Source: Chlorokybus atmophyticus (lineage: Eukaryota; Plantae; Mesostigma and Chlorokybus algae). From it: a stretch of 64,000 bases of DNA. A model generated the notes under the pieces. The model was not told the origin of the DNA. It searched no databases and worked only from the letters and a program-made list of their open reading frames with translations. Shown here piece after piece: positions 1 through 64,000 of the stretch (position 1 is its first letter; each line of letters opens with the position of its first letter). Both the position numbers and the translations under genes were made by a program. The DNA lies in assembly GCA_009103225.1 (NCBI GenBank), contig RHPI01003330.1:318472-382471 (forward strand), written 5' to 3'.

Positions 1-1849
1 ACTCTCTTAACGACTTCTCGAAGTCCTCGTCATCATCTATGAAGTCGGGGTCGTCTTCGGGCAGCGCAATAACCTCCTCATCGTTGTCCCCATCAGCAGC
101 ATCAGGCAGCTCTCCCTCCTCTTCTGCTGCCGCAGCCCGTGGGGGGTCAGGTTGTGCCGCTGGCGTGGTGCCAGCTGGCGTAGAGAGCTGATCGCTGGTT
201 GCAGTGGAGTCCGGGTGTGCCGGTTGGCTGGTAGCAGCAGCAGATGGCCGCTGAAGTCTCGGTCGCTTCGGTGCGGCGTCCGCGGGCTTCCCGGAGGTGC
301 TGGGCTGCTCTTCCTCGTCCTGCTGCCGCCGTTTGCGCTTGTCTTCCATGATCTCAGCAAACGACTTGGGAGCTATAAACTGCGACGACACAGCGGGGGC
401 CGATTTTGCTGGTGATGCGGTCACAGATGGTTCTTTGCCCTTTTCAGCTTGCCTTAACCCTTGCACAGCAGCATCCTTCTTGCTCGCCTGGCCATTGCTG
501 CCGGCAGGGTTGATGCATTGCTGTGGCGGAGTCAATCCGGGTAAGGTTTCCAGAGCTGCTTCAAGTGCTTTGGGCTTACCGCCAGCCGCCCTCGGCTGCA
601 CCTTACCTCGCTGCGTGGTACTGCCCGCCTGCGGTGGTCGCTCGGGCACGGCTGCTGCTGCTGCAGCTGGTGAAGCGCTGCGCGCAGCACGCTTCTCAGC
701 CAGAATCTCTGCCAAAGGCCTTGGTGGCTTGAATGGAGATGACTGCGTTGAAGCCTCTGTTTGAGGTCTGGACTTCACGCGCATCCCGGCTGGTGCAGCC
801 GGCATTTCGTTCTCCAATCCAGCTGGTAACCTTTCAGCGATGACTGCGGGACGCCCATCCACTTTATCTTCTACGGCTGCCACGACAGCGTGCTGAAACG
901 CTCGCGGGCCTCCTGGTCTCCTGATGCCCGCTGGCGCTTGCTGCCGAGCTGGACTGCTGCTGCCGCCAGGCTGGCTGTTGGATGGACCAGACTTCAAGTC
1001 ATTACTGCTTGCGACGCCAAGCCGCCCGGCCAAGCGTTTTGAGCGCGGCTGAATACCATTGAGCTGTGCTTCAGCTGCTGTGGCGCCAGCTCTGGCGGCA
1101 CGTAGACCTGCTTCGCTCCTCGGGTTAATGACATTGTTCTGTTGGGGCCGGTGGCGTGCAGTCTCCTGTTTCTGACTGGCCGCTGCTGGTGGCTGCTGCT
1201 CTTCCGCACGCTTGTTCGCTGACGTTGGGGCAGGTAAGCTTCCAGCAAGCGATGGTGGTTTGGCCTGCACAGCTTCTGTATCGTCTATGATGATGTTTGA
1301 TAGAGCAGACGCTGCTCCTGGATGAAGGAACGGGCATGCGTCTCCCTTTGTGCAGTTGCCTTGAAGAAAGAAGATGCAAGGTTTCTTGCGTGCGTCGGGT
1401 GGGCGGGACTGTCACAATCACGCAGTAGCGGCAGTAAGTCTACATGAACGTCGCAACTGTGGCCTATCTTTGACAAATGAGGACAAGCAGCATCTATGAT
1501 GATGGTCGTATAATCGCCATCCGCGAACGGACGCACTGCCAACTGCAACATGGGTGCGAATACGTTCTTCAAAGCAGGGCATCCGTACCGGATGCCGAAA
1601 GACACAGTCGGTTCTGGTGCACTGATGCTTCAGCCAGAAAGCACAAGTCACTGGGTTTATCTTGGCCTTCTCACTGTGACGAAACTCGCAGCCATCACCC
1701 TAGCAGCATATCATGCAATCAGATAATTGCACCATTACTTTCACACAACACATGAGTGCAAGCTGAGAATGTACAACACTTACATTTCTGCATGTCCCAC
1801 TGAGGAAGAAAACACAATCGGTGTTTTTCTTCTCGGCTTCAGTAGTCAT
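1..1849 (-). CDS. Three-CCCH zinc finger protein (plant C3H17 / ZC3H11A-like), 3' end runs off the window
   Basis: Spliced model: exon 1849-1784 MTTEAEKKNTDCVFFLSGTCRN; exon 1699-1589 GDGCEFRHSEKAKINPVTCAFWLKHQCTRTDCVFRHP; long exon from about 1408 containing KKPCIFFLQGNCTKGDACPFLHP, then low-complexity and acidic sequence to base 1. GT-AG boundaries keep the frame. Confidence 0.85.
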
Positions 1850-2751
1850 TGAGGGAACCCCAGCAGCAGACAGCCACACTCAAGCAGCTCCTGCAGAGAT
1901 TGTGTGTTAGAGACTGGGTTACGCGACTAGCTACAACTATTGCCTGCATCATCACACAAATCAGTTGGCACTGCTCCAGTGACAGATTGACTGCTGCATT
2001 TCCAGCATAGCAGTGGGCTATGACGACAATTCCAGATCCTACACTGCCGCAGCATGTGCCATTTGCATTGTGCTACAGTTGAAAGCATAGAAAACTGCAC
2101 GGTAGGCGTGTGCACATTGCATAGATACTGAACGTGAGAACGGATGCCATTGTGTAGCATGCACAGCCTATGCAGCAACGTTTTTGGTATCAAATGTTTG
2201 GAAGCAGTAGCGTGTGAAAACTGCAGCGTTGAGTGTGTATGATATGCGTGGTAATTGTTAAACAACTGTGGGCAATCGCAACAACCCTCAGCATTATACA
2301 TTGGAAGTGAACTACATGTAACTAACACCGCTCAGCCTTTAAGGGCAACTTCCGAAAGCAACTTGCCCAGGACACTGGAACAGCATCAGCCCCAAACCAA
2401 CGGCCACGGCATTGTGTGTGTTGACGGAGGTCATGCTATGCAGTCAGACAGTCAGCAAGACAACACTCAAACAGCCAGCACATTGCTGACTTACTGTCAC
2501 ACGCCGCAGGCCAGCTGTGGTGCGCTTGTTTGTTGCGTGCGCTCACAACCGCAGCTGGAAGGCAGCACCACAATTCCAAACCACTCGCGCGGCGAGCGCA
2601 CGCTATGCAACAAATACTGCTCCGACACTGGCGCAAAACCAGAAGCCTTGCAAGGAACGCCTTAAGCTGACCTTCTGAGCAACCCCAACTTTACCGCCAC
2701 CAGCACCGCCGCCGCCGCCGCCGCCGCCCCCACGCCAACACCTTCCTGAGG

Positions 2752-2797
2752 TTAGGGTTTGCAAGCAATTTTTGCCAATTTTCTTGGATTAGGGTTT
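2752..2797 (-). promoter_or_regulatory. Two telo-boxes (AAACCCTAA on minus) in the divergent promoter/5'UTR between the CCCH gene and SNRNP40
   Basis: TTAGGGTTT at 2752-2760 and 2789-2797. The telo-box is an established plant promoter element of housekeeping genes. Confidence 0.55.
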
Positions 2798-3023
2798 GAA
2801 TGCAAGCAGCTGCCTTCAGGTCGTTGCCGCCGCCGTCGCCGCCGCTGTCGCTGAGGCCGTCGCCGGCAAGAGGGTTGGAGGACGAGAAACAGGGGGTGGG
2901 GGGGTGCGGCTGCATGCGAGTGGTGGTGGTTCTGTCTTGCTGGAGAGTTTGTGGGCGTGATGCTGGCCTGCTGTTGAGATTGAGGGGGGGCTAGGTAGTT
3001 GCTCGCTTGGTGGGTGCTTCAGC

Positions 3024-5408
3024 ATGTTGGCGCCAAAGCGCCCAGGCGAGTTTAGCAATGAGAACGGTGGAGGCGGCGAGGAGGGTCTGGAGATTGTCGC
3101 AAAGAAGGCACGCACAGATGATGGCGCTATCGTCACCGCCGGCTCAAATGCAAAGCCCATTGTTAGCATTGTCCCAAAAGAGGTCAGTGGACAAGCGGAG
3201 GGTTTTCCTCCACACACTAGCTTCTTTCTGCATCTGGAAACCACAGCAGCTCATGTGGAGAGAGAAACTGTCTACACGAGCTCCACATGAGCTGCTCTGT
3301 CCCCTTACCCGCACCTCATGTGGAGCTGCTCTTTAAGAGTGTAGCTGCTCTGTCCCCTTACCCGCACCTCATGTGGAGCTGCTCTTTAAGAGTGTACTGT
3401 AGACATGAGCTGTGTACAGCACAAGCGTTGTTGCTGACTCCCTCACGCACAACGCAACAGTTGATGTTTGGCAGAACTGCCTTTTTCTTCCTCCCTTCGC
3501 TTCAGACAATGTTGTCGTGGTGATTGAAAAACAGCCCATGCATGCTCAGACAATGTCGTATACCGCTGTTGCTATGCTATGCTACCGTGGCTTTAGCTAG
3601 TTGAGCACACCTTTACCGCACATAGGGTTGATGCACGTTCATCTATTTGTACATTATGCATTCAGCATTGATGCGACACATGCAGTCTTGAGCATGCCTG
3701 CGTACCAAAGTGATGTATCACGTTCTTAATAAGTTCTGAGCCCTATGAGTGGTACTGACATGCAGAGACGGGGATAGTTTCGTCATTGTCACAAACAAAC
3801 AATGCATGCTGCCAACATGGACGGTGTTGACATGTTGCTTCTGCAGGGGCCCCAACGAACTTCAAGTCTGGAAGCACCCATCATGTTGCTAACAGGACAT
3901 GGGGTGAGTCTCAATCACATTATTGCAGCGCCATCAACGTTCGCATTGGTTACTGAGCGCATCCTTGGTGTTCACAGCATGTTTGGCTCGCATGGCACAT
4001 TGCACATGCTTGATGTTCGCTGCTTGCAGGGCGAAGTGTATACAACAAGGATAAATCCAGCTGGAACTGTTGTTGCATCTGGCTCAAAAGACAAGTTGAT
4101 ATGTGAGCTTGCCACTACTCGATGCAGCAAAGCCTGCTGTATGTGCAGCAGTGCTGTAACAGGAGGTTTCAATTGCTGATCAACCTGTGTGCTCTGGCAG
4201 TTCTCTGGAATGTCCACGGTGAATGCGAGAACTTTTCGGTGTTGAAAGGCCACACGAATGCGGTTGTAGATTTGCAGTGGACAACAGACGGGTCGCAGAT
4301 CATTTCGTGCTCACCGGACAAGAGCATCCGGGCTTGGTGAGGGGATGCAGCAGGTTGGCATCCACCAAATCTGAAGCTTGTGTGCATGATCTGACAGTGG
4401 TTATCTTAGGGATGCGCAAACTGGCAAGCAGATAAAGAAGATGGCAGAGCACTCGTCATATGTCAACAGCTGCTGTCCAGCTCGAAGAGGTCCACCCTTG
4501 GTGGTTAGCGGCTCCGATGATGGCACAGCCAAGCTGTGGGACTTGCGAGTCAGAGGAGCAGTGCAGACCTTCCCTGATAAGTACCAGGTTGGCAAATGTG
4601 GTTGGCACGCATTGCATATGCACACAGGCCCGCACGTACACGTTTGTGTACACTTGTGTGCATGTACGCACACGCACGCACGCAAAGCTGCGCTTACTGC
4701 GCGCCTTTATGTGATCTGTCCTCATGTCTTGCAGATTACCGCTGTCAGCTTCTCTGATGCAAGTGACAAGGTGTACACCGGCGGTATAGATAATGATATC
4801 AAAGTTTGGGACTTGCGGAAGACAGAAGTTGCAATGCGGTTACAAGGGCACACAGATACCGTAACAGGAATGAGGTTGAGTCCAGATGGCGGCGCTTACT
4901 TGCTAACCAACTCAATGGATTGCACGCTAAGGGTAAGGTGACCTTCGCCTTTCGCATGGCCGCTATGAAGCAAGTCTTTGTATACTGATGTTTCCTCCAT
5001 GTGCGCTCGCAGATATGGGACATGAGGCCTTTTGCCCCGCAAGATCGCTGCATCAAGATACTCACAGGCCACCAGCACAGTTTTGAGAAGACTCTCATCA
5101 AGTGCGACTGGTCGCCTGATGGCCAGCTGGTCGGCTGCGGTAGCTCAGATAGGAACGTGTACATATGGAACACTACGTCACGACAATTGCTGTACAAGCT
5201 TCCCGGGCACTTAGGCAGCGTGAACGAGGTGGCGTTCCACCCTAAGGTCAGTTTCATGTTGTTTACCTGTTGTCTACTATGCTCGATGGGTATCACGGCT
5301 GAACATGCGTAAATCCTAACGGGTTCGTTATGGCAGGAGCCCATTGTTGCTTCATGCGGTAGCGACAAGCAAATATTTTTGGGTGAGATTCAGCAGCCAT
5401 CTTCATAG
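3024..5408 (+). CDS. SNRNP40: U5 snRNP 40 kDa WD40 protein
   Basis: Exons give RTSSLEAPIMLLTGH, LKGHTNAVVDLQW, HSSYVNSCCPARRGPPLVVSGSDDGTAKLWD, LTNSMDCTLR-IWDMRPFAP, GHQHSFEKTLIKCDWSPDG, LYKLPGHLGSVNEVAFHPK-EPIVASCGSDKQIFLGEI. Stop TAG at 5406-5408. Confidence 0.95.
3245..3395. repeat. Intronic 16-bp inverted repeat plus 53-bp tandem duplication
   Basis: agcagctcatgtggag (3245-3260) and ctccacatgagctgct (3281-3296) are exact reverse complements. 3290-3342 is repeated exactly at 3343-3395. Confidence 0.95.
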
Positions 5409-6462
5409 TCATTGTTGGCTACAGGTACTGGTACTTTGTTGCGATAGCTCGCTGTGGTGTACATGGAGGCGTGGTGTTTCCATTTCCAGTAGAGTTTTTC
5501 AGCCAGTGGCATGCTTCAGCTGTGTAGTTGGTAATGATTACTTGGTACGCACTGTTGCAAAAGCCTTGTCTGTGCTTACTATGATGGTGCATACATGCGT
5601 GTTCTGCGTTTTGTGTACATAGATAATGGCGGCATAACGATATTTGATTTGCAACAAAGATTGCTTGCGACGCAAGGAACACACATGCAACAACTACTAG
5701 TAAATTTCTGACCTATAGTAGCTGAATGCCCTGTAAGGTTTACCTTACCCGCCAAACCAACATTTCTTTCTTCAAAGCTTGAGTACAGTATAATAAATAT
5801 AATGCAAGGATTGTGTCATGCATAAGAATGTGACGCGCACATGCATGAGCAGTCTACTCACCACACCATGAAGCACTCTCATTAACCACCGGGCTGCTAA
5901 GCTAGCTACTGCCTACCTACGTTCTCTACTGCCCATACCCCATTAGACATGCATGCATGCGTGCGTCATCACCTGCACATGCGCCTTGGTAGTACGTGCT
6001 TGCAACACTTTTATTCATGGACATATTGAGTCAGTCCAATGTCAATGATCCAGCAGATGAACTGACTTTCTCTCTATACTGACGGTGACACTGTTACACC
6101 TCCACCAGCGGACAGAATGCACTCACATGATCAACTACACCTGCTTTGCCAGTTGCCCACAATACATCGGTCTATCCTGCACGACACGCAAGCAACTGGA
6201 GTGGAACTGGTTGGTATGTGTAGCTGTAGGCAGCAATACGCGCAAACAATGCTGGCGTCATGCATGCCCGCGTAAGAGAGGCAGATTGGAGTGATGTGAA
6301 GCTAGCACGCTGTATAATAACTAGCATGCGCACATCACAAATGCACAGTAGAACGCGTATATGTACATACTGTTACAGCTACATTGGAGCAAGCTCTACA
6401 CCGGCTGGTACCCACAGCTGAAGCTGGTGCTTACGATATAGGGTGATCTTACAAGCACTCGC

Positions 6463-8218
6463 TTAAGCATTGGCAGCAGCTGCAACGAAATCGGAGGCCG
6501 AAGCCTGCACCTTCTGAGATATCAGCAGCTGCGCCATCTGGATGCGCTCCTTGCTGCTCCCGAATATTGTTACCTTGCTGTACACAACACAAACAGCTTG
6601 TTCAGCCATAGCATTGACGCACACCTGCAGACACTCTCCAAACGTGCCTGAGACCCACTTTGCAACCAAAGCCTGCGCACCGATTGGTGGTGCCTGGCAC
6701 AAAGTCCCCCCGGTCAGATATCTTCACACGGACCCCCGCAAGCGACTCAATCTCCAGCACTTTTGAGCCACCACGGCCGACAATAGCACCAATGTGCTTG
6801 TCAGGAACGGCGACAGTAACAGACGTCGTGGGACCACCAAGTGTCACATCAATGGCCTACGGCAGACACAAGCACCGCATGTGTCAACATGCAGTGTTGA
6901 GTTTCTTGACAAGAGCGCACATGCTCACACGCGCGCGCACGCACATATGCACGCAGTGATCAACCTGCAGAACTTGCGATCGGGATGAGCCGACACTTTG
7001 AGTGAGTAAGTGGGACGGATAGGCTATGGGCGTGTTTGACGAGAAAGTCATGGGGGAGCCGCAGTACAGCGTGTATGATGTGTCTTCCGACAGCTTGGTG
7101 ATAATGAGCGCCATGGCACGCAGCTGCTGCTCTACCGTGCCTGAAATCGTCATCAGCCTCTCGGTCATGCCCGGCAGCAGCGTGTCCAAAGGGCTGAGCT
7201 TGATAGTCGCACCGCTGTCCTCTGTGAATGTCCTGTAAAGGCATGTAACGCCTGCTTATTTGTAATGTTTCATTGCAATGTTAGCCTTATCCAACGTGTG
7301 AAGTAGCTTGCATCATACACTTGATGTCAAGTGAGGTCATGTTGTCACCTGATTGTTGTGCCTCCTTTGCCAATGAGAGCGCCACAGCACTTGGAAGGCA
7401 CAATCAACTTCACATTCACTACACCAGACCCATCCATGACAGTGTCCTGGTAACCAACATTGTAACCAACATTGGCTTTGTGAGTAACTTGACAACAACA
7501 CGCCACATGAGCACCACCATCAGCGGTACCTCAGTGAGAAGTTTCGTGAGAATGAGGTGCAGAGCCGTGAGGATGGCATTAACAGTGCCGGTGAGAGACA
7601 GCACGCGATCGTTGGTGCCCCTGAACGTCTCCGTGTTTTTGGAGACTTGGATCCTCGCGCCAGACTGCACCTGATACTCCGTGATGGTGCTGCCGCCCTT
7701 GCCGATGATGGGACCGGCAGCCTGGTTGGACACCAGAAAGCGTACGATCATGGTGTTGGAACTCCCATCTGTAAACAACCAATGCAATTGAGAACAATAC
7801 AACTAAAGCATGCAGATAGCACTGAGCGCAGCGCACTTGACCCGCAAACTTGGTCACAATACTACAGACACTTGTGTGTGTCTGTGTGCGCGCATGCATG
7901 CGCACGCGCACACATGCACTAAGCAATGTTGCCCTGCTTGTGTACTTGCAGGGTTGTGCGTGTGTGTACGTTCATAGCATGGTGCAGCTGTCAGGAAGCA
8001 GTTTGTACATATGGTGCTCTAAGTTGTTGGTCCTCAGACAGCTCTGTATGCAGCATGTGACAATGCCTACCGTCCTCTCGGGAGCGCTTGTTTGGAGAGT
8101 CGCCCTGCGAGGGGGTGCCATCCGGGCTGCTGCGCTTGAGAGACTCCGGAGGCGTCGGCGCCTCGCTCTCGCTCGCCTCGTACATGTCTTCATTGTCACC
8201 GTAAGAAGCCATGCTCAT
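6463..8218 (-). CDS. BTR1: Triple-KH-domain RNA-binding protein, BTR1/NOVA family
   Basis: KH1 VRFLVSNQAAGPIIGKGGSTITEYQVQSGARIQVS; KH2 VKLIVPSKCCGALIGKGGTTIR; KH3 VTVAVPDKHIGAIVGRGGSKVLEIESLAGVRVKISDRGDF. All three GxxG loops are intact. Stop at 6463. Confidence 0.88.
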
Positions 8219-8998
8219 GGGTCTGCTTGCGTAAAAGAGCAGCATTCATGTGAGCGAACGCAGTGCTTAGTACCTGGCCATTGATTCCCAAAAAGATGGA
8301 TGCTTGAGTGGTGTGACTTGCATGTGCCAACCAAGCATCCAGTACATGCAGCAACCAGCTGAGCCTTGGGCATACACAAATCACATGCCTTGTGTGTAGT
8401 GTTCACTTGTCTGCATTGCCCGACAACTATGCGCAAGTCATGCGAGCAAGCTTAGAACTGCAAACTTGTGACCACCATGTACTGCAAAGCAAGATACTCA
8501 GCAATGCTCTGCTCCGTTGAGTTGACAGCCACTTCAGTGCTCAACTGTCCACGCTGTTTGTTGCACAATGTGTCATCTCCTGAACAGCTTGGTTAGCACC
8601 CCGTTACTATCACCACCAACAAAGCAAGCAACTGGCTCATGATGGGCTGCTCATGCGTCGTAAAATTAGCAGCCCCGAACAAGCACCACACAGACAGGCA
8701 ATGCTGGACTCCAACAAGCTGAGAAACGAGAAACCCAAGTACCCAAGCCATGGAGCCAAGCCTGGCACGTGCTGGGCAGCCCCAAGTGCGCAATGCACAA
8801 AGCTGACAGATGGCAGCGGCAAAACTCTGGGCTTACACAGCTAGAGGCTCTACAGCTGGGTTTACCAGGCGGCAGAAGGCGTGGTTGGGGCGGGGCGGGG
8901 CGTAAGGGATGGGCGGTGGGTGGGGGGAAGCGTGTACCGCAAGCTGGGGAAGGAGGCGGAACGGGCGGAAGGGGTGGCGGAGGCGGGGCGGTTGACAA

Positions 8999-9050
8999 TG
9001 ACGACAACGACAAGCACAACGACGACAACGACAACGACAACGACACCAAC
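8999..9050. repeat. (GACAAC)n-like degenerate hexamer microsatellite in the KH/SDR divergent promoter region
   Basis: gacgacaacgacaagcacaacgacgacaacgacaacgacaacgacaccaac seen directly. Confidence 0.8.
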
Positions 9051-9803
9051 AGTCACGTCACAGCTGCTTGGTAAAGCGCGTTGCAGTTAATGTTGCTTCA
9101 TGCCGTTAAACGGCGGCCGTTTCGCTCATTTATTAGGCCAAGTTGCAGCAATTTGATTCACTCCGCAGAATCACGTTGGAGCTGAGCTGAATGCGTAACT
9201 CAACTTACCACCGATCCGGCTCCGCGAGCAGGGCAACGTGAACGACATCAGCCGAGCTGGTTGGACTGGACTCATGATTAAATTGAGGGCTGCGCCTGCT
9301 TCGTTGACAATTGTTTGTTGCCGGCGTCATCGGCGTCATCGGCGGCAGCGTCAGCGACATCGTGGTGTTCGGTTTTCTTTGTGCTGTGGGTGTCGAACGC
9401 TTGCTCTGCTTTTCTTGTTGAAGGTTAGAGAGTCAGTCAGACTGCAGCATTTTTGCAGCTGGCCAGGCTGCACGGAGCAGCTCTGATCTGACTGCTGACT
9501 GCTTAGAAACGCATGCATGCTTGCTGCTGTATACGTGTACTTGTTGCTCAGACCTAGTCGGGTCCCCCTGGTTGCGTCGCAGTTTAGCTGGGAAAATAGC
9601 ATGCTTGACGCTATGGCGGCGCAGCTGCATGCTGTGTCAGTGCTGTGTCTGCCCTTTCCTGTCCTGTCTGTTGCGTGAGGCAGCGTGGACCAATGCACAA
9701 AGCATGCATGCTGGGGCAGATTGCGTGCGACTGCTTGCGCTTACATGTGAGCTTCTGTACTGCTATCAGGCTTTGAACCAAGCGCATTCCTATTCAGTCA
9801 ATC

Positions 9804-11164
9804 ATGGCTGACAGCAAAAGGTAACAATGAACAGTGGCTGCTTGGGTCTGTGTGAGAACCTGTTAGCAAGAAAGAGTGGCAAGCAATGCAAAGAGTTTGC
9901 TTTTTGGTTGAAAGAGCCATGTGTGGCAGGTTTAGCGGTAAGGTCTTTCTGGTCACGGGTGCGAGTTCTGGCATCAGCGCGTGCGTGGCGGAGCACCTGG
10001 CCGCAGACGGCGCGCACGTCTGGCTCGCCGCCCGACGCGAGGAGCGCCTGTCGGCACTGCGTGACAAGATTGTTGCTGCGGGCGGAAGCGGCAAGTCCTG
10101 ATGGCACATTTGGCGGTCCTATGAACTTTGTAGATGTTGTCTGCGTGTGCACGTGCATGCGCGCATGTGCGTGTGCGTGTGTACACCCGCGCACCAGCGT
10201 GTGTGTCTCACTTGCAACAGTTGCCGATTGCAATGCACGCACACATGGACATGTAACAATATGCTTTTTTGCTGCAGCTACTGTGCACAAGCTGGACATA
10301 CGGGATCACGCGGCCGTGGACGAATGCGTTGCGGCCATAGTTAAGAAGCATGGCAAGCTTGATGGTGCTTGGAACGGCGCAAACATTGGCGGCAAGAGTG
10401 GCACGTTGGAAGCGTACGATATGGCGAACTTTGCGGTGCGAAGAACTCGTGCTTAACAATCTCCTACGCAATATTCTACTCCAAGCTGATCAACTTTTGT
10501 TCATTGCTCTCTGCACTACGCAGGATATCCATGCCACAAATGTCATTGGAACAGCAGCTTGCATCAAGGCAGAAATGAAGCAGATGCGCGCTCAGGTCAG
10601 CACAAAACATCTTTCTTTTTCACACACAACTCGCTCAACTTTGACCTTACTCTAGTATACACTGTGTGCACAGGGTTATGGGACCATAGTCAACAACTCC
10701 TCAGTGGCCTCCACGAAGGCAATGCCGCACATGTCGGCATTTGTATCATCAAAACACGCGCTGGAGGGCCTCATGAAGTGCGCTGCGCTGGAAATAGCCG
10801 CCGCGGGTGTTCGCATAAACAACATCGACGCTGGCTACGTGTACCCAAGGTGTGAGAGTCAGATTACTTGTTCAAACCCTTGCTTGGCATGCTGCTTGCT
10901 GAACAGCATGCAACACACAACCACCTTCTCTGCAGTGAGATGTTCACCAACTTTGTGGACAAGCTACCGAAGATGGGTTTGACGGAGGAGTGGTTTTTGG
11001 AGAAGCTACCGCAGCGGCGTTTCACCACGCCGGACGAGGTGGCGAATGCGGCGCTGTTCCTGCTGGATGATCGCCTCGCCAGCGGCGTCACGGGACAGAG
11101 CATCAGCGTCTGCGGCGGGATGGGACTGAACCAGTTTTCGGGCACAAGTTCGCTGAAGCGATGA
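9804..11164 (+). CDS. Classical short-chain dehydrogenase/reductase (NADPH-type) with Tyr-to-Phe at the catalytic motif
   Basis: Model MADSK|RFSGKVFLVTGASSGIS...WLAARR; KHGKLDGAWNGAN; GTIVNNSS; SAFVSSKHALEG; GVRINNIDAG; PDEVANAALFLL..GVTGQSISVCGG. The second intron (10091-10277) is GC-AG. Confidence 0.9.
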
Positions 11165-12049
11165 TGGGTGAGAAGTTGTCACGTTGGCGGTGTGTCACTC
11201 TGGGCGGTATTGCTGCCATAGAGTGCAAACATGTGTATACATTTGTGTCACAGTGCAGTGCAGCGATTTGTGTACCTCGTGTCTTAGTACTCTACAGTAC
11301 CAGGGATTGCAAATTGAGTGCTGGAACGACGACCACCGCTGGGCTGTTTGAGTTGGGGCAGTTAAGTGTCGTGCAAATTCTCTTGAGCTATAATTTTCTA
11401 GCGGTATAGGGAAAAATAGGAGGGGCCTGGAACACAAGCAGACCTGCACAGTACAACCAACAACAGGCAAGCATGCTCGATACACCACAACACACATGCA
11501 CGTAAACTGCTCCAACTACCTAGCTTAACTAGGCTAGGGGGCCTGGTCCCTATGTGCTTCTGTGCGTGCATGGCAGGATAGATGCAGATCATCGTCTCGG
11601 CATTGCTCAGCGTATGGAGAAGAAACTAGGAGCGGCGGTGCGCAAGATGCGGTGCAGAAGATGACGACTGTGCGGACAATCAACGTGACAGCCCTAACCC
11701 TAACTGTTCTCTTCCAGCAAGAATCTTTCTCAAATGGTGTCAGGTGTGTCAAGCAGTGAGCATGTCCGACTTGATAGAACCGAACCTTGCTGTAAGTAGG
11801 CAGACTCTTTATAGCAAAGCACGGCACAGCAATCTAATATTACTTCAGAATCTATACACTTCAGTGGCAACTAAGCGTTACGGGTACACAGACAAAGTCC
11901 ACAGCGGTATGCGCATTGCCAGCCAGCAATGTTTTCCCTCCCCTAGTACACCCTTGTCTATACTGTACACGATAGCTAGAGCACAGAAACGCGCACAGAG
12001 CACACACACACACACAACCCCTCTAACCCACCTCCCACTACACTCACAC

Positions 12050-14434
12050 TTACATGACCCTACACCCCGAGCTTTTCTTCTTCCCACTGCCGATCCTTTC
12101 ATTGTACTGCTTCACGATGGCATTCAACCCTTCCGCCGACGACCCCGATCTCCCTCTACTCCCTTTACCAGAACTCCCTTCCTCAGAGAAAGATCCCGTG
12201 CACGAGCCCGTGAAGGAGTTGCCTCTGGTCAGCGCTGTACGCAGCTTCGATCCGCCTGAGGACGCGGGCATCAGGCGTTTTGATGTGCGGGAAGAGGGGA
12301 GGTCCACGGACTCGAGGCGACGGATGATGTCCTGGAAGGAAGGACGGGAGGAGGGGTCGTCACACCAACAGTCTTGGATGACCCTGTTGTTGGGAGACAG
12401 AGGTGAGGTTAGTGCAGTTGAAGTCGGTCAATCTGAACAGATTCCGCTTTGGGTGTGTAGCAGCTGAAGCTGAGATACACCGTATGGCAAGTCTTTCGAT
12501 GTGATAGTTCTCAAGTCCTAGCATGCATGTGGTTGTGAATATCTGCGCTTTTGGCATTAGGAAGCAGGCCCAGTTGAGTAGAATATATGCCTGCATGCAG
12601 ACCAGTGTAACTACACGCAGCAGGATTTGCGTGCACGTACTCTGCAACGCCTGCTGGGTACAAAGCGCGCGTGCAGTAAGGCAACTGCTGCACAAAAAGG
12701 GAGTCTGCATCCGAGGCAGCCGTCTTTGTGCTGTGCGTCTTTGCACCCTCAAACATCTGGATCACAATAAGCGCTCAGTAACCACACACGCTTCCAGACA
12801 CAGAACACAGGGTATGCATCACAAAGGTTGAATTGTCAACACCTCAAAGAGAACCATGCCAAAAGCATAGACATCTACTTTCAGGTCGTACGGTCTCTCA
12901 CTCAGAATCTCAGGTGCCAAAAACCGGTCTGGACACAAGGCAACAACAACTAGTTAGTAGCACTACGTGATACAACACTATCCGATGGCAACAGTGTTCA
13001 GATGCATGAGCTGAATAGAGAGACCAGAAAAGAAAATGTTGAAAGGCCAGGTTACGCACATGCGCCCTCATGCAAGGCCAGGTTCACCCGCTCCACGATT
13101 CGGGTGCCTGGCCGCTGAAACCTCGCGTGACCAAAATCACCAATCTTCGCTGCACCCGCGGAGTTCACGAGTATGTTTCTGCAGGGAAGACTCATCGTCA
13201 TAAGCAACAATTCCCCATGTGCTGTCAGACAAACTTGAAACCGACTTGTTGCTTACGCTGGGTTCAGTGCACCGATGATGATGCCCTCCGGTTTGCGCAA
13301 GTGCAGGTAGTTCAGAGCCCTGTTGAGGATCCAATTAGTAACTTGCATGCCACCCACACATGTGCGCGTGCACGCAAGTACACACGCACATGTGTACAAG
13401 CATGCATGCAGGCTTTGACACTGGCACACCCGCACACACTGACACCCGCACACATGCGCATGCGCGCCCGCACGCACATGTGTACAAGCATGCAGGCTTC
13501 AACACTGGTGTCATAGCTCTCTTTGCCGGCATGCAAGAAGGAAGCGCTGATGATGTGACAAGTAAGCAAGCGCTATTGCTTACTTTGCAAGGCTGAGTGC
13601 GTATGCCACAGCCAGTGGCCCAGGCAACCTTCCGCCCTCCGCCGCCATACGGTCATACAATGTGTCCTGAGAGGAAAGGGAAGCACTTGTCAACATCATG
13701 TTTCGTCATAGTGGCAGCGAACAACCAGCAAGCCCACCTGCTGCATGTACTCGCGGAGGATCATAAACGGCGGGTGCTTGGTGACCGCGCCGAGGAACTG
13801 CACAATGTGCGGGTGCTGCACCTTCATGAACACCTTCACCTCAACTCTGAACGCTCGCCTGCATGAAGTCACAGGGACAGTCAAGACAACATGCAAGCGC
13901 CACCAGTACTTGATTTGCAGCACTGCTCTGCTCAGTGCTCACAGCTGTTGAGGAGAGAGAGTCTCGGGTAGTCGCTTCACCACTGCAGGTGCGCCAAAAT
14001 AGTTCAGCTTTAGCAGTTCCGCCCCTGTGACTGGATCCTGCGAGAAAGAGAGGGTTCAGACACTCCACACGCTCTCGATGGAGGCAGAGGTTGAGGGTGA
14101 ACATAAGACCAACATGCGACAGGTTGTGTCCCCCTGATCTCCTCACTCCATGGTGGAGTGTGAGGAGATTGGGCTTGACGGGATGGATTGATGAGAGACC
14201 AAGGCTTAGTCACTCCATTCATCCCATCAATCCACACATACACCCCACCTCCTCCCCCGCAACATCTACGCGACATGTTGGCATCCAGACCCGCACCTTC
14301 CGTATGACTTGTGCGTCCCTGAGGTCCAGGTCGGATGGGTCCACCTCCCAGCGCTCGTCCGTGTCGGTGTCATGTGGGAACAGCCCGGTGCTGGTGCTCT
14401 CCTCCTCTTCGTAGGCTTCTGGTCTCACCACCAC
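12050..14434 (-). CDS. TKL/Raf-like kinase-fold protein, probable pseudokinase, C-terminal CaaX; N-terminal exons (up to about 15.7 kb) not resolved
   Basis: Spliced exons: RWEVDPSDLDL; PAVVKRL; EVKVFMKVQHPHIVQFLGAVTKHPPFMILREYM; ALNYLH..IIIGALNPA-NILV..KIGDFG; FLAPEIL..YDLKVDVYAFGMVLFE; IQDCWCDDPSSRPSFQDIIRRLE; ends KKKSSGCRVM*. Confidence 0.85.
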
Positions 14435-17400
14435 CTGAGGAGACACACCGAATGCTTGATCTCTTGCATGACAATGCACACACAGGAGAGAGAGAGAGAG
14501 AGAGAGGCGGGGGGTGCGGAACGAACCAGAAGTGTTGGCGGGGGTGGATATGGCAGCTGCGGGCTGGTAGTTGTGTAGTTGTACAAAAGGGGTGTGCTAC
14601 TATGCCGGCATGCATCGTGTGCTGTGACATGCAAGCGACATGCATTACATTCATGGGTGAACACATTCTATTCACCACCGGGCTAGTACTTTCAATGCTA
14701 TGCCAACTCTAGCCTGCCCCGTTAGCCATGCAGTCAGCATGCAGAATTGTATTCACCTGCACCACGGCTGCAGTTAGCGGCCAGCCTCCACAACAGTGAC
14801 GACGACAGCAGCAGACTGTAGGACTCCCCCCGCCCTCCTCTCCCATGTCGCCGCCCTCCTCTCCGCCCGTCATAGTACAGCGCTGCCGATTGCGCAACCA
14901 GGGTTGGGTTCCCCGCAGCATGCATGCATGACATCAGCACGCATGCACGTCGCTTTTGCAGCGGTGGTAGTCTGCGTCGTGTGTAGTCCTCGTAGTTGAC
15001 ACGGGCAGACTTCACTGCTCCCCATGTACTTGCACGTATGGATTTGCCTAGCGTCGTGTGGTCTTCGCTGTCTGTCATCTTCAGCACTGCCCTGCATGAC
15101 CAAACAGGGCGGGCACCAACCATTAACTAGGCTGCCTACGCATGCAAGGTGCTCCCGGTCAAGCACCCCTACCACTATGACAATTACACACTCCNGGGGG
15201 GGGGGGGCACAAACACACACAAGTACATACCGGATACACCTTGTCGGTGTCCAGGCCGTGTGGACTGCCCATGGTGCTGAGGCCTGACGTCGGATCCATA
15301 TGCCATGCGAAGAGCTGCGACGGAGCTGCCTGTTGATGGCCAGCGCTGGACCAAACTGCAGCTGGCATGCCAACTACACCAACTTAAGGTTGCTACCTGC
15401 CAGGTGAGGGGGAAAATGGTTACATGCTTGCCATCACTGCTGCGGACATGCAAGCTAGCATCCTGGCATGCAAGGTGGCTGCATGCCAAGATCACACATA
15501 GCAGATTACATTCACACTCACCGCAGCGCCGCACTGGCCACGACCAGTCAGGCCGACAGCTGGCAAGAAGCCCAATCCTGATGCTTGCGAGTAATTGCGA
15601 GTAATTCTTGACGAACGCCCTCTCACAGTTGCACAACCCCACCAGCGCAGCCTTGCTTGTCTTATCCCAAGCACGACAGCAATGACGGCGACGCCGCTGC
15701 CTTCCGGAGCAATATTGACTAGCAGGCGGCAACAAGTCTAATGCGTTCCTCTGCGCGCATGTGCGCGTTTGTGCATGTCTCGCGTCCCAGCGACGGGAAA
15801 TAACGGCACGCTGGCCACCGACGGTTCGTCGCCGCCGTTATCGGCCGCTTTGCGACTGGCGAGAGGCACTTGAACGAACGGCGATGCTGTACCACAGCGC
15901 CGTTCCGTCGGGGCAAGTGGGCCGCGCCGTTGTTCAAAAAAGGGAGATTGAGAGGAGGGGTTGTCTCATGCGAGGCCGAAGGGACTTCCCGGCGATTTGG
16001 GACGACATGGCACGGTGGAGCTCGCTGCTGGTACGGAGAGCTGTTGCGGTTCTCAGCGATTGGAGCTTCGAGGTTCGGGAGTTTGAGTTGCTGCGATGAA
16101 AGCCCCTCCTCAAGCCTCTCCGCAACGAGGGGCGGGGGGTGGGGAGGGGGGCTGTTAGTAACATGCCACTCAACGGCATACCATCAAGGTATGCTTGCAA
16201 TCAAGGTATTCACTGCCTAAAGGCAAACCTGATCACGAGGCTGATTTGGAATAGGGCTGCAGTTCATAATACGAACTTACACTACATTGAATATATGTTA
16301 CTAGCATACACACGCATATAGCATACCCACACATTATGCACTTTTTAAATGTGCAATATAAAGCATGATACGTTGCTTTGTTGTACACAGCTAGCCAATG
16401 AGTGATATAAACGTGGATATAGTCAACGGTACAAATATACATAACAACAATTCATAAAACATGCCAACTGAATATATTACGTTCATCATAATGTCGTGTG
16501 TCACGATATATGGTGTCAATGTGTAATTTACACGACGCTGTGCCGTATTCTCATTATGTTTATTAACAAGTTTAAAGAATTTTAAGTGAGGTGTATCATG
16601 AAGCTGGTATGATGATAATACATTCAGTCTCAAAAGCATGAATTCTTTTACAGTGTAAATATGTTCATGCTATTCGTGATAACACTATGCCGTGTTCTTG
16701 TTATATTATTATAAATGACGGCATATATCAGGAACAACAGTGAGGATATAGTGCGAAGCTGATTGAATGATAATATAATTATTATCAAAAAGCAACATAC
16801 GAATGGGTTGTGTATGTATATATGTTCATATAATTATATAAACATCATATCAACGTTGTAATTACATGTATTGAAGCGCGACATGCTCAGGGCCCGCTTG
16901 CCACTCATATTAATCAATATCATGAAATGCGATGTTCTTGTTGATATGGCAAATTGTTTGATGGAGCTGAGCATGTTGTGAAGGGCATAATCATATCCAC
17001 ACATATACGCACTTCAGCATGCAAGTCCCATGTCAATGCTATTGAAGCTTGATGAAGGGTGCAGTCAAGTTGCCATTTGCGACCGGAGATGCTATGTGGA
17101 TGTTCCTATTAATGTTCACTACAACATCATTACTTAGTAACAACATTCAGCAACAACACGTGCGCCAACACTGCAGCCTTACCAAGGCTCTGGCGCCGTT
17201 TGTTCAGTGCCGATGTGTAAGGTCCAATCTACACTGCAAGAGTATCAAAGTTCATTATCCAACATATTGCTTGTACATATGTGCAAGCAACATGTTTGAG
17301 GACCGAGTTTAAACGCAGCGGAACGGGACAGCTAGCAGCAGGTAGCTTTTAATATACCACAGCTATTGTCAGTTGCAAGTTGCTGAGGCTTGCAAACTCT

Positions 17401-18033
17401 TTGTAAGAATTGCACCAATTATCGATGTATAAACAAGCTGGTTTTGGCTGATAGAATTGATCAGCAAGTTACCTAAGTTGCAATAAAACAGTAATAAATA
17501 CAATACAATTATTAGCCTTGTGCTAAGCTGCCTACACAATCAAAAAGTTGTAGTGCCATGCGTCTCTTGAACAACTATATGCGTGGCAAAAAAGGCAACC
17601 TGCCATTTTCAAGAAGGTGGGCCCACTCGGGCCACGCGCACAGTTATACATTTGTATCACCATATACGTATGCCATAATATATGTAAACATACATATATG
17701 TATGGGGCTATGTTAAGACCGTCTCAAAGTTCATGTCTTGAAGTTAAACTTTTACCAAATCTTAAATAGAGAAAAGTTGACATTTATCTTATATTGTACA
17801 TCAATAAATGCAAAATTGCAACGTTGTTAACTATTGCTATAAACAAGAGTAGTTACAAACATTGTTTAGCGCTCAAGTGCTACATGATGGTGGAAATGTT
17901 ATTGAACAATTGTACTGAAGCAAACTAGAGACAACGCAATGTTGTTGTAACAAACAAGTTGTTTTATGGTAATAAACAACGTGGCCGTATAGTTTGTTGT
18001 TTACAAAATACTATCTGCACATCATGTGTAGAC

Positions 18034-18074
18034 AGTACACTTCGAAGACAAAACTTTGGTCTTCGAAGTGTACT
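18034..18074. repeat. Perfect 16-bp inverted repeat hairpin in an AT-rich intergenic island
   Basis: agtacacttcgaagac (18034-18049) / gtcttcgaagtgtact (18059-18074), 9-nt spacer. Confidence 0.9.
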
Positions 18075-19390
18075 TATATGTCCTCAACTGGCTCAGCCAG
18101 CTGGGGACATTTGAGGTTGCACATGAGGGCTATTGCAAGAGTAAAGGTTGGGACTTGCAAAACGGTAAGGTGAAAACTCTGACACTGATATGTAGATTAT
18201 AATTCCGATATCCATAAATACTAATGCCATGCGTATCTTGCCGCCCCGCGTATTTTCCCTTGTAAAACTGCCTACAAACAATGCATGCTGCAGGGACAAT
18301 TATCTGTGCACTATCTGTTCGATTCTTTGTCTTCATGCGTACAAATCGCACACATTATCGAACCACTACCGTATATGAAGTCATCACATACCTTTGCTCT
18401 TTTGTGCAAAATAACACCTTTCAACAAGAATACAGTCACTCGTAATTATGCTTGCAATGCACATTGCGTAAGGCATATATAATGTCATAAAGGGATATGC
18501 TGGTGTTCGGGAACGCAACTCATAACTGAAAGAGCAAACAGAAGCAAAACATGCAAACAATGTTTTATTTACAAACATGCTTGCACATATATGATTGCTA
18601 TGCCACACCATGCATGTGTACAATATGATAGTGCATGCAAGATGTATAACAGATTATAGAGCTGCGCGGAGCACGCTCTGAAATTGGTGTGCACCTAGTG
18701 CTATCATACTTCCCACATGTTAGCAAGCATTGCAATTAACACAGTAGCAACAGGCACAGCAGCACCGAGTTAAGCAGGGGTTAAGACAAAGCTTTACAAC
18801 AACAATAACCCCTTGCCCAAAACATGACCTATTATTGGATTGGAGGCAGCATGCAGGGATAAGCGGGTAAGGCAGCAAGGAACAACCTACAGAGCGCAGG
18901 CGATACATGTCTTGAAAACTGTTGCACAACACTATGCTAAAACTATTTGCTGCATTACTATTGTTTGTTTCAACAAGGGCTTAGCGCAGCACTCTGCGTG
19001 CCATTGCACGAAAAACCCAACACATGAGCGCAAGTGACATATTGATGTTGGAATTGGTTGGTTACACACAAGCGTTGACAGTGCGAACTAATGCACAGCT
19101 CTACTGAGAGGTGATGATTGCTGTATGCTTGACTAATGGGGTGTCGGTGGTAAGGTTCGAATATTAGTTAGTGAGGTAGCCAACTTGAGCCCTGTGGTCT
19201 ATGCTATAATAGTGTGTTGATTGCTGATGGTTGGTGCATGCTGATGTTGGTGGCGATCATAGCGTAGACTAAGCATGCGCATTTATCCTGCGCATTGACT
19301 GTACACAGCACAGCAAGGACAGTCTGTGCAGACCACAACGTTCACACCACCAGCACATCATCCATGCAGGCCAAGCCAACAACGCTGCGC

Positions 19391-22300
19391 TTATTTCTTC
19401 ACTGGTTCGTCCAGGTCAATGTAGTCTGGGTTTTTCCTCAGAATGACAAACCCTTCCAACACAGGCGTCAAAGGCTTGTACTTGTCGGTCGTCAGCTCTG
19501 CACGCTCTCCTGCACCGAGCAGCACGGGCGTTGTGTGCGTCTGGAAGCCGGACACAGTCTTCGGCCTGCCGGCTTGGCCAACAACATCAACCGCCTGTCC
19601 AACACGCACGGACACTGGCAAGGGCTTCAAGTCTTCGTCCAGTGTCATCAGCATGCGCGGCTGCAGAAGTCAAAGTCAGCCAATAAATGAGGCCAAACCA
19701 CAGCGCAGTGTGCATCAATACCAGCGGCATGCGGCATCAACACTGACCTGCATAGCAGTCGTCAAGAAGTACAAGATGTAGTGGTATTTCCCCAGGATGG
19801 TGGTCTTCATGTCAAAGCACGCGTGCAGTACCACCAGCAGGCCGGCAAGCGCTGTTGGCGAGAGCAGCGAGCGGTCATGATGGTACGGATTCAAAGTCAG
19901 TAGGCCCTTGCCCAAGTGAACTAGTCCTTGAGCCAGTCGTACAAGGAAGAGCATGTTGGCGTCCTTGTAGTAGTAACTGGAGAGGTTCCTCAGAATGCCT
20001 GCTACCCTGGCATTATTGGTCCCTGCGCATACGAGCCCCAAGCCCAGGATGGCTGCCTGGCTGACTTCGCTGTCACTGTCGTGACTTAGCCGGCTCAAAG
20101 TGTCCATAATGGACAGCTGCAAGGCAATACGAAGAGTTAGAGCTGCAAGCATGACCATGTGGCAACTATAAACTAACAGTCTTAGAGCACAAGCCTCGGG
20201 ACAGTTGCTAAATGAGACCAAGAATATAACAGGACGCGACCGAACCTGTGGATTTGATATGGACAGGAGTGCAAGCCCAAGGGGCACTGCCTTGCGAATG
20301 CTGGGGTCACCATACTGTAGCAAATGCTCCAAGCTGCGCACGGCCATGGCCTGACCCAACTCTTCTGCCATACCAACAATCGCGATGCCTAGCAACGCAG
20401 GAGCCTGGGAACAAAACGCATGAGTGAGTGAGTGCCGTTGCAGGTACATCGATGACAAGAGCCGTGAGAGAGCGTGGGAACAACACACATAATGCGCACA
20501 GGCAAGCCAGCACACCTGATGACTGCTGTCCCCCTCCAAGTGATCACCGCATATTCCCAGCAGCTTCTGCACCTTCAACACGTTCCCTGAGTTGGCATAC
20601 GCGCAGGTTTCTAGCACGATCTGGCAGTGCTTGGAGATGCAGTCGTGAAGGGTCTTCGCAACTTCCACTGTGGCGTCCGCAGCATCCTGCTTGCCAAGGA
20701 ACAGCAATCCCAACCCCAAGCACAGCAGCTTGGCAAAGGGATCCTGCAGCTCGGTTTCGCTTCGTTCCATCAGGGCCTGCACTACCGACTGCGCGGCTTC
20801 CTGGTGGCATGTTCCGGAGAACACAAGTCCCATGGCAACAGCAGCGAACGCGGCAACATCCATTGTGACCTTTGAATCAGTCACAACAGGACTCAGCAAC
20901 TCAAACACCTGAGACACGAAGTGGGTTGCATGTCAGTTAGCAAGTTTGTCCAAAGCTGCTTGCAATAAAACAAAGAGATAATTGCCACGGGACACACCTC
21001 TTCCTTCTGCGTTCCGGCGTACGCAAGACCCAAGCCCATAATGGCGCCGATGCGGATGCTAGGACTTTCTTTATTTACAGAGTCATACAGCAAGGCGTAA
21101 GCAGGATCACACTCGTTGCGAACGCCGCAGTTGACAACACCTACAGCTAACAGAGCACCCGCGACCACGTGTTGGTCGTTGCTGTACAAGTATTTATCAA
21201 TCTGGGGAAGCCCTCCCTCAACATCCCACATCGCGATGGAGCCCTGGGAGAGACAAACCGTCACAACATGGCCGCAACCAAGCAATGCATGTATGTTACA
21301 CAAATTTATACCAAGCTGGCTGCTGCGCTGATCTTCCCATGCTCTTTGTTCTTGAACAGCCAGCTGCCACTGGCACCGCCCTCCGCGGTTGTGGTCATCA
21401 GCTTGTCTGTGCCAAAGCCAGCGTTGACAAAGGCATTGACAAACGTCGCAGCAAGGTTCTGCCTGGCTGAGTCCACTGTAGGGGCGGCGCTGCGCGAGTC
21501 AATCAAGTGCGTCTGCAGTATGCGACTGTGTTAGCTCTAGAGTTATGCGACACAATGACAAACAAAGAAAGGTCAAAGCGGGACCTTGTAAATGTCCTCA
21601 GGAGTCTTAGGCTCCATTACATCCAAGTCACGGGCCAGCGTCAGATACCCTTCACTTAGCCTGTTGTTGCGCAGAATGTCCATAAGTGTTTCGCGGTCAT
21701 CAGGGGAACAGAGCGTGTCATCTTCTTCCAGGTCCAGCAACACACCCTGCACAACATAGACTGTTAGCTGTGGAAGCAAGCTTGGATCGTGGAGCAGCCG
21801 CAGAAGTATGCCCTGGCATCACCTGCGACGCCAAAATGTAGGCTAGTTGTTTCTTCTCGGAACTGTCCGAGCAAGCCTTGAACGTCTCAACCATTGCCTC
21901 CACGTTGTTCATACGCAGGGCAACACCCATTGCGTCTGTATACTTTTTGACTTGCATGAAGATGTCATATGTAGCCTTGTAAACCATCTTGTCATCAGGA
22001 TCCGGCACGTAGCTGCAATGAAACCGAGGTTAAATGCGGCTTGTTGTAATTGTTGACTTGTTCCATGACAGGAGCAGCAGGCTTGTACCTAGCGCAGCCA
22101 AGCAAGTACAAGCAGGTTCTCTTGTAGTTGGTCTCATCCATATGTTCAAGCAGCAGCGGCACGCTCTCGACCTGCACACAAAACAATCAGCAATCCGGAT
22201 GCACCTTCGACGAGAACGCATTCATTGCCTGAACACAAATGCAAATCCACCTCTAACAGCAAGTCCACAGCCTCTGGCTCTGCGTTGTGCTGCAGACACA

Positions 22301-24576
22301 ACAAGGGTCATAAGAGAATATCTCCACCTTAGCAGATCTACTGTTCCATACAAAGATGTGGTGACAACAGACAGGCAATTGGTTACCAATTTACCTTGAA
22401 ATGGAAGGGGACAATTTGCCGAACCAAAGCCATCAGGTCATCAACGGACTGGCCTTCTGCCTGTTGCAGTATTCAGCTCAGAATACGAGAATAAACTGAA
22501 GTTGTCACATGTGATAGCAAGCTCACACGCACAGCCTCGACATTGCCGTTCATTCATACCTGACGCCTCCCGTACTCTTGTCCGATCTCTCCCGCAATAT
22601 TCCTGACAGATCATGTCGATATCAGCTAGAAGCCCTGAATGTATGCATATACCCTCCCCCCNNNNNNNNNNNNNNNNNNNNNNNNNNNNNNNNNNNNNNN
22701 NNNNNNNNNNNNNNNNNNNNNNNNNNNNNNNNNNNNNNNNNNNNNNNNNNNNNNNNNNNNNNNNNNNNNNNNNNNNNNNNNNNNNNNNNNNNNNNNNNNN
22801 NNNNNNNNNNNNNNNNNNNNNNNNNNNNNNNNNNNNNNNNNNNNNNNNNNNNNNNNNNNNNNNNNNNNNNNNNNNNNNNNNNNNNNNACCACCACCACCA
22901 CCACCGCCAGGGCACATCCCTTGGCAGCGACAACTCACAGCTTCCACCATATGTTGTACAGCTCAACCCAACATGCTCTACAGCAAGTACAGCATGCTGC
23001 ATGTATACCAGTCACAGCACTGCTACCAGTGTGGTCAGGCTAAGAGTGACAGACTGAGAAGTAGCCAAGTCACCTGACATATTCGTGTCCCCATGACACC
23101 ATGTCACCTTCTGAGCCTTGCAACCTGAACTTCAAACTCTCCTGCAAGCAGATGGTAGTAAATACCTCTGCGGACCCTGCGCCTGCTACCTGGCATCTGC
23201 CAAGCCTTACCAATGAAGAGTCATCTGCCATGGTCATCGCCAAAACAGACAAGACGTCCGCTAGGAAAACCTGCCAGCAGTCAACTCGTTTAGAATAAAT
23301 AATTGCTGATACGACGTGCACACAAGCATTGCGTGTCACACAACATGCCTTGTTATTTCCTGGTGGCATTCCCTCGTAGAAGGTTTTGAGTGTGCTGTAG
23401 TGAGGACGCAGAAACTTCAGCGGCTTGGGCACAGATGTCATGGAGCTGGTTGCAGTACGAATCTCTTGTCTACACAGAGCAAGGGATAATGTCAACTGGA
23501 AGCCTTGCATTTCACATGAACACAGCGGAAACAAGGCAGCTGCCACAAAACCTGATGCCTTCCAGCGCCACTTTTTGGACTCCAGCGTCTGCGTCTTGTA
23601 CCCTTTCCACCATGAGGTCAAGTGCGGTTTTCAACTGCAAGTCCTCCTCTGACTGTGACACAATGACAAGCTTAAGTATCCGCATTGCATATGTATGCAT
23701 CTGGGTGCATGTGACAAAACCACCACTGTCTCAACCACTGACCCAAAGCACAGCGCATCAAGCGCAAACTTGTTGTGGTGTGACAGTCAGCCACACAGTG
23801 TGCAAACACATCACAGCACATCTCTGCATGACTTGCTGACTCAAACTCTCCGCTGAGCACCCGATAACTCACGTCATCTGTAGACGTGCATAGATGCAGT
23901 GTCATGTGCACATTCAACAATTTCAATTACGCCACATGGCCTGCAACGACATACAGACTTTAAAGAAGGTGACTGAGGAAAGGGTTCTCCTATATGCATG
24001 TGCATGTACAAGAATAACGGACAAGACTACGCCACGCCAACGTGCCACCAATAACTACACTAATATGTGCTATGACCAGGAACCTTCACAAACCAAAGCT
24101 TTGATTGTGCGCAGCAACATGCGCGTAGCAGCAAACTTCAATCAGTTAGGTTTCAGTTTTGGTGAGCAAACATAAACACTGGTTGTCACACTTACGGGGA
24201 TGAAGCATACAGCCGATAGACGACACAAGTACAGCACTGAGAGCTGAAGCCTGCTTGCAAAAGCAATTAGGCAGTTGTTTCCACCTCTGATTATGAACGT
24301 GCATGTTGCCCAATTGCAGCAGCAAAGCTGTGTGATTACTGTTGTGTCATCCATGGGAGATCAATCACAGCACATGTAGGACACACCACGCACCAGTGAC
24401 CTACTACGAGAGGTTACAATACTCACCAGCTCCTCCTCCTTCTTCTCCTTCTTTCCCCCTTTCTTAGCAACAGCGCCTTCCGCAGGCTGCTGCTTGTCCC
24501 CATCCTGCTTGCTCGGGCCATCCACGTCCATATGCTCCGCAGAGCCGTTGGCGGCTGGCTTGTCGTCCGCAGCCAT
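19391..24576 (-). CDS. RPN1: 26S proteasome regulatory subunit Rpn1 (PSMD2)
   Basis: [125 protein letters not shown]. An N gap lies inside an intron. One GC-AG intron at 23271-23348. Confidence 0.97.
22662..22887. other. Assembly gap (N run) inside an RPN1 intron
   Basis: N run preceded by a C-run and followed by (ACC)n. Confidence 0.99.
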
Positions 24577-24699
24577 GACTAAACCTCCTACTCTGCACCC
24601 TCAACGAGCAATGACACCTGTACAAGGCTGCCACCGCGACCAGCACCGCCGCCGCCGCCCGCAACTGGCCTGCCTGCCTGCACTAACCAACGCTTTGGC

Positions 24700-24708
24700 T
24701 TAGGGTTT
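24700..24708 (-). promoter_or_regulatory. Telo-box upstream of RPN1
   Basis: TTAGGGTTT about 125 bp upstream of the RPN1 ATG, reading AAACCCTAA on the gene strand. Confidence 0.5.
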
Positions 24709-25065
24709 GTTACACAGCAATCCGATATCAAGCAATTCTCGGCATAGTGCACAAAACCGTCGATATCGTTGCTCTTAGGATATGTCTCACCGATAACGTT
24801 GTTAGCAGTGATGTCGGCTACATGGTGGCAGACTGCCCTGGTGCTGACACGTGGCACGTCACTTCATCCCTCCCACAGCGTGTCCACAGGCTGGCGCATG
24901 CGGCGGCACTGCTTAAGCAACACAACACAGCAACGTTGCAGAAACTCAGCTGCAGATTCTGGTAAGCGCTGCAGGCTGCGGACATTGTTGTGATTGTTGT
25001 TGTTGTTGTTGTGTGCGTTGTGGTGGGTGACGTTCAGTCTGCTGCTGCTGGTATGGTTCAGGCCC

Positions 25066-26686
25066 ATGCAGGAGGTGGCTTTCCTGAGGCCAACAGCAAG
25101 TTCACTACTCACACGTAGGAAGAAAGCAGGTATGACTTGTGCCTGTCGCTGTCCCACTTGCTACTCAGTGCTTCACCTTGGCACGCTGGTCAAGTCAACG
25201 CTTCATGGCTATAAAAGTCACTCACTGCGGTTTGGTTTCACGTTGAGTGTAGTCCAGTGCATAATGTACTCACAATTTGTGGCAAACTGTGTTGTGTTGT
25301 GCTCAGCAGCAAGGGAAAGGCGGAACAGAAGAAGCACAAGCTTGCCGCAGTGCCACAGCAGGACAGTCAGCTGTGGTGTCCCTCTATCACCACCAAAGAT
25401 GCGGACGAGAGTCGTGTGCATAAGCGACACGCACGGCTTCCAGGACAGGGTGAGTGAATAATATGACTATAAACTGTAACAAGCATGACTTGTGCAATGC
25501 TTCAGTGCTGTGGCCTTGATGCAAACTGCCACATGCGCATGCAGTTTGATGAAATCCCAGATGGAGACGTGTTGTTGCACGCGGGAGATTTCACGAACAT
25601 GGGGAAGCCTGAGGAGGTTGCCAAGTTCAACGCATTTCTGGGCAGACTGCCCCACAAGTGAGTGCACATGAAGCACGCATGAGAAGCGGAGTTGTGCCGG
25701 TGTTGGTCAACATCCTCATTTTACCTGATATACCACCACTTGTAATTGACAGAGAGAAGATAGTGATAGCAGGGAACCATGATGTGTCTTTCCACACGGA
25801 GTTCTATGAGGAGTCGTGGCGCAACTTTCACCATAAGTACACGCCGCCGAGCAAGGCCCGCGAGCTCCTTACTAATTGCACCTACCTGGAAGTGAGTGCA
25901 CACGTGCACGACCGTTCGGTGAGCAATGCTATGATACTTTGCCAATGGATTTGGCCTCTCAGGATTCCAGCACGGTTGTCAAAGGAGGCTGGAAAGTGTA
26001 CGGGTCTCCATGGTCTCCATGGTGAGTGTCTCACACCTGTTTTGATGAGCTGTAGTAGCAGAGTTACAGGGAACCTGCACACTATGCATGAAGTCCAGTT
26101 GATGTCTGAATGTTACATGTAAAAACATAGTTGGCAGGTTTTATGACTGGGCTTTCCAGCTGCAGCGCGGTGCCGAGATCCGGCAGAAGTGGGAGCTGAT
26201 ACCTACAGACACGGACATCCTCATGACGCACGGCCCACCTGCAGGTAGCATGGTGGTTGACGTGAAACATCGGCCAGCATCACTGAGATGAACATGCGTG
26301 CGCACACACAGATATACATGCACACGCACACATGCACTTGTTCACATGCAGACGCACACGCGTACATGAGCGCACACATGAGCATGTACATCAATAATAT
26401 AACTGTGAACTCAACAGGTTTCAGGGACAAGATATTGAGTGGCAAGCGTGTTGGCTGTGAAGATCTGACTGATGTGGTGCTGAACCGGGTGAGGCCAATG
26501 TACCATGTGTTTGGCCACATTCACGAGGACCATGGCGTGACGTCTAACAGCACCACCGTCTTTGTCAACGCCTCGTCATGCCGGTTATTCGGCAAAAACC
26601 TCAACGAGCCGATTGTGTTTGAGCTGGAGGAGAGAAATGCGCCTGTCTCGTCATTGCAGTACCAAAATACGGCTTTGCGGGATTGA
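25066..26686 (+). CDS. Calcineurin-like metallophosphoesterase, MPPED1/2 (239FB)-like; start codon uncertain
   Basis: RVVCISDTHG, GDVLLHAGDFT, KIVIAGNHD, KVYGSPW, DILMTHGPP, VGCEDL, HVFGHIHE, VFVNASSC. All metal-ligand motifs are present across GT-AG exons. Confidence 0.92.
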
Positions 26687-27736
26687 TGAGTGATTATGTG
26701 TGAGCACTGCGTATTGTTGTGAAATGTTCTATAGCAATCGTTGCAGCTGCGGCTGTGCACATAGTGGTAATCATTGAGTTAGGCCGTGTGTATACAAAAC
26801 GACCCAAGGCCGCTGATGACAGTACCTTTTCCACTAGCTCGTATAGTTAGAATTGCCATAGATGCATGAGTCGAAGATGTGCCGTAGGGTAACATGTGAG
26901 TGTAACAAACAAAATCTGGCCCCCGACCCAGTCCTGCAATGTGTGTGAGTGTGTGGCACTCTATGCAAACACAGTCTCTGATACCACTTGCAGTTGTGAA
27001 GCATCGCACTCCTCATATCGCTTCCAGCTTTGGCACATATTCATATCTTGACCAAACGTCTCATATGCACGGTTCTCCAAACTAGCAATGCTACAATGTG
27101 TTGTACAACACAAGATACAGGTGTGCGCAATTTGGCTCTAATGGCCATTAGCTTTACAATGGGCACACGCGATGGCAACCTTAGAGTGGAGCGCGGCAGT
27201 ACTGGCAGTAGTATCAGGTTCCTGTGGTCGGGGTCTTCGGACCACAAATGTGGATGTGGCACTCGCATGGCGTGTGTCTATATGTGCGTGTAGGGTTGTG
27301 TGTGATGTGTACGGTTTTGGCATGGTGGCGGCACTAACAGACAACGTTTGCATGTCATATCATATATCATAGAGTCACATAACCACCGTAGTGCTTTGAA
27401 GTTCGTAAAAAGCTCCGACCACGTATGTATTTTTCATGAAGACCCCACCTACATAAGTTGAGCCAGGTATTCAGTACACATTTCGTACTTTTGTAAAGTG
27501 CCCTGGCGGAGTTCCTTTTTCTGTAAATTTTGTAGCACTACATAGCTGCAATCATTGAATCATCCCGCTATCAAGATGGGTTTGAAATAGAATGTAGCAT
27601 GCGCTAAAGCATTGACTTTGTATGGCACATCTTACAACTGTAGTCTTGAACATGCACCGTCTGCGGATGGGACACAAGATGCACGGCTGACAGAAAAAGA
27701 CTTTGCCCCGTGCATGTGTCATTCCCTTGCCCCCCC

Positions 27737-28131
27737 NNNNNNNNNNNNNNNNNNNNNNNNNNNNNNNNNNNNNNNNNNNNNNNNNNNNNNNNNNNNNNNN
27801 NNNNNNNNNNNNNNNNNNNNNNNNNNNNNNNNNNNNNNNNNNNNNNNNNNNNNNNNNNNNNNNNNNNNNNNNNNNNNNNNNNNNNNNNNNNNNNNNNNNN
27901 NNNNNNNNNNNNNNNNNNNNNNNNNNNNNNNNNNNNNNNNNNNNNNNNNNNNNNNNNNNNNNNNNNNNNNNNNNNNNNNNNNNNNNNNNNNNNNNNNNNN
28001 NNNNNNNNNNNNNNNNNNNNNNNNNNNNNNNNNNNNNNNNNNNNNNNNNNNNNNNNNNNNNNNNNNNNNNNNNNNNNNNNNNNNNNNNNNNNNNNNNNNN
28101 NNNNNNNNNNNNNNNNNNNNNNNNNNNNNNN
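27737..28131. other. Assembly gap (N run)
   Basis: N run preceded by a C-run. Confidence 0.99.
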
Positions 28132-29166
28132 NTTTCCCTTTCCATTTTATCAATAGCTTGTGCACTTTCTAATAATGGCCCTCGCCCAACATGTGTTTGT
28201 TATCTTATTATGTTGTTGTTTGACAATATCACGACATGTTGCAACGGCGTGACACAAAGTTACCCTATTATTATAATATGCAACTTGCATCAGGCAGCGG
28301 CTGCCTTGTGCAGCACAAGGCAAGTTCTGCTCCATATTAACACATGCACAACATGCATCACCATCAAGGTCACAAGTTGTGACTTTATGTACATTACACA
28401 ATACACATGTATGAGCACACTGCGTGGACATACTTCTGATTGTAAGGAATGACGCGCGCGCGCCATGCGCATTGAGCATTTGCAGATTGTGCACATGCAT
28501 ATGATTGAAGCATGTGAATACGGTGTTATAACTGTAACGCCGGCCCAAGCTTAAAACACTTGTATCACACTTGAGAGACGCTATGTAACTCACAATGCCA
28601 TTGTGCACACTTGTGCATGAGGCTACTCATGTGTAGTCTTCTCACAACACTCATTAGTTAATGATAAGTAAGTCACTCTCAACTTGCGCTAGGCTATGCC
28701 AGTTCATAGCCCTCTTGGCTTTAAATTAGAAATATCGCCATCCTGGGCTTGAACACTTTGTTCTCGCTTATGAGGGTCTTGCACTCTACTTCGTGCAAGC
28801 ACTCTCTCTCACCGTAAAAACACTCACCAACAAGTGTTAGCAACATACACACACTCACTGATAAGTATTAGCACTCTCAAACCGTGCATGCACTCATGCA
28901 CAAGTGCAAATGCTATCTCACCGTGCATACACTCACACATGCAAGTGTAAGCACGCCCTCCAAGTGTACACACTCACACGTGTTACATAAGGACAAGCTC
29001 AACTGCTTGAGGTTAAAGAGCTTTGGCCACCCCTTGAACGGCCTCTCACCCGAACACCCCACGTGAAGTCCTACGCGAGCGTGCACACCAAGGCAAGGTA
29101 GACCCAAGTCTCCAATCTCATGCCTTACCTATTGAGCATGCTCACTTATATACCCCTCGCCTTATA

Positions 29167-29600
29167 TTAGCCACGAAGGGTAGCGGGTGTCTGCACAATG
29201 GTGCCTCGTTCCCTGATGTGATCAAAAGCGGCCAACCATCTCATGACAAGCACTCTTTCACTTGCCCTTATTAGCCTCACACCAATCATCTTGAAGAATA
29301 TCTTACCCCTAGTTTTGAGCAACCATTGGAATTGTACTATAATGTTATGGTAATGACCACACAGCCTTGTGGCCACACATTGGATGCCAGTCTCTGTGAC
29401 GTCTGAATTGCGGTCAACGACACTAGCATACTTCCGTGCGATATTCGCATCTGCCTCTTCTGGCACTTTCCAAATAAGTGCACGTGTAATATCCACAGTG
29501 TCTTCTGCAATGTGAACATTCATTGGTAAAATATACGCAACCTTGTTTGCGGTATCATTGCTTAACTCTTTTGATATTATGCAGACATGAGTTCTGATGA
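29167..29600 (-). pseudogene. Possible degenerate DNA-transposase fragment (hAT-like CxxH region)
   Basis: Intronless open frame in an AT-rich island containing TRLCGHYHNIIVQ, which aligns loosely with the hAT-type RCxxHxLNLIVQ motif. Motif resemblance only. Confidence 0.25.
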
Positions 29601-30258
29601 TGTCCAGGTCGCGGCTGTGATATCAACACTATATGTCAAATATTCACAGTCATATGCTAGATAGATCAACATACTTGTCTTCTTAAATGTCTTTGTCTAC
29701 ATAATAGACACATCTACATCTTAGACATCTGTGGCTAACTAGCCCACATTAATGTCTGTCTCATAGACACCTACATAAGATGTCAACATCTACAATTTAC
29801 ACATATGTGGCTAACTGTTCCACACCAATAACTACCTAATAGCAGCAAGCATAAAAAAAAGAAAAGATGCTTGTTGGTTGTCTATCTCAAGTATGTTAAA
29901 GCGCTTGGAGCATACCTACTGGCCGCGTTACATAACGCTGCATGAAATACATGTACATGCCTTTTTTTCTATTACAATGCACCGTTCTTACAAACGGTTC
30001 ATTAATAATGATGCATTGATATGTAACATTTCAACCTTTAAAGTTGACCTCACTTTCAATATATACTGCATACATAAATTGGTATGTTGTGAATGTCAAA
30101 CCCAAACTTCTCATAGCTGAATTACTTAATTCATATTGTAGTAGACTCAACGATCAACGAATATTGATCAAATAAATATCGATATCATGATTTGCCTTTA
30201 TGGCAGGCGAGGTTCATGCACAAAGCTAAACTGACATAAACAATAAACAACGTCATTA

Positions 30259-30330
30259 ACTCTGAAGCTCAGCTTGAGTCAAGTGCGTGAGCAGCTGCTC
30301 ACGCACTTGACTCAAGCTGAGCTTCAGAGT
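30259..30330. repeat. Perfect 72-bp spacerless palindrome
   Basis: actctgaagctcagcttgagtcaagtgcgtgagcag|ctgctcacgcacttgactcaagctgagcttcagagt: 36-bp arms, centre at 30294/30295. Confidence 0.98.
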
Positions 30331-30606
30331 GCCTCAAGTAACTTGAGTCAAGTTGATCCCAGAGTCATAATCATCGTCCTTGTAACGAAGGTGAAACCGT
30401 GCCCACAGCCGCAAGCGCCTCACGTGACTTGCGCCAAAGCGACGGCACCGCCCGCGCTGCGTAACGCATGCACCCCGCCGGGGCGGCAACTCCAGCACCA
30501 TTGCCTTGACGGCGGCGGCGGGCAACGTCACACCATCACACACGACCCTGCCCCTCTCTCTTACAACAATCAGAACTCCCACGCACTCAAGGTACTGCCA
30601 AGTGCC

Positions 30607-32120
30607 ATGTCGCCTCCAGCGCAGCAGCCAGCGCCCCCTCCCCAGCACAAGCGCTGGCTGCCATACCGCAAGCCCTCCTCGCCGCCCTCCGCTGCGACGC
30701 AGCTCCGCCTGCTGAGCTTCCACTGGGCCGGCGGCGCAGCTAGCGCCTACAACGCTTGGCAGCGCGCGATGCCCGCAGGAGTGGAGGTTGGTGGATGGGT
30801 TGATAGGTTGGTACGATGGACAGTGTGTCACTCTGTGTATGACTGATCTGTCTGTTTAGGTATGTGCGGTGCAGCTGCCTGGGAGGGAAGCGCGGGCACT
30901 GGACGCGACGTGTGCATCGGCGCGGGATGCTGCGCGTGATGTCGTGCAGGATATAAGAGACCTGCTGGATGGCAGCGATGGAGCCCGCTGCGCGCTCTTT
31001 GGTACGCACAGTGAACGACTCACCCCCATGCATGAAGGCTCTCAAGCATCCTGTGTGGCACACACATGCACGCGGACACACGCATGCACGCGCGCGCACG
31101 CACATAGACTCACATGATACATGCAGACATGCATGGACGTGCATGCCCACACGCTTACATGCGCCCCCACACGCTCCCCAACCACACCTCATCCCCACCC
31201 CCACACGTACACCCACACATGCACGCACGCTTGTCAGGTCACTCGATGGGTTCCTGGGTGGCGTACGAGGTGGCGCTGGCGATGCGGCGCGAGGGTCTGC
31301 CGCCCCCGCTGCTCCTGATAGTCTCCGATTTCCCGGCGCCCAGCCTGCCTGCGCAAGACAGGCCATGGCGGGTGAACCGGACTCTGGATGAGGCCGCATT
31401 CAAGGTGTGCTTGGTTCATAAGTTCACAGTAGACTGCTTTCCCCAGTTTACTCACCACGGCACGACCAGTGAAGCTGCAGCCTCCGTTACCGGATGGAAC
31501 CTACAACTGACTTCATCAAGACCAAGTGTACATGACAATATCAATTGGTACTTGCTCTTGTGCACATGGTATGTGCATGTCTGCAGGAGGAAGGGAGAGC
31601 CTGGGGTATGAAGGATGCAGCATTTCAGCCCGACATCTGGAAGGTAAGTTGCATACATGGTTGCATACATGGTTGCATACATGGCAGATGCTGAGGAATT
31701 ATTTACTGAAGCTCATGTTGCGGTTGTATCACTCACAAACCAGGAATTCCACCCACTGTTGAGGAAAGATTTTGCCCTCTTCGACTCGTACGAATTCAAA
31801 CGCGGTGAGGAGCCCCTCTCGTGCCGCATCATCACGTGCCACAGCGAGGTACGCCCACATGCTGGTTTATTGCCTCAACATGCACACATCAAGTCAACAC
31901 TTTGTAAACCACTCTGCAGGATGATCCAAAGGTTGGCTCCACGGCAGGAAAACCTTCTCTCATGGTTGGGTGGGCTGCGCTTGGCAGTAAGAGCCCCACC
32001 ACAGCGCCTGTCGCCTTCAAAGGGGACCACTTCTACCTGCAGGACGCGGGTGTGCGGGCGGCACTGCTTGCGTGGATCAGCGAGATCCTCACTGATGTGG
32101 TTGATGTGCTCACCGGGTAA
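30607..32120 (+). CDS. Type II (stand-alone) thioesterase, GrsT/RifR-like alpha/beta hydrolase
   Basis: LRLLSFHWAGGAASAY, VCAVQLPGRE, ALF-GHSMGSWVAYEVA (GxSxG), LLRKDFALFDSY, FKGDHFYL (catalytic His). Stop TAA at 32118-32120. Confidence 0.92.
31648..31683. repeat. 12-bp tandem repeat x3 at an intron 5' end
   Basis: (gttgcatacatg)x3 seen directly. Confidence 0.9.
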
Positions 32121-32447
32121 GGCACAGGGAAGGCACCTGCCACTTGACAAGCTGACAACATTTTTCGCCTGATTGGCTCGTGCACACTGTCTAAAACGCT
32201 GTGTAAATTCAATCCGACAATATAGTAAATGGTTGTGGTGAAACGACCTGCACATCAGTTGCCTCGTAGTCTGCATGCAGGCTAGGTGCAAAGACAAACT
32301 TATCCAAACAGATGGATTGCTGGTTGGTTCGAGCAGCTTGTCTTGTGACACGCGGAGAAGGCATTGCTTTTTCTCTACCATGCCAACGAGCCTATTGGCG
32401 CTTGGGAGCAATGCGTGTAGCACATGTGATGGGCGGCAAAACTCTTG

Positions 32448-34719
32448 TCAAGTCCTGTTAGCAAAGGCTAAAACTGCCACCAAGGCAAAGGGAAACACGA
32501 ACAATGCGGCGACAATGGCAATGGTGAGCCCGTCTGTGCCAGCTGCCTCATCGTCACCGGGTTTTGGTATGTAGCGCCGGTAGTTGTCTGCAAAGCGCAC
32601 GAAAATGGTGTCATAGTACTCCTTGTCCCAGGAGTACTCCTTCGTGACCTTCAAGTTCTCGGCAGCCTGCAAAGAGGGAACCAGCCAATGGTGATGTTGC
32701 GTCGCCCCAATGCGCCAACATGACCTCAGCAGAGCTAACTGAGGATGGCTATGGTTATGCGACTTACGGAGAATCCGAAAAGAAAGCGCTGTGCGCGTTT
32801 CTTGATGTTCATGTTGGGATGCTCCTGCAGCTTCTTGTAGATGGCTTGAGCTTGATCACTCCTGCCGGCAGACACGCAGCACGCAAGCACAATGAGTGAT
32901 GAAACTACAAGCTCAAACATACACGACAGCGTGCACTTACAAGCCCATGGAGTCCAACGCCAACGCTCGCTGTAGCTCAGCTTCGCCCCCGAGTCGATGC
33001 TGCAGAGCTCGCACATTTAAAATAAGCGCTGTTGTACACTCAGTACAACCTTGTGGCAATTACACATGCACGCAACCATACCCTCGCAGCACACTTTCCC
33101 GATGCGTCCTTGAACACCGCTTCAGCTTCTCGCAGCTTGCCCTTGTCAAAAAGGTCCACACCATGCGCCAACATCTAATGTCAAGAGACATCTAGTTACT
33201 CAATGGACGGCAAACGCACAACACAGCATGCAAGCATGCACTTTGCCTGTGTCAAACCGCTCAGTTCGTGTGTAAGTGCAATAAGCCCACTAACCTGTTC
33301 CACCTCCGCTATTGCATCGGGTTCCATGTCTTCGCCCACTGATTTCTTGTACTTCTTCAGGGCTGCCGCAACCTCTCTGGCGCGTTTCGTTGCTCGGTCG
33401 TCTGTCTCCAACGCCTCTCCTGGTCGTATTGTACGACCGCCGCCATACTGCTCATCATGCAACAACAAAATCAGCAAGTCATCGCATTTGGTGCACATCT
33501 GACTTGCTGCACATTTGAGTGGACAATCGTCCTGCATGTGTGTGATGCACAATGCTTACTGCAGTCAGCTTACTGCTTCGCTGATGTCGCGTGGTCTTGG
33601 GAAGACGCCCCAAGTTGAAACTGTCGGTTTGTACATCCCGTCTTTCGTGATGATCTCCACTTGACGTGGCCGCATGGTTTCTGCCATGACTATCTCCTCC
33701 GGCCGCATGTTGCGCTTGTCAATAAAGTACTTGTCCTCCGCAGCCTGGTGCATGGACAACTGTAATTAACAACAAAAATGCACCTGAGCATCGGGGGACA
33801 CCTGAACTTAACTTTGCTCATGAGCGGCATAGCCTCTGTGGCTTGCATGTTGTCATGCACCACATGCAAATAGTTGTTGTTACTGTGGTTCTGCGCTTGC
33901 TCAAGTTGGGGTGCGCACAAGCATCCAGTTGACACATTTGCGTGCACACGTGAAATGTTGCAACGCGGGCGCGTGTGCGTGCGTGTGCATGCCTGTATGC
34001 GCATGTATGTAGCTTTTCCTGAAGCAGGACTTCAGCTGACCATGTCAACTGCATAATGCCTGTAAGGCTAGTAGAGTGTCAAAGCTCGCATTAGTCCCTG
34101 ACGACAGCGAGCTACCACTGCGCCTTGCAGTCAACTGAGCTAATGAACAAGGCAACAAGACACCGCTGATGGTTCATTTGTTGGCTAGCGCAACCAACCT
34201 GCGATGCTATCCTACAACAAGTTGCAACTTGACTTGAAGGCACTAACCCAGTCAGCATTGCTAGCAACTTAAACTACAAATTGAAGCGTATCTGTGTTGT
34301 CAGGTAGCCCATCCAACTAATGCTCATAGCAAGACTCGCAGGCATGTCACACGCGAAACTTTACATGTCACTCAGAAGACAACAGCGTGAAAGCACCGAA
34401 CAGTGCACGCCTCTCGGCACATCGGACTCACCTGCGAAGCGTCGCTGCCGGAGGTTGAGCTCCACGTGCTGGCATTGGTCCTCTTCAGCCGCTCCTCCTC
34501 CTCCTCATCGTTGTCTGTGGTGTCCGGCGCTGTTGGGGTATTGGCAGCTTCATCACCTGTTGCGGCGGCAGTGCGCCCACTGTGTTGCTGCCACCGCCTG
34601 CTGCCGCTAGGAGACGCTGTGTCGTTGGTCAACCTGACCTGCGAGCCCCTTTGCCGCCTCCCAGTCGACGGCTTGAGCACAAGTAGGGCATGGCCCACGC
34701 TAGACGCTGTGAACGCCAT
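32448..34719 (-). CDS. Conserved green-lineage protein with transit-peptide-like N-terminus, TPR-like helices and a C-terminal transmembrane segment
   Basis: Exons MAFTASS..; [86 protein letters not shown]; ends TIAIVAALFVFPFALVAVLAF. The [14 protein letters not shown] motif resembles uncharacterised land-plant proteins (from recall, not searched). Confidence 0.75.
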
Positions 34720-35075
34720 GCCTACCTCACCCGCCGCCGCCGCCACCGCCACGGCACCGCCACAGCAACTCGCTGACGGACCATGTGGCCAACGTGGCAC
34801 ACTGTGTCTATGCAGCAAAAACTGTCGACGAAGTGATTGCTCCATGGACATCCCCATCATGAAGCAGCAGTGTGAAACGCACTCTTGCATACCGTATGCA
34901 GTCCAACCTCCTTGTTATCACACTCGTTCTAAGCACAACCTCGATCTAAGCACATTTTTGTCGGGAACCAACGTGCACCAGGCAAATCACTCCCCTATGT
35001 AGGCACAATCACACTCGATGTAAGCACCCTCCAACTGCCTTCTGTGACTATAAAGAGGGCAAAAGGTAAACTAAA

Positions 35076-35460
35076 TTGTATAATCGTGTATTGTTGTATA
35101 CTCACAATTGTATACACATATGTACAACATATAAGCTGTGTGCACGAACATGCATGTACATCACATACATATTTATGAACAAATACACATCAAAATGTTT
35201 ACATACGCGTACACATACACATGCATATGTACGCGTACACATACACATGTACATGTATTTACTCATATTATATGTATATGCACATAGGCTTTACAAATGT
35301 AGCAAACACTTAAGACACCTCACAAAGGTAGATACAAATAATTCATACAATATCAATGTATTGCATATAGTATATGTATATATACGTATACACATATATA
35401 CATATACACACACATATATATACGTATATGGAATATAATATGTAATATATATATATCTTC
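35076..35460. repeat. AT-rich alternating purine-pyrimidine low-complexity tract (TA/CA microsatellite mosaic)
   Basis: About 390 bp of tacaca/tatata/catatg units. Confidence 0.85.
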
Positions 35461-36812
35461 ATAATAATTTGCATACATTTCGTTTTTTCAGTCCTGTTGT
35501 GCTGGCAATGCAGTCATGCTTGTTCGTAAGTGCACAGTGCATGCTCATGGTGCTGATGTCTGCAGCACAGTGCCTGTTTGTCATGCTGGCACAAACACGA
35601 TGTTAATGTGTGCAGCACAGTGCATGGTTGTCACATGGTCGCTAACTAGCCGTTACCACTGCTAACTGACTCACTACTCAGCAATTATGACTGGAAGCGC
35701 GTGTACATCATGCGGTCAGGAATGCGTGCAGATATTCCTGACCGCATGATGTACACGGCTTTACACCAGAACCTTACAAAGACCCTAACAAGTGGCGATC
35801 GCCATAAACGCCTGAGCACAGCACTGCACACTGCACGCCCCCCGCCCTACACCTTGCGTACTGCTGCTTGGCTGTGCTGTACTTGGCACTCCGTTGCTGG
35901 CTTACACGGGTGTAACCATCTGAAGCTGCTGCACAGGTCCATTGCCTTCCCTTCCCTACTTGCCCTGCTCTCTGCTCCTAGCCCCCTTTCCCCGCCGTGC
36001 ATTGCACTTAGTTACGCTAGTATTTTGCCCCCGCTTATAGTAAACTGCTGCGTGCTTGTGCTAAGTGGTTTCGAGTGCGGTGCAAGTGTGCGTGCAATCT
36101 TGCATCATCTTGCATCTTAGTTTAAAGTTGTCACACCTCGCTGTAAGCACAAAATGGCTGGTAACCAACCATGTGCTTAAATTGCGGGCACACTGTACCA
36201 GTAATTTTGTATGCTGAAATAGCATTGCCAATAACAAAAATTCTTTCGCATGTTCTTGTAACATGGTGCAATTGCAGATAACTGTTTGCCACCCATACAA
36301 GATTGGAATCCGACCCCGCGGCACAATCATGATCATGTACTCATGAACTTGTGTCAACAATACCTTAATCACAGGCGCAATTTGTTGTGAGTGGCCCAAA
36401 TACCACTCAGAGTCACTTAAGGAACCTCATACACTAACATTTCCACAAGCACAAGGCCACTTAAGACCATGACACAACACGCAAGCATTGTCAATGCAAA
36501 CTTCGGTCATCATGTGATAAACAATATTTGAGAATACGAACGGTTGACAACCACTAAAATAAATCATAGAAATGTCTAGTGTTAGCTAATGTAGTCCATT
36601 AAATAGCCCGGATACCGCAATTAGCTGCCTTACAAGGGCGAAGATTGCAACTTGGACACGATGCTTGAACGAGGTGTAGATTCCTAGCCACCAGTTTGCA
36701 TGCAAAGGCGGAGACTTCCTGCATGCACGAGATGCACATCTGCCCATCGTGAGCTGCGCACCTCACCCTCACAACCTTTGCACTTCTTCTCTTGGCCTGT
36801 GACAGAGTCGTC

Positions 36813-38761
36813 TCATGATGAAATTTTTCTACTCGCATACACCACGTACAGTTCCGTTGCGGCAAGGTTTTCGGGCTGCTCCACCACAGTGTCCAAGTTA
36901 CCAGCACTCTGCAGCAACTCAACCTGCAGCAGTCAATGACGAACTTGAGTACTACCAAGCAGCAGCCAGAACTCACATGCTCTAGTGGCAACTTGCTTAC
37001 CACATGTTGTAGCCGCCCGTCCATATTGTGCACCTCAACGACAACCTAGAAAGCAACTTGCATAAGCTACTGTCTGCGCCATTGTGACATGAATGCCAAT
37101 GACTTGTTGAGCTGCTCTTGACCAAACACTGCAATCCACGTTCAGCTGACACACCTGTTGTATTCTGTCCCAATCTTGAGCTGCTATGCCGCGCAGAACG
37201 TCCAGCTCTGCACGTTCGACATCGATCTTCAACAAGTTCACCTGCCTGCAGAAAACAAATTGCTAGTTGATGAAAACTGTTGCGCAGCACTGATACCCAA
37301 CGGTGTCCGGATATACTGCACTTGCCTGTCAGGCACGCGCTTCATGAGCCAGGATACAGTGCGCAAGTCGCAAAGAAACTCCTGCCGCTGCTGAAGCATT
37401 CTGTGGACAACAGCGCGGACAGCTGCCGAAAACCAAACTTCCGGAAACAACCGCAGAAAACGAATGCTCAGGTCCTGCACACACAGCAAGATTACCAAGT
37501 GCTTCCGGCTTACAACAACACTCATTGAAAGAGATTACATGCTACCCACCAGCCAGAATCCCACTACTGGTCGTGCCCCACTTGTTGCTAAGTGTGCCAG
37601 ATAGGCTTCCATGGACGCCACTACCTGCGTAGTGCATGTAAATGTCAAAGATTGAACATGACTTTACGCATGTGTGTGCCTGCGGACATGACTGCAGCAA
37701 GCATGCACAAGCAGGTAGGCCACGTGCGCATGCCTTGTGGCCGACTGCACCTCAGAGTCATTAGGCATCATGCTGCTCCAGCCAGCTGCCCAAGGGTAAA
37801 AGGTGAATGTCGCCTGTGGTGACAAGTCAGGAGTGAATAGACCAGCAAGTGTTTCGAACCAATCCGTTCGTCAAACAGCATACCATGGGGACACCTGCTC
37901 TGCACTTCCTTCACCGACGCCACAGTTGAACAGCTCTACCTCAGCCCTGGCACCCTGTTGTGTGCCCTGTTCCAAAGCCCTGATGTTTGCTAATAGTGCA
38001 GCGAACGGCGCGGGCAATGGCTCAACAGCAAGCACAGTTCCGCCAGGACAAGCCTACATACATACACAAGCTCTGTCAGCTACAACAATGCTTTTAGTCT
38101 CCAAGTGTTGTCGCAGCTAACACAGTACCGACCTGAGCAGCGTAGAGGGAGAACAGTCCTATGTTCGCTCCTACGTCGATCACAACATCTCCTGCCTTAA
38201 GCGAGATCTGTGCAATAAGCAGGGCCAAGCTTACATACCATAAGCAAGTGTAACTTTGCTGCTCATGTAGTGTCAATGCAGATCACTTACCCCGTTCTGT
38301 AAGTAGCACTTGTCTTCAAACACCTCTTTGTACAAAAACTTGACGTCCAACTGGCTTACGCATCTGTTAACAGGCGAGCTTACATGCTAGTGTACGCCAA
38401 GACAGTGGCTCACTCTTAAAGTCCACAGTTGTTGCTCGCACTGCATGGTAGCGTAGCAAGGCAGGCAAGCATTGCAACCTTGAATGTTTGGCATTACGGT
38501 TTCTTTGAGACGCCTACCAACAGCAAGGCCAGCTTGTTTCTTTCCAGGCTCTTACTTGATAAGCATGCCGTTGGGCAGTTTTGCGGTACGCAGCTGTACA
38601 GGAATCGGCGGCTTTGCGGAAGCAGGCTGAGCAGGAGCAACCACAGTCTCTGCGGCAGTAGCATTCGCTCTAAGAACAGCATGCCTAGAGCTGGCATTCC
38701 AGCTGAGTCGGCGAGTGTGAGCATGCACATGCGACAGGTGGAGCCCGACTTTCATTGCCAT
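36813..38761 (-). CDS. FkbM-family SAM-dependent methyltransferase with putative organellar transit peptide
   Basis: LPNGMLIK-CVSQLDVKFLYKEVFEDKCY; GDVVIDVGANIGLFSLYAA; VLAVEP; FTFYP; VNLLKIDVERAELDVLRGI..W.RIQQ-VVVEVH. One GC-AG intron at 37246-37325. Confidence 0.9.
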
Positions 38762-39716
38762 TGCATGCAGATCTACACTACAGATCTAGCCAATCTGGAG
38801 TATAGTCAATCAATGATTGTTACATAACATATGCACCACGCCATTGCCTTCTACCACACCCACCAGACCACCACTGCCGCCGCCGCTGCCACGCTGGCAC
38901 CAGTGTCTTTATGGTACTCGTAAGCCGTACATTCCGTTCTCGACTGCCCAGCCGCGGTACGTGCTGCAAATTTGTGCTGTGAAGACAGCGGCTGGGCAGC
39001 CCAACAAGTCACTTTTTGGTGGCAAAAGTTGTTCTTGAGCTTGACTTTGGCCGCAGCGACGGCGGCGGCGGCGGCGGTGGCGGTGGTGGAGTGGTGCTTG
39101 GGTGAGGTGCTCGTTTGTAATTGTTGTGATGTTTGAGGTGTCTGCTGTATGTGCCTCTTCTTATGCTGCGCTTGGCAACGTAACTTCTTACTGCTTGGCT
39201 TTCTGCGTGGAAAGCGACTGCGCAGTAAGCAGTCTGTGAAAGCTGCTTCGCCCCTCTTGCTCCCTGAATTGCTGGCTGTTACTGTCTGAAAGTTGAGCTG
39301 CATGCGTCTGGTGATTACAAGCTCGGTGTTATTGACATGCATGTGTCCGACCTTAGTCAATTGCTCTTGGAAGCTCCTGTTTGGTACCTCATCAGAGAGC
39401 ACTCAAATCAGTGACGGTCAGAGCGTCAGAGGACTGTTGTGAAACAGTATCAACTTAGTCAATTGCCATCTGAGAGCAGGAAGCAAGATGGCTTACTCAT
39501 TCCTCAGTCACTCGAGTGTTCTTGTCCCTTGTTGAACGAAGCCTGATCGACTTCAGCTGCACACGCCTAACAGTCCATGAGAGGAGCATTTCCATGAAAA
39601 TTGGTCACATCGCCTTGATAACGTCATTGCATAAGTTGCTGGTTGAGTGCAACCTTGCATGCTTGCAATTGAGCTCAGTGTGTTTCCTCCGCACACAGCA
39701 CAACAAGCTGTGAGCG

Positions 39717-42700
39717 ATGCACCATGGCCACGGCGGTGGCGGCCGCCGCGGTGGTGAAGAGCAGAAACCTGGAGAGCTACCCAAGGGGGATCCGCGCAAG
39801 CACTTGACTCGTGCCAATAAGAAGTTCCGCATCCAAGTGTTGGGCTTTGCCGCTGTTGCCATACTTGACATCGGTTTCGCGCTGGTGAGTGTTTTGACGC
39901 ATGCTCATTGAATTGTATCAGGTTTGCTGCAAGCATTTGTCGGCTTCAGCTTGGACTCACCAGATGTATGGTTTAGTTCAACAGCAGCTCACTCAGTCTT
40001 GCTGCGACATGGATGCTGTTACATTGCACGCAGAAGGCATTGGCCAATGCTTGTCACATTCTGTTGATTGCATGTCATGACATGTGCACAGTTGTTAAGC
40101 AGACATGGCTGCTGTCATGATTGGTACAGTACCAGTACCAATTGCCAACTAACACAGCAACACTGTACAGACTCTTTACTTGCCAACTAACACAGCAACA
40201 CTGTACAGATTCTTTACTTTGCGCTGCACAATTGGGACATTCTGTACGGGCCGTGGCGCATATCTGAGGTCTGGACGGCGTTGACTGCGTTTAGGACAGA
40301 CTCGTTAGACCTTGTTTGTTTAGCCATTTTGCGCGTGGCTAGTCTTGTTGCCATTGCGCACTTTGCACCGCGCGCGCAGCTGCCATTGCCCAAGAAGCTA
40401 GCAAATATCACAAGAGAGGACAGCAATGGTGTTGAGGAAGAGCCTCTGCTCCCTACCGACTCAGCTCCTAAGAGTGATGAGACCGCCGCTACCAAGCGCA
40501 AGCTCAGCGGGATGTCAAAAGACTTGTACCTGCTCGGTGCATTCCTGCTTTGCACTTGTTTCCAGCTGTACACGGGTGCGAAGTGCGTGCTGTTTCTGTT
40601 CCCGTCGGAGGCTTTGGAAGGCTCTTTGATGGGCGTAGCGGTGCTGTGGATCAACCTCGAGTCCATTTTCACCAACAGAATCGTAGACACTGCGCAGGTG
40701 CGTGTGGACTTCAGCTGCTGCTCATTTGCTGTGATCATATGGTCTATCCCAGAACTTGTGCCCGCATAAACATTGGCACTCTGTCATGCAGCTGGCAAGA
40801 AGGCTCCTTATCAAGGTGTCGTCGCTCCCGCCGCCAGATCGTGCAACACAAGAGGGACAGCTGCGAGGCGACAAGGTACTCTTGAGCTACCATGTCGGTG
40901 CAATGTGTTATGTGGCGCTTCGCAGCACCGCCGTCAGTGCTTACTGTTTGGCTGATGTTAGGGGGTACGCGATGAGGGTGAGGTTGATCAACGCAGCTAT
41001 CTGATGCGCGCTATTGCGCTGGCAAAGGATGAGTGGGTAAGCTTGCCTGCACTGCTTGCAAGCGACACATGGCAAATCTGTCTGTTCTGACCAGCTGGTT
41101 GTGACAATGACACTCACCAGGGATTGATGCTTCTTGGCTTTGTGTGCCTCGGCGCCACTGCTGGATCAAACCTTGTACTCCCCAAGTACCAGGGAGGGAT
41201 TCTTGACCGCGTGATTGCAAAGGACCCCGCTGGTGCGGCACTTGCTGGCTGCAGTGCAATGATTATTTGTTTGTGCTTCCATACACCCTGTGTTTGTATA
41301 CGGTTCAAACGCTTTTGCTTCCGTTGCAGGTTTCAAGCGTGATGTGGTGTTGCTGGTGATCTTCAGCCTCATAACTGGACTGTCTGGAGGTGTGCGCGGC
41401 CTTTGCTTCTCCATTGTTGGCAAGCGCATTCAGAAGACGCTGCAGAATAAATTGTTCCAAGGCATCATAATACAGGTAGTCAATGTGTACGCCGCGAACG
41501 CTTGCATCCAATACTTGCGGCATTGTGTTGATGGAATTGTTGCAGGACGTTGCGTACTTTGATGCAACTACCTCGGGCGAGCTAACGTCTAGATTAACAA
41601 ATGACGTTAGCGCGATGGCAGAGCCGTGCAACTGGATGCTCAGTGCCATTGTTCGCAACTTTCTCGTATTCGTGGGCGGCTTCATCATGTGCTTCCTCAC
41701 CAGCTGGAAGCTGTTTATGTTAGCCTTTACCACCATGGCGCCTGTCATGCACATCACCACTGTGTACTCTAGGTGGAGCCGCAATCTAAACAGGTCGATG
41801 ACATGCATTCATGTTGGTTTTATGCCACGGTGTATCAGTATCTTTGCTGCTTACATATTAATTGTCCGGGCAGGGCTCGCTATGCGATGCTTGCGGATGC
41901 CAACTCAGTGGCGGTAAGTGCCTGTTATTGTAATGCATTGCGTGTTACTCCATGCCACTCCTTGTCCGGCTGATTTTGTTTAATTTTCAGTCAGAAGCGC
42001 TCGGAAACATACGCACAGTGCGTGCTTTTTCCACCGAGCCGGAAGAGATCAAGAAGTTTGAGCAGAAGACACTAGATGCTCTCAAGACAGGAATCAAGGA
42101 TGCCTTGGGATACTCTGGAGCAGTTGCCATCAACAACTGGCTGGACCTTGGTGCAAGCGTCATCATTCTCTGGTACTCTGTCAATGACTCGCTGTCAAGC
42201 AGACAAAAGCAACCGTAGAGAAGGACGCTTTGTAAATATGCAACACCACTGGTAAGAAGTGGTTCCTTACCGCAGATTGCTTTTGTCACAGGTACGGAGG
42301 GATGTTGGTGATGGATGGGCGGCTCACCATTGGCCGGCTCATTACCTTCCAGCTGTAAGTTTATGCAAGAGTTTTGCTCTGCGTTTGCTGGTGTGTGTGC
42401 TGAGTGCTTAACCAGTCATAACATGCAGGTACTGGGGTATGATCCAAAACTCTTACCAGTCCTTCATGAGTGTGCTGACCTCCCTCACCCGCGCTGCTGG
42501 TGCTGCACAGCGCGTGTTGTCTTTGGTAGATGCTCTGCCAGACATTGATCCCTTTAGTGGCACAAAGGTGCAAGCAGCACTTGGCCTCAAGTTTTGTTAG
42601 ATTCCAGCTTGCCTGTCGCCTGATGTCTGCTTTGGCTGCTACAGGCGTCAGCTGTGAAGGGTGATTTGCAGATGGACAATGTGCGCTTCGTGTATCAGAT

Positions 42701-44062
42701 GCGTCCGAACCAGCCTGTTCTTCAGGGAATCACCCTGCATGTACGGATGACACCGTTCTCGGTTGACATGTTTGCAGCGAATCGCGTGCTAATTGCTCGC
42801 AGAGCTAATGATAGCGATTGTTTATTATAAGCAGGTGGCTCCAGGGCAGGTTTGCGCACTAGTTGGCAGGAGCGGTGGAGGCAAAAGTACCATGGTGCAT
42901 CTGTTCATGAGGTTGGTCGTCAACATACCAGCACTGCATGCTGATTTGCTGGTTTATACTTTGCTTTCAGCACTGGCTAGCTTTATGATAATCCAACCTT
43001 GAAAACCAGGTTTTATGACCCGACCAGCGGTGTGGTCAGACTGGATGGCGCTGACCTCAGGTCGTTGAACCTCCGGTCGTGTCATCAGCATATGGGGCTT
43101 GTTGCGCAGGAAACACAGATGTTTGCCACAACCGTTGAAGGTAATTACATGTGCGTGCTGTTGGAACGCGGTCCCGGTTGGCAAGGGCATCGGTGTCACA
43201 CTGTTTGTGTGTCCAGGCAACATTGCGTATGGGGTCGCGGAGTACACACAAGAAGAATTGCTGGAGGCCTCCCGGCTTGCCAACGCGCATGACTTCATCT
43301 CAAAGTTTTCCGATGGCTACAAGACAAGGTGATTGCATGGCTACAAGTGCAACACTGGCTGCTGAACATTGCATTGCTCATCTGCTGAGACTAAAGAGAC
43401 CGTCTACCTGAAACAGGGTTGGGGAGCGTGGCGTGCGGCTGTCAGGCGGTACAGGCTGTACTGTGCTTAGCAACAGTAACTTGAGGGTTCCAATGCAACA
43501 GCAATTGCATACTAACGGGCACTGGTGTTGCAGGACAGCGCCAGCGGATTGCAATTGCACGCATGCTGCTTAGAAAGCCCAAGGTGTTGCTGCTGGATGA
43601 GGCGACGAGCTCGCTGGACACCGAAAGTGAGGCTCTTGTACAGAAGGCCATTGACAACCTCATAACGCAAGGTACAACAAGCATTGCCGCACTGATGCGG
43701 ACACTTGTTAACAACTATAGGCTGTCGTTGGTATCTGCACAATGACGTCATACCTGTCTACATTATACGCAATTGTCCCTGGCTTTCAAAAACCGGCCCG
43801 TATTGTTTCAACAGGCAACAGGACTGTGGTGTTGGTTGCGCATCGCCTCAGCACAGTGCGCAACGCTGACAGCATTGCAGTCATTGAAAATGGAGTGATT
43901 GCGGAACAAGGGACGCATGATCAGCTGTTGGCGAAAGAAGGTGTCTACACCAGATTAGTGCGGCGGCAGCTTGCAAAGCAGCAGCAGCAACTACAGGAGG
44001 ACATCGATGAGCTCGGCACCGATGCCAATGGCATCAACGGAGCAGAACACTCACAGACATAA
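39717..44062 (+). CDS. ABCB half-size transporter (TAP/TAPL/ABCB9-like) with N-terminal extra membrane domain
   Basis: [29 protein letters not shown], Walker [14 protein letters not shown]-loop LVAQE, signature [13 protein letters not shown], Walker [20 protein letters not shown]. Confidence 0.95.
40142..40217 (+). repeat. 38-bp tandem duplication spanning an intron branch-point/acceptor region
   Basis: ttgccaactaacacagcaacactgtacaga(c/t)tctttac at 40142-40179 and 40180-40217. Confidence 0.9.
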
Positions 44063-45143
44063 CAATGCTTGCATTGCCGTGGGTTGCTGCTGGACGGCAT
44101 GCCAGTCACAGTGCACGCGCCAATAATTGACTGATTTGCAAATAGCAGGTAAGTGTGGCCAGGCGCCAGGCATTTTTACATTGCATTTGTGTAGTGGTAG
44201 GGTTTCCCACCGATGCAGTTGCTGTAGCTGATAGTTGCCAGTGCTGGTGTTGGTTTAGCGCAGGCCTGAGATTGTGTAGTTACTAGAGATGACACAGCCG
44301 ACCTCAGCCCATTATTGTCACACCATTATTTGGGGGCCAAGCATGGTCCGTGACATAACAGAGTTTTTGATAGGAAAGGGATAGAGGAGCCAGGCAACAA
44401 GTGTGAGGGTCACTCCAGTGTTGTCCATCACATCTCTGCACAAGCAAACTCGCAACAGCTATGTAACAAAGGCCACGCAGCAGGCTGGTGAAGCCAGCGA
44501 TATCTAGCATTTCTAAACCAACACCACATGAGAGCACGCAAAATGTTCTTCACCAGTTTACAGGATATTTACCGCGCTGATGTGCACACGCAACACCGTG
44601 CATGATAGTGCCCAAGAGATGCAAAGTACAACTCGTACACGCAAATCTATGTGAACACGCCATGCCACAACCACAACACAACCACTTACCCAATTGACAA
44701 CCGGGCCAAGGTATGCACTTGCCCGTTATCACTCACTACCCCTATCACTATCGTCTGCATATGCGGCGAGCATGATGACTTGCTGACGTGCAGCAATGAA
44801 ATTGCTTTACATCTCGTGTGCAGCCTGTCAGCTATCAACCCTTGCATGTCATCAACCTTTGCATGTCAGCTCTCCCCCCCCACCCCACCCCCCACCCCCC
44901 CTCGACAACTTACATCGTGTCACATCTGCGGTGTCAATCAGTCCACGCCACCTCTACTACTGCTTGCACTTAAATAAATCAGGCCCCCAGCCGACCCGTG
45001 TAAATAGTTGTATAAACTTTCTTACCTGCTTGCTGGCCTGGTTTTGGTGTGCGGATGCATCCACATGGTTGTGCATGTGGAGAGCTTACTAGTTGAATGC
45101 AGCGTTCCAAGCTTACAACTATACAACATAGCTCTGCTTTGTT

Positions 45144-48100
45144 TCAAATAGCAAGGGATCCGCCATATAACCTGTGCACGCATATCTGAGCAGCCTGCAA
45201 CACCTTGTCGTATATAGGTTGCCAAACTGCATGCTTGAAAGCAAAACGGCGCATGAATCGTATGACGCGCTGTGTCTCTTCCAGATTTGTCTGCACAAGC
45301 TCCACCAAATATTGCGCGGTGATCTCACCAACGGCCCCCATGCGTTCCTCTGCATCCAGCAACGAGCTACCTGTCAACTCCTGCATGGAACGTGCAAGAA
45401 CAGTGCGCACTCCGTCAATGTCTTCAGAAGCAAACATTGTCCTGCCTTCGCACAACTTCTGTTCTGGGCACATCTTAATTGGCGCAGCCTCCAGCCTCGA
45501 AGTGGAGGGCTTCAACTGAGGGTCGGTGCTGGCGCCAAGGGAAGCTGCCAAATCAGCGCGTACCTCAGCGGGTAATTGCGCCCATACTGCTTTGTCCACC
45601 TGCATCGGCAACTTGTCAACTCCGTGACACGCAGCCAGCCAAGCAATTCGTCAATTTGCGCATTGATAACGTTTCAAGTATGCTAGACAAACCTGGCTAA
45701 TTGATGTGGGCAGTGCAGGTTTCCTATCCAGAGTTGCTGCTGGCTGTTGCGGCGCAGCCAATGCTTTCTGGTTTGGTCCATGCGGTGCTGCAACATCCTT
45801 CACTGGAGCTTTTGCATGCTGTGCAAGTGGCGCACGATCTGTTGCCACAGGACTTGGGACGACCTGGCGATTGCCTCTTTGAGCTGGGGATCGGCCTGGA
45901 GGCGCTTTGTTGGAGCTACCACGTCTGCACACCAAGTTCAAGTTGAACCTTAAGGCACAACGCATACACTCAGCTGGATGACCTGATTCGAGACCAGCAG
46001 AGTACCTGCCTCGACGGCTGCTACTTGCACGTGTGGCGCGTGCACTGTGTTGTCCTCCAGACTGCTGCTGCTGCTGCTGCTCATAGGCGCGTTCAATCTC
46101 CCTTCTCATGACCAGCGGTAAAGCATCTAGCACTGATGGATCCAGCTGAGATGATGGCGGCAGCTGTTCTATGCTTGGAGATGTTCCATGTCCAGTTTGC
46201 GAAGGGAATGGTGACAATGGAGGTGAAACTGGCTGTGGCTCAACTGGTTTTTGTGATTCAACTTGCACTGGAGGCAAGGGCTTGGGACTGTTGTGACAAG
46301 GGAGTGCAGCTACATACTCACTCCTGATGTGATCCGGAAGTGCCGCCCACACCGAAGGATCCACATGCGGTGGAGCCGACAGCGCCCTGCCATTACCGAT
46401 ACTGCTGGGTTCTTGTTCAGAGGGTGCAGGAACTTCGCGTTGACGATGATACTCTGACTTCAGCTCATCAAGAACGTCCGGTGGTAACTCTGCCATAACT
46501 GAAGGGTCTAGCTCCGAGATGGGTGGAAGCATTTGCATGCTTGCAGACGGCGCAGGCTGCATGGTTGCTGCGGATGTGCTTGCCCCGAACAATTGTCGAG
46601 CTGAAGCCGGCCTGGGCTGGGGAATAGTCTGAATTTGCACTTCCCCAGGTGTAGCGTCGATTAGAAGTGCCTTGCCGCGCTCTTTCCGCAACATGGCAGC
46701 ACAGCCTTCATGGTGTGTAAGGATTAATCCCGCACCACTGCCGTCAAGCTCTGTAGCATCATCTGCAGCAGGTGCTGCACGTTCTTTATCCAAGTTATCA
46801 TCCAACGCATCAACTTCTTGCGCGGGGGGAGGTGTGCGATGATTGGGATTAACGTCTACAACCACTTCTCGCTCGGGTTCTGCGGCCTCAGCAGCACTGT
46901 CATCATCACTGTCACCCAGGCCCTCATCCACCTTCAGCTCAGCAGAAGGCACAAGTTGCATGCCGCTCATCCAGCTGGGTACTGTTTGGTCCCAGACTGA
47001 GGGCTTCGGTGCTCCCAAGCGGCCACGCGTAACAGATGAAGAGGGTTTTGCAACTGATGATGACGTGTCATTGCTGAGACGGGTCATCTGGAGTCCAACA
47101 CCGCGAAGCTCACTGGGAGGGATTTTGAGGAAGCTGTACAGCTGTGTATCAACAAGGTCAGGGATAGAGCTGCGACAACAGCCACTCGACAACTCCGCTG
47201 CAAACTGCAGCAGTACAGCGCACCTGCTTGGCTTCCTGCCCAACAATGGCTGGGTCATCTGTAAATGAAGCCAAAGTCACTGATCTACTAAAGCTGTCGC
47301 ATATACCGCAGCCCATAAACTTTGCAGGCTCCGGAGCTCCTAACTTCTTGCGTTTAACTTTCAGAGTGATTGTCCTGGACTTCACGCCAGCCTCCCGCAA
47401 TCGCGAGCACACCTAAGAGGTATACGCAGGGTATATACAATTCATCCACATGTGCTATGTACCCAGCTCCAGGACAAGTAACTCCTGATCCCTGCCTACC
47501 TCCTTCGCAATGTCCTCAATGAACTTCGATACTTCGTCATCTCGAGTAAAGCGTACACCCCAATTAACATCTGCACCGATAGACTTTCGTTGCTGCTCAG
47601 CCTGCCAACAAGATAACAATCTGTCCACTTGCGGGCAGTCAGCAATAATGTGTGCTGACCGGTCTGACGGAATCAACATACCTTCAGCTCCCTGTTGTCG
47701 ACACCACGTGCATACTGGTACAGCATCACACCAGTTTTGTCACCAAGCTCCCGCTGCAGATGCGCTTTGGACTGAGCCAGGACATGCTTGCACTGCGTAA
47801 TACCCATAACTTCAAGTCTTTCGCGCAATGACCAACCAATACCGGGCAGCTCCCTTACTGGCAAATCTCCCATGTACTGCTCAACTTCATCCATAGTGAG
47901 GTGGTACTGACCATTTGGCTTGGCGCGTTTTGTGGCCAACCTGGCTAGAAGCATGTTATGCGAAATACCGGCACTGGCAGTTAGGCCACCAGTGGCTTCT
48001 TGAATCTGAGTTCTAATTTTTGCTGCTAACTGCGAGGGATCACCAAGCCCGCTTATGTCCAGAAACGCTTCATCACAGCTAAGGGCCTGCACAGACCCGC

Positions 48101-50506
48101 AGTACAAACGTGGGTATTGGTCACTAGTCACAGGTGAGTCTGTGTCTCCAACCATACCTGCACATGCAGCGTGTGGGACAGTAGAACACGGTACATAGCT
48201 TCAGAAGCCTCCGCATACTTGTCAAACTCGTAAGGCATGACCACTAGCTCTGGGCACATGGACTTGGCAGAGCTGCAAGGCAAGAAGCATAACCACCACA
48301 ATTATTGCAAGTACAGCAAGCGAATCCGGATGGCAAGGAGCAAAATTTGAAAACGATATGCTGGCATGCGTCGTACCTCATAAACATGCCAGCTTTGATG
48401 CCAAACTTGCGCGCTTCATAATTGGCGGAGGAAATCTCAGCTGAACCACTGAAGTTACTGTGGCAAATTGCGACGCATTTTCCTGTAAGCTCAGAATAAT
48501 CCCGCATCGCTATGGAAGCAAAGAAAGAGTCCATGTCTATGTGCATTATGCACCGTGGCGCATTGTTGCTTGGTGTGGACCCTGCATGCATGCCTGCCAT
48601 GGCAGCGCTGAGAGCCTGCCACACATGATCACTCAGCCGTTGAGCCAGTCAAGCATGCCGACTTCAGCTTGCCCACAGTGACTGCCCGAATGCATGTTAT
48701 TGAATAGACAAACCAGCCAATGTAACTGTAAAGCACCTGGAAACGTGCTTTCCAGGTCCCGATGAAATGAAGCCGTGAGGCCTTATGAAAGTTTTCAACG
48801 AAGTTTGGGTCGTCCTTTGATGTCTTTGGGTTGCCTTTGAGCAGTGCACAAGCAGCGCGAGCGTCTGCAGCAACTTGCTGGGCAGACTTGACAGGCATAG
48901 TGGGTCGCAACACATTGCTTGCTTGATGAGGAAGAGGATGAGGTCCTGAGCCAGGGTGCCTCATGCTTGTAGCAGGCGCATGCGCATCATTGGTCACACT
49001 GCTGCGCATCTCCTGTTCTTGTTGTTGTGCGCTAATAGCAGTACCAACTTGATCACATGATGGCACATCTTGAAGAGCCACAGTGCGTGCTTCAGAGCTA
49101 GCATTGTAAGCGGCATTGGCTGTGGGCAACACAGCTCGCAGCATGCGTTGTCCCGGGAATTGCAGCTGCAGGCGCTCCAGCTGGTAGTCCGACACTGCCA
49201 AGCCAGACAGGAGTCAGACCTGAGCAACACCACAAGTCAGTGCTGCAGCTCACTACCTGGCAGCAATCTCCCAGCTTGAAGAGAATCAGTCACCCATTCT
49301 GGCCGCACAATCGGAGGCGGGTGACCTTTGCTGAAGCAAACAACGCATGAGCAAACTTCATATCATTATCTAAGCACCAGCAGCCACACACCTGAACTCC
49401 CGTATCTTAGCGTCCGGCAGGTTGGAACAGATAATGTGTGTCACAAGAGCTCTTGTGTAGTAGTTCTCAAAGTTGCCACCATGCTGGGCCATCAACTCCC
49501 GCAACTCCTACGCGAGCCATGCATGTTAAGTAGGCACCCGCAAATGTGCTGGGTACAACACGTATAACCTAGAAACCCAGCATCCCAGCTGGAATGCATG
49601 CGAGCTGTTAAAGAAGGCTGGTTCTGCCTATGTATGCTGTGTGTCAATGGAGGCTGTTATGTGGGGCGATCTGGCATGGTGGCCGTGAACTGAATGCTGC
49701 AAACAAGGAGAATGCATTGCTGACAGAGAGTGCAATGCCTTCTCTGTGTTTGTAACGCACCGAGTGCGAGGGTTTGGTGAAGCCATTAACATGAATGGAA
49801 ACACCACTGAACAAGTTGCTTCTGTGCACTGCTTTGTCACTCTGCAGGCTGTTACGCAAGCAGAGGTCAGTATGTTGAACACAGTTCAACAAAGCTTTGC
49901 ACAGCTATTGAACAATACCCAATATCCGCTTGCCATGCTGCTTGTTCCTCATATTGTTCGCGTATCTTTCTGACCTTGTTGGCCATATACCTGCCAACGA
50001 ATTGTGAATACCTCTAGCATCATGCATGCGAACAAGCTGACCTTTGGCTACCAATTTGAAACACACGAGAGGCGCCATGTTGAAACGACCGTGTTCATGT
50101 GCAACAGCGGTGGTAAACGACACAACTAACACAGCGCGGGGACGTGCATGTGAGATCATATGACTAATCATATGAGTGCTGTAGGCAATCTGAGCTGCTT
50201 ACATGCATGTACATGCAAGCTGCCCAGAACGCAAGCTTCTCAAGAACATGTGCGCATGTATACAAGAAGTAACAAATGGAGGACAACTGCATACAATAGC
50301 AAGGTGTTGAGCATGTTGATCTAGTATACAACGTACATGCCAAAGTCGTTGCTGTGGCCATCCTCGACCCGTCGTTCCCGCGTCGGTGGCGGGCGCTTGG
50401 CACTGCGGGGGGCAGGGATCCACCCGGGGCTTTTTTGCGGTGTCTTCCCCGAGGCCTTGTTCTTCGCCTCGCCTTCTTCACTGCTCCCTTCACTATCAGC
50501 CCCCAT
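45144..50506 (-). CDS. REV1: Y-family translesion polymerase REV1
   Basis: YMANKVRKI, BRCT (LFSGVSIHVNGFTKPS; THIICSNLP), FHKASRLHFIGTWK, HIDMDSFFASI, EISSANYEARKFGIKAGM, ALSCDEAFLD, RKSIGADVNWGVRF, GCGICD, UBM repeats and a C-terminal helical domain. Confidence 0.97.
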
Positions 50507-51330
50507 GGCAGCTCAGCAAGCACCAGCATCACTCGTCGCTCCAAGAACGCACAAGAAAGCTCCAAACTCAAGCTCTCAGCCACGCCCTGTACTGCCCGAC
50601 TTCCGGGACAAAGACACTGCCGCCACCGGCGCCTCCGCCACCAACTCCACGGCCCTCACCCTGGCTTCACATCAGGGTTTTACGTGCGTGCAGTGCACGC
50701 ACGCGATTTGACGTTCTGCTGAGTCAACATTCCAAGCAAATAGAGTGCATTGCCAAGTCCGTAGTGCCGCGGCTCGGTACGTACGCTGAGTGGGCAACGC
50801 TGCTGCATGTCGGCTGCACCTGTGTGACTTGCTGGCGGGCAGAGCGGCGGCGGGGGCGGCCGTGGCGTCGGGGGTCTTCACAAGGTGCGGGATAGTAGCC
50901 AGGTGTTCCTGACGCTTGGGAGTGGGTGGTAAGTCAAGCTGCACCCTCCGGCTGTTGGTCACACATTTCCATTTGCGGTTTCTGGCTGCGTTGGTCGGTT
51001 CTTGCTGGTGGTCATCAGCAGGTATGTGGCTCAACGGGTCCCTCCCCAAGCTGTTTGCAAGCATCTTCTGTCGCTCAGTCCACAAAGCACGTGTGCTGGA
51101 GCCTGTGATAGCACCTCGTTGTGCTGGAGGCTGTCAAGGTCTGAGCTGCTGTATATGGGGGTCAGTAGTCTGCTGGTCACGAGCAAGCAAGGAGACTTGT
51201 GCTTGTTTAGATTCCTCCAAAAGCACTGGAACGCACTGGTCTAAGAGCGTGCATGCTGCAGGCTGACGCGACGGTTGCACAGCTGGGTTGACGGTTTGAA
51301 CCTGGCGGACATGCCTTTGCGTCCGCCAAC

Positions 51331-54300
51331 ATGTGGCAGTTGTCGGAATTGAATGCTACAGGGAAAGGTCGGTTGATTTTGTCGCTGTGCATGCCACAGC
51401 TACGCAGTCTGCACTGGATGGCTTCAGGTCACGTGCACGCATATGCTTGGGCTTGCTTGATGGGTTGCTTGCATTGATGTTGTCTTTCTCGCGCAGTCGT
51501 CAATTCCTGGACGTTGTACGCTGGCCAGTCCGCTGTCATTGGCAGAAAAGGTAAGCGCAGCTTGCTGCCACATAATGGAATGGGGTTGAAGCATGCTTAG
51601 ATCGCGTGCTTTGCATGCTTTGCAAAGACGAGGACTGCCTGAGCGCCGCACTGGTTTGTAATGTCGTTGGATGTGAAAAGCTCCACGTGCACAGCATCCA
51701 CTACAGCAGCAGTAGCATGCACGATTGTAACACCACGTGTTGATACCTGGCATGTGCTGTTAGCAATGCAGTCTCCTTATGTTGTTTCCATGCGGTCACG
51801 CTGGTGGTCCTAAGTGCATTGCATCTGGAGTATTCAGTTTCGTTGTGTCTCTGACTATGCATACGGCATGGCAAGTGGCCTGCCATGGTGCTAATCACCA
51901 TCTGAACGGTTGGCTGTACTATGTGTGCTATGAGTTCTGCAGACGCTGCTATCGACATATCACATCTGGACAAGTCTATATCTAGGAGGCATGCACAGCT
52001 GTCAGTCGCGCATCCTCAACCAGCACAAGTGTACAATCCGGAAGCAGTTGCCGCTTGCAAAATAAAGGATTTGTCAAAATTTGGCACCAATGTTTATCGG
52101 GATCCGGATAGAACTCTGCTGTCACAGCCTGGAGGAGAAACAGAACTCCAAGATGGCGACATTATTGTATTCGGGGCCTCTGCAACAGAATTTCGGTCAG
52201 TCACTGCGTTGTTGTCTGTAGTAAGTGTACAAGCTCTCACCATTTGCATGCAGTGGCATGTTGCGTTAACATTATGTGTGCAGGGTTCAATACCTACCTT
52301 TGGTCGCATGTGCGAGGTTGTTGGATGCTGTGACACAGGACCGCGTTACGCGCAAAGCAGCTGAAATAGGTTTGGTCTATACCACTACATGCACGGCTGG
52401 TTGTCGCGTCTCAAGTGCCCTTGGCTGATCAAGGCAGTTCTCTTGCAGGCGGGCACATACTACGCGCATGGGGTCCAGTTTGTACCCATATCATTGCGGA
52501 TTCATCATTGACAACTGTGCCTGCCTCAATGGACGCCATACGTGCAGTAGCTTCTGACACACCTTTCATCACCAGCAGATTTCTGGATGTACGCCTTGCA
52601 TCAGTCTCTGCTCTTTTTGAAATGACATGTCATCATACCAATGTTGATGCAGGCCATTACAAGCCGGCCATCTTTCAGCTTGCCACCACCAGATCCTTCC
52701 CGGTAACTTTGCACGCCTTTGTCTTGGCGGATTGCATGTTCTGGACCAATAAATGGAGCCCTGCTGCAGGTTTGCACCACCGTTGAGGTTCCTCATTGGC
52801 CCAGATAATGAAGTGGTGGAGATGGATCATACAAAAGAGCGAAGGAAATTGTTTCAAGGCCTGACGTTTCTGTTTGGCACTGCACATCTGGTAAGCAGTG
52901 GCGTTGGACAGCCCACTTCTCAGTACTAAATTGCTTCTTGCCTAGACAGTAAGCGCACGACTGTAACAGCTGGGTGCAGACTTGTGTAATCAAGCAGCTT
53001 GTGTTTGCAGTACCCTGAAAACTTGACGGATGCCGTGATACGCGCTGGTGGGCAAGTGGATTCCCTTGCTGAGCGGCGAAAGGTGCGATCATGTCTGTTA
53101 GAGTCCCATCAATAGCCTTGCACACGAGATACTGTAAGCAATCCGAGTATCTCTCTTCTGTGCTACAGGGCTTTGTGGAGACTCAGACTTCTCTGCGCAA
53201 GTTGGTTTTTGTTGACTCTGGTGAGGACGACCGCATGCTTACCACCCCTGCTGCTGCCTTTGCGCGACAAATACGCTGGACAAATTATGTCAGGATTGGG
53301 CGAACAATACTGACAGCCAACATTGCCTTCCTAGAGATGCCCCAGCGTAAGCCCTGCAGCTGGCATCATATTATCCCGTATCAATGTCATGCGACTTGGT
53401 GGTTGTGCTGACACGTGTTTGGTTCCTTCTCATCTCATGAACCATGTGGCAGGTGCTATTGCTGGCCAGGCAGGGCATCAAGTTCAAACTTTGGCACAAA
53501 GTCCAACCAAACCAAGAAGGTCCAGGATTGATTCCGATAGTGATGACGATACTCAAGAAGAAGCCGATGTTTCCCCAAGGCTTTCCCCTGCAAATTTCCT
53601 GCTACCAACTGGCAGTGTGCGTTCTCAGGTGTAACTGCCTGCCATGGTCCTGAGAACAGTCAGGGTATTGCGACTAGCTCATGGATGAGCAAAGCAGCTG
53701 CTGGGTTTTATCAATACCTGGCCACTCAACGCAATGACTTGTTGTGTGCAGGAGCTAGGACAGACTGTGCAGAAACTCGGCCCCCTTATGTTTTCAACTA
53801 CTGATGGGCAAGTTGTGAGCAGAAAGAGGTCTGTCACTTGTTTCCCATGGCAGGTCGTTATGGCAGTCATTGCTGTCAAGTTTGTTAAGTACTAACATGC
53901 GCAGGCCATCTGAAGACATGGGTGCAGCCACTCCGTCATCTCTAGTTACCCCGATAATTGTCTCAGACTTGCGGGACAGTGAGTTGCCATCTGGTGAACA
54001 TTTTGCCTGCGATGGAGAGGCTGAGCTGCTGGTGTTACGCCCGCTCGGTGGCACCCCGCTGAGCGGATGCAGCCCGACCAGTGCAGTTGCTCCATCACGG
54101 TTTTCGGACGCGCGGGAGACAAAAATACCAAGGATAGAGGAACCTGAGCGTGATGTCGTCATTGAACCTTTGGTGGTGCGCCAAGCAGATGATGATGTCC
54201 CAATCACATCTCAGGGCACTGGTGGCACAAACTTCAAGGTTTTCAGAAAGGTACATGCCACAGTAGCAGTTGCTTGCACTGAGTTGCCCGTTGCTGCACG

Positions 54301-55047
54301 TACAGATGTCTGTTGCATAACATTGCATTGACAACAAATAAGCATGCATGGTCATTGGATGTTGTTTGGGATGCGTGCCAGTGCGCTACTACTGACATGA
54401 CTTGCTCTGTTGGTGCTTCTGGCTAGAAGACATGAGTTCTATGGTTTGACAGCGCAATTTGTCCAGGTTCAGCATCTGGCGGGCAACAGTGTGTCGTCGC
54501 TGGTGCCGTTCGCCAATGAGAATTACAGGTTAGTCAGCGTGCACTTTTTGATGAGTATATGCAGGGCACATACGCCGATGTGTTACCAAACTGCGCCTGA
54601 CCTGTTGAGAATGATTGCACTTGCATATGGTATCTTGGGACGGTCCCAGTTGTGATTTGGGAGTGCTAGACGACAGTAGGGTGCCTTATCTTGTTGAGGA
54701 AACATCAACGGATGTTGCACACTCCCTGTCAACCTGAGGTCTTCTCATCTGTCAACCGCTCTGGTGTGCAGAGACTCAACGCTGGAGGGTGAGTACGCGC
54801 AGCGTGCTCAGGAAGTTCGACAGGAGCGGTCCGACCAAGCAGCAGCAGATGCGCTGTTTCAAGCAGAGAAGGTTGTACACTTGCAATGGAGCATGCATGT
54901 TTGCAAGTGTACGCTGGGAAAGTGCGTCAAGTCTGTGCTGTCAATGTCCTTATGCTTGTGGTACTCCGTTTTGTTATGCAGTTGAAGCGTACCAAAGTGA
55001 CCGCCGCAGAGGCAGCTGCAAAGGCAGATCAGCACCGGAAGCATTAG
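51331..55047 (+). CDS. NBS1: Nibrin / NBS1 (MRN complex)
   Basis: MWQL start; FHA motifs IGRK..DKSISRRHA..IKDLSKFGT..LQDGDIIVFG; BRCT-like middle; C-terminal MRE11-binding NFKVFRK; ADALF-type motif near the end. Confidence 0.88.
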
Positions 55048-57163
55048 GTGGACGGAAGAAATAGGGTTTTGCCGGTGCATGTGGTTTGGGTTTTGCGGGG
55101 CTAGAGGGTTGACCTTGGCTTGCAGTTGACCACGAGTTTGTTGACCATGGCATGAGCATATTGCCAGTGGACCAAGCCGCTTGGCTTGCAAGTCTGGGTA
55201 GTTAGCGGTTGACAGCCTGAAAACACGCGCAGGTCAACTGGTCGCCACGCAGAACATTGCATGTCAGTAGTAGCAGCTTTGTGAATATGAAGGGCACTCT
55301 TGTCACATATCACCACAGATACTGTCATCATTGTTGGCTAGGTTGTTCAAATAGCTCGCCTCAGGCGGATTGGATTTGTGCAGAGATACACATTAGCAAT
55401 TTCATGGGAGTAAGGGAGAGACAGCGAGAAAATTATTTGTTAGGGTAGACAGGGCACACAACTACTGCGCGCATATCCTGTACATACTCTCCTTCTATTA
55501 CCATTCACATGCAGATTTTGGCTGTCAGTAATGAGAGAGGTGTCAGTGCTGCCACCATGCCTAAGCACACAAGAGGTTGGTGAGTAGAGTAGAAGTAGTG
55601 TTGGTAGCATAATCCGGTGGTGGATTATGCAAGATGTGATGTTGTGTGTCCTTGTGATGACACTAGGCATGCAGCATAAAAACCTTTGTACACATGCCAT
55701 AATGTTGTATGGCATTTCTTTATACATCACATACTTGCATCCGTTTTTGCTGGGCACATGGAAGTTGCATGCGGCCCTCTCTCCTCGCACAAATGCACAC
55801 ATGTGTGATGGAGTACTCCGTGCACACAATGTGCACTTATAATTTGCATTTCATGCGCACATTGCTAGCTATAATGAATGGGGTAGGCATGCATAGACCT
55901 TGAATGACTACCGGGGGAGCTAGTTAGGAGGAAGGGCATGATGTTCATCTTTGCATATATTTCAAATATACTTAGGCACAAGCGTAGTTTGTTAGCAACT
56001 TAGCATAGTATAGTACAAGCGAACATGGATTAGCATCAATAAATGAATATATCAATCTAATTGGATACATCAATGTAAACAAGTTCACATGTTCATGTTG
56101 CACAATGGGTGGCAAAGCAAGGGCTGTGTAGCTGAGGGTTTCGTGTTAGCTATAAAAGGCGAGTTACTGTTGGGTGGCAACCACATTGTGCAGCTGTGTG
56201 CTGCGCCTCACATCAGCAAACAACAGAGTATCGCAGTATAGCATTATAGCAGAGCAAAGAATTAGCAAAGTTCACTGCCAATGCAGCTTCTTACCTACAC
56301 AAGTGCCATTTTGAGCAAGTTGCCATGGTTATCAAAGGCTCAGCAGCTAATCCCAGAGGGAACATGTAACGTTAGGATTTTGCACACAACACAACTGCCT
56401 TGTAGAGTAGCATCCAATGCAAGCGGATATGATAACTATATTGATTGACGCGGTCTTTTGGCTTATCGACTCGCATATGGCTTTTGCTTACTCTCGCAAG
56501 GCCTTAAAGTATGCCCACTGCATGCACATCATTTTTGTACGAGATGACATTATAACTTTGCACATATACACAAGTTGAAATTAAATTAATCACACGGTCT
56601 TGTACAGGTAACTCACTCGTAGGTTACGCATACACGATAATTTAGATATCATATAAACTTATAATCATAAGAAGGTGAATTCCGCATTAGGAAAATGCAC
56701 GGATACTGTAATTTAAGTCTAGGGTGTTGTCATGTACAAACAATAAACCGCGTGTTAGCTAAAACAGTAAATGTAGAATAGGGTTTTGTCTTGCAGCATT
56801 ACAATCCTTTCCTTTATGGTTTTCGAAAGGCGTACATTTAGCGTCATGTTTGCCAGTTATTTATAGTTATCACCATAACTCGCATTGAATGTTCATGTAG
56901 GCGATGAATAACATGAATTGTGCATATTACATAGTCACGATGTATATTGTAGCGCAAGGTTGTCGTGCACGGCCTGTGCGCCGCCCGCACCACCGGCTGC
57001 GGCGGCTATCTATGGCTGAGAGGGCGACCGTTGGTTGCATGCATTATTATGTGAAGGCCGAGAATGGCTTTTACAGTGTTTGGCAAAGTAGCATAATGCA
57101 CAAAGTTGACTCCCAAATACGCCAGCAGAAAGAGCTATCATAAGAGGGAGGGGGCGTAAATGC

Positions 57164-57282
<119 letters not shown>

Positions 57283-59280
57283 GCCTCTTTTTTGAAGGGA
57301 TTACAAGCCCCTACCAGAAACGCCCCGCTATTACAAGTAATAACGAAGCATCTGTATCAGAGTAAATACCATAACCGTTATTATAACCATCGTACTTGTG
57401 GAATGCTTTGATAAAATATATAACAACATACGCACAACTATTGATAAAAGTGACTTGCACTTCATCGTAATGTATAACAACTATTGTGCTACCAGCAATA
57501 TATGTACTTAGCACATGTATAAAGATGACAACACACGTATGCAGCACACCATGCATCCATGTACACATAGGGGACAACATCAGCACAAGTGACAGCATAA
57601 ACATTCAAATCAAGGTAGGTTACGCGATGTAACATATATGTGGCAAGGCTGCATAAATGCTATATCTTCTTAAACTGTGGTAGCGACTTTTGCTGCCGTG
57701 GCCCAATGTTTAAGCCGCCAATAACCATTGTGAGCACCAAAACAATCTGCATTGGCGAAAAGCTTACGGGCATTATACCTAACTTGAAGTTGCCGCTGTC
57801 GCTTTCCGGCTCTATGATTGTCGACGCTCGCTATCAGGCGCAAGCCGCCTACGCCTTGCTACCGGCATAGCCACATGAATCCCTTGCGAGTTGCTGCACC
57901 GCCCCTGGTACTGCCATTATGTTTCACACGCGGAGACGCAGCGCGTGCTGAGAAAGTCCTCATTTGGTGTGTCACGTGACTCAATCATCAACGGTTAAAA
58001 GGTATCCTCCGATGGATGGTTGCTATACTCCCGTACTCACATTGTTCAGCTACCTTGCGCCACCCACACACCCATGCCATGTCTTTTTATGATGAGATGG
58101 CACATTGCACATCACACGTTCCTTCAATGCTTATGTTTGCACGCTGATCTCTTGCACAACGATAATATCACTGATGACAGCATCTTGCCGTCCAGTCACT
58201 ATTGGATGTTGTCCAACAAAGCTGAGCAAAACTTACTTGGATTGCAATAATGGAAGCTGTCATGCCTATCGCCCGAACATGCCAGTCGTCATCGGGCATG
58301 CCTACAGCGAGACCCTCACCCGGCTTACCAGCATGGCAACCCGCGCGCGTCACTGACCAGTAGCTAGGTCAGGTCTCTAGAGTAGCTCATGACCATAGCC
58401 TACATAGGCACCGCGCGTAGCTGGTCAGTTGTGAGTTCAGTTATAAGTTGGGTTCTATATCGACTGGGGATTTCCTGTGGAACTAGCCTCGATATGACCG
58501 TTACCTTATGTTCTGGACAGTCATGAGTTGACTTGTATAAGTAGGCACAGTGTTCACCGGATCAGCTGGTGACACTGTAAGTGAGAAAGCTAAGAGCTTG
58601 TGAAGCGACTTGAACTACGAAACACGCCGTCCCGTTTCCTCAGAATCCCCTCACCGTGTGAGAGCCTGTGCATGTTCTTCAAGACACAAGTTGTGCACTG
58701 TGTTTGTCCTTGTTGTGAGCTTGGTGTACTTGGTCGCGGGGTGCTTGTGGGCATCGGTCAGGGCATAGCATCCACGTGTTGCTTGCTCATTCACCTCACT
58801 TAACAGTGTTATGTCTCTTCCACTCATGCAAAGAACTGTGTAAACAGCGCTACCTATAGTAGTGGCTTGTTGACTTTGTGTGCTACAGCACAGCATGTAC
58901 ACTAGGGAGAACACCGACTCCACCTGCCCGTACTACCCAGCAGCAGCAGAAAAAGCTGCACACAGCACTTGTCACCATGAGGGTTGGGGTCATCTTTTGT
59001 TTTTGCTGCGCGTTACAGGTGGCGCAGCAGCATGTCCAGCAAGCATGGCTGTCTATGCAGCTGTCCGAGACAGCGTGACCCTCGACTCCCCTCGACCCGA
59101 CAAAGCGCTAATGTAAAGCCAACTGCGTAAAAATGTTACCCCTGATGGCCGACTAAATATATAGGACGGCCGTGGGTCTGAGATACTCAGTCAGACTGTC
59201 GTTGTTTAGGCTGCCGGCGATCTCGATACAGGGGCCTGAGCATAATGACCGTTGCTATCAGTCGACGACCGTCTGCATAA

Positions 59281-60726
59281 AGGGACTAACTCTGACTGAC
59301 AGGTTTCTGTAAGGATACCCATCAGTTAAGCAAAAGGGACTTAACCTAACTGACAAGTAACTAAGCGGTACTTAATAATTAGGTACCGGCGATTGTGCAC
59401 TAATTGATTATAACTGACAGGTACCTCATGGTACCTGCTGTTACTGAAGGGTTACCTGAAGGGTTACTTTTGAAGGTACCTGTTGGGTACCTTTCAGTTA
59501 TGATGAGATACCTCACATGAATGTCGTCAACAATGATGAAATAATTATAAAAATATAATTTATATAGACTATATATTATTATATGATATATATTATAAAA
59601 TATTTCATAATATATAATACATGTGTTGCAAGCCATACTGGTACTATGCTACAACATGAACTACTGTGAGCGGCTACTACTGCTGCTGCTACTACTACTA
59701 CTACAACCCTAATCTAAGGCCTTATACTAAGCCGCCGCTCCTGCGCTCCACCTCCGCCGCCGCTCCTTGTTCACCGCCGCTCCTGCAAGCACAAGTCAAT
59801 CACCAGCGCCATCAACAGCAACATACACACTAATGCTCACAGTGTAACAAGTTACATACACATGCTGTTGCTTGCCATATACTGCCGCCGCCGCCTGGCC
59901 TGGCCTAGCCTAGCCTGGCCTGGCCTGGCCTAGCCTAGCCTGGCCTGGCCAGGCAGCCCTGAGATCAGAAGGGCGGTTAGGCTGCATGCGCTCTTGCGCA
60001 TAACACAACGTAACAGCACCAAGCAAACTTGCCGCCCCTGCCGCCGCCATCACCGCCGCCGCCGCCGCTGCACAACTCAACTGTTCAACTTGCTTAAAGC
60101 CGTTGAGCGTTTGAACCTTGCGCAACCTAAGTGATTCAAACGCGTTATCACAATGGCACCATCGTACCATAAAATGGTACGATGATGCTATTGTAATAAT
60201 GGGATTTTCGTACCATTTGTATGGTACGATAGTTGCATGTACCATCGTTCCGCATTGCTCGCCGGCAATAAAGAACAGGCGGTCATTTAATTGTCATAGT
60301 CGGTAGGTCGTCGCCGCATTAACAGACGACCGGTGGTCTGCCGTCACTTGTCGACAAGCGGGCAGGTCACGGAGTAGGGACTAACAATGACCGCTTGCCA
60401 TAGTAGGCAAGCCGCCGCGCATACGGTAAGATAGTAATGGTACAACCGGAGGCCGACCGTCGCAAAAATTGACCGAAAGGTGACTGTTTGCTATGCTAGA
60501 TAGGTCGCTATCGAGCAAAATAAACGACAGGCGATCGGCCGTCACTTGAAGATGCGGTGCCGTCACGTTCTAATCATCGCATGCAGGTTTCAATCGCGTG
60601 TAGCTATCCGCCGACCGCTGGCCGTCAATAAATGTTGTTGAGTAGCACCGGCCGTCATAAAAGTCCCTTCATGGATTCATCCGTTAGGTCAGGCAGAGTC
60701 AGGTACCCGTCAGCCCCTCAGTCCCT
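59281..60726. mobile_element. Cluster of putative non-autonomous DNA-transposon-like pieces (AGGGACT...AGTCCCT ends, nested palindromes, subterminal repeats)
   Basis: AGGGACT at 59281, 59335 and 60376; AGTCCCT at 60662 and 60720; five GCCGTCA copies; GGTACC and CGTACCAT hairpins. No clean target-site duplication found. Confidence 0.4.
59893..59950. repeat. (GCCTR)n pentamer microsatellite, about 11-12 units
   Basis: gcctggcctggcctagcctagcctgg... seen directly. Confidence 0.95.
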
Positions 60727-60779
60727 TGGACAATCACCGTGTAAAATTTGCGACGACCTCATCTTGCGTTTTGTGATCT

Positions 60780-61760
60780 AAATACGCATACGAAGGTGGT
60801 TGTAGCGTTGACCATGACGGTGCCCGTGGCTGCTTGCATGGCAGTTATTGTAGGTGCAGCAAGGACATGTGCCGTTTGCAGCGGAGGGCACGGATGCTGC
60901 TGTTGCAGCGATTGCCGCTGTCGCTGTTGTTTCCGCAGGGGCAGCAAGGTCAGTGGCGGCTGCTTCAGCCCAAGACGCAGGGTCTCCTCGGGCACGTCAT
61001 GTTTGGACTCGAGTGGGTGAAGCTCACTCCTTGCGCTTAGCTCCCATCCCAACCCAACATGCTATTGCTCGTGCTACGTATGTAGCACGAGCGATACTCA
61101 TCATTCCTGCCCTGCAGCATCGCGTGAAGCCCATCCGTGCTGTGAGAGCAGCAACCATTTCCGTGTTTTCTGCAGCAGGGGCCTTTTGTGCGGCATTGCC
61201 TGCCTTCGGTCCACCTTGGTGCTCCTGCTTATATTTCGGAGGGTTGTTCTTCCCGCGGTAGCCGTTGTTGGCTCCTTGCCCTTGTTGTCGTGGTTGGTGT
61301 TGTTGTTGTTGTACCCGCTGTTGCCGTCGTAGCTGCTTCAGAGTCTCAAGTTAGGGTGCTTGGCGTAGCGGACTGCCTTTAAGTGTCATAGTTTGTGCCA
61401 ATGGTCGCACACCAAGTTGCTGTACTCCTCTGTGCAGTCCTTCTGGTAATGGCCGTGTCGACCACACCAATGACAAACGACATGAGAAGGAAGTGCTGAC
61501 TTCGAAGGAGGTCTAAGCGTGCTTGGACAACGTACTTGCGGTCGCGGTGGCTGGATTCAGGAGTGGAGGCAAAGGTACGTGTGGTGGCAGAGTTCATGTT
61601 CAGCACTGCCCTCATCCACACTTGTAGGTTGTAGAATGCGGAGGATGTCTCAAAGGAAATGTGCGACAGCACGTATCCTTGGGGTCGGTTATTATTATTC
61701 AGTGCCATGTCCGGACATGGCCGCATAGTGGATGCACAGCGCGGTTTTGTGGAGGCTCCA
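60780..61760 (-). pseudogene. Decayed retroelement gag-like ORF with CCHC zinc knuckles
   Basis: Minus frame VVCHWCGRHGHYQKDC (CX2CX4HX4C at 61434-61475), then a second mutated knuckle CDHWHKL*HLKAVR, several in-frame stops and a Q/N/G-rich tail. Confidence 0.75.
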
Positions 61761-62923
61761 GGTGACTTACAAACAATGTAAGTACGACGTGGTGATCAGT
61801 CTATTCATAACTCTTATGCGTTTGTGCACTTTCAAGGCCGATTTTAAGCATGCATTAGTTGAGTTGCTAGTGGATATGCTCTAGGAGGGGTACTCACAGC
61901 GCCGTTTGCTCATACAGCTGCGTTCCAAGATGTTTGCCATGCGGGGTGTGTTGTACGGTTGGTCACCAACACACATGTATCATGACATTGTGACATTGTG
62001 AGGCAACTGCACAGTCAATTACATGGAGCGCAGTACTTGTGCCCGTTACACGGTGTCTACATTAACACCACCAATGATAATCACTTATGTCACTGAGGAC
62101 AATTTTTACAACTAATATGACTAACGCATGTACAAAGAATGCGGGGCGTGCTTGTGTGCCCTAACGTCCTTTCGCAGTCATGCTTAATGTGTAGGCGTTT
62201 TGCTTGAACTTTAAGACTGTGGCGGCTGCACTAAACAGTCGCCGGCATGACAATCGCCTCACTGTGGCATTGCTTGCTCAGGTGCGGACTCACAGTGTGG
62301 TGGTGGGCTGCGCGCGGCAAGCTCGCCGGACCATGGTGACGTTGTTTATAGATTGAGATGCTTAGGGGTTTGGGCCAACCCATGTGGCGGTCTTGTTTGT
62401 TTACTTACTATACTTGCTTGATTGCCAACTTGCAAGCACGCAAGGTATGTTCGCGCCTGCAGTATGATGTTATACCTCCATAGGGAGGGCTATTTCACCT
62501 ACCCTGGACTTCTTCATTCGCAATTCTTATTCCTCGCGCTTGGCTTGCCTCAATCTCAATTTCTTGATGTGATGACTTGTCAACCGGGCTCCTTGTACGC
62601 ATGCTATGCTCTTGCTTGCGCTACATGCCACACATCGCAGTTCCCTCAAAGCATGCGCTGGGTAGATGGCTGGTAGTGGGTTGTATGTTTCACCTCGTGC
62701 GGCTGCACAGTGGTGCGGCCACAGATATAATAGGCGCGGTGCTTGTTTGTGAAGGAACTCTCTTGTATGCCAATTGAATCCGTACCAATAACCACTGGCA
62801 TGATGGAGCCCTCTTGGGATCCCGGCACTCACTACAGCTCACCTAATGCTGGAAACGCCGTCATTCATTTCTGCCCCACACGATGTTAATGCACCTTAGC
62901 TGGTCCGCTTTGATTGTCACGTG

Positions 62924-64000
62924 TCATCGCGACAGCGTGTGCACAACAGATTGCGCAAGAGCCGCGAGACTGCTTTTGCTGGCGCCTGTACTGGAACTGG
63001 GATTGAGGTCCGCGCTCTGCAGGAGCACGCTGGTCGCCTGCGTCCCAATGACGTTCTGCACGGCCCTCTGCGCATGAGCCGCAGTGTATAGCGGCTCGGA
63101 CGTCGGACTCAGTGCAATATCACTCTTTGCCAGCACGTGTGTTACCAGCAAGTGCAGAAACTCCGCACACTGGCATCTGCAATTAGAAACCACAAAATTA
63201 ATGTATTGCCAAGCAACTTTGCGTCCAGAAACTGGTGTGAGCGTGAAATGCTAACCGTGTGTGTATTGGAAGGCTGGCATCCATGAGCGACCTGGAAATG
63301 ATGGTCACGCCATTGTTGTCAGCCAGCTCCTGCAACAACGCATAACAAGTCAACCTCAAGAGGTCCTGAAGGGCGCAAAGTCCCAGCACAAAATTGGACG
63401 TGATATGCAAGCTCCAAAAGCCCCTGCCAGGCAGGGTGCACGACAACCGGACTGGACTTACGCGTTGGTTGTCAACATCATCGAGCAGCAATGCCAAAAG
63501 CGCCTCAAGACACGCCTCCTTGACAGCGGCGTCAAAGCCAGGAAGCCTTCCGACCAACACCTGTCTTACAAGGCTTTGTGCCAGTCACAAGCTGCACTCG
63601 CTACACAGAAACACGTGCTTGTTATGTCACACCTTCACAGCACGCTCGTCGCCCGCAGCTGCTCTACTTGCGGGATCGAGCAGACAACATCCTTGCAGCA
63701 CGTGCAGAGCAGAGATAATCTCATCATCAGCTGGGGGAGAATGCGGAGGCGGAGCTGGCCGGCATGTCAGTGGGTCTTCCTCGCTTCGAGAATTGCTGGC
63801 AGCGGACTGAGGCGCCAGCACGCACCGGATCAATGCTGGAGCAACTACATGACAGGTTGCATCAAATTAAGTGAGACAATGATTTCCATTCGGATTCACA
63901 ACAGTGCTGCTTAGACCGGAGTCCAACCACATCGACAACAGCACAAGTCCTCAGCATGCATGGTGCTACCTTCAAGCTCGGGGTTCTTCTGGAGCTCTGC
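62924..64000 (-). CDS. ARM-like protein of the Cdc14 (SIN component)-like family, 5' end outside the window
   Basis: Spliced EIISALHVLQGCCLLDPASR..AVK-VLVGRL..EACLEALLALLLDDVDNQR-EL..GVTIIS..R-CQCAEFLHLLVTHV. Matches from recall the plant/fungal family pattern ALxVLxGCCLL..ACLDAL..NQ..CxEFLxLL. Confidence 0.65.

Follow-up and report, generated by a model that had tools for sequence, protein, structure and literature searches.

The question raised by this locus was whether one gene of the alga Chlorokybus atmophyticus encodes a kinase-like protein that combines a missing catalytic aspartate with a C-terminal prenylation box and, if so, where such a protein belongs and what it might do. The window, that is, the whole stretch of DNA that was analysed, comprised 64,000 nucleotides (GenBank assembly GCA_009103225.1, contig RHPI01003330.1, positions 318,472 to 382,471), and all coordinates refer to it.

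Comparison of the window with a spliced transcript contig yielded a minus-strand gene of ten coding exons and 430 amino acids, with its ATG at 15368 and its stop at 12050-12052. The 3478-nt contig (run X1) had nine introns spliced out, all of which had GT..AG ends on the minus strand, and contained no differences to the window; this identity held across all ten exons and the 430-codon frame was intact. The initial annotation, which had suggested RNA confirmation of the exons, was borne out in what it said of the sequence, with the qualification that the span given there (12050-14434) left out the first coding exon and the 796-nt intron 1. Two other boundaries were ruled out by the transcript joints: a first exon starting MTGGEEGG at approximately 14755-14872, the true upstream exon lying at 15231-15368, and a last-exon start at 12427, the true acceptor being 12383. 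The ATG at 15368-15366 was taken as the probable start codon; an in-frame stop is located at 15384-15386, eight further ATGs lie upstream, and the transcript comparison reaches 15300. The features of the gene are listed in the table.

Features of the gene, with the evidence for each (X1, transcript contig identical to the window; X2, diverged relative)
Feature	Position	Strand	Evidence
Coding exon 1, M1-P46, 46 aa	15231..15368	minus	joint 14434/15231 in X1; diverged form in X2
Intron 1, 796 nt, GT..AG; single N near 15190	14435..15230	minus	transcript joint
Exon 2, V47-K92: acidic linker and start of kinase domain (ERWEVDPSDLDL)	14297..14434	minus	transcript; alignment with WEIDPxEL in relatives
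Exon 3: degenerate Gly-rich loop DPVTGAE and beta3 K113 (13977-13975) in AVVKR	13943..14037	minus	
Exon 4: alphaC helix with E130 (13842-13840), beta4-beta5 (HPHIVQFLGAVTK)	13738..13858	minus	PF07714, E = 1.6e-07
Exon 5: alphaD-alphaE region	13584..13666	minus	transcript, alignment
Exon 6: alphaE and catalytic loop, I207-G208-A209-L210-N211-P212 at 13276-13259	13257..13319	minus	both flanking joints in X1 and X2
Exon 7: N214 (13177-13175), D227-F-G229 (13138-13130), activation segment	13060..13178	minus	Pfam match
Exon 8: APE (12917-12909) and subdomain IX (VDVYAFG)	12843..12928	minus	Pfam, E = 4e-07
Exon 9: subdomain X	12641..12756	minus	transcript, alignment
Exon 10, coding part: subdomain XI (DPSSRPSF) and 80-aa tail	12053..12383	minus	transcript
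K421-K423	12082-12074	minus	exon 10
CaaX box, C427-R-V-M430	12064-12053	minus	exon 10
Stop codon TAA	12050..12052	minus	
3' UTR (lower bound; the transcript contig extends past 11800)	11800..12049	minus	X1 covers 11800-12382 unbroken

The same splice pattern was found in transcripts of a diverged relative (run X2) that is about 90% identical in nucleotides and whose contig ends before the last exon. In the 293 nt that were visible, 23 of the differences were synonymous and 8 non-synonymous, corresponding to a dN/dS of about 0.09 (Fisher p = 8e-10), and the gene is therefore considered to be under constraint. Expression, intact splicing and this ratio argue for a working gene. A decaying copy, or an artefact in which incorrect splicing or faulty assembly produced the odd catalytic loop, would account for the absence of the protein from a large protein library, among whose cluster representatives the exon 4 query found neither a close orthologue nor a self-match (best identity 69%), and for the very long branch described below. 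This explanation is already contradicted by the agreement of transcript and window through ten exons, by the canonical introns and the open frame, by the like splicing of the relative and by the low dN/dS. Furthermore, no HRD-like motif is encoded in any frame of 11800-16200, so that the alternative splice restoring HRD, which had been named as a possible refutation, is not available at the locus; an artefact or decaying copy is thus very improbable.

Pfam searches gave PF07714 matches on several exons and no domain in exon 1; with the recurrence of the CaaX box in relatives, described below, these matches show that the pattern exceeds a chance resemblance. When single exons were searched against the PDB, only generic tyrosine-kinase/TKL matches were obtained (ABL1, CTR1, Eph receptors), and the 20-aa catalytic-loop exon matched nothing kinase-like; the last exon as a query of the ESM Atlas returned only generic kinase-tail clusters. 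There was no match in Rfam, and a tandem-repeat scan showed nothing notable.

The catalytic loop reads IIIGALNPAN across the 13257/13178 splice junction, where the codon of A213 is split by the intron, and so was spliced in the transcript; the IGALNP reading at 13259-13276 and the splice phases initially proposed for it matched the spliced transcript exactly. The change from HRDLK to IGALN puts Ala209 where the HRD Asp would be, Ile207 where the HRD His would be and Asn where the catalytic-loop Lys would be. The Gly-rich loop, described earlier as lost, is degenerate, with DPVTGAE in place of the GAFGEI of relatives, and the beta3 Lys, alphaC Glu and DFG that were said to be kept are present as K113, E130 and D227-F-G, together with the loop N214 and A257-P-E. 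The motifs of the kinase fold are intact. By sequence, a pseudokinase is defined as a kinase fold in which at least one of three residues is missing: the Lys of VAIK, the Asp of HRD or the Asp of DFG (PMC9403797). With the HRD Asp absent and K113 and D227 present, the protein is a pseudokinase by this definition, and the earlier claim to that effect stands at the sequence level, the changes being HRD Asp to Ala and loop Lys to Asn, while the residues that bind nucleotide and metal, namely beta3 Lys, alphaC Glu, loop Asn and DFG Asp, are kept.

Whole-protein comparisons were local and were carried out against family proteins that had already been collected, the relatives having come from the exon 4 search of cluster representatives. 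The kinase domain was most like that of the plant ILK/VIK kinases (annotated ILK1, VIK, STY46 or TKL-Pl-5; Raf-like MAPKKK subgroup C1), members of which gave the best BLAST matches, with 36-40% identity over about 280 aa. The top full-length matches were Mesostigma viride Mv06929 (P0078), with 38% identity along 280 aa, and an ankyrin-kinase from Chlorokybus, with 39%; relatives of Mv06929 are named ILK1, VIK or STY46 and have ankyrin Pfam domains. All exons except exon 3 were placed in the exon-peptide alignment (trimmed exons, three backbone proteins). Phylogenetic analysis positioned the protein in the ingroup, with support of 99/97 against the outgroup, and in a starred group with members from Mesostigma, Chlorokybus, Picocystis and Tetraselmis. 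The suggestion that the combination lay outside the known plant Raf-like families was therefore not upheld, since both tree and BLAST put it inside ILK/VIK. Its end branch was 3.72, compared to a median of 0.29 (approximately 13-fold), and a sister relation with the Mesostigma protein was not rejected (p-AU 0.24). No ankyrin repeats were found: the kinase domain follows an N-terminal stretch of only 74 residues, and there was no ankyrin Pfam match in exons 1-2. Mesostigma P0078 and Chara P0153 likewise lack these repeats. Judged by these comparisons, the protein is a fast-diverged, ankyrin-less ILK/VIK member whose exact tree position is unsure owing to the long branch; it differs from typical members in its identity level, its branch length and its lack of ankyrin repeats. 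The Gly-rich loop is likewise incomplete in angiosperm ILK1-3 (PMC5376563). In contrast to the Chlorokybus protein, with its IGALN loop and retained DFG, the angiosperm pseudokinase ILKs have changed DFG to GFG, and in most of them the Asp is retained.

The altered loop is not a property of the family. More than 5,000 ILK/VIK proteins are present in the protein library; H-x-D...N was kept in 120 of 120 family relatives examined, all of which matched HxD[LVIM][KTRN]PxN, whereas the Chlorokybus protein has I-G-A-L-N-P-A-N; the canonical loop is therefore the family norm. Arabidopsis ILK1 in which the HRD Asp is changed to Asn (D319N) is reported to be active, even more active, with a preference for Mn2+ (PMC9403797). 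Since this enzyme belongs to the same family, a missing HRD Asp argues less strongly for inactivity in this protein than it would in most kinases, and the predicted catalytic inactivity is not assured. An atypical but active kinase, perhaps one that uses Mn2+ despite IGALN and that the CaaX box merely places on the membrane, would explain the retention of five motifs (beta3 Lys, alphaC Glu, loop Asn, DFG and APE) and the strong purifying selection on the kinase domain, and it has a precedent in ILK1, for which activity has been reported with altered motifs and higher activity as D319N (PMC9403797, PMC5376563). However, the changes at this locus go beyond the Asp alone, as H, R, D and K are all altered in addition to the degenerate Gly-rich loop, and they depart from a norm without exception among the relatives. 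The long end branch also suggests that catalytic constraint was released and that a new constraint followed. An active enzyme is consequently regarded as unlikely, and a pseudokinase as the preferred reading.

The protein ends in GKKKSSGCRVM, the C-terminus that had been predicted and that is the same in the transcript-based model. These residues close an 80-aa basic, Ser/Gly-rich tail with 15 K/R and 4 D/E. Over the last 20 residues, which include three Lys at -10 to -8, the net charge is +5. The farnesyltransferase of Arabidopsis is unselective at a1, excludes a charged a2 and accepts Met as a good X residue (PMC3017772); CRVM agrees with these rules, with Cys at -4, an uncharged a2 and, at X, Met, one of the substrate residues Gln, Met, Ser, Cys and Ala. 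The likeness to K-Ras4B that was initially noted holds for the C-a-a-Met box with preceding Lys residues. It is less close for the Lys cluster, which is just three residues long and much weaker than the six-Lys run that makes up the polybasic stretch of K-Ras4B. Such a short cluster, acting alone, may direct a protein to endomembranes rather than to the plasma membrane.

C-terminal CxxX sequences were also found in 11 of the 120 relatives, in addition to the Picocystis (CCVIS) and Tetraselmis (CCVVQ) members, and nearly all of the relatives with CaaX tails have an upstream Cys or Lys/Arg, which would constitute a second membrane signal. Kinases of the ILK type with CaaX tails occurred in Chlorokybus, Chara, Spirogloea, mosses, Picocystis, Tetraselmis and Mesostigma, and three changes of the CaaX state suffice on the tree. 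The Mesostigma and Chara proteins (389 aa each) share the architecture of a short N-terminus, a kinase domain and a tail ending in CaaX. Unlike the Chlorokybus protein, these algal and moss kinases have HRDLKPxN, the canonical form, as their catalytic loop and GxFG in the Gly-rich loop. Joint conservation of IGA and CaaX, which had been put forward as a check, was accordingly seen only in part: CaaX recurs in relatives, but IGA is absent from all 120. Because every relative keeps H-x-D while CaaX recurs among them, the tail is likely to have been inherited and the dead loop to be specific to this lineage. No characterisation of the CaaX-tailed algal or moss ILK-type kinases was found, and a literature search for CaaX or prenylation in ILK/VIK-type kinases yielded nothing relevant.

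It could be argued that the box is not used and that the protein is a soluble pseudokinase with CRVM as an ancestral leftover or a poor substrate. Family members from seed plants, liverworts and zygnematophytes work without a CaaX box, and the contig of the diverged relative ends before the tail exon, which suits this explanation. Yet CRVM satisfies the a2 and X rules of the plant enzyme, the box has been held at the extreme C-terminus despite long and fast change elsewhere, and a basic stretch adjoins it, as a second membrane signal does in nearly all of the relatives with such tails. Disuse of the box is for these reasons improbable, even more so than retained kinase activity.

The best reading, and a reasonably probable one, is that the gene encodes a farnesylated, membrane-attached regulatory pseudokinase. 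Cys427 would receive a farnesyl group, -RVM would be removed and the new C-terminus methylated, and the farnesyl group and the basic tail would jointly attach the protein to the membrane. There it would act without normal phosphotransfer, perhaps binding ATP, as a scaffold or allosteric partner. The most plausible partners would be the catalytically intact, CaaX-tailed ILK-type kinases of the relatives of the alga, although any pairing with an active paralogue is speculative. The CaaX anchor would have come from the family ancestor, and loss of the catalytic residues would be a derived, lineage-specific step. A wider proposal, which we put forward tentatively and hold to be distinctly less probable, is that prenylation was the ancestral anchor of the whole ILK/VIK family, from chlorophytes to mosses, and was lost towards seed plants, with this gene a lineage-specific dead offshoot whose product would lie next to an active prenylated paralogue at the membrane and regulate it, much as KSR does RAF.

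According to reviews (PMC9403797, PMC5376563), all ILKs encoded by green algae are non-pseudokinases, and the degeneration of motifs had its origin in angiosperms. The Chlorokybus gene is a counter-example to this view, reached by another route in which HRDLK was lost and DFG kept. The survey also suggests that CaaX boxes paired with another membrane signal are common in the ILK/VIK kinases of chlorophytes, streptophyte algae and mosses, which was found in no paper. The family is membrane-associated in Arabidopsis (PMC9403797), and the sampled seed-plant members have no CaaX tail; such tails may provide a simple account of how the family gained access to membranes before seed plants. No major paradigm is changed by these results; pseudokinases are familiar, as are prenylated kinases.

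Among known systems, animal ILK resembles the Chlorokybus protein as a pseudokinase without the HRD Asp, with degeneration of the Gly-rich loop and with its beta3 Lys retained, and its catalytic loop probably also has Ala-Leu-Asn at the matching positions. ATP binding persists in animal ILK and serves a scaffold role (PMC4718504, PMC9403797). It has N-terminal ankyrin repeats, DVK for DFG and Ser for the loop Asn (PMC4718504), whereas the Chlorokybus protein has no ankyrin repeats and keeps DFG and the loop Asn. Degeneration of plant and animal ILKs is regarded as independent (PMC9403797). Animal ILK also differs in having no CaaX box, its access to the membrane being through integrin, PINCH and parvin. 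The anchor of K-Ras4B is comparable in that a C-terminal C-a-a-Met box lies behind Lys residues in a flexible tail, but the Chlorokybus protein has only three consecutive Lys, has Arg at a1 and carries a kinase fold rather than a small GTPase as the cargo. A kinase fold is joined to a CaaX lipid anchor in the prenylated kinases LKB1 and GRK1/GRK7, as in this protein, although the kinase groups are unrelated. Similarly, in KSR and STRAD a dead kinase regulates an active relative; the kinase groups are again unrelated, but the idea fits the regulatory role proposed here.

Three-frame translation of window positions 11900-15100 revealed an intron-rich minus-strand gene as kinase-like pieces with stops between them; Pfam matched PF07714/PF00069 to four pieces, in the same order as along the profile. 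A search of public runs yielded one, X1, in which 32% of the words sampled across 11800-15300 were present, approximately the exon share. The 3478-nt X1 contig had no differences from the window and skipped nine stretches, all of which had minus-strand GT..AG ends after ambiguous cuts were shifted. Joining the exons gave a single open frame of 430 codons, here called the model. The transcript alignment reached 15300, and the presumed start codon was placed from an in-frame stop. The initial annotation had given the span 12050-14434, which begins at the exon 2 acceptor and therefore misses exon 1.

The eight upstream ATGs in the presumed 5' UTR suggest either translational control or an unseen further intron. 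Intron 5 contains a direct repeat of approximately 45 nt (…cgcacatgtgtacaagcatgca(tgca)ggcttygacactgg…), and a low-depth contig from a second run, X2, carries a CA insertion at 13462, indicating that run X2 includes some unspliced or genomic reads. The X1 contig extends approximately 1.7 kb past 11800, which reflects either a very long 3' UTR or two convergent transcripts merged in the contig. The upstream neighbour, RPN1, lies on the same strand as the kinase-like gene; the downstream neighbour is convergent with it. The interval of approximately 3 kb that separates the 3' end of RPN1 from the 5' end of the kinase-like gene matched nothing in Rfam and has no tandem repeat of note.

Positions of the kinase-like gene, its landmarks and its flanks in the window
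Feature	Position	Strand	Details
RPN1 gene (26S proteasome subunit)	19394-23926	minus	multi-exon; PF18051 RPN1_C, E = 1e-31; PC repeats; N run ~22630-22930
Intergenic interval	16000-19200		34-45% G+C vs ~55% around
Upstream ATGs	15369-15556	minus	several open short ORFs
In-frame stop	15384-15386		
Presumed start codon (ATG)	15368	minus	
Exon 1	15231-15368	minus	
Exon 2 start	14391-14434	minus	differs in X2
Intron 5	13340-13510	minus	stretch within the CA-rich intron
I207-G-A-L-N-P212	13276-13259	minus	catalytic loop
Asn214	13177-13175	minus	
Stop codon (TAA)	12052-12050	minus	
Short-chain dehydrogenase/reductase gene	9856-11161	plus	PF00106, PF13561

When exon 4 (40 aa) was compared with 1.84 billion cluster representatives, no match was more than 69% identical, which suggests that this library contains neither the model nor any close orthologue. 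When the model was compared with the exon 4 matches by local BLAST, the best full-length match was P0078 (389 aa), 38% identical over 280 aa, which a word search showed to be Mesostigma viride Mv06929. The plant proteins related to it were annotated as ILK1, VIK or STY46, and nearly every one had ankyrin Pfam domains; many family members, including the Chlorokybus ankyrin-kinase P0152, were 36-40% identical to the model. Pfam detected no ankyrin repeats in the model; the Mesostigma and Chara 389-aa proteins likewise lack them. In a maximum-likelihood tree of 30 rows, the model fell inside the ILK/VIK family (support 99/97) relative to two outgroup kinases, where a starred group (96/100) placed it with the two Mesostigma proteins, the one from Chlorokybus and the members from Picocystis and Tetraselmis. 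The exact position of the model is unsure because of its end branch (3.72, compared to a median of 0.29); placement as sister of the ankyrin-less Mesostigma protein was not rejected (p-AU 0.24). A Chlorokybus source would fit this placement, the shared study and 2021 date of runs X1 and X2, and the description of cryptic Chlorokybus species from transcriptomes in 2021 (PMC8611356). If the organism is indeed Chlorokybus, P0152, from a reference Chlorokybus proteome, would be the canonical paralogue and X2 a sister species.

The catalytic loop was IGALNPAN, as the initial annotation had claimed, with the Ala213 codon divided by intron 6 at a junction seen in the transcript. There was no HRD-like motif in any frame of 11800-16200, and therefore no alternative exon able to restore HRD. 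By comparison, H-x-D-[LVIM]-[KTRN]-P-x-N was present in 120/120 family proteins, drawn from the P0078 word search, leaving the model as the sole exception. The proposed loss of the Gly-rich loop (DPVTGAE, compared to GAFGEI in relatives) and retention of beta3 Lys113 (AVVKR), alphaC Glu130 and Asp227-Phe-Gly also held; Asn214 and Ala257-Pro-Glu were retained as well.

X2, from the same study as X1 (runs dated 2021), gave a contig that was approximately 90% identical to the window in exons, with the same splice pattern. Among the listed differences, 20 changed codons were synonymous and seven, mostly conservative, were not. The 293 visible nt held 23 synonymous and 8 non-synonymous differences (dS 0.42, dN 0.037, dN/dS 0.09; Fisher p = 8e-10), figures that cover neither the IGALN loop nor the CaaX box, the X2 contig stopping at 12640, short of the last exon, and the comparison containing no letters of the 62-nt exon 6. 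This ratio indicates that the kinase-like domain has been strongly constrained since the two lineages split. The model is thus expressed and under constraint, with a kinase fold in which the catalytic base and loop Lys are missing and the predicted nucleotide and metal ligands are retained. At the start of exon 2, X2 has 36 diverged letters compared to 42, a two-codon in-frame length difference in an acidic linker (~MVRPEVVEEEE, compared to VVVRPEAYEEEE in the window).

The C-terminus, GKKKSSGCRVM, was as first reported. The final 80 residues are rich in Ser/Gly/Thr (37/80) and basic (15 K/R, compared to 4 D/E), with a net charge of +5 over the final 20. Arabidopsis farnesyltransferase is unselective at a1, excludes a charged a2 and takes Met well at X (PMC3017772); CRVM, with Arg at a1, Val at a2 and Met at X, fits these rules, and the model carries a predicted farnesylation-type C-terminus adjoining a basic tail. 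A C-x-x-X terminus was present in 11/120 family proteins. Their termini included those from Mesostigma (CTVQ), Chlorokybus (GCGCAIS), Chara (RCQCTIM), Spirogloea (GCNCTVL), the moss Ceratodon (GKKRSDKCTIM) and further relatives (CSIM, CTIM, CNIL, CAII). Cluster look-up added two chlorophyte members with the box, from Picocystis (CCVIS) and Tetraselmis (CCVVQ); together, the CaaX-type relatives were P0078, P0152-P0157, P0161, P0162, P0172, P0244, P0272 and P0283. As a second signal, nearly all had either a Cys upstream of the box or clustered Lys/Arg residues, a combination often seen in chlorophyte, streptophyte algal and moss ILK/VIK-type kinases. The box was absent from the sampled seed-plant, liverwort, Closterium, Mesotaenium and Klebsormidium members. 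Since relatives carry it and three changes suffice for its state on the tree, the tail is old and inherited in the ILK/VIK family. What is new is the catalytic loop, dead as judged from sequence. Literature searches turned up no publication on CaaX boxes in kinases of the ILK/VIK type.

The initial annotation had proposed a membrane-tethered, possibly ATP-binding scaffold pseudokinase; its sequence observations were all confirmed, and the interpretation is supported in part. Cys427 would be farnesylated, followed by trimming and methylation, and lipid and charge would together attach the protein to a membrane, where its role may be non-catalytic and possibly ATP-dependent, as a scaffold or allosteric partner. 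At a guess, the partner could be an active CaaX-tailed paralogue. The main rival explanation is that the model is an active but atypical kinase. Arabidopsis ILK1 reportedly functions despite altered motifs, favours Mn2+ and becomes more active as D319N (PMC9403797); in the model, however, four catalytic-loop residues are altered together. For the non-catalytic role, animal ILK offers a parallel, since it is a scaffold that binds ATP with micromolar affinity and, like the model, has no HRD Asp and a degenerate Gly-rich loop (PMC4718504; PMC9403797). According to reviews, green algal ILKs are exclusively non-pseudokinases and degeneration arose in angiosperms (PMC5376563; PMC9403797). The model is an exception to this green-algal rule, and it differs from the angiosperm ILKs in its route of degeneration, having lost HRDLK while retaining DFG.
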